A DNA stretch of 64,000 bases from an uncultured Thermococci archaeon. Its GTDB lineage: Archaea; Methanobacteriota_B; Thermococci; Methanofastidiosales; B48-G16. This document shows, piece by piece, positions 1 through 64,000 of this stretch. Location of the stretch: assembly GCA_964595645.1 (NCBI GenBank), contig CAZQQT010000004.1, positions 64,001-128,000 of the forward strand, given 5' to 3'. The notes under the pieces are model-generated. The model searched no databases. It had not been told where the DNA came from and saw only the letters and a list, made by a program, of their open reading frames with translations. The stretch's first letter is position 1; each line of letters starts with the position of its first letter. A program made the translations under genes and the position numbers.

Positions 1-317
1 TCTTTACAGTGTTTGGCAGCAGTGAGCATCTCTTTTCCGGGGAACACGCCCATTTCTTCGCCGATTTTCTGTTCGAGGTACTGAAGAATACCTGCTACTA
101 TCCCAAACTGCAGTCCTCTCGTTCGTATCATATCTGCAAAGTTCATTCGCTCTCCGGTGAGAAGGCCATAGTATCGCTTGGGATCCAGTTCTACACATAC
201 AGCACTCGGTCTTTCGGAGAGGATAATCTCCTCTACTTCCTTCACGCTTTCTTTCAGTACATGAGCGGTTCCCACAATTGTTATCGATTTTTCCTCTGTA
301 AAAATTCGTTTTATCAT
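1..317 (-). CDS. TraB/PrgY-family protein (partial, runs off window start)
   Basis: Manually translated, not in the ORF track: MIKRIFTEEKSITIVGTAHVLKESVKEVEEIILSERPSAVCVELDPKRY...PGKEMLTA. GTAH, VELD and PGxEM motifs are typical of TraB. Confidence 0.85.
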   Translation of the reverse strand, partial: MIKRIFTEEKSITIVGTAHVLKESVKEVEEIILSERPSAVCVELDPKRYYGLLTGERMNFADMIRTRGLQFGIVAGILQYLEQKIGEEMGVFPGKEMLTAAKHCK

Positions 318-319
318 AA

Positions 320-1936
320 CTATTTCTTGCCTTTCTTCTCATGTTCTTGCTTTCTCAGCTCTTTTCTCCTTATTTTACCACTTATAGTTTTAGGAAGATC
401 CTCTACAAACTCTATCTCGCGTGGATACTTGTACGGAGCCGTTATCTCCTTCACGAAGTTCTGAAGTTCCTTCACAAGATCCTCTGAAGGCTCGTATCCA
501 TCGCGCAGGATGATAAAGGCCTTGACGATCTCTCCTCGTACCTCGTGGGGACTTCCAACAACAGCAGCTTCCACCACGGCCTCATGCTTCACCAGAGCGT
601 CTTCCACCTCAAAAGGTCCAATTCTGTAGCCTGCAGAGAGTATTACATCGTCGGCTCTTCCTTCAAACCAGAAGTACCCATCTTCGTCTACTTTCACTAA
701 GTCCTGTGTGTGATACCGTCCATTTTCATCAATTACTTCCTTTGTTTTGTCCGGTTTGTTGTAGTACTCCTTAAATATAGCAGGAGTATCGGTCTTCAGC
801 GTTATCTCACCAATTTCGCCCGGTTTCACCTCTTCACCATTGGGTTTGAGCACTTTGATATCAAGTCCAGGCATTCTCTTTCCCATGGACCCTGGTCTGA
901 CCTCAGGAATTCCCACATAGTTACAGGCGAGACAGCACGTCTCAGTTTGACCGTAGCCATCACGGATTGTAATACCATGTGCATCCTGGAAGTTCTCAAT
1001 CACCTCTCTGTTCAGTGGCTCACCGGCAGAGAGCATGCTTCGGAGAGTGGAAAGATCGTAGTCCTCAAAGTCAGGGACCTGCACCATCATCCGCAGCTCC
1101 GTGGGTGTCACGCAACATATTGTCACAGGATATTTCTCCAGAAGCTCCAGATACTTTTGCGCATCGAACTTCCCGTAGTAGAGCAGATCCGATGCTCCAA
1201 CATTCATGGTAATACCAAGATGGGTCCAGAACCACTTAGCCCAGCCAGGTGATGTCGTTGCCCAGATAAGATCCTCATCCGTCGCACCGTACCAGAAGGG
1301 ATTATTTATCTTTCTGAATGCGTACATCCAAGAATTCATGTGAACAACGCCCTTCGGCAGTCCTGTCGTTCCCGATGTGTAAGAGATGTAGAAAATATCA
1401 TCAATCTTCTTTTTTTCTGCATCGAAGTATCGAGATTCTTTTTTCATGAGCGAGTCGTAGTTCGTCCATCCTGTTTTATCGCCGTCCAGAAGGACATAGT
1501 GCTCAACTGTATCACACTTGTCTCTCACCTCGTCGACTATCTTAGAACCGGAAGTATCCGTAATAATTGCTTTCACGTCGCAATCATTTGCCCTGTACTC
1601 GATGTTGGAAGGTTTCAACATCTCGATGGCGGGAACAATCACCCCTCCAAACTTCACCGTCCCGAGCTGTGCCACATACGTCTCGGGAATCCGTGGGAGC
1701 ATCACCATCACTCGATCATTCCTTTCTAGATCGAGGTTTTTAAGCACGTTCGCGAACTTGTTTGAGAGGTACTTTAATTCCCAGTAACTTACCTGTCGTG
1801 TATCTCCCGCGGCATTTTCCCAGTAAATTGCTGTCTTCGTCTTGTCTTCGGCATATTCGTCAACGGCACTGGCAATATCAAAGTACTCAGGCCAGGCCCA
1901 GCTGAAATCTTTCATCGCTTTTTCGTAATCGACCAT
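320..1936 (-). CDS. Acyl-CoA synthetase (AMP-forming, ACSM/Acs-like)
   Basis: Motifs YTSGTTGLPKG, DGYGQTE, GRADD and LPKTISGKIRR. Confidence 0.95.
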   Translation of the reverse strand: MVDYEKAMKDFSWAWPEYFDIASAVDEYAEDKTKTAIYWENAAGDTRQVSYWELKYLSNKFANVLKNLDLERNDRVMVMLPRIPETYVAQLGTVKFGGVIVPAIEMLKPSNIEYRANDCDVKAIITDTSGSKIVDEVRDKCDTVEHYVLLDGDKTGWTNYDSLMKKESRYFDAEKKKIDDIFYISYTSGTTGLPKGVVHMNSWMYAFRKINNPFWYGATDEDLIWATTSPGWAKWFWTHLGITMNVGASDLLYYGKFDAQKYLELLEKYPVTICCVTPTELRMMVQVPDFEDYDLSTLRSMLSAGEPLNREVIENFQDAHGITIRDGYGQTETCCLACNYVGIPEVRPGSMGKRMPGLDIKVLKPNGEEVKPGEIGEITLKTDTPAIFKEYYNKPDKTKEVIDENGRYHTQDLVKVDEDGYFWFEGRADDVILSAGYRIGPFEVEDALVKHEAVVEAAVVGSPHEVRGEIVKAFIILRDGYEPSEDLVKELQNFVKEITAPYKYPREIEFVEDLPKTISGKIRRKELRKQEHEKKGKK

Positions 1937-2008
1937 GGAATCACCACAAAAAAATGTTCATGAAGCTATAAAAATGTATCTCCACTACCATTTACTTCCT
2001 ACAACCCC

Positions 2009-2989
2009 TCAGACTACATTGACATACTCGTCTATTTTTTCACGTATGTCTCTTGTGTAGCTTTTTATTTCTCTCTTTAGATTCTCTTCATCGATTTTAA
2101 ATCGAGCATTGAACTCTCTTTCCTGTATTGTTGCCGTATATGCTATCTCTTCCTTCACATCGGCATAGTGCTTGAGAAGTCTCTTCATAGGGAATTTAGT
2201 GATTCCACTACTTCCAGCCAGAAGAAGTGGACCTATCAGCGGTGTTTTATCCAGCCATATACCTGTGATGATCTCAAGATGTGGAAAGGCAATCCGTGTC
2301 CTCGCGACGATCTCTGCGTAGTACAGCGAAGCTGGTGAAGGAAACTTCTCGTAGAGTGTTCCCTTTTGAGGATTCAGGGCGTAAAATGTGACTCTATCTA
2401 TTTTATAATCCCGTATCACTGAAAAAAGATTCTCTATTTTCTCTTTTTGCTCTCCGAGACCGAGAATGATTGTAATAGTCGTTTTTAACCCTTGATTTTT
2501 CGCATGATCAAGCATTTTCAGGACTTTGGAGAACGGCTTACTGGGGCAGATGACACTATGAAGATCAAAATCAAAGGTCTCCAGTGCGCCAGTGATACCT
2601 GTTATCTCATCTCCAAACAACGCAATCTCATTCTTACTCATTATCCCGGTATTTAGCCATGGTTTCTGGTATATCTCTGCGATCTTCTCTGCAATTTCTT
2701 GTATCTCTTGCGGAGAGTACACACCGTAGCCTCCAGAGAGAAACTCGATATTCCAGTGGAGATGCTTGCAGAGGAGCACTTCAGCGAGTACGGAATCCAG
2801 TGTCCGTTTCGCCCTTGGGGAGGTATCCAATGTGGACATATAACAGAATTTACAGTCCCGTTTCTCACAGTACCATGAGAGGAAGAGAGCCCGCTCGATG
2901 CTGATTGTGGGGTGATGTCTCCGGGTGAGCCTATCGGCTTCGTGTATGAGATCGAGTACCTCTTCACTCTTCGTATCAGAATTTCTCAT
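2009..2989 (-). CDS. BioB-like radical SAM protein
   Basis: CEKRDCKFC (CX4CX2C), FLSGG and TIILGLGE. Start placed at the ATG overlapping the nitroreductase stop. Confidence 0.8.
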   Translation of the reverse strand: MRNSDTKSEEVLDLIHEADRLTRRHHPTISIERALFLSWYCEKRDCKFCYMSTLDTSPRAKRTLDSVLAEVLLCKHLHWNIEFLSGGYGVYSPQEIQEIAEKIAEIYQKPWLNTGIMSKNEIALFGDEITGITGALETFDFDLHSVICPSKPFSKVLKMLDHAKNQGLKTTITIILGLGEQKEKIENLFSVIRDYKIDRVTFYALNPQKGTLYEKFPSPASLYYAEIVARTRIAFPHLEIITGIWLDKTPLIGPLLLAGSSGITKFPMKRLLKHYADVKEEIAYTATIQEREFNARFKIDEENLKREIKSYTRDIREKIDEYVNVV

Positions 2990-3476
2990 AGGAGACAATA
3001 TCCTCACGTGCTCGTCTCGAGGAGGTAGGCGACTCATCAGGGTAGCCCATCGAGACACAACACACGATACTCATTCTTTCGGGGACATCCAGTAGCTCCT
3101 TTATCTCTCCCTCGAAAGACGCACCTCGAACGCCCATCCAACACGTTCCCAGTCCCTGAGCGTACGCCGCTAAAAGGAGATTTTGGGTGGCTATCGCCGG
3201 ATCCGACAGGTAGTATTTTGGATGCCTCTCTGGATCGCCCAGTACTACGATAACCACAGGACTTTCCGTCATAAACTTTCCGTAAGGGTGCATTTTTGCG
3301 AGTTTCTCTCTCGTTGTCTCATCTTTCACCACGATAAAATGCCATGGCTGCTTATTACTCGCCGATGGTGCCCATCGTGCAGCCTCGAGACATTTGTCGA
3401 TCTTCTCACCCTCCACAGGATCAGAGGTATACTTTCTCACGCTCCGTCTCTCACGTATCGCCTTCAATACATCCAT
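2976..3476 (-). CDS. Nitroreductase family protein
   Basis: Motifs RRSVRKY, APSASNKQPW and GLGTCWMG. Confidence 0.95.
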   Translation of the reverse strand: MDVLKAIRERRSVRKYTSDPVEGEKIDKCLEAARWAPSASNKQPWHFIVVKDETTREKLAKMHPYGKFMTESPVVIVVLGDPERHPKYYLSDPAIATQNLLLAAYAQGLGTCWMGVRGASFEGEIKELLDVPERMSIVCCVSMGYPDESPTSSRRAREDIVSYEKF

Positions 3477-3538
3477 AGTATCATCTCATGTGCATGTGTG
3501 AAGGAGAACTTAATAATCTTCCTCTTCGTTGAGAAAAA

Positions 3539-5416
3539 CTACTCAGAATCACGATCAGTATCGAAGGGTGGAGAGAGAGCCTGGGGATGATAATACTCTG
3601 TGTAATGGTAGCTCTCAGGATGCATATATCGAGGAAAAATCCATTTCAAGAACTTGGAAGGTGATCGTGCCATACTTTTTGCCCAAAATACGTTATATAT
3701 TTTATTTTCTGGAACTTTCGGTCCAAGAAGATAGTAATATCCTCCCGTTGAAACAATAAATGATCGGGTATACCCGTCCTGAAGAGGTTCCAGTGGAGCT
3801 GCCTCAAAGGCGTAGTGAATATACTCTCCCTGATTAAAAACACAGTATGCGTCATCACGCGCTGTAACGGTGTCCAGAATATCCCACGTATGTTTCTCCC
3901 CATGTTTCAGTGCTTGTGTTAGCGGGAGCGTCTTCACAACCAAAGACTCCTCATTGGTGCAATCCATCGCAATATAATCGATTTCGCACATCCCCGCAGA
4001 CATGAAAAGTCGTAGTTTGTTTCCTTTGATTTTGTCGAGATCGATAGTGACAGCCTGGAGTACTCTATCAAAGGGATTCTGTTGGGAATCTGGATATATA
4101 GTATGTATAGTATGCCATGAAGCCTCGTCGTAGTACTGAACCTGGATCCCCATGAAATCGTAAAATCCCTCATCAAATCCTGAGGTGAGATCGTTCTCCT
4201 GTTCGAGTTGATCAATCACGTACTCCTGATTCGGTGTCCCGAGGAGATAGTGCATGATCGACCACAGTACCAAATCTGGGAGATTGCTGTCTCGTGCCGC
4301 GATGAGGAGTGTGGCATGTGAATTGTCAGTTTCTGGAAGCGTGAGGGTAATAGAGTCGGTCAGTTCTTCCTGGAGATCCTTTCGAGAGAGATCAGATGTC
4401 CAGTATCTACCATCGATCTCCTGTAGGAAACCGGTAATATTCCTTCCATAACTGTCAACCGCACACAGTGACTGCGGATTCTCTACAGCATAAATCTTCC
4501 CAGATCGTCCCGCCACAATCTCCATAGTTTGAGGGTGATCGACTGCTGTGAGTCCTACGTAGTTGATCCAAGCCCTTTCTTCGAAGGGCTCAAAGAGAAT
4601 GAAATTGTAGTATCCGTTTCTTGGTTCCACCTGACTCACCATCTGATAGTACATAGACTCGTAGCGGTTGAGGAAGGAATTGGGTATCATCGTTGTTTCA
4701 AATTGATACCCCTCTCCATTCCACGCATAGAGATGGGGACACCATGGATTGTTAACAACTGTAACTATTGTGGTCGCAGCGTCGTTAGCCCCCTCGTTGT
4801 CAGTCACAGTGAGCTCTACCGTCACATTTGTATCATTGCTTACTCCGGGTGCGTGAAATGTCGGAGTTGCAGTATCTGCGTTGGTAAGAGAGGCGTTTCC
4901 TGTAGGATCGTTGGTTATCTGCCAGCTGTAGCTGCTGATGCTCCCATCAGCATCACTGCTTGCAGTACCATCAAGCGTGGTAGTACCGTTCTCAAGCACA
5001 GAATAAGGTCCATTGGCGTCGGCGACCGGAGGAATATTCGCACCTTGTGTTCCTTCCTTGGTATAGCGAAATACCACATGTGCTCCGTTCTTCGTCACGA
5101 TCTTCACCTTTTCATTGCGTTCCGCGGTAAAAGTAATTTCTCCTACACTATCCTGAGGTATAGAGACATGGACATCCAGTGTATCCCCATCAGCGTATAC
5201 TTTATCGATCACCACCTCTTCTTTCGAGAGGTTCCGTATATACGCCGTAGTTCCTTCCACGCTCTCAAGAATTATTTTTTCCAAGGAGGACTCAACTTGT
5301 TTTTCCTTTGCGAATTCGTGTGTCCAGAAGTAGATAGTGACGGATACTGCAAAGACTACGATCGCCATCATCACAACTGCAATTACTGGATTTATCGCCT
5401 CGTTATCCAACTTCAT
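3539..5416 (-). CDS. Large archaeal pilin-like protein with PKD domain and large C-terminal domain
   Basis: Class III-like signal DNEA/INPVIAVVMMAIVV; PKD repeat PPVADANGPY...LDGTASSDADGSISSYSW...LTVTDNEG; then CPHLYAWNG. Confidence 0.75.
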   Translation of the reverse strand: MKLDNEAINPVIAVVMMAIVVFAVSVTIYFWTHEFAKEKQVESSLEKIILESVEGTTAYIRNLSKEEVVIDKVYADGDTLDVHVSIPQDSVGEITFTAERNEKVKIVTKNGAHVVFRYTKEGTQGANIPPVADANGPYSVLENGTTTLDGTASSDADGSISSYSWQITNDPTGNASLTNADTATPTFHAPGVSNDTNVTVELTVTDNEGANDAATTIVTVVNNPWCPHLYAWNGEGYQFETTMIPNSFLNRYESMYYQMVSQVEPRNGYYNFILFEPFEERAWINYVGLTAVDHPQTMEIVAGRSGKIYAVENPQSLCAVDSYGRNITGFLQEIDGRYWTSDLSRKDLQEELTDSITLTLPETDNSHATLLIAARDSNLPDLVLWSIMHYLLGTPNQEYVIDQLEQENDLTSGFDEGFYDFMGIQVQYYDEASWHTIHTIYPDSQQNPFDRVLQAVTIDLDKIKGNKLRLFMSAGMCEIDYIAMDCTNEESLVVKTLPLTQALKHGEKHTWDILDTVTARDDAYCVFNQGEYIHYAFEAAPLEPLQDGYTRSFIVSTGGYYYLLGPKVPENKIYNVFWAKSMARSPSKFLKWIFPRYMHPESYHYTEYYHPQALSPPFDTDRDSE

Positions 5417-5535
5417 CTTTTTACAGATAGTTTTTAAATAATATAAAGCTTTCTAACTCATATAACTCATTATTTTAGGAGTCAAGAAACAGGAATCACA
5501 ACTCTTATGAACACTAAGTGCACAGTGTATACTAG

Positions 5536-5982
5536 ATGGAAAAAATCTACACGATCGGGTACAGCGATAAGACATTTTCACGGTTTGTTCGGATACTCAA
5601 ACAACGGAACATCACACAGGTGGTGGACGTCCGCCACTTCCCCACATCGAAATGGCCGGAGTATGAGAAGGAGAACTTACAAAAAAATCTGTCCAAACAG
5701 GGGATTTCGTATACACACTTAGAAAGCCTAGGTGGATACAGAGATCAGGGATATAGCGAGTATATCGAGACAGAGAAATTTAAAAAAGGTCTGAAAAAAC
5801 TCATCAATTTGGCGAAGAAAAAATCTACAGCCATTATGTGTCTCGAGTCCTACCCATCGGGCTGCCACAGACGATTTATTGCGAGATGTCTAGAGGAAAG
5901 GGGATGGAATATCATTCATCTCGTGGGCAAGAAAGGAACGTGTGAGGACAATGAAAACGAGCAGAGAAGCCTCCCTCTATGA
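5536..5982 (+). CDS. DUF488 family protein
   Basis: Motifs IYTIGYS, VVDVRHFP, LGG and MCLE..P..CHR. Confidence 0.9.
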   Translation: MEKIYTIGYSDKTFSRFVRILKQRNITQVVDVRHFPTSKWPEYEKENLQKNLSKQGISYTHLESLGGYRDQGYSEYIETEKFKKGLKKLINLAKKKSTAIMCLESYPSGCHRRFIARCLEERGWNIIHLVGKKGTCEDNENEQRSLPL

Positions 5983-6958
5983 GAAGATGGAAAACGGAAA
6001 AGTGCAGTGCCGCACCTGCAACAGGTGGTGTGTGATCGCTCCAGCAAAGAAGGGATTCTGTGAGACACGGGAGAACAGAGACGGGATCCTCTATACCCTG
6101 GAGTACGGGCTTGTCTCCTCGCTGAGTATCAATCCCATCGAGAAAAAACCGTTGTACCATTTCTACCCAGGAGGAAAATTTCTGACCGTGGGGAGCTACT
6201 CCTGCACTTTTACCTGCCCATGGTGTCAGAACCACGAAATCACAAAAACAGCTCCAAAAAAGAGGCCGTGGTCCCGAACGCTCAGCCCAGAAGATTTTGT
6301 CTCCAGAGCTGTATTCAATCACTGTACGGGGACGAGCATGAGCTTCTCGGAGCCTACCACCTTCCTCGAATATGCGGTGGATGTCTTTTCACTGGCGAGA
6401 GAAGAAGGTCTTGTGAACACATGCATTACCAATGGCTACTTTACTCCCGAAGCGAGAGAACTGCTCCTCGAGAACTGTGACGCATTCAACATCGACATCA
6501 AAGGTAACGCTACAACTTACGAGGAGTATTGCAACGCCGATGGAGAGAAGGTCTGGGAGAATGTGCGCATCATCACGCAAAAAGCACATGTGGGACTGAC
6601 TACCCTTGTGATACCCGAGGTGAACGACAATGACGAGTGCCTTCATGAGATCGCAGCAAGAATCTCTCGCATTGATCCGGAGATACCATGGCATATCTCC
6701 CGATACTTCCCCGACTACGAGTTCTCTAATCCCAGAACACCGATCGATACATTGGAACGGGCGTATAAGATTGGAAAGGGGGAGGGCCTTCAGTATGTGT
6801 ATATTGGGAATGTGCCCGGCCATAGGTATGAGAGTACCTACTGTCCCTTCTGCGGTGAACAGGTGGTACAACGGCGGGCGTATGTGATAAAAGTAAATCT
6901 TGAAGGGAATACGTGTCCCCAATGTGGGGAGACAATCCCCATTGTTGGTCTCACATGA
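5951..6958 (+). CDS. AmmeMemoRadiSam-type radical SAM enzyme (PflA-like)
   Basis: N-terminal CxxC..C...GFC, NPIEKKPLYHFYPG, CTFTCPWCQN and C-terminal Zn ribbon. Confidence 0.9.
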   Translation: MKTSREASLYEKMENGKVQCRTCNRWCVIAPAKKGFCETRENRDGILYTLEYGLVSSLSINPIEKKPLYHFYPGGKFLTVGSYSCTFTCPWCQNHEITKTAPKKRPWSRTLSPEDFVSRAVFNHCTGTSMSFSEPTTFLEYAVDVFSLAREEGLVNTCITNGYFTPEARELLLENCDAFNIDIKGNATTYEEYCNADGEKVWENVRIITQKAHVGLTTLVIPEVNDNDECLHEIAARISRIDPEIPWHISRYFPDYEFSNPRTPIDTLERAYKIGKGEGLQYVYIGNVPGHRYESTYCPFCGEQVVQRRAYVIKVNLEGNTCPQCGETIPIVGLT

Positions 6959-7187
6959 TCTCGCGTACTAATGTGACAAAACATAGAATAAAACAGAGAG
7001 ACCTTTTTTGAGAAAAAGATAATGTAAAAAGGTTTGATTCTAAAAAAACAAAGAAAAAAACAGTTCAAGAATACTAACATGATTATATAGATTTATAGAA
7101 TGGTGGAAGTATTTATTCCTCTCTTTTTCTTTTAGAAAAAATTTATATTATTTTGAAAAAAAGATAAAAAAAATAGAGAGGTAAAAA

Positions 7188-7655
7188 ATGAAAAAAATGA
7201 GGTTATCACTGCTTGCAGTTACGCTCGTTGTAGCAACTGCATGCACTGAGTGCAGTAGTCAGCACGAAGAAACCGCATTCTCGGATCTTACCGAGGATCT
7301 GTCGTGCATTAGCCCTTATGAACACAATGTCACCGACGAGTTTGTCATAAGATCGCAGGAAGAATACGCCATGCTAACACAGTACCTGTCTACGGCCCCA
7401 GATTGTGCAAATTTCACGCTTCCGTCCATTGATTTCTCAGAAAAGACTCTGTTAGGAAAATACACAACCGGAACGGGCTGCACCATTGATTTTGAACGTC
7501 ACGTGTATAGAAATGATGACGCAAAGACTGTTACATACGTCATTACTGTTATTGAAGAGGGTAACTGCGAGATGTTAGGTATGAGCATGAACTGGATCAC
7601 AATCCCAAAAATACCGCAGGACTACAAAGTTATCTTTGACGTGGAAAAAGAATGA
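7188..7655 (+). CDS. Secreted/lipoprotein-like protein, PrcB C-terminal-like
   Basis: Signal peptide with Cys; VIRSQEEY and LPSIDFSEKTLLG motifs; GAGGT Shine-Dalgarno site. Confidence 0.55.
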   Translation: MKKMRLSLLAVTLVVATACTECSSQHEETAFSDLTEDLSCISPYEHNVTDEFVIRSQEEYAMLTQYLSTAPDCANFTLPSIDFSEKTLLGKYTTGTGCTIDFERHVYRNDDAKTVTYVITVIEEGNCEMLGMSMNWITIPKIPQDYKVIFDVEKE

Positions 7656-7703
7656 TTCCTACATTGAACTTTGTTTACGATAGTATTTACTGATCTGCTT
7701 TAC

Positions 7704-8201
7704 TTAGAGTGTTAGATCGTATCGTTCTTCAGTGAGATACCGACCCCAGATTCGATGTGTTTTCTCCTCAGTTTTTGTGAACCCAAAGGAACGGTAGATA
7801 TGGGCGGCTGCATCGAGAAGGCTCACCGTCCAGAGGAACACCCTGTCGTACCCTGCATTCCTGCTGAACTCAATAGCGTTCTTCACGAGTTTCTTCCCGA
7901 GCTCTTGTCCACGATGCTCGGGATGGATTAGGAGCCATCGTAACTGCGCTTCCTGTGTGGAGTGAGTTACAATGGCAACAGAACCGATAATTGTTTTATT
8001 TTTCTCTGCTATCCAGATACGCTGTCTCTCTCTATCATCGGCGCGTGCAAACTCACATAGTGGAAGGGCGACATACGGCTCAAAGGAGGTATCGAATCCG
8101 TACTCTTCGGCGTAAAGGATACCGTGGAGATAGGTAATATATCCAATATCGCCAGGTTTCAACTCGTTCCGTATTGTAATGGAAGATGTTTCTTGGTTCA
8201 T
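7704..8201 (-). CDS. GNAT N-acetyltransferase
   Basis: Motifs AQLRWLLIHPEHRGQELGKKL and AAAHIYRSFGF. Confidence 0.92.
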   Translation of the reverse strand: MNQETSSITIRNELKPGDIGYITYLHGILYAEEYGFDTSFEPYVALPLCEFARADDRERQRIWIAEKNKTIIGSVAIVTHSTQEAQLRWLLIHPEHRGQELGKKLVKNAIEFSRNAGYDRVFLWTVSLLDAAAHIYRSFGFTKTEEKTHRIWGRYLTEERYDLTL

Positions 8202-8255
8202 AGATACTTTTTTCTGTGAGTTGGAATTATATAAAATTTTGTTGTCAAATTTAAA

Positions 8256-9098
8256 TCATTTGCCGTATCGACGAGTCAGTTCCTTTTTCAGCTCTTCTGC
8301 ATATTCTGCATCAAAGTGTGCCCGTAGCCGTTTTTGTGTAGTACTGTACGAATCAATTGTCTCTTCCTCCAGCATCCTCCCCAACCTAGACTCAATTTTG
8401 TTCAGCCGCGCAATGAGGGTGTGCCGTTCCTTTTCCGGCATGATCGTCGGATCGGTCATGGCGGCGGGACGGACGAAAATGTCCGCTTTCTGGAGATGCT
8501 CCAACGCTTTGAAAGGAAGATCGTAGTACTCTTCCTTTGCACCGGTCCTCTCGGTGAATCCTTCCGGTGTCGCTGCTTTCAACGAGACCCGCACGTAGAG
8601 AAAATCGGCGTATTCTCTCAACTCCTTTACATACACCTCATCCGCACCAAAGAGAACACCATTCGTCTCCAAATAGAAGGGGTACCCACTATCCTTTAAA
8701 CAGTCGAGTACAGCGAGGAGATGTCGTTTCCCAATTGTCGGTTCACATCCAGAAATTCTGAGCTTATCGACAGTCAGATGTTGGTATCTGTCCCATCGCG
8801 TGATGCCCTCCTCAGCCGCATCAATGAGCCATTGCGCTACCTGGCTCGGTGAGTAAAACGTCCCCAAGGTTTCAGGGAAATCTCGGGACCAGTTTGTCCA
8901 GCAGTAGCCACAGCGGAGACAGCAGCCAACAGCATACCCCGTTGCAATGCCTCCGTAGACCGGCACCGAGTAAAAGTCGGAGTATTTTCGTTGCTGTCCG
9001 TCCAATCCTTCACGTGTCACAATATCCTCCGTCGCTTTTGCTAGCTCGAGAGGATCGTATGGCGCAGAAGCGGGAGTTAAGAAGCGTTGATATGCCAT
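8256..9098 (-). CDS. Radical SAM Fe-S oxidoreductase (COG5014-like)
   Basis: GCCLRCGYCW, LRISGCEP and LETNG motifs. Start moved to MAYQRF. Confidence 0.85.
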   Translation of the reverse strand: MAYQRFLTPASAPYDPLELAKATEDIVTREGLDGQQRKYSDFYSVPVYGGIATGYAVGCCLRCGYCWTNWSRDFPETLGTFYSPSQVAQWLIDAAEEGITRWDRYQHLTVDKLRISGCEPTIGKRHLLAVLDCLKDSGYPFYLETNGVLFGADEVYVKELREYADFLYVRVSLKAATPEGFTERTGAKEEYYDLPFKALEHLQKADIFVRPAAMTDPTIMPEKERHTLIARLNKIESRLGRMLEEETIDSYSTTQKRLRAHFDAEYAEELKKELTRRYGK

Positions 9099-9323
9099 TA
9101 TATTCTTGGTATGTATGAATGTTCTTAAGGGTTTGGTGCGCATCGTACACCACGAGGAGAATGATTTAGAGGGATATGGAGGCTCTAAATGTACTGTCAA
9201 GGGTGAAAAGTTATTAGTAGTCATTTGAAACCGGATCTGGAATAAGGCAAGATCTGGTTTCGTAAAAAGAGCATTTTCGGCTCCAAAAAAATTACGTTAT
9301 TTTAGATTTAAAGCCCAAAATAG

Positions 9324-9408
9324 TGCGGGGGATGGGATTCGAACCCATGCATTCCTTCGAAACCGGATCTTAAGTCCGGCGCCTTTGGCCATGCTCGGCA
9401 ACCCCCGC
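9324..9408 (-). tRNA. tRNA-Leu(UAA)
   Basis: GCGGGGG/CCCCCGC-type acceptor stem, anticodon arm CCGGA-CTTAAGA-TCCGG, long variable arm, GGTTCGAATCC. CCA not encoded. Confidence 0.97.
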
Positions 9409-9428
9409 CTCGGAAGTGAAACCCAAAA

Positions 9429-10028
9429 TTAGAGAGGTTTAAAGTCTTCCAGACTGAAACTGGGTTCTTCATCCTCTTTGAGAACACCCCTATGTCGTAA
9501 ATACTCTCGTGCCAAAAGGTAGTAAATGAGTGCGAGCGCCTTTCGTCCCTTATTATTTGTGGGAATAGCAATATCAACATCTACCAACTCATTTTCCGTG
9601 TCACAAAGTGCTACGACAGGAATACCGCTTTCTTCGGCCTCCCTCAATGCACGTTTGTCAGCTCGGGGATCCGTGAGCACGAGCACATCCGGCTCCACAT
9701 AATCCTCACAGTCGGGATTGGTCAGCATGCCAGGTATAAATCGTCCAGTCATAGATGGAATACCCGTGGCTTTGGAAAATGCACGGGCAGGATTATGACC
9801 ATAAACCCTCGTTGCAATCACGAGGACCTTCTGTGGCTCAAACTTTGACAGAAATTGCGCGACATCACGAATTCGCTGATCTGTCACCTTTACGTCCAGT
9901 ACAAACAATCCATCTTTTCTCACTCTGAATATGTATTTGTCCATGTACCCTGTCTTCTGTTGCGTGCCAATATGGATACCAGACATTAGATACTCGTCAA
10001 GAGGTGCTAATAGTTCCTCATCTTCCAT
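9429..10028 (-). CDS. rps2: 30S ribosomal protein S2
   Basis: Motifs YLMSGIHIGT, GRFIPGMLTNP and IPTNNKGRKAL. Confidence 0.98.
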   Translation of the reverse strand: MEDEELLAPLDEYLMSGIHIGTQQKTGYMDKYIFRVRKDGLFVLDVKVTDQRIRDVAQFLSKFEPQKVLVIATRVYGHNPARAFSKATGIPSMTGRFIPGMLTNPDCEDYVEPDVLVLTDPRADKRALREAEESGIPVVALCDTENELVDVDIAIPTNNKGRKALALIYYLLAREYLRHRGVLKEDEEPSFSLEDFKPL

Positions 10029-10622
10029 TTATATCTCCTCCATTCTTGTCAGATCTTCATGAATTCTTAATAGTTCATTTATTTCCGATTTTGATTCTAT
10101 TGCGAGATAGGGAATGTGAAATCCCATTGCCAAATGGCTCACACCTTCTTCAACAGCTCTCACTGTATCCCCCTCATGTTCTTTTTCTCGCGCTATACTG
10201 GAGAGGGTATCGAGAGGGATGAGTGTGGGGGTAGCAGTCTCTTCCAGCGGATTCATCTCGTGATCATACACCGTGTCCTTATACACGATTTTTGGAATAT
10301 TTTTCACGAAAATGCCGCCAACATACTGGTAGAGAGGCAATCCGTAAAAGCCAGAGGCCGCTTTCGCGACAGCCAGTGAAAACACGAAACGAACTTCCGG
10401 TTTCTCCGTCACCTCTTCCAATATCGCATCGATAGGCCGCTGTTCAAGGAGACTGAATCCTATCAACTCGGGGAGCACGACATCGACAATATCATCGAGG
10501 GGCTCGTCCGTCACGACACTGCTTTTTCCGTAACTGTTGGTGGAGAATATGTCCACCTCCAACCGATTCTTTCTTTCGTCAGTATATACCTTTCGAATGA
10601 GTACGTCTTCAATTGTTTCCAA
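10029..10622 (-). CDS. Truncated/degenerate enolase-like protein
   Basis: N-terminus IEDVLIRKVY...LEVDI, EQRPIDAIL, SLAVAKAAS..GLPLYQYVGG and C-terminal NELLRIHEDL resemble enolase. It sits in the enolase position before rps2. Confidence 0.75.
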   Translation of the reverse strand: METIEDVLIRKVYTDERKNRLEVDIFSTNSYGKSSVVTDEPLDDIVDVVLPELIGFSLLEQRPIDAILEEVTEKPEVRFVFSLAVAKAASGFYGLPLYQYVGGIFVKNIPKIVYKDTVYDHEMNPLEETATPTLIPLDTLSSIAREKEHEGDTVRAVEEGVSHLAMGFHIPYLAIESKSEINELLRIHEDLTRMEEI

Positions 10623-10671
10623 CCTATCACCTTATTTTATAAGATTCGTATGAAAATGATAGTGGGGCAAG

Positions 10672-10746
10672 TGGGGCCGCCGAGATTTGAACTCGAGTCA
10701 CCAGCGCCCCGGGCTGAAAGGATGGTCCATGCTACCCTACGGCCCC
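10672..10746 (-). tRNA. tRNA-Pro(GGG), atypical C33
   Basis: GGGGCCG/CGGCCCCA acceptor stem; anticodon arm TCAGC-CCGGGGC-GCTGG; T arm TCGAG-TTCAAAT-CTCGG. Confidence 0.92.
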
Positions 10747-10941
10747 TTATACAGTATGTTTCAAGGCATCATCGATGAGCTCCACGTGGGTGAGAATCAT
10801 TCGTCTGCAACAGTACCTCTCCAGTCCTAGATCGTCCAGTACACCCTTTGGAGACTCACCTGCCTCCACGCGCTCTTGATACTTTGCATAGAGGTGCCCT
10901 ATCGGTTTTCCACAGGTAAAACATCGCACAGGTATTATCAT
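10747..10941 (-). CDS. rpoN: RNA polymerase subunit Rpo10 (N)
   Basis: [12 protein letters not shown]...RYCCRRM. Confidence 0.98.
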
Positions 10942-10945
10942 TCTC

Positions 10946-11353
10946 TCACCTATACGATTTCTGTTTCTTCGCTCTCGGACCTTTGGAAGACGCATTCGGT
11001 TTGTGGGGTTCCGTTCGTCGAATATCCCCCTTCAACATCACTTTATCGTACTCCATATATGCATCCTTGAGAGATGAATCTTGCGTCCATTCCACAAGCG
11101 CTCTGGCAATAGCAGTTCTTGCTGCATCTGCCTGTCCCATCACACCGCCGCCTTCAACAGTCACCTCAATATCTATCTCGTCGGTGACTTCACCGGCCAG
11201 CATCAGGGGCTCCATCATCTTCATTCGTGCCAGATCGGGTTTATAAATGTGGAGAGGTCTTTTATTTACCTTTTTCTTTCCGTCTCCTTCTTTTATCACG
11301 GCCCGAGCTATTGCTCTCTTTCTTTTTCCTGATGATTGAACTATCTTTTCCAT
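10946..11353 (-). CDS. rps9: 30S ribosomal protein S9
   Basis: Motifs [20 protein letters not shown] and QKSYR. Confidence 0.98.
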
Positions 11354-11354
11354 G

Positions 11355-11783
11355 TTATCCTCCTAAGTGTGTAGATAATTCTTTTATTGTTATATGTTTA
11401 AAGGATCTCTCTTTATTTAATTTTGCATCCTCTATTATTACTATCTCTTTATCTGCGAGTTCTTTGGGGATTTTCTCGTGTACTCTCAATCGGCTCAGTG
11501 CATCTCTTCCCCGTGGTTTCCTGTAGGGCAGCATACCTCGTACTGCTCGTTTTACAATTCCCTCTGGACTTTTCGGATAATGTGGGCCTCTTCGCGGATT
11601 TGCGAGGTTACTTCTATCCACTCGTTGTTTGTACCGTGCGAAAATGTCCTCTTTCCTTCCTGTGATCACCATCGTTCCTGCATTGACGATGGTAACACGT
11701 TCTCCGTCCAATAGTTTCTTGGCTGTCACAGAGGCAGTTCTTCCCAAAACTAGGTTTTTTCCATCTACAATCATATGAATCAC
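11355..11783 (-). CDS. rpl13: 50S ribosomal protein L13
   Basis: Motifs [15 protein letters not shown] and VRGMLP. Confidence 0.97.
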
Positions 11784-12142
11784 TCCATTATCCGTACATT
11801 CTCTCCCTGAGGATTTCGTTCTACGAGCTCCTCGATAGTAATCGCCTCTCCTCCGTTCTTTGTGATCTCATTGTACGCCTTCTTTGAGAATTTCAATGCA
11901 GAGACCGTCACACTGTGATCCAATCGTCCGGCACCAAGAACTTTGCCCGGCACCACCACGGTCTCCCCTTCCTCAGTGTATTTCTCAAGTTTCCAGAGAT
12001 TCAACTCTGCCATTCTCCTTGTAGGTCTGCGTAATCTCTCAGAAATTTCTACCCAAAGACTCACATCGTCATCATAGCCTTTCTTCCGTAGATCATCCAC
12101 GAGTCGTATCAATCGTGGGTTTGTTTTTCTCAGTTTTTTCAT
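11780..12142 (-). CDS. rpl18e: 50S ribosomal protein L18e
   Basis: KTNPRL and VVVPGKVLGAG motifs; AGGTGA Shine-Dalgarno site before the ATG. Confidence 0.97.
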   Translation of the reverse strand: MKKLRKTNPRLIRLVDDLRKKGYDDDVSLWVEISERLRRPTRRMAELNLWKLEKYTEEGETVVVPGKVLGAGRLDHSVTVSALKFSKKAYNEITKNGGEAITIEELVERNPQGENVRIME

Positions 12143-12151
12143 GTTATTCAC

Positions 12152-12221
12152 CTTTGAACTCAGCGCATTTTCTGCTCGCTCAAAGCATCGCTGACACGTT
12201 TCTTATAGAAGCCTTTATAAA
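12152..12221 (-). promoter_or_regulatory. TATA box and structured 5' leader of the rpl18e operon
   Basis: TTTATAAA at 12221-12214; two crossing complementary pairs in 12152-12194. Confidence 0.55.
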
Positions 12222-12265
12222 GATTGTGGTGATGGTCTAAAACTATCTCAGTAAAAATTGAAATT

Positions 12266-13438
12266 TTATGGCCCTATCTCCCCTTCTTCCTCTATTTTTC
12301 TGACCAATGCCTTAAAAGCTTCTATTACTCCTGTTCCCTGTAGTGCATCTGCGGGGAACACTTCTGTTGATTGGGGCAAATTCATTCTCTCTTTTATCTC
12401 TTCAACACTGAGTGCATTTTGTATATCCTGTTTATTTGCAACGATGATGAGTGGAAGTCCTTTTGCCCTTGTTTTTTCAAGCATGGACTTTGCACGGGGG
12501 AACGAGTTAGGTTTTGTCGAATCTACGAGGAGAAAGATGCCCATTGCTTTGTCCGCGATGAAGTTAAGTATGGGATCGAATCGAGCTTGACCGGGGGTGC
12601 CAAAAATATCCGCTGAGATGTCCTCGTGTTCTATATGTCCGTGATCGAGAGCAATTGTTGTCCCCATTCTATCAACGGAGACAGACTGCGTTGAAAGTGC
12701 ACGGACGAACGTAGATTTTCCTGCATTGAAGGGGCCGGTAACAAGCAGTTTCGGGATAAAGGCCTTTATTCCACCCGGCCTATCAATTTTGAACATTAAA
12801 TTTCCCTTCGTCTTTTCCCGCCAGTCAACCTTTATTACCCCATAATACTGACCCATCACCACGCGTTCACCTACACCACCAACCTTTACAATGGCATTTA
12901 TTGCCTCGTGCAGCATTTTTTTTGTCTCTTCTGAGTACGGCCAGTTTGTAAAGTTATAGATACCCACAGATTCATGCTCAGCGAAGAGTTCGTTCCATTT
13001 TTTTATATGGCTTGCTGCCTCTTCTCCACAGAGATCGAGAATGGATGAGAGTGAGCCGAGTGTTACTGTTGTACCTGACTCTTCCAGTATTTCCTCGATG
13101 ATATCATCGTACGAGACAATATCGCTTGGTTCTTCAATGACATAGGGGGCACTGCTTTTGCACCCCATGAGGGAAGAGTACGCATCCACTATCGCAAAGT
13201 TATCCATATATTTGGACAGATCCCATCCATACTCCTTGAAATTTTCTTTTACAATCTCGGGATCGGACCGTGTTGTGATCAATACTGCTTTTTTTCCATT
13301 TTTTAGGTTATGATAGAGGCTCTGCATCCCGAATATCTCTCCCTCTACCTCAGGTTGAATGAGATACATGAGACTTTTTCCTTCGGGTATACCGCCCCCA
13401 AGAAAGTTATCCAACCGTGGTATGCCTGAATTTATCAC
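12266..13438 (-). CDS. Degenerate KaiC/RecA-like domain fused to small GTPase (MglA/ARF-like)
   Basis: N-terminal SGIPRLDNFLGGGIP with decayed Walker A (QPEVEGEI). C-terminal GPFNAGKST, T..DHG, GTPGQARF and NKQD. Confidence 0.85.
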   Translation of the reverse strand: MINSGIPRLDNFLGGGIPEGKSLMYLIQPEVEGEIFGMQSLYHNLKNGKKAVLITTRSDPEIVKENFKEYGWDLSKYMDNFAIVDAYSSLMGCKSSAPYVIEEPSDIVSYDDIIEEILEESGTTVTLGSLSSILDLCGEEAASHIKKWNELFAEHESVGIYNFTNWPYSEETKKMLHEAINAIVKVGGVGERVVMGQYYGVIKVDWREKTKGNLMFKIDRPGGIKAFIPKLLVTGPFNAGKSTFVRALSTQSVSVDRMGTTIALDHGHIEHEDISADIFGTPGQARFDPILNFIADKAMGIFLLVDSTKPNSFPRAKSMLEKTRAKGLPLIIVANKQDIQNALSVEEIKERMNLPQSTEVFPADALQGTGVIEAFKALVRKIEEEGEIGP

Positions 13439-14094
13439 TACGTCTCCCCCACACGAAGTTCTCCATTTTCTATTTTGAACGTAACTTCTTTGTTTATTCC
13501 AAAGCCTCTAAAAAGCATTTTGTTCTCTTTTATTTCCGTGATGACATCCATTAATTGATTAATAGATTTTGTTTCAACATCTTCTGGCGTTTCCTCCAAA
13601 GTAAATATTCCGTATCCATCCAGTTTCTTTATTCTGCCGGTGAGTATATGAAGGAATCTGAATACTGTTTGCGCATTTGAATACATTAAAATTGTAGAGA
13701 GTGAATCGATAACTATCCGTATGTCCTCGTAATTCTTTACATTCCAAAGCTTTTCTAAAAGATTGCTGTATTTTACAGAAATACCAGTGAGATCTACAGA
13801 GCTCGAAACATATTTTATCCATTCACTATCTTTAATATCTGTTTCCATCCTCAAACTCTTCGAAATGCAGTCAACAACACCCAGTCCTTTTGTCTCTATT
13901 CTTTCAGAAAACCACTGCTGAATCTTTTCTCCGCTGTCCTTTGTCGAAATATAAATGATAGCCTCATCTCGTTCTAGAGCATCTAAACAGAGATATTTTG
14001 TGATCGTTGAGATTCCAGAAAGAGTAGATCCAGAAAGAAGAACAATGCTTCCTTTCGGAACATCGAGATCAAGATCAGTGTAAAACATTGTCAT
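13438..14094 (-). CDS. Inactivated KaiC/RecA-superfamily ATPase-like protein
   Basis: SGSTLSGIST (Walker A Lys lost), GVVDC, DLTGI and IVIDSLSTIL. Confidence 0.8.
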   Translation of the reverse strand: MTMFYTDLDLDVPKGSIVLLSGSTLSGISTITKYLCLDALERDEAIIYISTKDSGEKIQQWFSERIETKGLGVVDCISKSLRMETDIKDSEWIKYVSSSVDLTGISVKYSNLLEKLWNVKNYEDIRIVIDSLSTILMYSNAQTVFRFLHILTGRIKKLDGYGIFTLEETPEDVETKSINQLMDVITEIKENKMLFRGFGINKEVTFKIENGELRVGET

Positions 14095-14123
14095 ATATTC
14101 TACACCGTTGTTTAAAAATCTTT

Positions 14124-14747
14124 CTACAGATTTCCATCAATTTCTTTTTCCAATCTACGAAAAAAGGCCTCCATGTACTTGTATCTTTCTTTTGCTATCC
14201 TTTTACCTTCTTCTGTCATGAGCCGTCTTTTTATTTTGGAGAGTTTAGCATTGTACTCGAGTACTGGCGTATGATTTCTGTGATCGATCTTCTTTGAGAC
14301 GGTAGTATCTTTATCGGAAAAATCCTTTTTTCGATAGAGTTTCTGTCCATTTTCTCCACCGAAGGAATACGCTCTGCATATTCCTATGGCACCAATGGCA
14401 TCGAGCTTATCTGCATCGTAGAGAATCTTCGCCTCGAGAGTTTGTGGCTCCGCGGAGGTACGATATCTGTGTGTTTTTATACAGTGGATCACACGTTTCT
14501 TTATACCTTCATCGAAACCGTGCTGATCCATTATTTCCTTAGCCATCTCGGTACTGTGGATTTCATGATTTTCGTCTCCCTTTTTCCTCCCAATATCATG
14601 AAGCAACGCCGCAAGTCTAAGTACACGAAGATCAGCACCCATCTTTTTTCCTATCTTCATGCAGAGCGCGTAGACCCTCTCAACATGTAAAAAGTCATGG
14701 GTTGGCGATGCACACTGAAAGTATTTCTTCACTTCCTCTTCGATCAT
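14124..14747 (-). CDS. HD-domain phosphohydrolase
   Basis: Motifs HDFLHVERV, ALLHDIGR and DADKLDAIGA. Confidence 0.93.
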   Translation of the reverse strand: MIEEEVKKYFQCASPTHDFLHVERVYALCMKIGKKMGADLRVLRLAALLHDIGRKKGDENHEIHSTEMAKEIMDQHGFDEGIKKRVIHCIKTHRYRTSAEPQTLEAKILYDADKLDAIGAIGICRAYSFGGENGQKLYRKKDFSDKDTTVSKKIDHRNHTPVLEYNAKLSKIKRRLMTEEGKRIAKERYKYMEAFFRRLEKEIDGNL

Positions 14748-14797
14748 GGATTCCTACCTGGGGTATCTTTTTTAATGCCCTCCTCATGATATATACC

Positions 14798-15550
14798 ATG
14801 GTTAAAATAACTTTCTTCGGTAGCGGTGGAGGGAGATACATCTGTGTAAACCAACGAAGGGCTACCGGGGGGTTTACTATCGGCAACTATCATGTTGATC
14901 CAGGACCCGGAGCCCTCATACACCTTCTTAGCAAGGGTATCGATCCAAAAGAACTCGAAGGTGTACTTGTGTCACACAAACATATCGATCACTGCAACGA
15001 CGCCGCACTAATGGTAGAAGCGCTTACCAACAGTTTGAATGAAGAAAAAGGTATCTTTATTGGATCCAAAAATTGTACGGATCTACTGTATTCAAAAGAA
15101 AAAGAAACGCTGGATGAAATACATTACGTAGAAAAAGGTGAGAAACTCACACTGAAAGACATGAACCTTGACGTGTTAGAGACCAAACACTCAGAGGAGA
15201 CAGGAGTTGGGTTCAAGTTCCACACACCAGTGGGGGATATCTCCTACACCTCAGATACTGAGTACTTCTCAGGACTACGATCACATAAAGGGACCAGAGT
15301 TCTCATTCTTAATGTTACACGACCGAGGAGCTCGAGTATTCCATTTCATCTCTCCACAGAGGATGCCGTAGAGCTCATCTCTATAGTTGAACCTGAACTT
15401 GCAGTGATGACCCATCTCGGGATGAAGATGCATTTTGTAGCAGAGAAGGAGAGAAAATTTATAGAACAGAAAACAAGTACCAAAACAATTATAAGCAAAC
15501 TCGGTACAGTAGTGACGATGGAAGGGAGTATTTCAGTAGAAAAGATTTAG
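14798..15550 (+). CDS. MBL-fold metallo-hydrolase
   Basis: Motifs GSGGGR, VDPGPG, SHKHIDH, SDT and THLG. Confidence 0.9.
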   Translation: MVKITFFGSGGGRYICVNQRRATGGFTIGNYHVDPGPGALIHLLSKGIDPKELEGVLVSHKHIDHCNDAALMVEALTNSLNEEKGIFIGSKNCTDLLYSKEKETLDEIHYVEKGEKLTLKDMNLDVLETKHSEETGVGFKFHTPVGDISYTSDTEYFSGLRSHKGTRVLILNVTRPRSSSIPFHLSTEDAVELISIVEPELAVMTHLGMKMHFVAEKERKFIEQKTSTKTIISKLGTVVTMEGSISVEKI

Positions 15551-15557
15551 AGAAGGT

Positions 15558-18146
15558 GTGAAAATGCTCGGTGAGTATAATCCAGAAGAACTTGAAGAAC
15601 GAATTCAGAATTTCTGGGAAGAGAATGAGATCTATCGATACAATCCAAAGAGCGAAACCCCTATTTTTTCCATAGATACACCTCCTCCCACATTCTCGGG
15701 CGAAATTCATGTGGGACATGCTATGAGCTACTCCCAAGCAGAGTTTATTGCCCGATACAAACGGATGAGAGGATACGAAATTTTCTATCCTATGGGATTT
15801 GACGACAACGGACTACCCACCGAACGGCTGGTGGAACAAAAGTATAATGTTGATATTAAAGAGATAGGACGAGAGAAGTTCGTTGAGCTCTGCTTGAAAG
15901 AAACGAAGAAGGGTGCAAAAAAATACAGAAACATCTGGACAAAACTTGGTATCTCTGTGGACTGGAACCTCTCATATTCAACTATCAACGAGTATTGCCG
16001 AAGATTGGCACAGATATCCTTTATTGATCTCTATGAGAAGGAGAGACTGGAGAGAAAAAAAGAGCCCGTCACCTGGTGCCCCCAATGCGAAACGGCAATC
16101 GCACAGGCAGAACTGGAAGATAAAGAGGAAGAAACGTTCCTCAGCACAATTATTTTCAAAACAGAAGATGGAAAAGATCTCCATATCGCCACAACACGGC
16201 CTGAACTCCTCCCGTCATGTGTGGGGATCGCTGTACACCCACAAGATGAACGGTACCAGGACCTCGTGGGTAAATCCGCCATTACCCCGCTATTTGGAAA
16301 TAGGGTAACAATACTAGCGGACAGACAGGTGGACAGAGAGTTTGGAACAGGAATTGTGATGATCTGTACCTTCGGTGATAAAACAGATATCGAGTGGTGG
16401 AAGGACTATAATCTCGATCTTATCATTTCTATCAACAGAAACGGTACTCTCAACGATCGAGCAGGAAAATATGAAGGAATGGAATTGAAAGAGGCACGAG
16501 AAGCTATATTAAAGGAACTTCAAGATAAAAATCTCTTAAAAAAACAGAAAAAGCTCTCTCACGCGCTGAACGCCCATGAACGATGCGGTACTCCTATAGA
16601 GTATCTGATAGAAGATCAGTGGTTTGTGAAGGTGCTCGATATGAAGGATGCCTGGATAGGCCAGGCGGACAAAATGGACTGGTACCCATCCTTCATGAAA
16701 AAACGATATATTTCTTGGGTGGAAAATCTGAAATGGGACTGGTGCATCTCGCGGCAACGGTACTACGGCGTACCGTTCCCTGTCTGGTACTGTAAAGACT
16801 GCGGACAGGTAGTACTCCCTGAGAAAGAGGAGCTACCCGTGGATCCGCTGAAGGACAAACCTGGTCATCCCTGTAAGTGCGGCTGTACAGATTTCATTCC
16901 GGAGGAAGATGTCATGGACACGTGGTTCACCTCCTCACTCACTCCTCAGATAATCGCAAGATGGGAGTCCAATAATTCGCTGATAGATGAGGTGTACCCG
17001 AACTCACTGAGACCGCAGGCCCATGATATCATTAGAACGTGGCTGTTCTACACCGTGGTTAAAAGTTACCTCCACAATAACAGTATCCCATGGCATAATA
17101 TCATGCTCTCAGGGTTTGGACTGGATGAGGAAGGAAAGGCCATGCACAGCTCTAAGGGAAATGTGATTCTTCCATTAGATGTAATAGAGCGGTACTCGGC
17201 GGATGCGCTGCGGTGGTGGGCATCCTCTGCAAAACTCGGAGACGATCTGCCCTACAAAGAAAAGGATATTCTCGCCGGACACCGCCTCTGTATCAAGCTC
17301 TGGAACGCTGCGAAGTTGATTTCGTCGCATCTCGATGAGAAGGTGGCGTCTGCCGAGCCCCGGGAGATAGATAGATGGATTCTGGGAAACCTCGATGAAC
17401 TTATAAAAAAAACCACTGAGTATCTAGAAGAGTACGAGTATAGTAAGGCAAAGACGCTGATTGAGAGCTCCTTCTGGCACGAATTCTGCGATAATTATCT
17501 GGAAATTGCAAAGTATCGGCTCTACCAAGAAGAAGATCCAGCGGTGAAGTACACAATGTACCATGCACTGTTAACCTATCTACAGCTGTTTGCCATCTAC
17601 ATCCCCCATATCACTGAGGAACTCTACCAAAAAATATTTAGGGAGTTCGAGGAGACGAAATCGATCCATCTCACTTCCTGGCCCGAGCCGCGCGGAATGG
17701 AGAAAAGTCCCCTCGGTGAGACCTGTGTCTCCATCGTCTCATCGCTCAGAAAATGGAAGAGCGATAACGGCATCGCACTGAACACTGAAATGGACGAAGT
17801 GACCATTTTCTCCTCAATGAACCTCAATCCGATAAAGGAGGATATCGCACAGGCAATGAATATCCAGAACCTCACACTGAAGAAGGGAACACCAGAAATA
17901 GAGAAAAAAATTCTCTCTGTCGTACCAAACTACGAGATTATCGGTCCAAAGTTTGGAGAAAAAACAGAAGAAGTGGTCAAAAGACTTCAGGACCCAGAGG
18001 TCGTGAGAAAGATAGAGAATGGCGAGACGGTGACAGAGCACGAACTCTCGAAGAAACACATCTCCCGGGTGGAAAAGGAGTACAGAGCTGAAGGTAGAAA
18101 GGTGGACATACTCACTGGAAAGAACTACGTCATAGAGGTATTCTAA
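15558..18146 (+). CDS. valS: Valyl-tRNA synthetase
   Basis: IDTPPP..SG.IHVGH, WDWCISRQR and QAHDII motifs. The KMSKS position reads AMHSS. Confidence 0.97.
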   Translation: MKMLGEYNPEELEERIQNFWEENEIYRYNPKSETPIFSIDTPPPTFSGEIHVGHAMSYSQAEFIARYKRMRGYEIFYPMGFDDNGLPTERLVEQKYNVDIKEIGREKFVELCLKETKKGAKKYRNIWTKLGISVDWNLSYSTINEYCRRLAQISFIDLYEKERLERKKEPVTWCPQCETAIAQAELEDKEEETFLSTIIFKTEDGKDLHIATTRPELLPSCVGIAVHPQDERYQDLVGKSAITPLFGNRVTILADRQVDREFGTGIVMICTFGDKTDIEWWKDYNLDLIISINRNGTLNDRAGKYEGMELKEAREAILKELQDKNLLKKQKKLSHALNAHERCGTPIEYLIEDQWFVKVLDMKDAWIGQADKMDWYPSFMKKRYISWVENLKWDWCISRQRYYGVPFPVWYCKDCGQVVLPEKEELPVDPLKDKPGHPCKCGCTDFIPEEDVMDTWFTSSLTPQIIARWESNNSLIDEVYPNSLRPQAHDIIRTWLFYTVVKSYLHNNSIPWHNIMLSGFGLDEEGKAMHSSKGNVILPLDVIERYSADALRWWASSAKLGDDLPYKEKDILAGHRLCIKLWNAAKLISSHLDEKVASAEPREIDRWILGNLDELIKKTTEYLEEYEYSKAKTLIESSFWHEFCDNYLEIAKYRLYQEEDPAVKYTMYHALLTYLQLFAIYIPHITEELYQKIFREFEETKSIHLTSWPEPRGMEKSPLGETCVSIVSSLRKWKSDNGIALNTEMDEVTIFSSMNLNPIKEDIAQAMNIQNLTLKKGTPEIEKKILSVVPNYEIIGPKFGEKTEEVVKRLQDPEVVRKIENGETVTEHELSKKHISRVEKEYRAEGRKVDILTGKNYVIEVF

Positions 18147-19003
18147 ATCCTGGCACCGTACTGCTGGATGACACGCGCTGCTGTACTGTTGCCGAGTTCA
18201 CAGCACTCCCTCATCAATTTTTCTTCTAGAAGACCTGCCAGAAATCCGGCGTTAAAGGCATCTCCAGCTCCCGTTGTATCCTTCACCGTGACTATCTCTG
18301 TGGGAACGTTCATCTCTTCTTCTTTTGTCCTCAGATAGCACCCCTCCTTTCCCATCGTCACCACGACGATCTCGCAGCCTAGATTCAGCAGTTTCTCGGC
18401 GGCCTGTGGATACCTGAGACCTGTCATCATCTCTATTTCTTCCTTCGTGGGAAATACAGCGTAAGCTCTCTCAACTATCTCCCTTAGGGCTTCCAGCCCC
18501 ATGGAGCTGTACATATGTCCCGGATCAAATGTTATCCGACAGTTGATCTCTTTTACCAGCTCTTTCTGTGCCTCGAAGGACAACGAAGACTGTGAACAAG
18601 CAAAGGATGTGAGATGAAGATACGTGCAGTGAAGATACGCGAGATCGATCTCCTCTATTTCGATGAAATCGTTTACCCCTGGATTTACCACAATAGCTCT
18701 GTCTCCATTGGCTGTCACGAGGATATACGCGACGCCTGTCGTTCCTTCTTCTTTGATGATCCCTCGTGTATCTACCTCACCAAAGCTGTTGAGAAGGTAC
18801 GCTCCTTCTGGATCATCCCCTACTTTTCCAATGTAGCCACCGGTGAAGCCCATGGTGGTGAGATCGTAGACGGTATTAGCTGCGGAGCCTCCTGCCCTCG
18901 TCTCCTCTTTTTGTACATGCGCTCCCTGATCGGCCTTGGGAATTTTGTCCACGATGAAAATTTTGTCGACGTTCAGAGCGCCAAATCCCACAACATCGAA
19001 CAT
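18143..19003 (-). CDS. PfkB-family carbohydrate/nucleoside kinase
   Basis: Motifs GGSAAN and DTTGAGDAF. Confidence 0.93.
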   Translation of the reverse strand: MFDVVGFGALNVDKIFIVDKIPKADQGAHVQKEETRAGGSAANTVYDLTTMGFTGGYIGKVGDDPEGAYLLNSFGEVDTRGIIKEEGTTGVAYILVTANGDRAIVVNPGVNDFIEIEEIDLAYLHCTYLHLTSFACSQSSLSFEAQKELVKEINCRITFDPGHMYSSMGLEALREIVERAYAVFPTKEEIEMMTGLRYPQAAEKLLNLGCEIVVVTMGKEGCYLRTKEEEMNVPTEIVTVKDTTGAGDAFNAGFLAGLLEEKLMRECCELGNSTAARVIQQYGARI

Positions 19004-19908
19004 TATCCCAGTTCTCCTGCTTTCCCTCGCATGAGGTTCCTGTACTTTTTATGAATCGTGATGATCTTCTTGTTGTCGTCGCTCACTAGGTGGAACTGTC
19101 CTTCTCCATTCCATCGTTGAATAAATGCTTGTTTATCCGGGGCCTCAATAAAGGAAGCCAGTGGCATTAGACTTCTTCCAGCATAGGCGTATGCTGCATG
19201 CGGAATTGCATACTCATTACCATTGAACACGATACTCACACCTCCCCCTTCTTTCACTGCTTTGAGCATCTTAAAGTCTGTGATACTGTCTCCGATGGCT
19301 ACTACATTCTCCATCTCACCGTTTTCCCGTGTTAAAATTGTGTGGATTGCTTCTGTCTTGTATTTCCCACCGACCACTGTAGTATCTTCTATTATCTTTT
19401 TAATTGCGGAATCGAGTGTCTCATAAAATTCGTTGAAGTATGCTTCTATCTCGCTCTCCTCGAGTGCGAGTATCTTCTCTTCTTCATCTCGAAGATCGAT
19501 ATCGTACTCGCGGTACTCGTCCAGCGGAAATTTCGTACAGTAAATGTTATCCTTGGAGATCCCCACTCTTTCTCCGATGGAGTAGGCGTGCTGTTCGTAG
19601 CTTGTGGAAACAATATAACATGGGTGTTTCTTTTTTAGTGTAGATATAATCTCCTTGGCACCTTTGTTGATTTTTGCCCTTGATGAAACTTTTTTGATAG
19701 CCTCCTCCGTGATCCCGTGTGATATCAAGAATGGGAGTATCAGTGCCAGCGTGTAGCCTGCCTCGTAGTCTTCTTTTTTCAGTGCCAATATATCGTCGTA
19801 TTTCGAGATCTTCGCGAATATCTCATGCCCCTGTGGAAGAAGCCCCATCACCTCATACGCATTGTCCTGAGGAGAGAGAGGTCCCTCAAGATCAAAACAG
19901 ATTATCAT
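19003..19908 (-). CDS. EhaR-like HAD-superfamily protein
   Basis: Motifs FDLEGPLSPQDNAYE, YDD, YEAGYTLAL, STSY, GDSITD and FNGNEYA. Confidence 0.8.
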   Translation of the reverse strand: MIICFDLEGPLSPQDNAYEVMGLLPQGHEIFAKISKYDDILALKKEDYEAGYTLALILPFLISHGITEEAIKKVSSRAKINKGAKEIISTLKKKHPCYIVSTSYEQHAYSIGERVGISKDNIYCTKFPLDEYREYDIDLRDEEEKILALEESEIEAYFNEFYETLDSAIKKIIEDTTVVGGKYKTEAIHTILTRENGEMENVVAIGDSITDFKMLKAVKEGGGVSIVFNGNEYAIPHAAYAYAGRSLMPLASFIEAPDKQAFIQRWNGEGQFHLVSDDNKKIITIHKKYRNLMRGKAGELG

Positions 19909-19943
19909 GGGTAGTATAACGAAAGAGAAGAATAAAAGAGTTG

Positions 19944-21299
19944 TTATCCAACGATGAGAATCTCCGGTTTGAGGAGCAGAAGCAGTCCGAGCAGAAACAT
20001 CAGGACACCGCTCACAAGTTTCAATATCCGGCCCTGCCGCTCGCTGAGCTTCCGCCGCCCCATGGTGAACACGAATACCATCACGATAACAAAGAGTGGT
20101 ATCACATAGACGATGTTGTACGCTACTAAGTAAAGGTAGTACTGAAGGGACGGAAGGGCGTTGAGCGTGAGGATCCGAGTGTAGATCGCCGGGAACCCTG
20201 CAGAACAGAGGAGTTCGACGAGATTGGCGAAGAATGCCAGCGCAATGGTTCCAATAACGAGGGGAACTGTGTTCTCCTCCTGGACGATTTTCCTCATTCG
20301 CTTTATCAATCTGGGCTTTTTCGATTCCGGGATGGTAAGTGAGATTCCTTTCTTGAAAAAGAAGAAATCTTTCATATTAACGAGGCCTGCGGTAACTGCA
20401 ACGATGCCGATGAGGATTCTCAGAATATCCACGTAGCCTATCACCAGAAAAAAGTTCAACCAGGCGGTCATAAAAAGGAAGTACACAAATGCAGAGGTAG
20501 CGACGAAGATCACACCCACAATCAGCATTCGACGTCTATTTCGCACATAAATTAACAGGGTGAGCAGGAAGCAGAGTATCCAGATGGCACATGGGTTGAA
20601 CCCATCAAGACCACCGACAACGACGGTGAGAAGCGGTAAACTTATTGAGGATGGATCCACCTCTCCAAAAAATGGTACGGAGACGGTCTCCGTTTTTCCC
20701 TCCCTGCTTTCGATAACCGTGCCTTCGAGATCGATATCTACGTACACTTTTCTACTTTTTGCCGTCCATTTCACTGTGTAGATCTCCTCTCCTATATCCA
20801 CTTCATAACTCGCATTGGGGAACTCGTTCAGTAGCTCCTGTACGAGGGGATCCTTCTTTGATATTTCTACGGCCTCTTCTTTTGTCAGTTCTCCAATGCC
20901 CTTTACCTTGTCCATAGGATCGATACATCCATGCTGGAGACAGTGATCAAGCTTTTCCTTGATTTTTGGTCCGGTAAGTTCCACAGTTTCGAATCCGGCA
21001 ATGTAGTCATTTCCAACGAAGAGGATAGGGGTGATAAATGTTGCATTGTACGCATCGCAGAAATCTTTTAGAAGCTGATAGTTCTCGGCACTTTTACTTA
21101 CCTCATACATTGTTATCTTCATTCCCGGGTACTCATCCTGTATCTCGTTGAGATACTCCTTTTCATCCTCACAGTGGGGACACCCCTCGGACCAGAAGAT
21201 GTACACCATGAATTCATTCTCGGAGGGGGTATCACCGGTAACCATAATGATGGATGAAAATAACATACACAGGATAATACCAAATGCGATCTTTTTCAT
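19944..21299 (-). CDS. Exported thioredoxin/glutaredoxin domain fused to CcdA/DsbD-like membrane domain
   Basis: Signal peptide, GCPHC, then about 6 TM helices with DGFNPCA and ELLCSAG. Start moved to MKKIAFG (AGGTGA Shine-Dalgarno site). Confidence 0.8.
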   Translation of the reverse strand: MKKIAFGIILCMLFSSIIMVTGDTPSENEFMVYIFWSEGCPHCEDEKEYLNEIQDEYPGMKITMYEVSKSAENYQLLKDFCDAYNATFITPILFVGNDYIAGFETVELTGPKIKEKLDHCLQHGCIDPMDKVKGIGELTKEEAVEISKKDPLVQELLNEFPNASYEVDIGEEIYTVKWTAKSRKVYVDIDLEGTVIESREGKTETVSVPFFGEVDPSSISLPLLTVVVGGLDGFNPCAIWILCFLLTLLIYVRNRRRMLIVGVIFVATSAFVYFLFMTAWLNFFLVIGYVDILRILIGIVAVTAGLVNMKDFFFFKKGISLTIPESKKPRLIKRMRKIVQEENTVPLVIGTIALAFFANLVELLCSAGFPAIYTRILTLNALPSLQYYLYLVAYNIVYVIPLFVIVMVFVFTMGRRKLSERQGRILKLVSGVLMFLLGLLLLLKPEILIVG

Positions 21300-21427
21300 G
21301 ATATCACCTTTCACTTTGCCTGGGCCAAAGTTTATAAAGGTTTGCAGGCCGTTTCGAGGAAAACCATAAAAGAAAGAAATGAGTAAGTATAGAACAACGT
21401 TGTCCCACACAGTAATGGTGATCATAG

Positions 21428-21916
21428 ATGAAACGGAGCAGAAAGGTTATTTTTGTGTCGCATTGTCTAATAAATGCAAATGCGAAGGCAGCAGGCACTT
21501 CGAATCATGAGGCGTACTATGAAGGCATCGTAGAGAACCTGCTCCATCACGAAATCGGGCTCATTCAGGCACCCTGTCCGGAACTCACCTACGGTACTGA
21601 TAGACCTCCAAAAAATAAAGAGTTTTACGATACTTCTGCATACAGAAAGCACTGCAGAGAGATCGTGGACGAACTCATTGAAACCTATAGGAAATACGCC
21701 GAAAATGACTACCACATACTGGGCTTTGTGGGGATAGAGGGATCGCCGACCTGTGGCGTCTCCAGGACGCATGTGACAGTAAAAAGAAAATCGGAAAAGG
21801 TAACGGGGAAGGGGGTATTCATCGAGGAGTTAGAAACACGATGCCGAGAAGAACGTATCGATCTCACAACAAGAGATCAGGACGATATGGATGAGCTTTT
21901 AGAGGTGTTCATATGA
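21428..21916 (+). CDS. DUF523/TudS-related putative Fe-S desulfidase
   Basis: Motifs SHCLIN, QAPCPE, GIEGSPTCG and GKGVF. Confidence 0.8.
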   Translation: MKRSRKVIFVSHCLINANAKAAGTSNHEAYYEGIVENLLHHEIGLIQAPCPELTYGTDRPPKNKEFYDTSAYRKHCREIVDELIETYRKYAENDYHILGFVGIEGSPTCGVSRTHVTVKRKSEKVTGKGVFIEELETRCREERIDLTTRDQDDMDELLEVFI

Positions 21917-22950
21917 AAACAGCGTTTATCTATACAGAAAATTTTATGAAGTACTACATGGGCGAACAGCACCCGCTGAAACCGATAAGGCTGAAAAAAA
22001 CCTATGAAATGATAAAAAAATATGATATTCTGGACTTTTATGTAGAGGGAAAGCCGGTGTCCGATGACGATCTTTATCTGGCACACTCGAAGGAGTACGT
22101 GGAGGCCGTGAAGAAAGAAAAAAATCTGGAAATGTATGGATTCGGAACACCAGATAATCCTCATTTCGAAAATGTGTATGAATCGTCGATTCACTATGTT
22201 GGCGCTTCTGCACAGTGCAGTGAGTACGATCACGCATTTAATATTTCGGGAGGATTGCATCATGCGAAATGGGATAAAGCCTCTGGATTCTGTGTGTTTA
22301 ACGATTGCGTGGTGGCAATAAAGAAACTTCTTGAATCTCATGAAAAAGTAGCGTATATTGATATAGATACCCACCATGGAGACGGGGTACAGGAGACATT
22401 TTATGATGATCCCAACGTCCTTTTTATCTCGCTTCACGAATCGGGGAAATTTATTTTTCCGGGAACCGGAAATCCAAGCGAAATTGGAGTGGAAGAGGGA
22501 AAAGGAACAACAGTAAACGTGCCACTAGCTCCCTATACCACGGATGAGATATACCTTTCTCTGTTTAAAAAAATCGTACCGCCAGTAATTGATCAGTTCG
22601 GTCCAGAGGCAATTGTCACACAACTCGGTGTGGACGCCCATTACGGTGACCCGCTCTCTCATATGGCTCTGTCACTGGAGGGCTATAGAGATATCTTTGA
22701 AGAGATGAAAAAACTCTCGGATAAGTGGATAGCACTGGGAGGTGGAGGGTACAATGTGGAAACAGTGCCTAAAGCATGGACGCTAGCCTACTCTGTGATG
22801 CGTGGTGTGGATATTGATTTTGCAGCATTTTTTGAAGAGGAAAAGAAAGAACTAGAGAAGTACAAAAAAATGGGAAAAAATGCAGAATACTTTGCAGATA
22901 AAACGTATAGGGACTTGAAAGGAGAGCTTTCAGCGTACTTTTCACTTTAA
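21913..22950 (+). CDS. Histone deacetylase/AcuC-family deacetylase
   Basis: Motifs HPLKPIR, GGLHHA, SGFCVFND, DIDTHHGDG and GGGGY. Confidence 0.95.
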   Translation: MKTAFIYTENFMKYYMGEQHPLKPIRLKKTYEMIKKYDILDFYVEGKPVSDDDLYLAHSKEYVEAVKKEKNLEMYGFGTPDNPHFENVYESSIHYVGASAQCSEYDHAFNISGGLHHAKWDKASGFCVFNDCVVAIKKLLESHEKVAYIDIDTHHGDGVQETFYDDPNVLFISLHESGKFIFPGTGNPSEIGVEEGKGTTVNVPLAPYTTDEIYLSLFKKIVPPVIDQFGPEAIVTQLGVDAHYGDPLSHMALSLEGYRDIFEEMKKLSDKWIALGGGGYNVETVPKAWTLAYSVMRGVDIDFAAFFEEEKKELEKYKKMGKNAEYFADKTYRDLKGELSAYFSL

Positions 22951-23616
22951 TCTTTTCAATACTTTTCTAAATATTCCTTTTAATGTGTAGCATTCTCTCG
23001 AGGCGATAAAACTTCTCCCAATAATCCTTCGAAACACAACCTTGGCAATCCTATTTTTATGTTCCCGCTGTTCGACGGTGTCGACAATGGACCTGAAGTC
23101 CTCCAAAAGAAGATTTTTTTCCTTGCAACTCATTCTCGGCCGCATCGGTGTCTCGCCTCTTGTTTTGTAGATCTCATAAAAGAGAATGCCTGCAGCCATG
23201 GCAGCATTCATCACAGGATACTTCTCAGATGTAGGGATGGTAACCACCACATCACAGAGAAGAAGCTCTTCGTTGGTAAGTCCGTTGCTCTCTCTCCCAA
23301 TCACAATGCCTACATCCCCCCTCTTATGAATGTTTTTGACCAGCTCCTCAGGAGTGACCGTAATCTTGTACACGGTGCTGGAGATACTCGTTGTGCCAAC
23401 AGAAACATCCACCATATCCAATGCCTTTTCGAGATCATCGACAATGATTGCTGCATCGACAAGATCCTTCGCGTGCACGGCAAAGGTATATGTCTCTTCC
23501 GTAACCTCGCATGGATCAACCAATACGAGCTGTTCTATATCAAAATTTTTCATGAGTCGTGCGAGCGTGCCAATGTTACCTGGAGATTCTGGCTGGACAA
23601 AAACAGCGTAAAACAT
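22942..23616 (-). CDS. trmJ: TrmJ/LasT-family SPOUT RNA methyltransferase
   Basis: Motifs PGNIGTLARLMKNF, GRESNGLTNEE and YPVMN. Start moved to MFYAVFV. Confidence 0.88.
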   Translation of the reverse strand: MFYAVFVQPESPGNIGTLARLMKNFDIEQLVLVDPCEVTEETYTFAVHAKDLVDAAIIVDDLEKALDMVDVSVGTTSISSTVYKITVTPEELVKNIHKRGDVGIVIGRESNGLTNEELLLCDVVVTIPTSEKYPVMNAAMAAGILFYEIYKTRGETPMRPRMSCKEKNLLLEDFRSIVDTVEQREHKNRIAKVVFRRIIGRSFIASRECYTLKGIFRKVLKRLK

Positions 23617-23650
23617 CAAAAAAAATAAAAACGTGGGGAATAAAAAGGTA

Positions 23651-24871
23651 ATGGTGAAAAATCTTATTGCAGGTATAGATCCTGGTACAACGGTCGGAAT
23701 AGCGATACTCGACCTAGAACGGTGTATTCTCGATATATCCAGCCATAAAAATTTCTCAGTGAACAATATCGTGGAACATCTTCTTAAATTTGGAATGCCT
23801 GTAATAATTGCCACCGATGTAAGTGATGTGCATCACACAGTGGAAAAGGTATCCAATTCTTTCCAATGTAGAACATTCACCCCTTCTGATTCTCTTTCTA
23901 TCAAAGAAAAAAATGTGCTCACAAAAAGTTACACAGTCCACAACGATCATGAAAGAGATGCCCTCGCTGCTGCGTTAAAGGCATACGATTACCACAAAAC
24001 AAAGTTTGAAAACATTGATGCGCGACTTGAAAGTTTGGAAGCAAAAAACTTAAGTAAAGATGTAAAAACACTTGTCCTGAAAGATTACACGGTAAAGGAA
24101 GCACTAAAGACTCTCACAAAAAAGGAAGAAGAACGAGAAGAGAAGGAACCGGAAGAGGAAGAGAAAAAAGAAAGGCCAGATCACCCTGAAAAAATAGTTC
24201 TTGAAAGACTAAAGGAGTACAATAGAGAACTTTCGGAGAAAATAGCAGAGCTACAAGAAAAAAATAAAAAATTGAAAATAAAAAACAAAAAAATTATCAA
24301 TGATATCGACAAAGAAGCGAGACAATCCAAAATAGTACGAGAGAAAAAGCGCGCTATAAAGGGCTTAAGAAAAGAATTAAATTCTAAAAAGGAAAAAATA
24401 TCTGAATTGGAACAAGTGATAAAAGGATTGAAGGGTATGAGAACTCTAGAACTCTCAGATGAAGCCTATACAGTAAAAGTACTGGACTACTTCACCAAAG
24501 ATAGAATAAAAGATCTGGACAACACATTCAAGGTGAAGAAGGGAGACATTATTTACATCAAGGACCCCAGTGGAGGCGGCGGAAGTACCGCTGAACTACT
24601 GGTGGACAAACAAGTGAAAGCGCTGATAGTGGAAAATCTCGGAAGAATGTCGCACACCGCAAAAAAAGTGTTTAAGAACGAGGAGATCCCTCTCCTTGAG
24701 ATGAATATAGAAATGGTAGAAAATTTTGGGGTCGTGGACAAAAAACAATTTGAAAAGAAATATAATGAGTATATAACCGAAAAAACAGCAAAAACTACAG
24801 AAGAAGAGAAAAAGTGGCTTGATAGTCTTTTAAAGGATTATAAAAAAGAAAGAAAAGAGAAATTAAAGTAG
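23651..24871 (+). CDS. DUF460 family protein (RNase H-like domain plus coiled coil)
   Basis: IAGIDPGTTVG, IATDV and NDHERDALAAA motifs, followed by a long coiled coil. Confidence 0.88.
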   Translation: MVKNLIAGIDPGTTVGIAILDLERCILDISSHKNFSVNNIVEHLLKFGMPVIIATDVSDVHHTVEKVSNSFQCRTFTPSDSLSIKEKNVLTKSYTVHNDHERDALAAALKAYDYHKTKFENIDARLESLEAKNLSKDVKTLVLKDYTVKEALKTLTKKEEEREEKEPEEEEKKERPDHPEKIVLERLKEYNRELSEKIAELQEKNKKLKIKNKKIINDIDKEARQSKIVREKKRAIKGLRKELNSKKEKISELEQVIKGLKGMRTLELSDEAYTVKVLDYFTKDRIKDLDNTFKVKKGDIIYIKDPSGGGGSTAELLVDKQVKALIVENLGRMSHTAKKVFKNEEIPLLEMNIEMVENFGVVDKKQFEKKYNEYITEKTAKTTEEEKKWLDSLLKDYKKERKEKLK

Positions 24872-26104
24872 TTACTTGAACGCCATTATCTCCATTTTAG
24901 GAGGCTTCTTTGCGATATCGCCAACTTTCACACCGATGATCCTCTTCACATTCTTTTTCGATGCCATATCCACAAGCCGCTGGGTAATCACTCCATCAAA
25001 GATGATTGTATGGGCGTCTTCACTCTCTTTCAAAGTATCTATGAGTTCCTTCACAGATATCTTGGCAATCTCATTACTATCTTCGTCCAGAAGGTAGGCG
25101 TCAAGCGTGCCTGGGAGTTTTTTAATGTAGTCATCGTACTTATTCAGCGTGGATTTCTCTTCTTTCGGTTCTTTGCCCTTTTCTTTACCTTTTCCTTTTT
25201 CCTCATCTGCCATTTCATTTAACGCCTGTTCCAGTGGCACTTTGTTCCGCAGAGCTGTAATTACTTCTTTCTTAGAGAGTTCTTCTACTTCTTTTCCAGG
25301 CAGTGCCTGTGTCACGTAATCAATATCTGCAACATCGACCAGTTCCTGAAGAATGAGTTCTCCTCCTCTATCGCCATCAACAAATGCGGTAACAGTTTTT
25401 TTTCTGCTCAAATCAATGATAGTCTGAGGTGTTGATGTTCCTTCTACAGCAATGGAATTTTTAATTCCGTGCCGCAACAGTGTAAGGACATCTGCTCTAC
25501 CTTCAACGACAATTACCGCATCGGATCCGCTGACATTGGGTCCAGCGGGGAGGTTGTCTTTTCCATACTTCGTGATCTGCTGAACTCTTACAGATTTTTT
25601 TACCTGTTCGGTGATTTCAGCGGTCTCGGGGACCTGTTCGTCCATTATCTGTTGGAGGATCTCTTTTGCCCTATCCACCACATATGTCCTCTTGGTGGTT
25701 CTGACATCCTCGATCTTTAAGATCTTTATTGTAGCTTCGCAGGGACCAATTCTATCTATCGTTTCAAGGGATGCACCAAGAATTGATGTTTCCACCATAT
25801 CAAGACTTGAGGGGATTGTGATCGTCCCTCTGGTCTTTCCCTTATCATGATTGACAGATACCTTTATCCTGCCTATTCTGCCAGTTTTTTGAAGTTCCCG
25901 TAGATCCAGCTCTTCTCCAAGGAGACCTTCAGTTTGTCCAAAAACTGCTCCCACAACATCAGGCCTCTCCACCCTTCCATTAACCGACATCTCAGTGTGA
26001 ATTACGTATTTGGTGGTGCCTATTTCGTTTTTGAGTGTGACTCCTGTCTTTTTCTTTGTTATCATCTCTTTGACCAAATTTTTTTTAGTCTTCATTATCA
26101 TCAC
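24872..26104 (-). CDS. dnaG: Archaeal DnaG (TOPRIM, exosome-associated)
   Basis: Motifs GQTEGLLG, VVEGRADV, DGDRGG and FDGVITQRL. The true start may be slightly downstream. Confidence 0.96.
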   Translation of the reverse strand: MMIMKTKKNLVKEMITKKKTGVTLKNEIGTTKYVIHTEMSVNGRVERPDVVGAVFGQTEGLLGEELDLRELQKTGRIGRIKVSVNHDKGKTRGTITIPSSLDMVETSILGASLETIDRIGPCEATIKILKIEDVRTTKRTYVVDRAKEILQQIMDEQVPETAEITEQVKKSVRVQQITKYGKDNLPAGPNVSGSDAVIVVEGRADVLTLLRHGIKNSIAVEGTSTPQTIIDLSRKKTVTAFVDGDRGGELILQELVDVADIDYVTQALPGKEVEELSKKEVITALRNKVPLEQALNEMADEEKGKGKEKGKEPKEEKSTLNKYDDYIKKLPGTLDAYLLDEDSNEIAKISVKELIDTLKESEDAHTIIFDGVITQRLVDMASKKNVKRIIGVKVGDIAKKPPKMEIMAFK

Positions 26105-26295
26105 CCTTCGTTATTTTATGAATATGATCTTAACTAACATCAGAGATATACTCTCGTCTTTTAATTTTCACTGTCAGCTTTTATAAACTTTGTTGTACAG
26201 ATGATTCTATTATAGAAATGTATGTTACACAACTACATAGAGAAATATTCAACAAAAAGGCTCTATTTTACGAATCTTTTCTATGAACAAAAGTG

Positions 26296-26640
26296 TTACC
26301 TGCTACCAAGATCAGCAACTTTGTTGACAAACTTGTTTATTTTAAATGGTTTAATTAAGAAAGGAATATTTATGTCTCTTTTTTTCTCTATTTCACTTGC
26401 TATGCAGAGGATTTTCGTCTTCGAACTCGCAGCCTTTGTAATATCCACAATGTCACCATTCGGTTTTTTGCAATCTAAAACGATGAGATCATACGCAATA
26501 TCCTTCATGCGTTTCAGCGAATCCGAGACATTTGTTGTCTGCTCTATATGTGAAATTCCGCATTTCCACAAGATCTCTTGGTAGAGGTCCTGGAGATCTG
26601 CATCGCTACAGATCACCAAGACTTGGGTATCTGAATTCAT
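26296..26640 (-). CDS. Stand-alone response-regulator receiver-like protein
   Basis: MNSDTQVLVICSD...YDLIVLD..KP..FLIKPF. Start trimmed to the ATG at 26640. Confidence 0.7.
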   Translation of the reverse strand: MNSDTQVLVICSDADLQDLYQEILWKCGISHIEQTTNVSDSLKRMKDIAYDLIVLDCKKPNGDIVDITKAASSKTKILCIASEIEKKRDINIPFLIKPFKINKFVNKVADLGSR

Positions 26641-26644
26641 TTTT

Positions 26645-27472
26645 TTATTCCTCGTTTTCCTCTTCGTCGCCTTCGTTGCCTTTTCCTGGGTTATCTTCAT
26701 CCTTTCCTTTGCCTTTTCCTGGGTTATCTTCATCCTTTCCTTTGCCTTTTCCTGGGTTATCTTCATCCTTTCCTTTGCCTTTTCCATTTTCTTTATCTAC
26801 ACCTTTATTTTTCTCTTCTTTTTTCTCTGCTCTCTCTCGTTCTCTTTCCTCTTTCCTTGCCTGCAACTCCTCTATTCTTTCCTCTTTCCTTTCATTCCTT
26901 TCTTTTACCTTGTCAAGATATCTCCCTGTTGCACTCATCCTTGCATCTATGGACGTCAGGAGCCCAAAAGCTCTTCCTACTTTTCCATCCTCCAGGGCAT
27001 CCAGTACCATGCCAAAGGTTGAGATGATATTGCTCAGGTGTGTACTCGAAGAGGTTGGGAGTGTCCCATTGGTATCTTGGATGTAGTACATCGTGCCATT
27101 TACATCTCCAAAGTAATACCCATCGTCAGACTCACCAAAATAAAACTCATAGTCACCTATAGTATAGGACGTGGCATTGGTGGCATTCGTATCTGTTGAG
27201 TTAGTATCGCTGTATAGCACGAATACTTCTTCCAATGATTCATATGTGCCCTCTGTCTGCTCATATAATTTCTCTTCAATGGTAGAGTTTGTGTCTGTTC
27301 CGTTCGTATCGGTTCCGTTGGTATCCTCGCTTCCCGTGAACATCGCCACTTCTTCAAAGGCTTTCTCCTTTATCTGCCCCATTACACCTGTGGCCGAAGA
27401 CCCACCGGGGATAGTAAGTCCTACTATCACCGCTACTGCCAGTGCGAAGAACATAAATTTTTTATTTTTCAT
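26645..27472 (-). CDS. Secreted acidic glycoprotein-like protein with repetitive tail
   Basis: Signal peptide, many DTNGT/NAT/NST sequons, charged coil and GKGKGKDEDNP repeats. Confidence 0.7.
   Translation of the reverse strand: MKNKKFMFFALAVAVIVGLTIPGGSSATGVMGQIKEKAFEEVAMFTGSEDTNGTDTNGTDTNSTIEEKLYEQTEGTYESLEEVFVLYSDTNSTDTNATNATSYTIGDYEFYFGESDDGYYFGDVNGTMYYIQDTNGTLPTSSSTHLSNIISTFGMVLDALEDGKVGRAFGLLTSIDARMSATGRYLDKVKERNERKEERIEELQARKEERERERAEKKEEKNKGVDKENGKGKGKDEDNPGKGKGKDEDNPGKGKGKDEDNPGKGNEGDEEENEE
26676..26785. repeat. 33-bp tandem repeat, about 3.3 copies (coding)
   Basis: TTGCCTTTTCCTGGGTTATCTTCATCCTTTCCT at 26676, 26709 and 26742, plus a partial copy. Confidence 0.95.
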
Positions 27473-27550
27473 ACATTTTACTCTCGTTTTGAACTATTTA
27501 AAGCTTTCTTTCACCTTTATTTTTCATTTAAGTCCAAAATAATACTTCAG

Positions 27551-27590
27551 AGTTTTTAATTGTTTATAATAGTTCATCTCTGTTTTTGAG
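27551..27590 (-). promoter_or_regulatory. Helically phased operator-like repeats
   Basis: GTT-initiated pentamers at 27552, 27562, 27572 and 27582 (minus strand AAAAC/TGAAC/TAAAC/AAAAC), upstream of a TTTAAATA box. Confidence 0.45.
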
Positions 27591-27600
27591 AACAGAAAAT

Positions 27601-28557
27601 TTATTCAAATCCGATCAACACTATTATATTTTCTCTCCCCATCTTTTCCTTTCTTATCAATCCTTTTTCTTCCATATCACTTAACAATTGACTTATTTTT
27701 GATTTGGAAAATCCAGTTTCCTTCACAATATCATTCTGAAGATATTTACCGTCATTTTTTTCTAAGATATCGATAATAAAATCCTCATCTGACATGAAAT
27801 CAGCTTTATATTCTTTTTTTCTCGTTTTGATAACGAAAAAAGCAACGATCGCTACAACTATGAGGATTGCAGGAATCAAAAAGTATTTTCTACCCCATGT
27901 GTCCACACTTCCATTTGTATCTTTATCGGCATGTTCTGTGTCTCCTGTCTCAAACCGTTCTAATGTGAGAGAGGGTTCTTTTTCGCCGAAACTTTTGGGG
28001 CCGTACCAGATCAATGCAGAAGATCGTGTTTCATCGGGGGGAGGATATGCTGATGTATAGATAAAGTTCCTTGGAATACGCAGTATCATCGTCTCACCTT
28101 TACTCAAGTAGTAGCCTCCCACAAATGTATCTCCTATTCGGAGGGTGTCGCCTTCCTTTTTCGCAAATCCTTCCCACAAAAACTGGAACTTCACCGCCCC
28201 ATAGTCACCGTTTATCGTTTCAATGATCCCGTAATTAAGATCCAGATTCTTTATGGCCATACTTCTCGTGGTGGTAAGCGCCACCTTGTTAATGATGTCA
28301 CCTATCTCTGCTTTTTTCTCCTCGATCATGACGCCTTTTTCTTCTTCCAGAGCTTCGATATAATCTTTAAAAAACGTTTTATCTTCTTCAGTTTTCAGCT
28401 TGAATCGTGTCTCCAACTCCTAGAAAGCACTGCCATCCTCATAAATGGTAATACGTGTTGTATCTTCTCCCTCTGACCTCTCATCTTCTTCCTGAGAAGC
28501 TATCAATGGGACTAAAAATACCACGATAATAACTATGATAGCGATCTTTTTTTTCAT
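27601..28557 (-). pseudogene. Membrane-anchored wHTH regulator (exported domain-TM-HTH) interrupted by an in-frame TAG
   Basis: MKKKIAIIVIIVVFLVPLIASQ...TIYEDGSAF*ELETRF, with TAG at 28420-28422. C-terminal QNDIVKETGFSKSKISQLLSDME wHTH. Confidence 0.8.
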
Positions 28558-28641
28558 TGTCCCTTCCTCACTCTTTTGCTTTATAAATTTTTGTAGACAA
28601 CTTAGAAGTTAAAAAAGAGAAAGAAAAGGTAATTTTCTTTG

Positions 28642-29643
28642 TTAAAGCAGTACCGTATCCAAGTATAGAAGCACAAGTCCGATTATTGCTGTGAGTGTTA
28701 CTGGCAGCCAAAAGATATTCGCCACTTGGTCTATCTTCAGCCGAGCAAACGATGTCCGCACCACGGTGACTGCAACGAGAATCACTGCAAATGTCTTCAC
28801 GAGGTAGAACAAGAAGTCCACCACGTATCCAGCGTACTGCGAGAGTGCAAGGTACTGTGAGATGCCATAGGGAAAGAACAGTGCAACGACCACAGAGCCC
28901 ATTGCTATCATCTTCACTGCATCTGCAATGTAAAACATACCAAGGTTCTTTCCTGTATACTCTACGAGGAGACCTCCTGCAATCTCCGTTTCTGCTTCCG
29001 GTACATCGAACGGAATCTTCGAAAGCTCGATAGGGGTAACCACGAGAAGTACACCAAGAAGTATGAGGAGTCCAATAAATCCAAAGACACCCACATCGTT
29101 CCACAATGGGTTGTTTGCGATGAACGCCATGCTGAACACGTTCTCGCCTGGATAAAGCTCACTCAGTCTCCATACCATCCCAATCACGGTCACTGCCAGC
29201 GGGAACTCATAACTTATCATTACCACCATTTCTCGCTGGGCACCCACCGTTGCATAGGGTGAGGAAGACGCAAACCCACCAAGTATCAGACAGATGGCCG
29301 GGAACATTAGGAGGTACAGTATCAGAATAAGATCTCCTTTAGTTGAGAGTATTGGCTCAACGCCCAGCGGTAGATACAGTAGCACAGTTGTCACCGAGAC
29401 CAGTGACACAATAGGCATCAGGTTGAATACCCAGTCCACCGCGTTCTCCGGGACGAGGTTGTCCTTCAGCATCAGTTTCCTCACATCTCTAAAAGGCTGT
29501 GTAATCGGTGGTCCTACTCTCATCTGCATTCTCGCGTGAAGCTTTCTATCAATACCTTTGTACAGCAGACCTACGATGATCCCTAACGCTGCTACACCGA
29601 GTGCGCCGAGTATGGATTTCGCAATTAATATCGTATCAATCAT
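28642..29643 (-). CDS. mbhM: MbhM/NuoH-like membrane subunit
   Basis: Motifs DRKLHARMQMRVGPP, SSPY..GAQRE and KIPFDVPEAETEIAGG..EY.G. Confidence 0.9.
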   Translation of the reverse strand: MIDTILIAKSILGALGVAALGIIVGLLYKGIDRKLHARMQMRVGPPITQPFRDVRKLMLKDNLVPENAVDWVFNLMPIVSLVSVTTVLLYLPLGVEPILSTKGDLILILYLLMFPAICLILGGFASSSPYATVGAQREMVVMISYEFPLAVTVIGMVWRLSELYPGENVFSMAFIANNPLWNDVGVFGFIGLLILLGVLLVVTPIELSKIPFDVPEAETEIAGGLLVEYTGKNLGMFYIADAVKMIAMGSVVVALFFPYGISQYLALSQYAGYVVDFLFYLVKTFAVILVAVTVVRTSFARLKIDQVANIFWLPVTLTAIIGLVLLYLDTVLL

Positions 29644-29644
29644 A

Positions 29645-29989
29645 TTAGAACCCTCCTATCACGATAAGTATCGCCGCCAGTGCAATCACAAGCCAGCCAA
29701 CGTAATCGTTGACATTCCCTGTGTGTCCCTTTATCAACGGTGTGTAGTACGATTTCAGTGCCTCTGTAAATCCCCAGTAGACATTATCTGCCTTTACATG
29801 CGTCTCTTCCGTTGCCATTTCATTGCCGGAGAGGAAGGGTTTCCCTTTATCTTCTCTGGATTTTACCGTCTTTCCTCCTCCAGTGTAAATAAGGTAGGAG
29901 ATGACAGCGATCACTGCGAGGCCGAGCAGCCAGTACAGTGCGCTCCATGCACCATATCCTGTTTCTAGCGTTCCTATCATTTTAAGCAC
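29645..29989 (-). CDS. mbhI: MbhI-like subunit
   Basis: Motifs G.WSALYW, KPFLSGNE and HTGNVNDYV. Confidence 0.8.
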   Translation of the reverse strand: MLKMIGTLETGYGAWSALYWLLGLAVIAVISYLIYTGGGKTVKSREDKGKPFLSGNEMATEETHVKADNVYWGFTEALKSYYTPLIKGHTGNVNDYVGWLVIALAAILIVIGGF

Positions 29990-31529
29990 CTCCTATGACT
30001 GCAGTTATGTAATCTGCGTGGTCTATTAGTGCGTTTACTGCTGGTGACACGATTTTGTCCACTACCACGTCCGGGAAGAGTCCGAACGCCACGACGATGA
30101 TCGAGAGCACGAGCATTGAGAACACCATTGTCTTCGGCTCTTTTTTCACTGCGGTAAGTCTTGGTCCGAGGAACGCACTCTGGAATATCTTAACAAATAT
30201 CGCCAGAGTGAGGATACTCACCAGGATCGCAATGACCGAGAGTATCGGACTGAACTTGTAGACAGACTCGTAGATAATCAGCTTGGAAGCAAATCCATTG
30301 AATGGCGGCAGTCCGGCAATGGCTCCAGCACCGATAACGAAAAACACCGCAGTATACTTCATGTCATGCGCGAGACCTCCTAGTTCATTGAGGTTTCGTT
30401 TTCCTGTGCAATAAATGATTGCACCGGCTGTGAGGAACAGCAGTCCTTTGTACATTGCATCATTGAGTAGGTGGAAAATACTTCCTTCCATCGCCTTCAC
30501 GCCGTACTCCTGGAGCGCAGGCGTTCCCAATGTCGCCAGTCCAACACCGGCGCCCAGAAGCATGTACCCAATTTGGGATACGGCACCATAGGCGATGAGT
30601 CGCTTTATCTTATTCTGCACCAGTGCCATAGTTACACCAATGAACATGGAGAGGACTCCAAGAATCACAATCACCCATCCGATTGTCTCCGCAGAAATAG
30701 TCATTCCATAGAGTGTGAAGACAACGCGGAAAAGTCCGTAGAGTGCCGCCTGAGTGTTGACCAGAAGAATCAGCGTGATGGGTGCTGGTGCTTCGGCATA
30801 CGCATCTGGTACCCACATGTGTACAGGCACGGATCCTGCCTTCATAGCTAATCCTATCACGAAAAGCCCCAGTGCAACTTTGTCCAGCATCGTGTACTCG
30901 ATCCGTGAGGCCAATATTGCGATATTCAGTGCATCGTACTCTCCGTAGAGAATCCCTACACCGAAGAGAAACACCAGCGCACCGAGCGTATACAGTACCA
31001 TCGTCTTATAGGCTGCCTCGATTGACTCTCCTCTGTAGACTCTAAAGCCGATAAGTCCACAGGCTGCAATGGATGTCACTTCGAGGAACACGAAGAAGTT
31101 GAACATGTCCCCGGTGAACTCCAGACCGAACATTCCCGCAGTAAGAAGCAAGAGTAAGGTGTAGTACTTTCCTTTGCCCGTCTCCTTATCCACGAAGGCC
31201 CATGAGTAGATGGCTCCGAGGAATGTGACGACTGCGGTAATGACGCCCATGAGAATGGACATCCCATCCACTTCAAGAATAATCCGCACAGGCATCCTAT
31301 ATCCTGAAGGGAGTGGTATTCCTGGAGAGCTCCCTCCCATTGTGTAGACGAAGATACCGTTGCTGAGGACCTCCTGTGCCAGAAGCCCCACAAGACCGAG
31401 TACAACGCCCAGAATACCAATTACAAAAATATTTCTCAGTTTATCGTCTATCTTGCTTATCAGTGGTGTTGCAAAAGCTGCCAAAAGCGGCAGTCCTACA
31501 ATAATTGCAGGCAAGTGGTCAGTAATCAT
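29982..31529 (-). CDS. mbhH: MbhH/MrpD-like antiporter subunit
   Basis: Motifs TGDMFNFFVFLEV, KAGSVPVHMWVPDAY and GLPPFNGFASK. Confidence 0.92.
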   Translation of the reverse strand: MITDHLPAIIVGLPLLAAFATPLISKIDDKLRNIFVIGILGVVLGLVGLLAQEVLSNGIFVYTMGGSSPGIPLPSGYRMPVRIILEVDGMSILMGVITAVVTFLGAIYSWAFVDKETGKGKYYTLLLLLTAGMFGLEFTGDMFNFFVFLEVTSIAACGLIGFRVYRGESIEAAYKTMVLYTLGALVFLFGVGILYGEYDALNIAILASRIEYTMLDKVALGLFVIGLAMKAGSVPVHMWVPDAYAEAPAPITLILLVNTQAALYGLFRVVFTLYGMTISAETIGWVIVILGVLSMFIGVTMALVQNKIKRLIAYGAVSQIGYMLLGAGVGLATLGTPALQEYGVKAMEGSIFHLLNDAMYKGLLFLTAGAIIYCTGKRNLNELGGLAHDMKYTAVFFVIGAGAIAGLPPFNGFASKLIIYESVYKFSPILSVIAILVSILTLAIFVKIFQSAFLGPRLTAVKKEPKTMVFSMLVLSIIVVAFGLFPDVVVDKIVSPAVNALIDHADYITAVIGGA

Positions 31530-31870
31530 CCTTTCAACCTCCGTACCTTCGATGCATTTACCGTACCATAGTGCTTATAGATAAGGATCGCGAAGGAGAG
31601 AATTAATGCCGTGGTAGCCAGTCCAATAACAATACTCGTTAGTGTCAGCGCCTGAGGTGTCGGCAGTACCATCTCTTCCTTTGCCGCCATGGTGTAGATG
31701 GGAGCCACCGCATCGGATCGATATCCGAGGGTAATTAAAAACAGGTTCACTCCACATTCCACCAAGTTCAATCCTATCGCTATTTTTATCAGATTTCGTT
31801 TGAACACAAGAGTATAGAGTCCAAGAATCACTAGTAACGCACAGACAATGAATGGTATATTTCCTATCAT
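31526..31870 (-). CDS. mbhG: MbhG/MrpC-like subunit
   Basis: Motifs NLIKIAIGL and PQALTLTSIVIG. Confidence 0.9.
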   Translation of the reverse strand: MIGNIPFIVCALLVILGLYTLVFKRNLIKIAIGLNLVECGVNLFLITLGYRSDAVAPIYTMAAKEEMVLPTPQALTLTSIVIGLATTALILSFAILIYKHYGTVNASKVRRLKG

Positions 31871-32328
31871 TCTTCATCACCCCTCTTTATACCGTACATC
31901 ATGAGGAGTACAATGCTCCCTAGTCCTGCGAGAACCTTCAATCCCACCGCCCAGTTCAATAATGGCAGAACGCCCCCGGTATTGAGGTTGCCCGGGTTTA
32001 TTCCGGCACTCAGTGTTTCTCCAAAGATAATTTCGGAGTTTGCCAGGAAGTTGTAGAGGAATGTTGTCCCTATTCCAAGGAATGCAATGCTGACAAATCC
32101 AAGTGCCCCAACGCTTTCCAGGATTGAGAGGTTGCTCTTCTTTATTATATCTTTAATGGTGTCGTATCCATAGGCAATTGCAGCCATCGCGATTGCAGAG
32201 GCAACCACTGCACCTCCCTGGAATCCTCCACCAGGGGTGAGATGTCCGTGCATTATCACATAAAATCCGAAGATGACCACAAAGGTATACAGGATCTTTG
32301 TAATCGTCCTCACTATCTTCGACATCAT
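31867..32328 (-). CDS. mbhF: MbhF/MrpB-like subunit
   Basis: Motif HGHLTPGGGFQGG. Confidence 0.9.
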   Translation of the reverse strand: MMSKIVRTITKILYTFVVIFGFYVIMHGHLTPGGGFQGGAVVASAIAMAAIAYGYDTIKDIIKKSNLSILESVGALGFVSIAFLGIGTTFLYNFLANSEIIFGETLSAGINPGNLNTGGVLPLLNWAVGLKVLAGLGSIVLLMMYGIKRGDEE

Positions 32329-32591
32329 TTTTTCAGCCTCCTGAATACGACGGACACACCTATCACTGCCGTGAATAGTACAGTGGCCTCTCCAAGTGTA
32401 TCAAATCCTCTGTAATCGAATACCACTGCTGTCACCACGTTATTTGCGGCTGATTCCTCCTGCGCAAAATCGATAATGTAGTCATCCATATCTGACACAG
32501 CAGGGGATCCAAACTCACGCATTTGTGTTGCAGAGAGAATTAAAAAACCTGCAACTACCATTAACGCTACAAAGACTGTAAATCGCTTCAT
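32325..32591 (-). CDS. mbhE: MbhE-like subunit
   Basis: Motif NVVTAVVFDYRGFDTLGE. Confidence 0.9.
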   Translation of the reverse strand: MKRFTVFVALMVVAGFLILSATQMREFGSPAVSDMDDYIIDFAQEESAANNVVTAVVFDYRGFDTLGEATVLFTAVIGVSVVFRRLKK

Positions 32592-32839
32592 ATCTCTTCC
32601 CTCCTTTCACTACCTCTAATCGCAAGAACAAATATTGCTGTGGTGAGGGCTGCTCCAATTCCAGCCTCTGCTATCGCAACGTCTGGAGCCTGCAGGAAAT
32701 AGAATTCCAGCGCGAGCAAGAGGCTTGTAGCCGCAAAAGAGATAACAGCTGCCAGAAGATCCTTGAAGGTCACGGCCATCACCGCTGTGCCAATTATAAG
32801 CAACAAAATTACTATCTGAAGTGCTTCTTCAATCATCAT
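32588..32839 (-). CDS. mbhD: MbhD/DUF4040 subunit
   Basis: Motif LQAPDVAIAEAGIGA. Start at MMIEEAL. Confidence 0.88.
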   Translation of the reverse strand: MMIEEALQIVILLLIIGTAVMAVTFKDLLAAVISFAATSLLLALEFYFLQAPDVAIAEAGIGAALTTAIFVLAIRGSERREEI

Positions 32840-33185
32840 CCTGATCACCTCGAAGTTCGTCGACCACGGCTCTCTTAGGAAATACACCGCTTTTGTGTGC
32901 TGCACGGGCGATTGCGTGGGCTCCTGTCGGGTTGGTAATCACCAGCGCGAGCAACGCGATGAACGCGTGAATGGCCAGAACGCCGTAAGCCGTAGACTCA
33001 GTGTGCCAGTAATAAAGCCCATAAAGAATCACACCAGACGACGTGAAAATAGAACCGAATGTCGTACATTTTGTCCCCGCATGAAGCCGTGTGTAGACAT
33101 CGGGGAAGCGTATCAATCCAAAGGATCCGAGTCCGTTGAAAAAGACACCTATCGCGAGAAGTATATATATTATTGTCTCTATCAT
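32829..33185 (-). CDS. mbhC: MbhC/MrpG-like subunit
   Basis: Motifs RFPDVYTRLHAGTK and P.GAHAIARAA. Confidence 0.9.
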   Translation of the reverse strand: MIETIIYILLAIGVFFNGLGSFGLIRFPDVYTRLHAGTKCTTFGSIFTSSGVILYGLYYWHTESTAYGVLAIHAFIALLALVITNPTGAHAIARAAHKSGVFPKRAVVDELRGDQDDD

Positions 33186-33442
33186 CAGAGATCACCCTCC
33201 AAGTAATTTGCAATATACAGTGTTCCTACAAAGGAAAGCAGTGCATAGACAATTGCAACATCGATGTATATCACTTCTTCATAGGCCGCTCCGAGTACAA
33301 TCATTGCAGCGATTACAAGAGTATTGATCGTGTCAAGTCCCACTACTCTGTCCGGCACTGTCGGTCCGAAGATAATTCGTATCACTCCAAACGCCATAAA
33401 AATCAGCAAGAAAATAGCTACTATAAAGAACGTCTCCATCAT
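33185..33442 (-). CDS. mbhB: MbhB/MrpF-like subunit
   Basis: Motif GPTVPDRVVGLD; ATGA overlap with mbhA. Confidence 0.9.
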   Translation of the reverse strand: MMETFFIVAIFLLIFMAFGVIRIIFGPTVPDRVVGLDTINTLVIAAMIVLGAAYEEVIYIDVAIVYALLSFVGTLYIANYLEGDL

Positions 33443-33942
33443 TCGGCAATCCTCCTTATCCATTTTGGAAATCCATCGCAAACTTCTTCTATCGACGGTT
33501 CCTTGTGCAGTACGTTAATCCAGTGTATATACAGGTGATTCTTTTTCTCATCGACATCGACACTCAATGTTCCAGGAGTGAGTGTAATCGAGTTCCCAAG
33601 CATTGTTACAGCCAAATCTGTCTTAAACTCGGGATTTATCTTCACGATGCCGGGTTTAATTCTCCCTGTGATAACTCTGTATGCAACATCAAGGTTCGCC
33701 TTCGCCATTGCGAGTAAGAACGGTCCGAGATATGCGATAAAGTAGAGCCATCGCACCGGATTGAGCATCCTGTAATCTCCGTTTCTGAATAAAAGTGCTC
33801 TTCCAACTATTCCTGCAATAGCAGCGAGAATAATACCGGCCACAATCTCTGCACTACTCCAGAAGAGAATGTCACCAGTTCCAACAGTCAAGACAAGATA
33901 TAAAACAAATGCTACTGCAGATGTAACCAACGTCTTCTTCAT
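33439..33942 (-). CDS. mbhA: MbhA/MrpE-like subunit
   Basis: Motifs ANLDVAYRV, NSITLTPGT and LYIHW. Confidence 0.9.
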   Translation of the reverse strand: MKKTLVTSAVAFVLYLVLTVGTGDILFWSSAEIVAGIILAAIAGIVGRALLFRNGDYRMLNPVRWLYFIAYLGPFLLAMAKANLDVAYRVITGRIKPGIVKINPEFKTDLAVTMLGNSITLTPGTLSVDVDEKKNHLYIHWINVLHKEPSIEEVCDGFPKWIRRIAE

Positions 33943-34026
33943 CCATATTCCTCCAGTATCACTCTTTTACCAGAGATGGAAAAGATGTATATTTAAAACT
34001 TTCGATGAGGTTCGGGGGCAGTATGC

Positions 34027-35082
34027 TCAGGATTCTTCTCTCTGCCGCTCTAACATATCTTTGACAGTTTTATTGGAGTAAAGGAAACATGGGATACCAA
34101 TGAAAATTCCAAGCCAGTAGGAGAGTAATCGTACCAATATTGTAACGGATGCTGCGACCGCACTTTGTATGCTAAATATAGAAAATATTAAGATCATGAT
34201 CCCCTCGTGTGCACCGAGGCCCCCAGGAAGTAATGGAATCATTCCTACCTGTATACCTACGATAGTCACAATAATGGGCACAATGAAATTTACATCCTGT
34301 CCCACAGCTATAAACATGAGATAAACTCTTAAAAATGCGCAAAAAAGCATTAAAAATGATAATGAGAGAGCTTTTACCATTATTCCTCTATTTTTACTAA
34401 TTCGTACAACGGTCTTGTTGAAACTTATGATTCTTTCTTCAATGAGATCGGTATATTCCTCTACCTTCGGGAAAATCTTTCCCACCAAATTTATCAGTGC
34501 GAACACGACTTTTTTTGCTGCTTCTAGATTTATACAGAGGTAGATCGTGATGAAAAGAAGGAATATAGAAAAAGATAGTGCAAAAATAAGGACATATTGC
34601 ACCCACGAAGGAATATCCTTCAAGAAAAAAAGATACGCGATAGAAAAAAGAGACAGAGAGGCAAAAGGAAAGCTGTCAAAAACTCTGTCTGCTGTTGTTG
34701 TGGCAAAAACTCGTTCCACGGTAATATCCTCCATGATGCCCAGTGTGTACGCCCTCACCGGTTCCCCACCGGTCTTTGCAGACGGTGTGATATTATTAAT
34801 CAGTACTCCCGAAAAAAGAGAGATAAAAAGATTTTTTGTCGATATAGTCCCTTTTGCTGCTCCTAAAATTATTTTCCACCGATACGACCAGAGAGCAAAA
34901 CTGAGAAGTTGGATAGAGAGACCGAACAGGAGGAATGTACTATGTGCCTCCCGTAACACGGCCCAAGTTTCTTGGATCCCTATATACCGTAGTATAAAAT
35001 AGATCACCAAGAAACCCAGTGTGAACAATCCAATGATTCTAAGGCTTTTTTTCCGCATGAATGCCTTCATATACAGTAACAT
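34027..35082 (-). CDS. UPF0104/lysylphosphatidylglycerol synthase TM-family (flippase-like) membrane protein
   Basis: Motifs RW, NNITP...GGE, DR and PGGLGAHE. Start uncertain. Confidence 0.85.
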   Translation of the reverse strand: MLLYMKAFMRKKSLRIIGLFTLGFLVIYFILRYIGIQETWAVLREAHSTFLLFGLSIQLLSFALWSYRWKIILGAAKGTISTKNLFISLFSGVLINNITPSAKTGGEPVRAYTLGIMEDITVERVFATTTADRVFDSFPFASLSLFSIAYLFFLKDIPSWVQYVLIFALSFSIFLLFITIYLCINLEAAKKVVFALINLVGKIFPKVEEYTDLIEERIISFNKTVVRISKNRGIMVKALSLSFLMLFCAFLRVYLMFIAVGQDVNFIVPIIVTIVGIQVGMIPLLPGGLGAHEGIMILIFSIFSIQSAVAASVTILVRLLSYWLGIFIGIPCFLYSNKTVKDMLERQREES

Positions 35083-35127
35083 TTATATTTATCGCTCTCG
35101 TATTAAAACGTAATTGAATCATAGAAG

Positions 35128-36342
35128 GTGAAGCCTCTGTATAAAACAGATGAGAAACTGGATTATGATAGATTTAATTTGGAGAGCAATCCGTTTTCAA
35201 GACTCTCTAGTGAGGGTATAAAGGATATAGATGATATCCACGTATTTCAGAATATAGACTCAAAGATTACAGAGATGCTCTCGGAAGTAATCAACAAAAA
35301 ATCATCGGTTGCCTTTGCACTTGTAGGGGATCTCGGATCTGGAAAAACACAACGGCTGAAGGGAGTCCATAGACTCTTCCAAGAGGCTGGATTTTCTATG
35401 TATATCAAGATAGATACAAACGATCCGATAAAGATCATTAAGGATATTTTTTCAGTCTTTTACTATATGAAAGAAGATAGAAAAAATAGATTTGATCGAT
35501 TTAAGGATAGATTTGATCGATTTTTGGGGAAAAAACTGGAATTCGACGAAATATGGGAACTAAAAAGTGGAGAATTTAAATCTACAGAGATAGGAAGCAC
35601 GCTGAAAGAGTATATGTCTGATTTTGATGTCTCCTGTTTAATCCTTGATGAGGTAGAGAATCTCGTTTCGGCGCCGGAAGAGAAGCTCATCTCCTTTTTC
35701 GAAGTGTTGAGACAGTTTATCAGCGATATGCCAGACTCATCCTTATTCGTCATGGCGTGTACCAAAGAAGGTGCTGAGAAGATAAAAAATTCAAATCCCG
35801 CATTTTTCATGAGATTACATCGTGTTCTGGAACTTGAACCGTTTACAAATGAGAAAGCACTGGAAATGGTAGAGAAAAGAATCGCAAAAGAGAGAATAGA
35901 CCCAGAAAAGGATTTAAATCCGATTTATCCATTTGAAAAGTCAGGAGTAACGTACGTGAATGATATGGTAGATGGGAATCCACGGCTCCTCCTTCGAATG
36001 CTCCACACTGTCCTTACCTCCGCAGTAAAAAACGATCTGATCGAGATCATCGACGATAGGTATGTCAGCGATCTTCTCAGTACCCCTTCGTCTGTTGAAG
36101 AGTATATTCTGAAGGTACCCGAAGAACTAAGGGATCTCGTAACATTAATCACGAAAAAATTCAATGGGGGGCCGGTGAGTTATATAGAAATTGCGAAAGA
36201 AACGAAGATGAATCCCACTGCTGTGTATGAAAATATGAAGGAACTTACCGGAATGGGGTTAATGACGAACGAGAAAGGGAAATTTGAGGTTGTTCCTGGA
36301 ATAAAATCAATGATAGAAGAAACGGAAGAAAAAGAGAGTTAG
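35128..36342 (+). CDS. AAA+ ATPase with C-terminal winged helix
   Basis: L..NPF, Walker A GDLGSGKT, Walker B LILDEVE, GNPR, and C-terminal EIAKETKMNPTAVY. Confidence 0.85.
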   Translation: MKPLYKTDEKLDYDRFNLESNPFSRLSSEGIKDIDDIHVFQNIDSKITEMLSEVINKKSSVAFALVGDLGSGKTQRLKGVHRLFQEAGFSMYIKIDTNDPIKIIKDIFSVFYYMKEDRKNRFDRFKDRFDRFLGKKLEFDEIWELKSGEFKSTEIGSTLKEYMSDFDVSCLILDEVENLVSAPEEKLISFFEVLRQFISDMPDSSLFVMACTKEGAEKIKNSNPAFFMRLHRVLELEPFTNEKALEMVEKRIAKERIDPEKDLNPIYPFEKSGVTYVNDMVDGNPRLLLRMLHTVLTSAVKNDLIEIIDDRYVSDLLSTPSSVEEYILKVPEELRDLVTLITKKFNGGPVSYIEIAKETKMNPTAVYENMKELTGMGLMTNEKGKFEVVPGIKSMIEETEEKES

Positions 36343-36373
36343 GGGATTTTGAAGGAGGAATATGAGAGTGTAT

Positions 36374-36484
36374 TTAAACCCTAACTCTCAGGGCAGTCAA
36401 CAATACTAGTAGTGCTGCGGCAATAATGCTCACCAATATTGAATTTTTTTTGGTAGTATTGATGGCCCTTGTTTTTCTTCTCAT
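36374..36484 (-). CDS. Small single-TM peptide (36 aa)
   Basis: MRRKTRAINTTKKNSILVSIIAAALLVLLTALRVRV; BRE/TATA GAAAACCTTAAATA about 22 nt upstream. Confidence 0.55.
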   Translation of the reverse strand: MRRKTRAINTTKKNSILVSIIAAALLVLLTALRVRV

Positions 36485-36609
36485 ACAACATTATTGATGA
36501 GCAATACTATTTAAGGTTTTCGGTAGTTATACAGAACAGTAAAAGTCATATACTATGGGAAAGCTATATAAATGAAGAAAACAATATTAAGGTACAACGG
36601 TGATCACGG

Positions 36610-37053
36610 ATGAAAGAAAATCTGGAAGAGAGTATTTTAAATTATCTTAAGGGAGCAGAGGTAGGCGCTACTGCTTCCGAGTTATCGAGAGAACTGGACA
36701 TCAATAGAATGACTGCAGTAAAGTACCTCGAAGTGATGAGGGCAACAGGGCTGGTTGATTACAAAAAGGTGGGCATGGCAAAGGTGTATTACGTATCTAC
36801 TGAGTTCTCTTACGCACAGCATGTACTCTTACTTAAGACGCGGCAGCTCTTACAAAATATAGAAACTCCTGAAGAGCATTATACTATTCTTGAGAGTGTA
36901 TTGGACTCTCATATTGAAATCGCTTCCACTTATAAGAAAGAGGAACGAGAAACGATAGCAGAACTTCTAGAAGAATCCGCAGAAAAAGTACGGAAGGCTG
37001 TGGCAGAAGGTAACGAGGAGGAAGAAAAAAGGAAAGAGAAGGCGCCACAGTAA
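36610..37053 (+). CDS. wHTH transcriptional regulator
   Basis: ASELSRELDINRMTAVKYLEVM...GMAKVY. Confidence 0.85.
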   Translation: MKENLEESILNYLKGAEVGATASELSRELDINRMTAVKYLEVMRATGLVDYKKVGMAKVYYVSTEFSYAQHVLLLKTRQLLQNIETPEEHYTILESVLDSHIEIASTYKKEERETIAELLEESAEKVRKAVAEGNEEEEKRKEKAPQ

Positions 37054-37187
37054 GATCCTCTTATTCATCTCTTTATCTCTTCTCATTTAATAAGAAAACA
37101 GATCCTTTAAAATGCGACATGCCATTTCCCTCGGGACAGCCGTCTCTATACATAACTATTATATATGCTCAATGGTGATGATGTCAT

Positions 37188-37460
37188 ATGAAACAGGTGC
37201 ACATCTTTGTCTCAGGTAGAGTGCAGGGAGTATTTTATAGAGCCAATACAAGAAAAACGGCAAAACGTCTTGGACTTACAGGGTGGGTACGAAACCTCAG
37301 CGATGGGAGAGTAGAGATTGTGGCTGAAGGAGAAGAAGAACCCCTCAAAGAACTGATAGAATGGTGTCACGAAGGGCCACAAATGGCCTCTGTTACCGAT
37401 GTTGAAACGGAATGGCGTGAGTATGAAGGAAAATACGAAGATTTTTCAATATGGAGATAG
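37188..37460 (+). CDS. acyP: Acylphosphatase
   Basis: Motifs VSGRVQGVFYR and GWVRN. Confidence 0.96.
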   Translation: MKQVHIFVSGRVQGVFYRANTRKTAKRLGLTGWVRNLSDGRVEIVAEGEEEPLKELIEWCHEGPQMASVTDVETEWREYEGKYEDFSIWR

Positions 37461-37461
37461 G

Positions 37462-37839
37462 TTGAGGGTATTATTACCAATTATTTTGGTAATATTTTTT
37501 ACAGGCTGTATCACGCATTCCTTTGCCATTACAGATGTGACCCTCTGCACCGCTGTAGACAATGGAGAGCCATCCAGTGTGAACACTGTCTTTGCACCAG
37601 CAGACACTGTGTACTGCTGGATCGAGTACGAGTACGCTCTAGAGAACACACCGATAAAAGCGGTCTGGTATTACGAAGGAGAAAAAATGTACGAGAAAGA
37701 GGCCGTCCTCCAAGAAGGTTCCGGGAAAATTTGGTTCTCGATGTATGCTACAGGGCAGGATCTGCCCGTCGGTAGTTACACGGTGAAAATCTACGTTGAT
37801 GGTACAATAAAAGAAAAAAAGTTTTCTATATCTCAGTGA
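37462..37839 (+). CDS. Putative lipoprotein (Ig-like)
   Basis: TTG start; signal ending FFTGC; W..G.Y.V.IY pattern. Confidence 0.6.
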   Translation: MRVLLPIILVIFFTGCITHSFAITDVTLCTAVDNGEPSSVNTVFAPADTVYCWIEYEYALENTPIKAVWYYEGEKMYEKEAVLQEGSGKIWFSMYATGQDLPVGSYTVKIYVDGTIKEKKFSISQ

Positions 37840-38902
37840 ACTCTTTCGGCGCAGAGGTGAGAATCTCTACACCATCTTTTTTCACCACCACGTCATCCTC
37901 GATTCTCACGCCGCCGTATCCAGGGAGGTAGATGCCCGGTTCAACGGTGAAGACCATATTTTCCTCGAGCGTGAGATCGTAGGCAGGATGAAGTCCATAG
38001 CCGTCGTGCACCGAAAGCCCGATTGAGTGCCCGAGTCCATGGGTAAACCTATCCTTGTACTTCGTCGAGTTGATAAACTCCTCTACAGCCTCATGGGCGT
38101 CGCCACCCCTCACTCCCGCATGGATCTTGTCAAGTCCTATCTGCTGAGCCTCCTTCACCGTGTCGTAGATATCTTTTTTCTTTTCTTCCGCTTCTCCATA
38201 CACAAAGGTTCGTGTGATATCCGAGACGTACTTTCTGTACTTGGCTCCGAAATCAAGGAGGATGTAGTCTCCCTTTTTTAACGTTTTATCGCCGGAGGTA
38301 TAGTGAGGTTCTGCTGTGTGTTCTTCAAAGGCGCAGATATTGGTGAAGGCCGGTTCAGTAGCACCTTTTTTTAACATGAGATATGTGAGCTCCGCAGAAA
38401 GTTCACATTCCTTGATTCCCTCCCGCATATACGAAGTGATATGATCACAGACATCAGATACAATGTCGCAGGCCTTTTTGATCTTTTTTATCTCATCCTT
38501 TTCCTTGACAAGTCGCGCCTTCGACACTGCATCAGATACATCGATGATCTCGGCATCGGTGATCTCTGTCAGTGTATTATACGAGTCATAGGTCAGCCCC
38601 TTCCCATTGATCCCGATTCTGTCCACGTCGAGTTTTTTCTTCAGTATCTCCTTTCTCTCCTCCTTCTCTTTGAATATCTGGATCTCGTCCTTTTCAGCTT
38701 TTTTCGCGCTTTCCTCTTCCAGACGGGACACTACCAGCCCGAGAGAATCGGGGTATGCCAAGGCAACACACCCCTCAAAGAGTCCGGACTCCGCTCCCGT
38801 GAGGTAGAAAAAGCTCATGTCAGGCGTAATACTGTTCTCTAGATAGATCAAATCGACGTCTTCCTCCAGGTTGTCATAGATTTTCTGTAATTTGCTGTTC
38901 AT
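37826..38902 (-). CDS. Xaa-Pro aminopeptidase/prolidase (M24)
   Basis: Motifs DFGA..Y.SDITRT, HGLGHSIGL.VH and TVEPGIY..GGVRIED. Confidence 0.95.
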   Translation of the reverse strand: MNSKLQKIYDNLEEDVDLIYLENSITPDMSFFYLTGAESGLFEGCVALAYPDSLGLVVSRLEEESAKKAEKDEIQIFKEKEERKEILKKKLDVDRIGINGKGLTYDSYNTLTEITDAEIIDVSDAVSKARLVKEKDEIKKIKKACDIVSDVCDHITSYMREGIKECELSAELTYLMLKKGATEPAFTNICAFEEHTAEPHYTSGDKTLKKGDYILLDFGAKYRKYVSDITRTFVYGEAEEKKKDIYDTVKEAQQIGLDKIHAGVRGGDAHEAVEEFINSTKYKDRFTHGLGHSIGLSVHDGYGLHPAYDLTLEENMVFTVEPGIYLPGYGGVRIEDDVVVKKDGVEILTSAPKEFTEI

Positions 38903-39027
38903 GGTACTACATACACCCCATACTAATAAAAAGGTTGCTTGGGAAGATGACTTTCCACAATAATGTCCTTGATCGCAGTCCGATCCTCAGGGGTTACATA
39001 CTGATGGAATAGAAGACAACGAACAAC

Positions 39028-40167
39028 CTATCTCTTTCGGTTCCACAGCGTGATACCGCCTACCAGTACGATAAGGATGATTGCGGATAATACCAGTAGT
39101 TCCGTAGTTTTGGGGCCATTTTCCACAATAACGGTATTGTTCTCCTCAACATTTCCTGAAGATTTTTTGAGAGCAATGCCAGATTTTCTCGCTTTTTCTC
39201 TCCCGTCACTGAGATCCTCTCCATGCCTATCAATGAACTCTGCCTTTTCGAAGGTATAGAGGAGATTATCGTGGATGTAATTATTGTGGGAAAACCGCAG
39301 TCCCACGCCGCAAGGCTGTTTACACGCGTGGATTACATTGTCATAGACCTCTGAATCCTGTACATCAAACTCAAAGAAAATTCCTGTTCCCACTCCAGGG
39401 GAATCACAGCTCGCATGAATTTCATTATCGTGTATCGTGATATTTCTGGCCCTGCATACCCAGATACCCTGTTCTAAGTTGTTCATCAGTGTGTTATTAT
39501 AAATTTCTACATTTTGTGCAATACCTTTCCAATCATCATTTAAGTAGTCCTGGCCGGTAACAGATATACCATCACTCGTTGAATTGATCACTGTATTGTG
39601 ATGTATTTTCATATTTTCAGGTCGTACCGCCCAGATCCCGATGATGCGAGGTCCAGATCCACCATCGATGAAAAACCACTCCCTGACGCCGTTGTCTTCA
39701 AGGGTGTTGTAGGCAATCTCGGAATTCGTGCAGTGATCACACCGAATACCGCTAAAATAAGTACTATTGGTGATTGAATTATTGAGAATCGTTACATTGT
39801 GTGATTTTCTGATATACGGACCAATGAGGTTGTTTTCAAAAGTGTTCTGTGATATCTCAATATGATCGGAGCTATCGACATAAAGCGAGTAAAACTGTCG
39901 GAGACCCTCCGGCGAGTTCCCTGTCTCCTTGGCACAATCATGGAAATAGTTGTTCCGTATGAGTATATGGCTTGAGTTTCTCACTATCAGGCCACTGCCT
40001 TCATCACAGGTGATATCCATTCCTTCGATAACGTAGGGATTCTCCGCTGTGGCGTGGACATTTTCGATGAGGAGCGGATCGTGCTGTTCGTATGCGAAAA
40101 CAGGAACGAACATTCCACAGAGAACAATGCATGCAATGATAGGGGGAAGAAGTAATTTTTTATTCAT
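39028..40167 (-). CDS. Membrane-anchored right-handed beta-helix (NosD-like) protein
   Basis: Signal peptide, repeated I.NN.I units and a C-terminal TM helix. Confidence 0.8.
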   Translation of the reverse strand: MNKKLLLPPIIACIVLCGMFVPVFAYEQHDPLLIENVHATAENPYVIEGMDITCDEGSGLIVRNSSHILIRNNYFHDCAKETGNSPEGLRQFYSLYVDSSDHIEISQNTFENNLIGPYIRKSHNVTILNNSITNSTYFSGIRCDHCTNSEIAYNTLEDNGVREWFFIDGGSGPRIIGIWAVRPENMKIHHNTVINSTSDGISVTGQDYLNDDWKGIAQNVEIYNNTLMNNLEQGIWVCRARNITIHDNEIHASCDSPGVGTGIFFEFDVQDSEVYDNVIHACKQPCGVGLRFSHNNYIHDNLLYTFEKAEFIDRHGEDLSDGREKARKSGIALKKSSGNVEENNTVIVENGPKTTELLVLSAIILIVLVGGITLWNRKR

Positions 40168-40267
40168 GGCTCCATGTCAGAGGGATACCATAAAAATATT
40201 TCTATTTTTACTCCTGTAGGGAAACACTTTTAATTGTGGGGTGATTAATAAAAATAAGAGGGATAAA

Positions 40268-40585
40268 ATGGCTATAAAAAAGGGAGATTATGTAGAAGTA
40301 GACTACACAGGAAAATTAAAAGATGGAACGATTTTCGACTCGTCTATTAGAGAAAACGCAAAAAAATCTAAATATTACGATAAAAATCGTGAGTATGAGC
40401 CCTTAGGATTTACTGTTGGCGAGGGAAGGCTCATCCCAGGATTTGAAAAAGGTGTTATCGGGATGGAAGCCGGTGAGAAAAAGAAAGTTGAAATTCCGCC
40501 GGAAGAAGCGTACGGCAAAACAGGTAATCACCCACTCGCCGGAAAAAGATTGATCTTCGAGATAGAAGTGAAGAAAATTAAATAA
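40268..40585 (+). CDS. FKBP-type peptidyl-prolyl isomerase (short, no IF domain)
   Basis: Motifs VDYTG..DG.IFDSS, LIPGFE, PPEEAYG and NHPLAGK. Confidence 0.9.
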
Positions 40586-40662
40586 TTCACCCCTTGTGTA
40601 TCACTAATATTGGAGTTCTGAAACAAAACAATGCTCGAAGCGATGTGCCGTTGCTCGCTACA

Positions 40663-40917
40663 TCATAGTGCATATAGTCCTATGATCATTAGCGTGACAA
40701 GAAGTATTGCTAAACTCCAATATAGTGGATTATCACATTTCACTGTATTGTTCTGGCCCCTTGTAATAATAAAAACAATGAATAAATAGACAGGACTATT
40801 TGATACAATAAGATCGGCTTGAACGTGAAGAACATTCTTAAATATAATTGCAATGCTGAGTATACAAGCTCCCGTTACTAACGCAACCTTCACTTCATCA
40901 GCTAATTTCATGCTCAT
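40663..40917 (-). CDS. Small membrane protein
   Basis: About 3 hydrophobic segments; AGGAG Shine-Dalgarno site before MSMK. Confidence 0.55.
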   Translation of the reverse strand: MSMKLADEVKVALVTGACILSIAIIFKNVLHVQADLIVSNSPVYLFIVFIITRGQNNTVKCDNPLYWSLAILLVTLMIIGLYAL

Positions 40918-41032
40918 AGTTACGTCTCCTTGATTTATAAATTTTTTCAAGTGAACAAGCAACTTTCTATACCATTTTGCTGTTCACAGTGGCGAAGACA
41001 AGTGATAGTGGGACTGAAGCCGATATTCCTTG

Positions 41033-41386
41033 CTAGATGTTCTTTTTGGGATTATACGCTATCCCCTGTGTCTTGCCGTGTTCTATCGCTTCTTTCCATG
41101 TACTCGTATCGTTTTTCATCAGCTCAAATTGCTTATCATTGTAGACCACTATGATCTTGTTCTGGTGCCAGAAATGTGCATACCACCCGGGTAAAATATA
41201 CGGCTGCAAATTATCAATTTCCTCCCTTGAACAGCGTACGCCATACCCGTACCATCTTCCGAGATTTCCTTCGTAGTCGATCGGCATATTATCCTCGCTA
41301 ATCGTTGCTTCGTAAACAGAAAAATTGTTGATAACTGTCGGATCGCGTAATCCCTCTGCAATAATATCGCCTTTCCACTTCTTCAT
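41033..41386 (-). CDS. Hypothetical protein (GWYAHFW family)
   Basis: Coherent ORF with GWYAHFW...W..AI.HG...GI. Confidence 0.65.
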   Translation of the reverse strand: MKKWKGDIIAEGLRDPTVINNFSVYEATISEDNMPIDYEGNLGRWYGYGVRCSREEIDNLQPYILPGWYAHFWHQNKIIVVYNDKQFELMKNDTSTWKEAIEHGKTQGIAYNPKKNI

Positions 41387-41591
41387 CTTGTATCATCCTT
41401 TTTGTTTTATTATGGCTCTAATACTTATTAATTTTTCTTTCGGAAACGATATTTCTGTATATTAGTTATTTATTATACTGTAAATTAAAACTTTATAAAA
41501 TTTTCTATTCCTCACAGTTTCTTCATTTTAAAAGGTGGGAAAGAAGATGTTATCTCGTAAATTTTTTATTGCAGCTCCTCCATTAAATTGT

Positions 41592-42098
41592 ATGACTGAT
41601 AAACCAACGTTAAAATCTATCTTAAAAAAGGGTGGAACCTGGGAAGGACCGTTCATCAACTACGTGAAAGGCCATCCAGGAACTGGTGAAAAAGGAGTGG
41701 TCCAGCGAGGAAAATGGGTGATGGAAATCGATGTTGAGGGGGGGACACTCATTGTCACAACCACGTTTTTCGATCAGGAAGGGAATCAGACAGGAACAGG
41801 GGGCTCGATGAAAATTACATTTGAGGGTGATACCGTCCGCCAGTTGGGGGAGACTGATATCGACCCGACGACAGGAAATAAACTAAAAGAGTACCAGTTT
41901 GAAGGCTACATCACAGAGAACCATATGTTCCTCAAAGAAGCGTTTATCGAAGTGGTGGAAGAAAAGAAAGAACAGCACAGACGGAATAGTTTGCATTACC
42001 ACCTAAAAAAGAGTAATGAAATCCTGCAAACGTTAGATATATATGTGGATGGGAATCTCTTACTCTTTGGAGCTATCGAACTAAAGAAGAAAGGGTGA
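41592..42098 (+). CDS. Hypothetical beta-rich protein
   Basis: ORF with G.W.G and alternating strands (calycin-like by inference). Start uncertain. Confidence 0.55.
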   Translation: MTDKPTLKSILKKGGTWEGPFINYVKGHPGTGEKGVVQRGKWVMEIDVEGGTLIVTTTFFDQEGNQTGTGGSMKITFEGDTVRQLGETDIDPTTGNKLKEYQFEGYITENHMFLKEAFIEVVEEKKEQHRRNSLHYHLKKSNEILQTLDIYVDGNLLLFGAIELKKKG

Positions 42099-42106
42099 CC
42101 TATCAT

Positions 42107-42895
42107 TTACATGTGCATATAGCTCAAGATTTTATAGAGGAAGTTCGCGGCCGTTAATGATGTCCTGTTTACTGTTCTCGCACGGACCTCACAGATATCG
42201 AACCCCAGAATCTCGTTCTGTGCGATGATTTTTTTAATCTGGGTGATACCCTGAGAAAATGTCATGCCGCCAGGAACGTAATTCCCAACATGCTCACAAT
42301 CGAAGACGTCCATATCGATACTCAGGTAGATTTTTTTGCCATAGGGAATATTCGTACTAATGTCAGCATCCTTGATAAACTCGTACTCCTCCTTGCTCAC
42401 CTGACGCACACCGAGAATATGCTCCTGAATCCCCAGTTCATAAATACGCCGCATCACACACGCATGGGAGAGTGTTTCACCCAGATAAGTGTTATGAAGA
42501 TCGAAATGTGCATCCAAGACGACAACTGCCTCCGGTTCTATCGCTTTCACCGCAGGATACGTGATGGAATGCTCTCCGCCAAGCACAGCTACTTTTTTTT
42601 CTTCGTACTCAGCGATGGCCTCCTCTACCCGCTCCAGTGTCTCCTGAATATTCCCTGGTACCACGTGGAGATCACCGGCATCGTGGAGCCGTATTGTGGA
42701 GAGATCCGTCTCCGTCTCCATATCGAAAAGCTCGAGATCGAAGGATGCTTTTCGGATCGACGATGGACCGAACCGCTGTCCTGGGAGAGAGGACGCAGTA
42801 GAATCCAATGGGATACCAAGAAGAATGATATCAGCGCTGCTGTAGGGTGTGGTATCTAACGGGAAAAAAATTTTCGACGTGTGCAAGAAGGTCAC
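42107..42895 (-). CDS. speB: Agmatinase (ureohydrolase)
   Basis: Motifs G.RFGP, GGEHS, DAHFD, SHAC and SIDMDVFD. Confidence 0.9.
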   Translation of the reverse strand: MTFLHTSKIFFPLDTTPYSSADIILLGIPLDSTASSLPGQRFGPSSIRKASFDLELFDMETETDLSTIRLHDAGDLHVVPGNIQETLERVEEAIAEYEEKKVAVLGGEHSITYPAVKAIEPEAVVVLDAHFDLHNTYLGETLSHACVMRRIYELGIQEHILGVRQVSKEEYEFIKDADISTNIPYGKKIYLSIDMDVFDCEHVGNYVPGGMTFSQGITQIKKIIAQNEILGFDICEVRARTVNRTSLTAANFLYKILSYMHM

Positions 42896-43293
42896 TCTTT
42901 AACCCGGATAATTTTTACTCTGCCCAAGGTCTCCCAGTACTCGACGTTCACTCCTTGTGCAATCTCCCCTTGTACCTCATCGGGATCCGGCATCGGGACG
43001 TCGAAGGTCTCGTAGGAGTTCATATCCATGAGCTGAATCGTGTCATTGATGATGGCTGTGACCATTCCAGTATTTTTATCGATGATTGGCACATCGATTT
43101 TTGTGTCTACCGGTTTTACGACGCTCCTTTTCCTGCCATCGAAAACACCGACGGCCATTATTCGTGACTTTGCACTTCCGTGTTTTCCGGGAGATGAGGT
43201 CTGTATCTTTTTAATCTCGCACGGTTCACCGTCGATCAACATGTATCGTCCTTCTTTGAGTGATCCTACTCGTGTCTGTTGCTTTCCGCCCAT
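42892..43293 (-). CDS. eif5a: Translation factor aIF5A
   Basis: SSPGKHGSAK hypusination motif. Confidence 0.97.
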   Translation of the reverse strand: MGGKQQTRVGSLKEGRYMLIDGEPCEIKKIQTSSPGKHGSAKSRIMAVGVFDGRKRSVVKPVDTKIDVPIIDKNTGMVTAIINDTIQLMDMNSYETFDVPMPDPDEVQGEIAQGVNVEYWETLGRVKIIRVKE

Positions 43294-43336
43294 GATTTTT
43301 CCCTCTTGTCTTTTTTGGAAGAAGAAAATAAAAAGG

Positions 43337-43540
43337 TTATTGTTCTTCAATATACCGTAAAAGAATTGTGATATCTGTCCGCAGGGTCGGATTTGCCTTT
43401 TTTCTACGCTTTTTCAGCTCTTTTATCACATCATTTTTAGATTTTCCTTCTAGTGCTGAAACTATCTCCTTTACCTTCTTTAAATACGCAAGATGTGGAG
43501 CTGCCTCCTCATATATTTCCATAAGGCTCTTGGATGACAT
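43337..43540 (-). CDS. Small hypothetical protein
   Basis: 67-aa ORF in operon context. Confidence 0.6.
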   Translation of the reverse strand: MSSKSLMEIYEEAAPHLAYLKKVKEIVSALEGKSKNDVIKELKKRRKKANPTLRTDITILLRYIEEQ

Positions 43541-43555
43541 TGGTTTCCTTCCCGA

Positions 43556-45169
43556 TTATACTAGTTCCAAAACTTCAAAATCTATCACGACTTCATCCTG
43601 AATGAACACGACTACTCCTTCCTCTATATCTATCCGTTCCTTAAGTATTTTTTCACTTTCAAGTGTGATCTCCCTCGTGATATGATCCTGCGCAACATTT
43701 GGATACTGTTGTGTTTTGTGCTCCATATCCTTATAGGTTACAATGTAGAGTGTGTACTTCTCAGAAGAAGGCTGCAACGGTGTGATTTTTATGGTGAGTT
43801 CATTATTTTCATAATTGAGATCGATGATAGCGTTGTCGTCCTTCTGGAGCTCCTCGTCTATTTTCTCTCGATACTTTGCCGCAACGCCTGTGTATCCTCC
43901 AATAACTTTGTTGTTCCCATTGAAATATACCGTAGGATATCCCTCAAATCCATAGTGATCGAGCCGTTTTTCTGAAATAGTGGTCTCCATGAAATCGCCA
44001 GGATGGTACTGAATACAGAATACCTCCTCTCCGTACTCCTGTGATATCTCCTCTATTGCCGCTTCTGCCTCGGGGCAGTACTGGCACCATGTTGCCGTGA
44101 ACATCTCTGCGAAAACCTTCTTTTGTGTTCCACCTGTCACAATCTGCAGTTCGATTTCTTTTTCTAGTCCTGATTCAGAGTTGACAGAGAGAGAGAACTG
44201 CGCATCTGAGTGTACTTCTGGAACTGTGACGGTAACACTGGACTGATCTCCAGAAGATAATTGAATCTCCTGTTCTGAGAGGATTCCTTCCTCCGTCTCA
44301 ATGGAGTATGTGTCTTCAGCGTTGCCGGTATTAGTGATCTGTACGTTGAAGGTTACATCGTATCCTTTTGGTGTGTACTTTTTCGGTTCTGCACAGCGCA
44401 GTGTGAAATTGTGTTCCTTTTTTATCTGGGCCGTGAGTGTGATACGCTTCTCTTCACCATGTTGGGGAATAATCCGTAGGGACACCGTTCCTTCTTCTCC
44501 TCCATCTCCGTTATACGATGTAGTAACAAATACATCCAAAGTTTTCGACTCATTCTGTGCTAAAGAGAGACTCTCATCGGATAGAGAAACTTTCCACGCT
44601 TCTGGTAGATTTTTTTCCGTAGAAAATGAGTACGTATCTTCTTCTCCCATATTTTTGATGTCCAAGGAGAATTTTGCTGTTTTTGAAGCTCCTACCTCCT
44701 TCTCCTTTTCACCGGTCACAGTATACCTGTATTCCTTTTCCTCAACGTCTGCTGTGACGTAGAACTCCTTCTGGTATGAGTCATTCTCATCTTGAATGGA
44801 GAAGGTGACCGTTCCTTCCTCGTGCTGATCGAAATCTGGCATCACACCAATCACAACATCAAGACTCTCCCCTCCTTCTATCGTGCGCGTAGCATTGTTG
44901 TAGAAACAGAGATCGTTGAAACAGAAGTTTGCTTCCCATCCTGCTGGCAGGTTCTTCTTCAGATGGAAGGTAAGATCCTGTGGTTCTATCTCCGTGTTCG
45001 TGATATTCACTGTGAAAGTAGCATCGCCGGTACTGAGTGCTTGTGTTCTTTCCGGATAATAAATATCAAGTCCACCCTCTGTGACTGCTTCACTCTCGAC
45101 TGACATGCGAAGGTATCCGAGCATGAGCGCACATATGATTGTCGTTACAGCCACATACTTCAGGAACAT
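43556..45169 (-). CDS. Exported Ig-like-repeat protein with C-terminal thioredoxin-like domain
   Basis: Signal, ITNTGNAEDTY-type repeats, LPAGW/LPEAW, EMFTATWCQYCP and GYPTVYFNG. Confidence 0.8.
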   Translation of the reverse strand: MFLKYVAVTTIICALMLGYLRMSVESEAVTEGGLDIYYPERTQALSTGDATFTVNITNTEIEPQDLTFHLKKNLPAGWEANFCFNDLCFYNNATRTIEGGESLDVVIGVMPDFDQHEEGTVTFSIQDENDSYQKEFYVTADVEEKEYRYTVTGEKEKEVGASKTAKFSLDIKNMGEEDTYSFSTEKNLPEAWKVSLSDESLSLAQNESKTLDVFVTTSYNGDGGEEGTVSLRIIPQHGEEKRITLTAQIKKEHNFTLRCAEPKKYTPKGYDVTFNVQITNTGNAEDTYSIETEEGILSEQEIQLSSGDQSSVTVTVPEVHSDAQFSLSVNSESGLEKEIELQIVTGGTQKKVFAEMFTATWCQYCPEAEAAIEEISQEYGEEVFCIQYHPGDFMETTISEKRLDHYGFEGYPTVYFNGNNKVIGGYTGVAAKYREKIDEELQKDDNAIIDLNYENNELTIKITPLQPSSEKYTLYIVTYKDMEHKTQQYPNVAQDHITREITLESEKILKERIDIEEGVVVFIQDEVVIDFEVLELV

Positions 45170-45894
45170 ATATCTCCCTCGATGTCCTCTATAAATTTTT
45201 TTGCGGTATCAACATCAATACACTGAGAACGGAGTTCTCGCATCACCCGTTGTATTGAATACCGTGTGAGGAACGGGTACTTCTCATGTAACTGTTTAAG
45301 GAACGCACACCCAAATTCCTGTGATTCCTCGCCTGTGATCTCACGATGATCCTCCTTCGTAAACGAGAGCATTGCAGGAATATTGAGCCGATACAGCTCC
45401 CCTACTTTGTAGATTGCGTGAGAACCGACAGAAAGCATGTCCCCAAATCCAACGAATTTATATCCATTGTGTTGAGCAAACTCATAAATTTTTTCTTCTA
45501 TAAAAGAATGACACCGTCCACACGGATGAAAACGCTTTTTTTCTGCCTCCTGCCAAATTTTTTGATATGTGTTATCATGAATAAAATTGAGAGGGATCTC
45601 ATGATCTTCGCAAAAGCGTTCTACAGGCTCCTTTCGTGATTTTGATACCAAAAATGTGACGGCCTCTGGAGTAAGGTGAAACTCTTTGGCAACGAGCGCG
45701 GAGGCCTTGCTGTCAATTCCTCCAGAAAGTGCTATCAGCGTCTTGGCACTTTTCGGTGGTTTTTCCGTCTCGCCAAGCCTTGATTTGAGTATAGGCTTTA
45801 TATATGTATCTAAATCTTTATCTCCGTATTTCTCCAATCTTTTTAGTGCGTTCCGCACCCGATAAGTATCTCTAAATGTTTTTGCCTGTTTCAT
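45160..45894 (-). CDS. PP-loop ATPase (COG1365-like)
   Basis: Motifs ALSGGIDS, HPCGRC, FGD and FGC. Start at MKQAK. Confidence 0.85.
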   Translation of the reverse strand: MKQAKTFRDTYRVRNALKRLEKYGDKDLDTYIKPILKSRLGETEKPPKSAKTLIALSGGIDSKASALVAKEFHLTPEAVTFLVSKSRKEPVERFCEDHEIPLNFIHDNTYQKIWQEAEKKRFHPCGRCHSFIEEKIYEFAQHNGYKFVGFGDMLSVGSHAIYKVGELYRLNIPAMLSFTKEDHREITGEESQEFGCAFLKQLHEKYPFLTRYSIQRVMRELRSQCIDVDTAKKFIEDIEGDICS

Positions 45895-46718
45895 GATTTT
45901 CCCTTGTAATATGTATAGACGCTGGTGGACCCCCATTTCGGTTCGCAAAGTCCCTCATACACCTCCCAGAGTGTTTTTTCGAGAAAGATACTGCTTTTTT
46001 CCCGCATGCAGGAGTCCTTTTCTTCGGTGAGATTTTTTCTCTTCCACCTGTTCAGCCAAAAAAAGGTGGTGGGATTCACAAGGATTGTACCATCGTGGTA
46101 CTTGATTTCTTCATCAAAATCACCCAAAACAAGGGGAATGTCGTTTTTCTGTGCATACTCCAGCGCACATTTCCGTGTTGTCTCTTTACACTCGCTACAG
46201 TCCTGGATTCTCTCCTCAATGATCACGGATTCATAGGAACTCGTGATCTTTGGGTAGGTGAGGCGGATGGTGAGTGGAGTAGGATCGAACCCCAGTATTT
46301 TTGATATACGGAATGAATGGAGACTTTTGCAGGGTACTACTAATGACTTACCATTCGTTGGAAGCGGATCCATCTCCCCTGCAAGATTACGTTCGTTTTC
46401 TAGGTATTTTTTGAGTCTTTCTGAGATAGGATCGTCCTTTAACGCGTGAAGGCTTTTTGTGAGGAGTTCCTTCCTTTTTTTTCTATCGAGATGAGAGAGT
46501 ACTGTCACATACCGCACACCGACTCGTTTTTTGAGCTCTGCCACCACCTTCCCGTATCCAATGATATTGCTCTTATCAGCCCTGTCTTCGGCGATAATGT
46601 AGAGGGTATCTCGCTCTCCATTGTAGATAGTTTGTTTTATTTCTGGTGTCCTCTGTGGAAATCCAAAGTCTTTTCTGATGGCGATAATCTCCTGCAATAC
46701 CCTATCCTTGTTAAACAT
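45891..46718 (-). CDS. Conserved archaeal hypothetical protein partnered with the PP-loop ATPase
   Basis: DRADKSNIIGYG (KH-like), CSEC; ATGA overlap with the downstream gene. Confidence 0.7.
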   Translation of the reverse strand: MFNKDRVLQEIIAIRKDFGFPQRTPEIKQTIYNGERDTLYIIAEDRADKSNIIGYGKVVAELKKRVGVRYVTVLSHLDRKKRKELLTKSLHALKDDPISERLKKYLENERNLAGEMDPLPTNGKSLVVPCKSLHSFRISKILGFDPTPLTIRLTYPKITSSYESVIIEERIQDCSECKETTRKCALEYAQKNDIPLVLGDFDEEIKYHDGTILVNPTTFFWLNRWKRKNLTEEKDSCMREKSSIFLEKTLWEVYEGLCEPKWGSTSVYTYYKGKS

Positions 46719-46834
46719 TCGTTGTTACTCGTCGCAATGGTTATAAAAAGGTTTGGTTATACACGCTGTACTCCAAAAATTGGACTTCCCCCCACATAAA
46801 AAAATTTTTATAGCGTGAAAAGATAAAATTGCCT

Positions 46835-47572
46835 ATGGAAACACCGAAAGAGAACATTTTTGAAGAGGCGAAAAGAATCATTGATGTTACCATCGAAAAT
46901 GATGTGCATCTCAAACTCATGGGGGGACTCGCGACAAGGATTCACTGCGAGGTAGAAGGGTTTTGTAACCGTGAGTACTCGGATATCGATGTCGTCGGTC
47001 TGAGCAAAGAAAAAAGCAGCATCGAGGATATATTCTCACAGTTGGGATACATACCGGATACTCGGTTCAATGCACTCCACGGACACAAGCGACTCAAGTT
47101 CGAGGAGGATATATATGGCAGGCATGTGGATGTGTTCCTCGATCGATTTGATATGGACCACGACTGGGATCTCTCCACACGGTTGAATAGTGAAGCGCAC
47201 ACGCTTCCCCTGAGCGATCTTCTTCTAATGAAACTCCAGATCTGCAAAATTAACGAAAAAGATATACGGGATATCCTCACCATGGTAAAAGACGCGAGGA
47301 TAGGAGAAGAGGAGGCACCCCATACAATAAACCTAAACTACATCGCAGAGAGATGTGCACAAGACTGGGAACTGTATGAATCTGTGCTCGAAAATATAAA
47401 GAAAATAGGAATGATGCTGGATGAGTACGATCTTAGTGGAGAAAAAACAACAATCGAAAAAAGATTAAAAAAGTTGATGAAAAAGCTAATAGCGCATCCT
47501 AAGACGGCAAAATGGAAGCTGCGTGCTGTTATAGGAAAACACCGCAAATGGTGTCAGACTGTTGAAGAATAA
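46835..47572 (+). CDS. Nucleotidyltransferase-like protein
   Basis: Motifs LMGGLA...YSDID, VDVF, KLQI and KD..D. Confidence 0.65.
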   Translation: METPKENIFEEAKRIIDVTIENDVHLKLMGGLATRIHCEVEGFCNREYSDIDVVGLSKEKSSIEDIFSQLGYIPDTRFNALHGHKRLKFEEDIYGRHVDVFLDRFDMDHDWDLSTRLNSEAHTLPLSDLLLMKLQICKINEKDIRDILTMVKDARIGEEEAPHTINLNYIAERCAQDWELYESVLENIKKIGMMLDEYDLSGEKTTIEKRLKKLMKKLIAHPKTAKWKLRAVIGKHRKWCQTVEE

Positions 47573-47616
47573 ACGCAGATATTCATTTATTTTTTTGGAT
47601 ATGGCAAAATTGCGAT

Positions 47617-47631
47617 CGAAAGGTTTTTAAA
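47617..47631 (+). promoter_or_regulatory. BRE/TATA promoter of candidate sRNA
   Basis: CGAAAGG-TTTTTAAA, about 23 nt upstream of the helix start. Confidence 0.7.
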
Positions 47632-47653
47632 CAAGAAACATGATAATAGTAAA

Positions 47654-47728
47654 GAGGAGGCTGGGGAGCAAACAGCTCTTCTGTTCACCACCTCCCACAC
47701 CCCCCACTCCTCGGCCTCCTCACTTTTT
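47654..47728 (+). ncRNA. Candidate small RNA with C-rich anti-SD-like loop
   Basis: 15-bp helix GAGGAGGCTGGGGAG/CTCCTCGGCCTCCTC (2 G-U pairs), inner hairpin AACAG/CTGTT, unpaired CACCACCTCCCACACCCCCCA, TTTTT end. Confidence 0.7.
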
Positions 47729-47856
47729 AGATGGATAATTTAACTGAATAGGTAACACCGTTTGGAGAGCGTGTATATTAATCTTTCCCCTGATTTAAAA
47801 TTTTCCTTATAATTGTATATGAACAATATATTGAACTATAAAAAAAGAAAAGAAGA

Positions 47857-49290
47857 TCAGTAGTGTTTCGCGAAGTAGACAAGATCGTCAGTTTCCTTTC
47901 CACAGACCACGCATTCTCCTTTTTTGGACTCTTCAAAGAGAATACACGCAGAGGTCGCTCCTGTATCGTCCTTTATTCTTTCTTCACATTCTATGGAACT
48001 ACAGAAAGGAATTTGCACCATCTTTCTTTCCTCTATCGCCTTTTTTAGCTCGTCATAGGAGTGTACCTCGATGGTATTATCTTTGAGGAAGGTTTGTGCC
48101 TGCGTGTAGAGATTCGTCTGTATCGCCTGGAGGGTTTTTTCTGTTTCTTCGGCGATGGTTTCCATGGAGACCGCCGTCTTTTCTCCTGTATCTCTCCTCA
48201 CGAACATTACCTGGTTTTTCTTGATATCCCTGGGACCGATCTCGATACGTAGCGGCACACCCTTCAGCTCCCAGTGATTGAACTTGTACCCTGCAGTATA
48301 CTCCTCTCTATCATCGAGATGCACGGAATGCGTTTTCTCCAGTACGCTTCTTATTTCTTCAGCTTTCTCCAGTACACCCTTCTTCTTGTCTTCAAAGACG
48401 ATGGGCACTATCACGATCTCTATCGGTGCTACTCTGGGCGGGAGTACGAGTCCTCTGTCATCCGCATGGGTCATTATTAATGCTGCGATAGTTCGGGTTG
48501 TCAGACCCCATGAGGTCTGCCAGACGTACTTCTCCTTCTCATCGCTATCCGTATATGTGATGTTGAAGACCTTGGCAAAGTTTTGACCGAGATTATGGGA
48601 CGTGCCGCCCTGTACCGCCCGTCCATCGGGCATCAGCGCCTCCACGGTAGTGGTGTACAGCGCGCCGGCAAATTTCTCATTTTCCGTTTTATATCCTGAT
48701 ATCACTGGAATCGCCAGCAGCTCTTCGTAAACTTCCTTATATATATCTAGTATCTTCAGCATCTCTTCATCCGCCTCCTCCTTTGTAGCGTGGCAGGTGT
48801 GCCCTTCCTGCCACAGGAATTCTCTGGTCCGCATGAAGAGCTTGGTCATCTTCGTCTCCCACCGTACAACATTCGCCCATTGGTTGATGAGGAGGGGGAG
48901 ATCCCGGTAACTTCGTATCCACTGTGCGTACATATGGTTGATGATGGTCTCAGAGGTCGGCCGGATTGCCAGTTTCTCGTGCAGTTTCGAACTCCCTCCA
49001 TGGGTCACCCACGCAACTTCAGGGGAAAATCCTTCCACATGATCTGCTTCTTTTTTAAAAAACTTCTCTGGGATGAATAGGGGAAAGTACGCGTTTTTAT
49101 GTCCTGTCTCCTTGATTCGTCTATCCAGATATCCTTTAATTTTCTCCCATATTTCGTATCCGTAGGGCCGTATCACCATACACCCTTTTATCGGGGAGAA
49201 ATCTGCTAGTTCTGCTTTTAAAACCACCTGATTGTACCATTCTGAAAAATCTTCAGATTTTTTTACCATTATACCTTCTTCTTCTGCCAT
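47857..49290 (-). CDS. proS: Prolyl-tRNA synthetase (archaeal type)
   Basis: Motifs RPTSET, REFLWQEGH, GTSHNLGQNF and C-terminal Y. Confidence 0.98.
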   Translation of the reverse strand: MAEEEGIMVKKSEDFSEWYNQVVLKAELADFSPIKGCMVIRPYGYEIWEKIKGYLDRRIKETGHKNAYFPLFIPEKFFKKEADHVEGFSPEVAWVTHGGSSKLHEKLAIRPTSETIINHMYAQWIRSYRDLPLLINQWANVVRWETKMTKLFMRTREFLWQEGHTCHATKEEADEEMLKILDIYKEVYEELLAIPVISGYKTENEKFAGALYTTTVEALMPDGRAVQGGTSHNLGQNFAKVFNITYTDSDEKEKYVWQTSWGLTTRTIAALIMTHADDRGLVLPPRVAPIEIVIVPIVFEDKKKGVLEKAEEIRSVLEKTHSVHLDDREEYTAGYKFNHWELKGVPLRIEIGPRDIKKNQVMFVRRDTGEKTAVSMETIAEETEKTLQAIQTNLYTQAQTFLKDNTIEVHSYDELKKAIEERKMVQIPFCSSIECEERIKDDTGATSACILFEESKKGECVVCGKETDDLVYFAKHY

Positions 49291-49337
49291 AGGCTAACCC
49301 TCCTGTAATTTTTTTGTTTCTTTGCAAGAAAAGCATC

Positions 49338-49430
49338 ACTAAAAGAAGATTTTCTCAGAAAATTACCGACATGGAACTACATCACTTCTTTTAGTCATGA
49401 GTGTACATTTTGAGAAGGCTATAAAAAGGT
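49338..49430 (-). promoter_or_regulatory. proS promoter and structured leader with uORF
   Basis: GAAACC-TTTTTATA; 11-bp inverted repeat ACTAAAAGAAG/CTTCTTTTAGT; uORF at 49398-49363. Confidence 0.45.
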
Positions 49431-49583
49431 TTCGGTGACTGTGCATCGCGAGATGGTTCGCATTTTCGTGCGAGGGTTTCTCTAGACAAGAGTGCTGCAA
49501 AAGACCATGTGAACGAGGTTCGACGCATATGGAAGAGAAGGTTATTAAAATAATAGGAAGGAAAGATACTCAGAGGAATTGAC

Positions 49584-50027
49584 ATGCAGAGGATCGAGGT
49601 AATAGGAAGGATACTGTTGAGGAGCGAAAATCATCTCCTTCTCACCAAAAAAGTGGATAGATCGTACACCTTTTTACCCGGTGGTCACGTGGAGTTCAAC
49701 GAAGAGACGAAAACCGCTATCCTACGGGAGTTAAAGGAAGAATTCAATGGGCGGGCGAACATCAACGAATTCGTTGGGGTTCTCGAATGTTCATTTGACC
49801 AGGACGCTCGACGACATCATGAACTGAACTTCCTCTTTTCTGGTGAACTGTTAAACTACCGTTACCCTGCGCCACCAGAACCACGTGAACCTCACCTAAA
49901 GTTCCTGTGGCAGCCGATCAACGATCTGAAGAACGTGAACCTGTTACCTCCCCCGATCATCCCTCTCATTCACAACTACTATGCACATGGGGGAAAAGGG
50001 ATATGGAGAAGTGGGATGGAAAAATGA
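49584..50027 (+). CDS. NUDIX hydrolase
   Basis: Nudix box PGGHVEFNEETKTAILRELKEE. Confidence 0.93.
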   Translation: MQRIEVIGRILLRSENHLLLTKKVDRSYTFLPGGHVEFNEETKTAILRELKEEFNGRANINEFVGVLECSFDQDARRHHELNFLFSGELLNYRYPAPPEPREPHLKFLWQPINDLKNVNLLPPPIIPLIHNYYAHGGKGIWRSGMEK

Positions 50028-50752
50028 AGATGTGCAGGAACGGATCTCTCCCCAAGGGGATGCTCTTCGATCTGGACGATACAATCGTCGCCTTTAAAGC
50101 AGTGGCCGATACTGTGTGGAAGGAAGTCTGTGAAAAATACGCTGAGTACCTTCCCACGTGTGACACGGAGGAACTCTACACAACAATCAACAGCGTCCGA
50201 CGGTGGTACTGGGGAGATCCAGAACGACATAAAGAAGGAAGACATAGAATTGAGAAGACGCGAAGAAAGATCGTGAGAAATGCCTTTAAAAGGCTTGAAA
50301 TGGACAATCACTCCCTCGCCCACGAGATCGCCGATGCATACTCGACGCAACGCCTGGAAGCGATGCATCTGTTTCCAGGGGCAAAGGAGACACTGACATA
50401 CCTCACCGATCACGGTGTATCCCTCACACTTGTGACGAACGGGCCGGGACCGTACCAGCGAGCGAAGATAGAACGGTTCGATCTGGAACGCTTTTTTTCT
50501 TCCATCCTCATTGAAGGAGAACTCGGATACGGAAAGCCCGAAAGGAAAATTTATCTTCGAGCGTTGGAAGAGTTAGGATTGGAACCAGAAGAGGTGTGGT
50601 CAGTAGGAGACAATCTCAAATGGGAGGTCGAAGCTCCGCAACAGCTAGGGATCTACAGCGTGTGGCATGATTACAAGAGAGGAGGACTCCCGCCGGGAAG
50701 CAAGATTGTTCCTGACAGAATCATTCATCGGATCGCAGAGTTAGTTGAATGA
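50024..50752 (+). CDS. HAD-family hydrolase
   Basis: Motifs FDLDDT, VTNG, GKP and VGD. Confidence 0.92.
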   Translation: MKMCRNGSLPKGMLFDLDDTIVAFKAVADTVWKEVCEKYAEYLPTCDTEELYTTINSVRRWYWGDPERHKEGRHRIEKTRRKIVRNAFKRLEMDNHSLAHEIADAYSTQRLEAMHLFPGAKETLTYLTDHGVSLTLVTNGPGPYQRAKIERFDLERFFSSILIEGELGYGKPERKIYLRALEELGLEPEEVWSVGDNLKWEVEAPQQLGIYSVWHDYKRGGLPPGSKIVPDRIIHRIAELVE

Positions 50753-50844
50753 ACATTTGTGTACTGTGGGGGCGAGAAAAGCGCAAAAAGTTTAAAAAGA
50801 TTTAAACCATATTCTCTGTGAAACATTACAAGGAGGTAAAATAG

Positions 50845-51591
50845 ATGGAAAATAAATGGAAATATATGGGCCTTTTAATTGTAGCCGTCATGCTGGTTTC
50901 AGCTGTAAGCGGCTGCATGGGCGGAGAAGAAGAAAAGAAAAAAATAATCGTAGGAACAGCTGCAGGATTCGCTCCTTTCGAGTACAAAGAAAACGGAGAA
51001 ATAGTGGGCTTCGATATCGATATGATCAAGAAAATAGCGGAGGACCAAGGGTACGAAGTAGAAATACAGAACATGGCCTTTGATGCACTGATACCTGCGC
51101 TGAAGAATGAGAAGATCGATGTGATTGCTGCTGCCATGACGATCACAGAAGAAAGAGCGCAGCAAATATCCTTCACCGACCCCTATTACGAAGCAGATCA
51201 GTCTATTCTCGTGAGAAAGGGCTATGAAGAAGTGCAAAAACCTGAAGATCTGAAAGGACTGAAGGTCGGTGCACAGACCGGTACCACTGGGGCTGGTTGG
51301 GTAAAGGAGAACATTGGCGATGAAAATCTCAGTCGGTACGAACAGTACCCACTCTGTGTCAAGGACCTGATAAACGGGAACATCGATGCAGTGGTCCTCG
51401 ACAAGCCGGTGGCCAAGAACTTTGAACAGCAGGAAGATGTTGTTGTCGCTGTTACCATTGAAACGGGAGAGGAATACGGACTTGGAGTCAGGAAAGGAGA
51501 CACAGAACTTTTGAACGACTTGAACGAAGGATTGAAAAATCTAAAAGACTCCGAAGAGTGGAATGAACTTGTGAGCAAATACTTCGGCTGA
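50845..51591 (+). CDS. Polar amino-acid ABC transporter binding lipoprotein
   Basis: Lipobox VSGC; motifs FAPFE, GFDID, ITEER and GAQTGTT. Confidence 0.95.
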   Translation: MENKWKYMGLLIVAVMLVSAVSGCMGGEEEKKKIIVGTAAGFAPFEYKENGEIVGFDIDMIKKIAEDQGYEVEIQNMAFDALIPALKNEKIDVIAAAMTITEERAQQISFTDPYYEADQSILVRKGYEEVQKPEDLKGLKVGAQTGTTGAGWVKENIGDENLSRYEQYPLCVKDLINGNIDAVVLDKPVAKNFEQQEDVVVAVTIETGEEYGLGVRKGDTELLNDLNEGLKNLKDSEEWNELVSKYFG

Positions 51592-51613
51592 ACTACCAAG
51601 GGAACGTGATTAC

Positions 51614-52297
51614 GTGGACGTCAACTACCTAATCAATGCACTACCGCAACTCCTTCACGGACTGAAAACGACACTAGGACTCACAGTACTGAGCCTGGCC
51701 CTCGGGACTCCACTGGGGATCCTGATGGCCTTTGGACGTTCCTACGGAAACAAATTTCTTTTTTTTCCTATTTATGTGTATGAAAGAGTGTTGAGAGGGA
51801 TCCCCCTTCTCGTCATATTCTTCCTTATCTACTTCGGATCTTCCCAGATAGGAATCAATCTGAATGCCTTCACAGCTGCAATACTGGGTCTGGGGCTCCG
51901 AAGCACCGCGTACCAAGCACAGATCTTTCGAAGTGCGATAAATTCTATTCCACGGGGGCAGATGATCGCCGCTAGAAGTATCGGCATGTCGAAACTCCAA
52001 TCGATCCGTCACATCATTCTTCCCCAGATTCTGCGGCTCTCGATTCCCGGATGGTCCAACGAGTATACCATTCTATTGAAGGACACATCCATCGCCTTTG
52101 CAATCGGAGTACCGGAGATGATGGAAGCGGCGAATGCCCTGATTACAAGCATCAACACCCCCCCAGGAATCATCCTTCCGCTGTATCTCATAGTGGCAGC
52201 GATATATTTTGTCCTGGTCGTATCAACTAACCAAGTATTAAATTACTTAGAGAGGAAATACAAAATGTCAGGATTTGAAACGGAGATAGAGAGGTGA
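51614..52297 (+). CDS. Amino-acid ABC permease
   Basis: RGIPLLV and EAA-loop [12 protein letters not shown]. Confidence 0.95.
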
Positions 52298-52301
52298 TAC
52301 C

Positions 52302-53045
52302 ATGCATATGTTAGAATTAAAGAACATTCACAAAAAATATGGAGATACAGAGGTTCTCAGAGGAGTATCGTTCACCATGGAGAAGGGTGACACAAAGGTG
52401 ATTATCGGTCCCAGTGGAACGGGAAAAAGTACCCTTCTGCGATGCATCAACCAGCTAAGCCCACCGGACAAGGGAGAAGTGTGGCTCGATGGAGAGGAAG
52501 TGACCGATCCAAAAAAAGATATAAACAAGAACAGACAAGAAATAGGCTTTGTATTCCAGAATTTTAACCTGTTCAATCATCTCACTGCATTAAGAAATGT
52601 TTCTCTGGGTCTAGAGAAAGTAAAGGGAATGAAAAAGGAAGAAGCAAAGGAAAAAGCCATGGAAGAGCTTCGAAGAGTGGGACTAGAAAATCAGGCAACG
52701 CAGTATCCCGCTGAACTCTCAGGAGGACAGAAACAACGGGTGGGAATTGCCCGAGCACTTGCCATGGAACCGAAGATCATGCTCTTCGACGAACCAACCT
52801 CCGCACTGGATCCCGAGCTGATCGGTGAGGTGCTGGAGGTAATGAAAGGCCTCGCTGGAGAAATGACTATGCTGACCGTCACACACGAGATGGGCTTCGC
52901 AGGAAGCGTATCGGACGAAATCATCTTTATCGAGAACGGTGTAATCGTGGAGAAGGGATCTCCCAAAAAAATGTTTAACAATCCGGAGAAAGCGAGAACG
53001 AAGGAATTTCTTGGAAAGATCGCTACATTATATGGAGGAGAATGA
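52302..53045 (+). CDS. Amino-acid ABC ATPase (GlnQ-like)
   Basis: Motifs [16 protein letters not shown] and [10 protein letters not shown]. Confidence 0.97.
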
Positions 53046-53048
53046 GCA

Positions 53049-53735
53049 ATGGGAACAATAGAGTTCTTTCTTCAGTCGCTGCCTCATCTGCTCGAGGGGT
53101 TGGAGAAGACACTGTTCCTCACCTTTTCATCTATTGCAATAGGGTTTATTCTGGGTATTTTACTCGCACTGGGAAGGGTGTACGGTAATAAGCTCGTTGC
53201 CGGTCTTTGCACAGGATATATTGAATTTATCCGTGGCACCCCCCTTCTTGTGCAACTGTTCATATTTTACTTCGCCTTTCCAGAGTTCTTTGGAATCAAT
53301 TTAACGCCGTTGATGGCAGCGTTTGTGGGTCTAAGCCTCAACAGTGGTGCGTACCAAGCAGAGTACCTTCGAGGATCGATACAGGCAGTAAGCTCCGGCC
53401 AGATGATCGCCGCACGAACCATAGGGATGTCCACGGTACAGTCGATCCGTCATATCATCCTCCCGCAGAGTCTCAGGATTGCAATTCCAGCCTGGTCCAA
53501 TGAACTCATCTATCTTTTGAAGTACACGTCAATCGCGTATATCATCCAAGTGGAAGAACTGACTGCAGAGGGGAAGTTCATTGCCGCAGAAACATTTAGA
53601 TATATAGAAATATTTGCTTTCATCGGGATTATCTATCTGTTCTTTACCATTGTCCTCTCCGAGATCACAGACAGAGTGGAGGAACGAGTGAGAATTCCGG
53701 GCATTGGCGCAATAAAGGGTGAAAGAGAGGTATAA
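53049..53735 (+). CDS. Amino-acid ABC permease
   Basis: RGTPLLVQ and GQMIAARTIGMS. Confidence 0.95.
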   Translation: MGTIEFFLQSLPHLLEGLEKTLFLTFSSIAIGFILGILLALGRVYGNKLVAGLCTGYIEFIRGTPLLVQLFIFYFAFPEFFGINLTPLMAAFVGLSLNSGAYQAEYLRGSIQAVSSGQMIAARTIGMSTVQSIRHIILPQSLRIAIPAWSNELIYLLKYTSIAYIIQVEELTAEGKFIAAETFRYIEIFAFIGIIYLFFTIVLSEITDRVEERVRIPGIGAIKGEREV

Positions 53736-53839
53736 GGGAGTTACTCTCTCATTTAAAAGCATATTTTAGTGTAAACAGGAACACCGGTCCATCGTCACCT
53801 TCCGGAAAGGTTTATATATTCCGCCTCTGATTTCTCTTT

Positions 53840-54568
53840 ATGTTCAGTGCGAAGCTTGAAGCGAGAATATGGAAAGATATCGTTGATACGGTGAGCAGTA
53901 TTATAGAGGAGGCACCCTTTGAAGTGAAGGAAGACGGACTCTACATGAGGGCAATGGATCCCTCCCACATCTCAATGCTCGATCTCGTTGTGTCGAAGGA
54001 TCTCTTCGACGAGTATTCCTTTGACAAAGAGATCTCTCTGGGAATCGATATGGGTGAGATAAGCAAGATTATGAGAAGGGCCAAGCCCAGCGATACCCTT
54101 GTTATGGAGGCGGATGAGTCAAGAATCAACCTCACATTTGTCGGGGACTCGGAGAGAAAGTTTGGTCTCCCTATTATTGATGTACTGGAAAAACGATCGA
54201 AACTCCCGGATGTCGCATTTACCACCACAATTAAAGCGAATGCAGAACTTTTCCAAGATGCGATCAAAGATGCGTCCGTCGTCGCAGACCATATCACATT
54301 TGAAGCAAAAGAAGACAAATTTTTGGTGATGGCTCAAGGAGACATGAGCGATATCAGGACGATCAATAAAAAGGACACTATGGAAGAGTACACGGTGGAG
54401 GAAGAGGCCAAGGCCACATTCAACCTCAGCTACCTTTCAGATATCTCCAAATCGCTTTACGGTACCATGGTGATGAAGCTCGGAACGGACGTCCCTATGA
54501 TGCTCGAGTTCGAGATAGATGGAGCAGAGGTGAAGTTCGTCTTGGCTCCCAGGATTGAACGGGAATGA
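53840..54568 (+). CDS. pcn: PCNA sliding clamp
   Basis: Motifs AMDPSHISM and FVLAPRIE. Confidence 0.97.
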   Translation: MFSAKLEARIWKDIVDTVSSIIEEAPFEVKEDGLYMRAMDPSHISMLDLVVSKDLFDEYSFDKEISLGIDMGEISKIMRRAKPSDTLVMEADESRINLTFVGDSERKFGLPIIDVLEKRSKLPDVAFTTTIKANAELFQDAIKDASVVADHITFEAKEDKFLVMAQGDMSDIRTINKKDTMEEYTVEEEAKATFNLSYLSDISKSLYGTMVMKLGTDVPMMLEFEIDGAEVKFVLAPRIERE

Positions 54569-55044
54569 TAGAGGAACTGCTGAAAAGGGAAAGGGAAGAA
54601 GTGCGGTTACAAAAACTCCCTCCAGAGATTTATTCCAATGTGTTACATTACATGAGGGAGATAAAAAATAAAATAAAAACAAAGGAAGGACTCGAAAAAA
54701 GAGTACTTGAGAAAGAGCTAGAAACCGTAAGAAAACAATTTTCCGAGCTGATTGAGACGAGGATAGAAAAAGTAGTGGCCGTGGAAGATCAGCATCTCAC
54801 ATCCGAAGAGGAAAAGATTTTTAAGGAGATCTCCGAGTTAATAAAAAAGTATAAAAAAGCAGTGGTAACAAAAACTATACCGAGAACAGTTACAGTACGG
54901 TTAAAAAAGGACCTTCCCGAGATCGTGGGGCCCGATCTCAATGTATACGGACCCTTTAAGGAAGGTGAAGATGTAGAATTACCGATAGAAGTTGGAATTC
55001 TGCTCATGAAATCAAAAATAGGTGTAAAAGGTGAGAAAGAATGA
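54565..55044 (+). CDS. GINS subunit (Gins51/Gins15-like)
   Basis: Helical A domain (LQKLP..Y, R..K, LTSEE), B domain with G.D...YGPF..G, and position after pcna. Confidence 0.8.
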
Positions 55045-55313
55045 AGATGCCAAAAAGAATGAGAACATATTGCCCTTATTGTAAAAAACATACAGAACAC
55101 AGATTAAAGATACAGAAAGCCAGAAAAAGAGGAGAATTGAAACAGGGACAGAGAAGGTTTCGAAGAAAGACAAAGGGATACACAGGATATCCGCGACCGA
55201 AACCGAGCGGCTCAAAAAATACAAAGAGACGCGATATACGGTACATCTGTACCGAGTGCAACAAAATGCACACCAGAGAAGGATTTAGAGCAAAAACGAT
55301 AGAGCTCACGTGA
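55041..55313 (+). CDS. rpl44e: 50S ribosomal protein L44e
   Basis: Motifs [12 protein letters not shown] and GYTG.P.P. Confidence 0.97.
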
Positions 55314-55317
55314 TACC

Positions 55318-55497
55318 ATGAAATCTGCACCCATATCTAAGTTCATAAAAATAAAGTGTCAGGACTGTGGAAACGAACAGATAGTGTTTAACAAGCCTGC
55401 AACAGCAATCGAGTGTCTGGTCTGCGGGAAAACCCTAATAAAACCAAAAGGTGGTTTTGGGGATATCAAGGGAGAAATACTCGAGGAGTTAGAGTAA
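55318..55497 (+). CDS. rps27e: 30S ribosomal protein S27e
   Basis: Manual translation: [24 protein letters not shown]...CLVCG...PKGG. Confidence 0.95.
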
Positions 55498-55498
55498 G

Positions 55499-56260
55499 AT
55501 GAACGGTAAATATCCCGAAGAGGGCGAGTTTGTCATCGGTACCGTAGTAGAGATCCATCCGTACGGTGCAATGGTAGATCTCGATGACTACCACCAGCGA
55601 GGAATGATCCATATCCGAGAGATCTCTTCCGGCTGGGTAAAGAATATTCGAAACCACGTGAAGATGGGACAGAAGGTTGTCACCAAAGTTTTGAAAGTGG
55701 ATCCCTCGAGGGGACATATCAACCTCTCACTCAAACGAGTGAGTGAACGACAGAGGAAAGTAACGATAAAACAGTCAAAATTAGAGAAAAAGGGTGAAAA
55801 ACTCCTTGAATACTTTGCAGAAAGAAATGAAATCTCGTTAGACACAATGAAAAAGGAGATAATGGAGCCCTTGAGGAAAAAGTATGGGTATGTCTACGAC
55901 GCATTTGAAGAAGCGTTGATAAGTGGAAAAGAAATACTGAAGGAGGATATACCTGAAGAGTATGTTGACAATCTGTATGAACTTCTCTCCTCCACTGTTG
56001 ACGTTCGAAAGGTGGAGATAGAATCCAGGATGATTATAGAGTGTTATGAGCCCAACGGAGTCGACGTGATAAAAAACGTGATAACTCCAGAGAATTCAGA
56101 CATCGTGGTAAAACTCCAGGGATCGCCAAAGTACTCCGTGAAGATCACGAGTCACGATTATAAAACAGCAGAGGAGATTCTTGCTGAGTACACGAGTAAG
56201 GTGAAGAACGCAATGGATGGGTATGATGGCAAGGTAGAGTTCGAACGGGTAAAAAAATGA
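55499..56260 (+). CDS. eif2a: Translation initiation factor aIF2 alpha
   Basis: PEEGEFVIGTV, S1 domain and GHINLSLKRV. Confidence 0.96.
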   Translation: MNGKYPEEGEFVIGTVVEIHPYGAMVDLDDYHQRGMIHIREISSGWVKNIRNHVKMGQKVVTKVLKVDPSRGHINLSLKRVSERQRKVTIKQSKLEKKGEKLLEYFAERNEISLDTMKKEIMEPLRKKYGYVYDAFEEALISGKEILKEDIPEEYVDNLYELLSSTVDVRKVEIESRMIIECYEPNGVDVIKNVITPENSDIVVKLQGSPKYSVKITSHDYKTAEEILAEYTSKVKNAMDGYDGKVEFERVKK

Positions 56261-56424
56261 AGATACGAAAATGCTTTGAATGTGGAACGTACACATTCGA
56301 ACCTGAATGTCCCCAGTGCCATGCCCCCACTCACCGTCCGAAGCCTCCTCGATTTTCCCCGGAGGATCCGTACGGAAAGTACAGAAGAAAAGCAAAGTTG
56401 GAGCGGAAGGAAGATGAAGACTGA
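56257..56424 (+). CDS. nop10: H/ACA RNP protein Nop10
   Basis: Manual translation: MKIRKCFECGTYT...CPQC...PPRFSPEDPYGKYRR. Confidence 0.95.
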   Translation: MKIRKCFECGTYTFEPECPQCHAPTHRPKPPRFSPEDPYGKYRRKAKLERKEDED

Positions 56425-57184
56425 GATTATTGAGTCAGAGAAAGTAACATTAACAACCCCTGTGTTTGTAGAAGGACTTCCCGGTATTGGATTAATTGGG
56501 AAAATAGCAGTGGATTATCTTATTGCTGAGCTGAATGCGAAAAAATTTGCGGAGTTGCACTCCCCTCACTTTCCCCACCAGGCGGTGGTAGAGGATGATT
56601 CGACGCTCCGCCTCGTACAGGATGAATTCTACTACAGCAAAGGAAAAAAGGACCTCATCTTTCTCACAGGAGATACGCAGGTCCCGCCCAACAACACACC
56701 GGGCCATTACGAGGTCGTTCAAACAATACTGCACTTCCTCCAGGCCTATAAGGTGCGAGACATCTACACACTGGGGGGGTACTCAACCGAAGGCGAGGAG
56801 GTTGAGGTTGCCAGGGTACTGGCATCGGGAACGGATACCGACATGATGAAGTCATTTGCAGATATCGATCCGTTGTTAACATTTAGAAAGGATGTGGGAG
56901 CGTCGATTGTGGGTGCTTCTGGACTCCTTTCGGTAATCGGAAAAATGAACCGTATGCGAGGCGTATGCCTTTTAGGAGAGTCATCAGGTATTGCAGTGGA
57001 TCCTCAGGCTGCGGCATCCGTACTCCGTTGTCTGTGTAAAATTCTTGAAATAGACGTGAATCTGAAAAAACTCGAGAAGAAAATCGAAGAAAACAAAGAG
57101 ATAATAAGGGAGATAGAGAGAAAAAGAGAAAGTATGATGGACGAAATCGATCAGAGGGGAAAGGATATGGAGTACATACGATGA
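56414..57184 (+). CDS. Proteasome assembly chaperone (PAC2) family protein
   Basis: EGLPGIGLIGK, TLGG, GASG and C-terminal YIR. Confidence 0.9.
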   Translation: MKTEIIESEKVTLTTPVFVEGLPGIGLIGKIAVDYLIAELNAKKFAELHSPHFPHQAVVEDDSTLRLVQDEFYYSKGKKDLIFLTGDTQVPPNNTPGHYEVVQTILHFLQAYKVRDIYTLGGYSTEGEEVEVARVLASGTDTDMMKSFADIDPLLTFRKDVGASIVGASGLLSVIGKMNRMRGVCLLGESSGIAVDPQAAASVLRCLCKILEIDVNLKKLEKKIEENKEIIREIERKRESMMDEIDQRGKDMEYIR

Positions 57185-58365
57185 AAATTACGGCAGATTT
57201 TCATATCCACTCAAAATATTCTGCTGCAACCTCTGATAAGATGGAAATCCCTGTGATCTCGACGGAAGCGAAGTTGAAGGGTCTCAATATTGTGGGAACA
57301 TCGGATGCCTTTCATCCTTCCTGGCTCTCACATTTACGAACCTCACTGCACGAAGAAGCGGAGGGTACCTTCGAGGCGGGAGGAGTACGGTACATCCTCA
57401 CAGTGGAGATCGAGGACGTCCATAGGGTACATCATCTTATTATTCTCCCTTCGTTCTCACAGGCGGAGGAACTCTATGAAGAGTTCAAGAAGTACTCACA
57501 GGATATCGATACTAACGGGCGGTGCCGGGTGGAACTCACGGGAGATGAGATCGCCGAGCGAGTGAGGTCGGTCGACGGGATCATCGGGCCTGCACACGCA
57601 TTCACGCCCTGGACCGCAATATACGCGGAGCATGATTCTCTGCAGGAATGTTATGGAGAGTACGTAGACAAAATAGACTTTCTGGAGCTTGGACTTTCCG
57701 CAGATACGGATCTAGCCGATCATATCTCGGAGCTACGAGACCTCACCTTCATGAGCAACAGCGACGCCCACTCTCCCTGGCCACACAGGATGGGGAGGGA
57801 GTTCAACATCCTCAGTGTCGAGGAGCCCACCTACGCAGAGATCGTGAAGGCACTCAGACGGAAAAACGGGAGAAAATTCGTAAAGAACATCGGGCTTAAC
57901 CCCCGGCTTGGCAAGTACCATAAAACAGCATGCATACAATGTCACAACCAGTATACACTGGAGGAGGCAAAGGAGATGCACTGGCGGTGTGAGTGTGGAA
58001 AGACAATAAAGAAAGGTGTGTACGACAGAATTATGGAGTTAAAGGATCATGAGCACACACATCCTGCACATCGACCTCCCTATCTGCGGATCGCTCCTCT
58101 CGCGGAGATCATCGCACTGAAAAAGAGACACAGTCTCTCCACCAAAAACAACACCGCACTGTACAAAAAATTTCTAGAACAGTTCGGTAGCGAGATAGAT
58201 ATCCTCGTCCATAGTGGATATGATGAACTCAAAAAAGTAGACAAAGAAACGGCAGAGTACATTTTGAGTTACAGGGAGGAAACGATGGAGATCACGCCTG
58301 GAGGGGGAGGGAAGTACGGGACCCTACACATGACACCGGAAAGTCTCGAGGACTGGATTACGTAG
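57181..58365 (+). CDS. PHP + Zn-ribbon nuclease (TIGR00375/endonuclease Q-like)
   Basis: Motifs DFHIHSKYS, PAHAFTPW, ELGLSAD, SNSDAHS, GKYH..C..C and PGGGG.YG. Confidence 0.9.
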   Translation: MKITADFHIHSKYSAATSDKMEIPVISTEAKLKGLNIVGTSDAFHPSWLSHLRTSLHEEAEGTFEAGGVRYILTVEIEDVHRVHHLIILPSFSQAEELYEEFKKYSQDIDTNGRCRVELTGDEIAERVRSVDGIIGPAHAFTPWTAIYAEHDSLQECYGEYVDKIDFLELGLSADTDLADHISELRDLTFMSNSDAHSPWPHRMGREFNILSVEEPTYAEIVKALRRKNGRKFVKNIGLNPRLGKYHKTACIQCHNQYTLEEAKEMHWRCECGKTIKKGVYDRIMELKDHEHTHPAHRPPYLRIAPLAEIIALKKRHSLSTKNNTALYKKFLEQFGSEIDILVHSGYDELKKVDKETAEYILSYREETMEITPGGGGKYGTLHMTPESLEDWIT

Positions 58366-59545
58366 CCGCGGAGACGATCTTTATCACATCTCCATGCTGG
58401 AGCTCGTACTCTTCGGAGATTCTCATCTTCGTCCGCGCATTCACCGCGTGGATAAAGTTCTCTCCGATATCTGTGTGGATCTTGTAGGCGAGATCCTTAG
58501 GGGTCGAGCCTTTCCGCATGAGGTACGCGTCGGGAAGTACATTGCCCTTCTGATCCGTGAAATGCGTCTCGTCCTCCACAGGGTACACGACAATTCGTTC
58601 CAGCACATCGAAGATTGCGTAGTTCAGACACTGGACCACACCTGTATTTCCATAGGTGTTCATCACATGGTGGATGAGATCCAGCGCCTTCTTCTGCTTC
58701 TCTGTGAGCGTAACATCTTCCTTTACCGTGAAATCGCTGGCTCCGGGTGTGTACTCAACAAAATCCTTTGCCTTTCGGAGAATTCTCTCTGCCTCGGCAC
58801 TGGTCGGAATCACCTTGTGTCCTATCTCTTTTAAGCGTTCAACCTGTTCCTTCTTGGCGATATCAACTTTGTTCGCCGCGATCACAATGGGCTTTGTCAG
58901 TCGGCGGAGAATGGTGGAGAACGTCTCAAGATCCTCGTCTTCCCATGTGTCCGGTTTCTCAGCATCGAGATCGCACTCCCGCAGCGTTGCTCGAAGCGCT
59001 TCTTCTGTGAGCTCTAACCCCGTGAAGTGATCCGCCACGACGGTGGCGAAATCCTCGCCCTGCAGGTGGATCTTCCGTGAAAATTTCCTCCAATTTTTTC
59101 TCAGCGTGTTAAAAAACCATGAGTCGATCTCCTTCTCAAGAAAGTGAATATCCTCTACAGGATCGTGGGTCCCAACCTCACAGGTGTTTCCCTTCTCATC
59201 CGTACTGCCGGAAACATCCACCACGTGGATGAGTGCCTTCGCCCTACTAATATCGTCCAAAAACTTGTTGCCGAGTCCCTTCCCTTCGGAGGCACCGGGA
59301 ACGAGCCCTGCAACGTCGATGATCTTGGTGGGGATGAGCCTCACACCATCGACACACTGTGAGTTCTGTGGACTACACTCAACGCCAAGATCCGTACAGG
59401 GACAGGACGCTGTGACATACGCGACACCGATGTTTGAGTCGATGGTAGTGAAGGGATAGTTTGCAATCTCCGCTTCGCCCAAGGTGCAGGCGTTGAAAAA
59501 CGTGGATTTCCCCACATTGGGTTTTCCGACAATACTGACTTCCAT
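58358..59545 (-). CDS. ychF: YchF/Obg-family ATPase with TGS domain
   Basis: Motifs GKPNVGKST, NYPFTT, DVAGLV, ANKVD and a TGS domain. Confidence 0.95.
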   Translation of the reverse strand: MEVSIVGKPNVGKSTFFNACTLGEAEIANYPFTTIDSNIGVAYVTASCPCTDLGVECSPQNSQCVDGVRLIPTKIIDVAGLVPGASEGKGLGNKFLDDISRAKALIHVVDVSGSTDEKGNTCEVGTHDPVEDIHFLEKEIDSWFFNTLRKNWRKFSRKIHLQGEDFATVVADHFTGLELTEEALRATLRECDLDAEKPDTWEDEDLETFSTILRRLTKPIVIAANKVDIAKKEQVERLKEIGHKVIPTSAEAERILRKAKDFVEYTPGASDFTVKEDVTLTEKQKKALDLIHHVMNTYGNTGVVQCLNYAIFDVLERIVVYPVEDETHFTDQKGNVLPDAYLMRKGSTPKDLAYKIHTDIGENFIHAVNARTKMRISEEYELQHGDVIKIVSAAT

Positions 59546-59721
59546 ACCTCTTTCCTTTCACAGGGAAAATAAAAAGGTTCTTATTGGTGTTGCACAACCA
59601 GGCCGTAGGGTTTACCTACATATGAGGGTGGAGTGATACACCGTACAAAAGAAGACTCCATGATGTATGGACCATTGTCGAACAAACACAAGATTTTAAA
59701 ATGGAAGCATCACTGTACATC

Positions 59722-61060
59722 TATGCAAGATCTCACCTCAGGCGATATCCGCAAGAACGTGTTTCAGCTGGCATGGCCCGCAGTCATCACCATGCTTCTG
59801 CAGATGGTGGTGGGAATCGCTGATATTGCCATGGTGGGCAGACTCGGTGCGGAAGAACTCGCAGCGGTGGGACTGGGACGGCAGCTCACCTTTATTTTCT
59901 ACGGTGTGATCTCTGGGGTGAGTGTGGGAACAACGGCACTAATCGCTCGCTATATCGGAGAAAAAAACGAAAAAAAGGCGAGATTGGTGGGAGAGCAGTC
60001 ACTGATTTTTGGACTGTTCCTCTCGCTACTGATTGGTGTCCCCGGATTTCTATACGGTGATACGTTCCTCCGATTTCTAGGTGCAGAACCCAACGTGATC
60101 GTGATCGGCTATGACTACCTTCAAATCATGTTCGCGGGACTATTTGCTGTGTTCATGACCTTCGTGATCAACGCGATTTTTCGCGGAGCCGGTGACACAC
60201 GAACACCTATGTACCTCATGGGGGTTATCAACTTCTTGAATGTGGGGCTCAACTATATACTGATCTTCGGCGTCTGGAAGATTCCGTTCCTGGGCGTACG
60301 GGGCGCTGCCGTCGGCACGATCATCTCCCGCAGTCTCGCAGTGATCATCGGGCTGTACCTCCTCATCTCTGGAACGAGAGGGTTTACGCTGGCCCTCCGT
60401 CCCACAGTGGATCTCTCCATTATCCGCAAAATCGTGAAAGTCGGCTTTCCGGCATCGGGAGAACGCCTCATCAACTCCACTGCCCAGATCGCCTACACGA
60501 TGATCGTGGTCTCCTTTGGGACGGTCGCCGTGGCAGCGCACCAGGTCGCCATCCGATCCGAGAGTTTCTCCTTTATGCCAGGATTTGGATTTGCTATTGC
60601 CGCTACCACACTCGTGGGGCAGAATCTCGGCGCTGAAAAACCGAAACGGGCAGAGAAATGTGCGTACGAGTCGTTGAAACTTGCCGTAATGATCATGAGC
60701 ATTATGGGGGTCCTGTTCTTTGTGTTCCCCGAGTACTTCGTGTGGATATTCACCGATGAATCAGAGGTGATCGCTGCGGCAATTCCCTGTCTCATGATCA
60801 TCGCCGTCACCGAGCCGATGCTCGGTACGATGTTTGTGCTCGCCGGCAGCCTCCGGGGTGCAGGGGACACCACCTCACCGATGATCATTACAGGACTCTC
60901 CCTCTGGCTGGTACGAATCCCCATGGCATACTTCCTCGGTGTGACCCTTGATCTCGGGCTCACCGGTGCCTGGATCGCCATGAGCTTTGAGACGGCGGTC
61001 CGGGGAACACTCATGTACCTCCGGTTTAGAATGGGGAAATGGAAGGAAATTACGGTTTAA
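59722..61060 (+). CDS. MATE family efflux transporter
   Basis: DLTSG.I, VGRLG, RGAGDT (twice) and GQNLGA. Start at MQDL. Confidence 0.93.
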
Positions 61061-61913
61061 TATCGTGTCGCCAGACGTACTTCCCCGGCGCGTAGGACTT
61101 CACCTGCTGTGTATGAACAATGGGAAAGTCGAGTGCGTCTCTGGGCTTTATCGAGTAAAGGTGAATGATACCATCCTCCTTAATTTTTGTCAGTGCCGTA
61201 TCCATGAATTCGTGGGCCTGCATGGGGAGATTCATAATGATTCTGTCAAACTGAGGAAGATCCGTGACGACCTCTCTACAGTCACCTAAATGAGGAGTGA
61301 CATGCTGTACCTTGTTGAGTTCAATATTCTTTTTCAGGTAGTGGATGGCATCGGGATTGATATCGACGCTGTGGACCTCGACGTCCCGGTGTTTCGCGAT
61401 GAGGATGGAAAAAGGCCCCACCCCGGCGAACATATCGAGGATTGTCTCCCCCTCTTTCACCATCTCGGCCACACGATGTCGTTCCGTGGCGAGCCGTGGA
61501 TTGAAGTACACCGTGGTGATATCGAGCACATAGCGGCAACCGTATTCTTTGTGGATTGTCTCTGTCTTTTTTTCGCCTGCGAGATGGGTGTACTCTCTCG
61601 TTCTGTGCGTTCCCTTCACTTTGGTACTCTTTTTATACACAGCGTTGATGTTTTTTCTTTTGAGAATAGATGTATTGTTATCCTCTACTATTGCAATGTC
61701 ACCGATCACATCAAAAGTACCTTCGATGGATTCCTTCGCCGGGAGTTTCTCGAAGGTAGTCTCGACAATCTCTCCCTCTACTTCCTCTGTGATGGGGAAC
61801 ACGAGGTACTCCCCTTCATGTTTTATCTTGTACCCTGTGGCGAGGATGCCACGTCGTAAAAGAGACTGTCGTGTCTCTTCACCCTGTTTCTTCGGTACCT
61901 TCAGTCCCAGCAT
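61050..61913 (-). CDS. trm5: Trm5-family tRNA methyltransferase
   Basis: Motifs IGDI, TIHKEYG, YFNPRL..E, DMFAGVGPF and IIMNLP. Confidence 0.88.
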   Translation of the reverse strand: MLGLKVPKKQGEETRQSLLRRGILATGYKIKHEGEYLVFPITEEVEGEIVETTFEKLPAKESIEGTFDVIGDIAIVEDNNTSILKRKNINAVYKKSTKVKGTHRTREYTHLAGEKKTETIHKEYGCRYVLDITTVYFNPRLATERHRVAEMVKEGETILDMFAGVGPFSILIAKHRDVEVHSVDINPDAIHYLKKNIELNKVQHVTPHLGDCREVVTDLPQFDRIIMNLPMQAHEFMDTALTKIKEDGIIHLYSIKPRDALDFPIVHTQQVKSYAPGKYVWRHDIKP

Positions 61914-62496
61914 GGAATTCTCCTCTAAATACTCTATAGCCACTTCCTTTGTTCGCTGTTTCACAGTGTGTGAATATCTTTTCCATTTTCTTTTTGTAGC
62001 TCCTTGCTCCCTGCTTTGTCCGTGCAACCATGTAAAATGCCCCTTTCTTCTGCAAAAACGAAGGAACACGTTCGATCATCCTAAACACATAGTCCTTTCC
62101 CATTCGCAGAGGTGGGTTAGTCACCACGATGTCAAACGTTCGGTCCTCAAACTCGAAAAAATCCCGGTGCAGTACTTCTGCGTTGAAACAGTCGTTCAAC
62201 TTACAGTTTTTCCGTGCGAGACCAACGGCTCTCCTGTTAATATCGATCATATATGCCCGTTTCACGAACTTGGATAACACAATCCCTATCACACCGTATC
62301 CACAGCCAATATCGAGTATGGTATCCGCTTTATCCACGGCGACCGACTCGGCGAGGAGCTTGCTTCCATTATCAACTTTTTCTCTGGAAAACACACCCTT
62401 ATCTGTGAAAAACGCAAACTGCTTTCCTCGTACGACGTCAGTGATCTTCAGTACCTCGTGATCGGTATCCGGTGTTTCCGAGAAATAATGATCCAT
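61879..62496 (-). CDS. RsmC-like class I SAM methyltransferase
   Basis: Motifs DHYFS, GVFS...D.GS, DIGCGYG and NPP. Confidence 0.9.
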   Translation of the reverse strand: MDHYFSETPDTDHEVLKITDVVRGKQFAFFTDKGVFSREKVDNGSKLLAESVAVDKADTILDIGCGYGVIGIVLSKFVKRAYMIDINRRAVGLARKNCKLNDCFNAEVLHRDFFEFEDRTFDIVVTNPPLRMGKDYVFRMIERVPSFLQKKGAFYMVARTKQGARSYKKKMEKIFTHCETANKGSGYRVFRGEFHAGTEGTEETG

Positions 62497-62556
62497 ATCC
62501 TATATTCGATAGAAACCTTTATAAACGATTTCAAGTCTGTGTTACTGGTGATACTT

Positions 62557-62934
62557 ATGGGTGTTTATCACGGTAAATCGAAACGAAAAAAATCCGGCGG
62601 ACGGTATGTCCATCCGCGGAAGAAACGGAAGTATGAGATGGGAAGAGATCCTACCCTCACACGAATACGAGAAGAACGGAAGAAGATCGTCACGACACAG
62701 GGGGGAAACGAAAAAATAAAGCTCAAATCAACCGAGTATGCGAATGTGATTACGCCGGAAGGTGCAAAAAAAGTGAAAATTTCAGATGTAGAGAATAATC
62801 CGGCACATAAACAGTTCACACGGACGAACATCATCACAAAGGGCGCGATAATCAATACCGAGGTAGGAAAAGTACGGGTGACCTCACGGCCAGGACAGGA
62901 CGGTGTGGTGAACGGCGTCCTGCTCGAAGAGTAA
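62557..62934 (+). CDS. rps8e: 30S ribosomal protein S8e
   Basis: MGVYHGKSKRKKSGG...TSRPGQDG. Confidence 0.97.
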   Translation: MGVYHGKSKRKKSGGRYVHPRKKRKYEMGRDPTLTRIREERKKIVTTQGGNEKIKLKSTEYANVITPEGAKKVKISDVENNPAHKQFTRTNIITKGAIINTEVGKVRVTSRPGQDGVVNGVLLEE

Positions 62935-62981
62935 CTTTCTCTCTTTTTAAGTTGTTCTGTAGAGTAGAAAAAATATAGTGT

Positions 62982-63965
62982 TCAGTACCCCCGATTCACA
63001 TCGACAACGTTGACTTCGTTGCCCTCAACTAAGTTGTTCAGGATCATCGCGAGGTTTTTAATACGGTATTTTGCCCGTTGGTCGATATGTGTTGCCCGGT
63101 GTGGGCTGAAAATCACGTTCTCACACGTATCTAATGGATAGTTGGATGGAAATGTGTTTGTTCTCGCATCCTCATCCGGCGGGTATATCCACCACGTGTC
63201 AAGGGCAGCACCACCGACTTTCCCAGATGTGAGCGCGTGGTACAACGCCTCTTCATCGATCACCGGACCTCTGCCCACATTAACAATGTGTACACCGTTT
63301 TTCATCAGATCAAACTCTTTTTTACCGAGATATCCTCTCGTCTCTTCCGTTTCGGGAAGGGTACAGATGATGTAATCTGCATCGGGGAGAAGACCGTGGA
63401 GATCGTCATTGGTGCCTAAACAATCAACGAGATCACTCTCATCCGGTGTCTTTTTTACAGCGGTAATAGTCATATGAAATGCCTTGGCGATCCTCGCAAT
63501 TTCCTTCCCGATCGCACCAACCCCTACGATCAAGAGGGTGTTGTCCCGTAACGCCTGGCTCCACTGGTGCTCATACCGCGGCGTCCAGTCGCCCTTCTTC
63601 ATTTTCTGATGGATAGGGATGATGTTCTTCACAGACGCCAGTAACAGAGCGAACGCGTGTTCTGCCACCATCCAATAGTTGAAATGAGAGTTGATCACAG
63701 TGAGATGTGGAAAATCTGGAAGCGTTTCTTTATCCTGTGGTGGAATACCGACAAAGGGAATAATAAAGTATTTCAGGTTGACAGCCTTCTCTAGAAACTT
63801 TCGTGGAATGCGAGCTCCTATGACCACATCGAATTCTTCCGCCCGTTCAATTGCTTTATCTTTCTCATCTGGATCGAGTTCAACGATCTCTACCCGCTCA
63901 TCTGTTCGATCCCGTAAGGAGATATCGCTCTTCGTAGTGAAAGGGCTCATGTGAAGAACTTTCAT
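62982..63965 (-). CDS. D-2-hydroxyacid dehydrogenase family protein
   Basis: Motifs VAEHA, GVGAIG, VNVGRG, ALDTWW and SPH. Confidence 0.93.
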   Translation of the reverse strand: MKVLHMSPFTTKSDISLRDRTDERVEIVELDPDEKDKAIERAEEFDVVIGARIPRKFLEKAVNLKYFIIPFVGIPPQDKETLPDFPHLTVINSHFNYWMVAEHAFALLLASVKNIIPIHQKMKKGDWTPRYEHQWSQALRDNTLLIVGVGAIGKEIARIAKAFHMTITAVKKTPDESDLVDCLGTNDDLHGLLPDADYIICTLPETEETRGYLGKKEFDLMKNGVHIVNVGRGPVIDEEALYHALTSGKVGGAALDTWWIYPPDEDARTNTFPSNYPLDTCENVIFSPHRATHIDQRAKYRIKNLAMILNNLVEGNEVNVVDVNRGY

Positions 63966-64000
63966 ATGGCAACGCCTTACGATATAAGGGGAGATATTGT

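Follow-up and report, generated by a model that had tools for sequence, protein, structure and literature searches.

Sibling small RNAs with a conserved C-rich, anti-Shine-Dalgarno-like loop predicted in an uncultured lineage of Thermococci

The intergenic element and its predicted transcript

The window (the whole stretch of 64,000 nucleotides that was analyzed) belongs to an archaeal genome of 1.97 Mb and 43% GC assembled from a microbial-mat metagenome; the DNA runs carrying the source DNA were microbial-mat and hypersaline-lake metagenomes. Two genes converge at the locus, a 247-aa ORF (+ strand, ending at 47572) and proS (- strand, ending at 47857), and the GC-rich island described between them in the initial annotation was recovered, with a GC content of 0.55 within the element vs. 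0.17-0.37 in its flanks. The promoter, the 15-bp helix and the T5 run were likewise found by direct reading where they had been placed. The following features were assigned:

47617..47631, + strand: BRE/TATA promoter, a purine-rich BRE (CGAAAGG) and then the TATA box TTTTTAAA; read directly
47654..47728, + strand: predicted non-coding RNA of about 70-75 nt, type A member of the family described below; start from the TATA spacing, end from the T5 run
47654..47668, + strand: 5' arm of the closing stem, purine-rich, with two GGAG-like blocks; pairs with 47707-47721
47669..47706, + strand: C-rich loop of 38 nt, unpaired in the MFE and centroid structures
47707..47721, + strand: 3' arm of the closing stem, pyrimidine-rich; pairs with 47654-47668
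47724..47728, + strand: T5 run, a likely archaeal termination signal; read directly

The center of the TATA box lies approximately 26 nt 5' of position 47654, which is the usual archaeal spacing, and both transcript ends of the type A RNA are predictions, taken from this spacing and from the T5 run. Both non-Watson-Crick pairs of the 15-bp helix are G-U on the + strand only, as originally proposed. The + strand folded with a minimum free energy of -30.4 kcal/mol into a structure that makes up 63% of the ensemble; no fold as good was obtained from 200 dinucleotide shuffles (z -4.74), while the - strand of the element reached a z of -1.98 only. An inner 5-bp hairpin that had also been annotated (47671-47675 with 47681-47685) proved not to be conserved: in two orthologues a C-to-A change disrupts it, and it is absent from the RNAalifold consensus.

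For the 247-aa ORF (46829-47572, +), Pfam gave no match, and the flanks of the relatives contained no counterpart. In a genome of the same genus, the orthologue of a 275-aa ORF (45891-46718 in the window) directly adjoins the sRNA instead, which suggests that the 247-aa gene is an insertion specific to the source genome. The upstream neighbor of the type A RNA differs between the two genera.

Known classes of RNA were searched at the locus. No family of Rfam 15 was assigned to it at the gathering threshold, the only match within the window being a tRNA elsewhere, and a permissive scan of positions 47400-47950 returned eukaryotic miRNA and snoRNA noise of 12-18 bits, vs. thresholds of 60-105 bits. 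ARAGORN detected neither a tRNA nor a tmRNA at the locus (the two tRNAs of the window are located at 9323 and 10671). Box C/D sRNAs have a C box (RUGAUGA) and a D box (CUGA) with guides of 10-12 nt between them; neither box was present in 47654-47728, and no C/D family of Rfam matched. H/ACA sRNAs are expected to have a two-sided pseudouridylation pocket below an upper stem that carries a K-turn or K-loop, and, directly after the lower stem, an ACA box. Here, neither a conserved upper stem nor a GA-type K-turn was found, the three post-stem nucleotides were ACU, AUU, AAC or AUA rather than a conserved ACA, and the sole H/ACA match in the permissive scan (16.9 bits) was on the opposite strand. 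The initial statement that the element lacks tRNA, C/D and H/ACA architecture was thus borne out by ARAGORN, by reading of the boxes and by the Rfam scans.

No ATG, GTG or TTG occurs within the type A RNA (47654-47728), and a frame-breaking difference in length (C5/C6) exists among its orthologues, so that coding is unlikely. A small protein was considered and rejected: the 33-codon frame in question starts from an ATG at 47640, opening 9 nt after the TATA box and upstream of the predicted RNA start. Origin from a mobile element or virus was also discarded, given that the flanks are unique and that the matches to an 18-20-mer, two in viral contigs and others in bacteria, were all in GC-rich DNA and apparently due to chance.

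Orthologues, covariation and sibling RNAs

The homolog search suggested in the initial annotation recovered orthologues by BLAST in 5/5 other genomes of the taxonomic family, and an exact-pattern scan added six further orthologous metagenome contigs. In the alignment of orthologues the promoter was conserved, while the stems varied by G-C to A-U, C-G to U-A and G-U changes. Double changes affected three pairs in a five-sequence alignment, with 95.9% of cells pairing vs. 50-62% in a slide control, in which the partner column was shifted and the pairing fraction recounted. Loop positions 47676-47705 were identical across the five genomes and six contigs except for the C5/C6 length difference, leaving 29 loop nucleotides invariant in 11 orthologues. 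DNA outside the element was barely alignable, and the neighboring ProRS was only about 77% identical. An invariant loop and a compensated stem amid diverged flanks indicate selection both on the pairing of the stem and on the sequence of the loop. An intramolecular triplex, formed by the loop on its own stem, was rejected on the grounds that the loop is unchanged when the stems change.

An 18-nt block of the loop was found to recur elsewhere in the same genomes within different stems. Two covariance models were built, R1 from the orthologues and R2 from 18 members, and matches to the type A RNA scored 85-103 bits in all genomes of the family. Altogether, 17 members were distributed across six genomes:

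Source genome (G000): three members, at C4:111654-111721 (type A), C5:75954-76013 and C3:~57573-57634
Same-genus genome (G001): four members
G004: five members
G005: three members
G002 and G003: one member each, each genome being about 90% complete
Metagenome contigs: nine members, in addition to the 17 of the genomes

No match at E ≤0.01 was obtained in 127 other genomes of the class, which as searched includes about 97 Thermococcaceae genomes; the few matches outside the family had E values of 0.02-0.04 and scores of 23-25 bits.

The siblings share an architecture in which a single stem of 12-16 bp, its 5' arm rich in purines and its 3' arm in pyrimidines, closes a loop of 30-40 nt. A purine-rich BRE and a TATA box ending approximately 20 nt before the stem were present in all 15 members inspected, and most of the members inspected had a T-rich tract 3' of the stem. 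In an alignment of 18 members, fitted to the structure of the covariance model and to that extent favoring pairing, 94.6% of stem cells paired (44-57% when slid), 13 of the 15 stem pairs carried changes on both sides, and no shuffle reached the observed covariation. RNAalifold independently recovered the single stem from the 18 members. Moreover, 34 stem cells were G-U pairs that would be A-C on the opposite strand, vs. only six cells in the opposite case, an asymmetry indicating that the + strand RNA is the selected molecule.

Taken together, these predictions describe what is very probably a real, conserved and lineage-specific family of sibling sRNAs. The family relationship among the putative siblings is newly established here, with covariance matches confined to one taxonomic family. 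The original proposal of an independently transcribed, structured sRNA with a C-rich loop is strongly supported as a prediction by the covarying stem, the invariant loop, the promoters at fixed distance and the G-U asymmetry. Two of the outcomes that had been named as speaking against it, a match to an Rfam family and lack of conservation of helix and loop, were looked for, and neither was observed.

A scan for intergenic hairpins returned the siblings and one unrelated hairpin with a CCUCCU loop. The latter (G000:C2:106181-106213, +) is preceded by a promoter and combines a stem of 10 bp with a loop of 13 nt, UUGUCCUCCUUUU, which contains CCUCCU; its sequence is unrelated to the family. Two long intergenic hairpins rich in GGAG/CUCC, with stems of 18 and 12 bp (G000:C1:100178-100240 and G000:C3:134312-134386, respectively), were also non-members. 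A wider class of promoter-driven hairpins was rejected, too few (the siblings and one other) having been found to generalize.

A strong hairpin between convergent genes, followed by a T-run, could also represent only a bidirectional terminator or a palindrome acting at the DNA level. A terminator would close a transcription unit at its 3' end, lack a promoter and leave the loop sequence unconstrained. This element, by contrast, is preceded by a BRE/TATA of its own at the expected spacing, as are all members inspected, and keeps an invariant loop of 29 nt that a terminator does not need. In addition, the upstream ORF and proS each have a T-tract of their own (47591-47597 for the ORF; a T-rich tract immediately after the stop at 47857 for proS). 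One paralogue separates two divergent genes and is about 90 nt away from the hisS start, and the G-U pairs, asymmetric between the strands, point to a single RNA strand as the one selected. This reading is considered very improbable.

The position of some members next to aminoacyl-tRNA synthetase genes raised the question of a cis-acting sensor, either T-box-like or similar to a leader peptide. The type A RNA is located 126-140 nt past the proS stop in 11/11 loci (proS at 47857-49290 in the window), and in the source genome type B is found about 90 nt from the start of hisS (G000:C5; hisS L130:2-1414). One loop frame reads CAC CAC CUC CCA CAC CCC (His-His-Leu-Pro-His-Pro) and another Pro-Pro-Pro-Thr-Pro-Pro. 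A T-box, by contrast, belongs to the 5' UTR of the synthetase gene under its control and has a specifier and a bulge binding the tRNA 3' end; no T-box match was obtained from Rfam. The RNA is oriented convergently with respect to proS and divergently with respect to hisS, hence outside either 5' UTR and in neither mRNA, an orientation that largely refutes the sensor. Adjacency to hisS was restricted to the source genome, the type B orthologue of the sister genome adjoining grpE-dnaK and other paralogues adjoining grpE, MFS, TrmB-like, primase and other genes. Furthermore, there was no continuous complementarity with any of 43 tRNAs, and the putative leader peptide would have no start codon and would be interrupted by the frame-breaking indel. 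A sensor can be dismissed almost entirely, and the adjacency to synthetase genes probably reflects inherited synteny plus coincidence.

The conserved loop and its possible partners

The selected loop sequence consists of a U-rich tract, found before the C-rich block in all members, and then ACCACCUCCCACACCCCC, with a family-wide core, ACCUCCCA, that contains CCUCC and is kept in at least 17 of 18 members (47690-47697 in type A). The flanks YACCAC and CACCCCC were conserved in 13-17 of the 18. Based on the positions kept in at least 17 of 18 members, the center of conservation corresponds to the CCUCC pentamer of the anti-Shine-Dalgarno (anti-SD) sequence; the pentamer was altered to CCCCC, CUUCC or ACUCC in some paralogues. 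In both the MFE and the consensus fold the loop stays single-stranded, and it presents what defines an anti-SD seed, namely a conserved single-stranded sequence complementary to the SD.

The 16S rRNA ends in GAUCACCUCCU, and CACCUCC (47689-47695 in type A) is identical to its anti-SD heptamer. When the loop sequence CACCUCCCACA was compared with the pre-16S end plus trailer, CACCUCCU/ACA, 10 of 11 positions were identical. In the source genome (region of G000:C2:122733) the 16S 3' end and trailer read CACCUCCU/ACAC, as compared with CACCUCCCACAC in the sRNA loop; three genomes of the family have the ACA of the trailer, which is kept in G001 and G002. Beyond the 7-nt anti-SD, the likeness of the predicted loop to the pre-16S is suggestive and could be due to chance. 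Of the initial idea that the RNA mimics the 16S tail, the shared CACCUCC stands, while the loop matches only 7 nt of that tail.

The use of SD sites, claimed at the outset for the genes of the window, was confirmed for the genome, GGAGG preceding 345 and GGTGA 338 of 1790 crude gene starts. With the commonest SD site, GGAGGUGA, pairing would be better for the 16S tail than for the sRNA loop. Predicted duplexes of the loop were stronger with start regions than with gene interiors, and equal to those of the reversed loop: across the 1790 start regions they were no stronger than those of the reversed sequence (5th percentile -20.3 vs. -19.6 kcal/mol). As the reversed loop does equally well, the apparent affinity for start regions is compositional. 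The description of the loop as anti-SD-like stands as regards its most conserved positions, which contain CCUCC. The functional part of the initial proposal, namely SD masking or 16S-tail mimicry with leaderless mRNAs spared, drew no direct support from the energies of start-region duplexes and stays tentative.

Targets were also searched genome-wide, using seeds of 7-8 nt plus duplex energy as well as 12-, 18- and 29-mers with mismatches. No conserved extended complement of the loop in trans was found in this search and in the relatives, and no rRNA site was among the best genome-wide complements. The complements obtained were the antisense strands of the sRNA genes themselves, coding sites rich in Gly codons (such as a CVGGGSN motif at C10:32326), a stretch of a membrane-protein gene with similarity in the sense orientation, and one site of 14 nt. 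The last (G000:C10:70201-70214; L169:1602-1615, +) is a perfect complement of the loop core, and its first base is the G of an ATG. With this ATG a possible ORF of 21 codons (MGVWEAS...) begins, behind a promoter-like string (GAAAGC-TTTTATA). This site at C10:70201 was genome-specific, its central part being unconserved in the relatives and both flanks conserved. Pairing with, or mimicry of, tRNAs was discarded as well, only broken duplexes being obtained with the 43 tRNAs, with no continuous complementarity.

These results bear on the possibility that an RNA-binding protein docks on the invariant loop, or that the loop is a decoy of the (pre-)16S 3' end, rather than a base-pairing seed; as a decoy it may titrate, for instance, a Nob1-type 3'-end endonuclease or an initiation factor. 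The 29 nucleotides invariant in 11 orthologues form a single strand longer than typical seeds, which counts against a seed and would suit a protein-binding platform too, and the genome-wide search gave no conserved RNA target. The identity at 10 of 11 positions to the 16S end plus trailer, together with the ACA of the trailer kept in three family genomes, would also fit a decoy, and so would the U-rich tract ahead of the C-rich block in all members and the three Sm-like (LSM) proteins encoded in the genome. For the base-pairing reading, an LSM protein serving as chaperone for a U-rich plus seed RNA has plausibility only. On the other hand, the 16S match beyond the 7-nt anti-SD could be chance, and synteny pointed to no candidate protein, the neighbors of the paralogues being unrelated. 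Overall, a protein platform or decoy appears rather unlikely.

A second promoter-like element was detected on the minus strand, at 47774-47790, where GGGGAAAG and then ATTAATATA form a BRE/TATA-like sequence that points at the sRNA. It might drive a G-rich antisense RNA, which would either be a common partner or sponge of the sibling loops or be neutralized by the + strand RNA. The motif GGGRAAAn-TTAATATA (minus) is kept in 11/11 type A loci, approximately 50 nt past the 3' end of the sRNA, in a spacer that otherwise diverges. It is not followed by a gene in its orientation, and apart from an antisense RNA of this kind the genome would contain no extended complement of the loop. Nevertheless, an equivalent element is absent beside the other paralogues, no T-run follows the antisense hairpin, the G-U pairs become A-C mismatches on the minus strand, and the element could serve another purpose. 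A sense/antisense pair is accordingly judged distinctly improbable.

Proposed function and comparison with known systems

The best explanation of these results is that the type A RNA is a proS-linked sibling sRNA acting in trans on SD-like sites of mRNAs, to which we assign a probability of roughly 0.5. Trans action of the family through the loop is likely when considered separately, and represents the most economical reading of an invariant loop, variable scaffolds and separate promoters; that the partner of the loop is an SD-like mRNA sequence is more tentative, with chances at or somewhat below even. We infer trans action, an RNA rather than a protein as partner, and SD sites as targets.

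According to the proposed mechanism, each sibling would be transcribed from its own BRE/TATA promoter, and the stem, which would only have to pair, would hold open a single-stranded loop of 30-40 nt. Through this shared loop, the siblings would pair with G-rich, SD-like sequences (GGGAGG/GGAGGUG) in the start regions of mRNAs, and the translation of a subset of SD-led genes would be lowered. Different promoters would switch on different siblings.

A more speculative version, considered quite unlikely, is that the siblings are expressed mimics of the 3' end of the small-subunit rRNA, comprising the anti-SD heptamer and the first nucleotides of the trailer, and act globally when induced. If true, they could soak up SD-led mRNAs and shift translation to messages that are leaderless or have a weak SD; alternatively, they could titrate a factor recognizing the 16S 3' end, e.g. 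a Nob1-type maturation nuclease. Titration would couple ribosome biogenesis or the mode of translation to the conditions sensed by three differently regulated promoters.

Among bacteria, RsaE/RoxS of Firmicutes are C-rich-seed sRNAs that pair with Shine-Dalgarno regions. Like them, the predicted RNAs described here would be small and independently transcribed, with unpaired, sequence-conserved C-rich motifs complementary to G-rich ribosome-binding sites. There is no relationship to RsaE/RoxS in sequence or in Rfam, the family is archaeal and has BRE/TATA promoters, and RsaE/RoxS form several short hairpins with C-rich apical loops where the family has one long stem and one very large loop. Listeria LhrC1-5, the streptococcal csRNAs and Vibrio Qrr are families of sibling sRNAs with a shared seed. 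The parallel lies in the several paralogues per genome, with the same single-stranded seed on different scaffolds and promoters of their own; these families are bacterial, not archaeal, and have no homology to the one described here. In archaea, Methanosarcina mazei sRNA41 reportedly masks ribosome-binding sites in polycistronic mRNAs. Compared by description only, the two have in common a proposed occlusion of SD sites by an archaeal sRNA that acts in trans. sRNA41 comes from an unrelated organism, is unrelated in sequence and, unlike the present family, has experimental targets.

RoxS is the subject of one published account (PMC5419742), sibling sRNAs in Neisseria are that of a second (PMC5362039), and a Val-tRNA fragment of Haloferax volcanii is described as binding the 30S subunit and competing with mRNA (PMC5711459, PMC11009984). 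The H. volcanii fragment resembles the present family as a small archaeal RNA with a global action on translation initiation, and differs from it as a processed tRNA fragment that binds the ribosome, whereas the family RNA is a predicted primary transcript resembling the anti-SD. Because the family RNA resembles the ribosome's own anti-SD, its partners would be mRNAs or factors and not the 16S tail.

In its presumed mode of working, the family would thus most resemble RsaE/RoxS, LhrC, the csRNAs and, among archaea, sRNA41, and would be a member of none of them. It falls outside these systems on account of having no Rfam relationship, a different architecture and an archaeal promoter. To our knowledge, a seed has been defined for very few sRNAs of archaea, and the notion of sibling sRNA families comes essentially from bacteria. 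Here, a promoter, a terminator, a covarying stem, an invariant loop and paralogues were found from sequence only, in an uncultured sister lineage of Thermococcales, and the covariance model can be used to annotate the family in metagenomes. Should the loop bind a protein or mimic the 16S end, the family would represent a new type of RNA decoy; should it pair with SD sequences, it would be an archaeal counterpart of RsaE/RoxS and would offer a handle on the balance between SD-led and leaderless translation.
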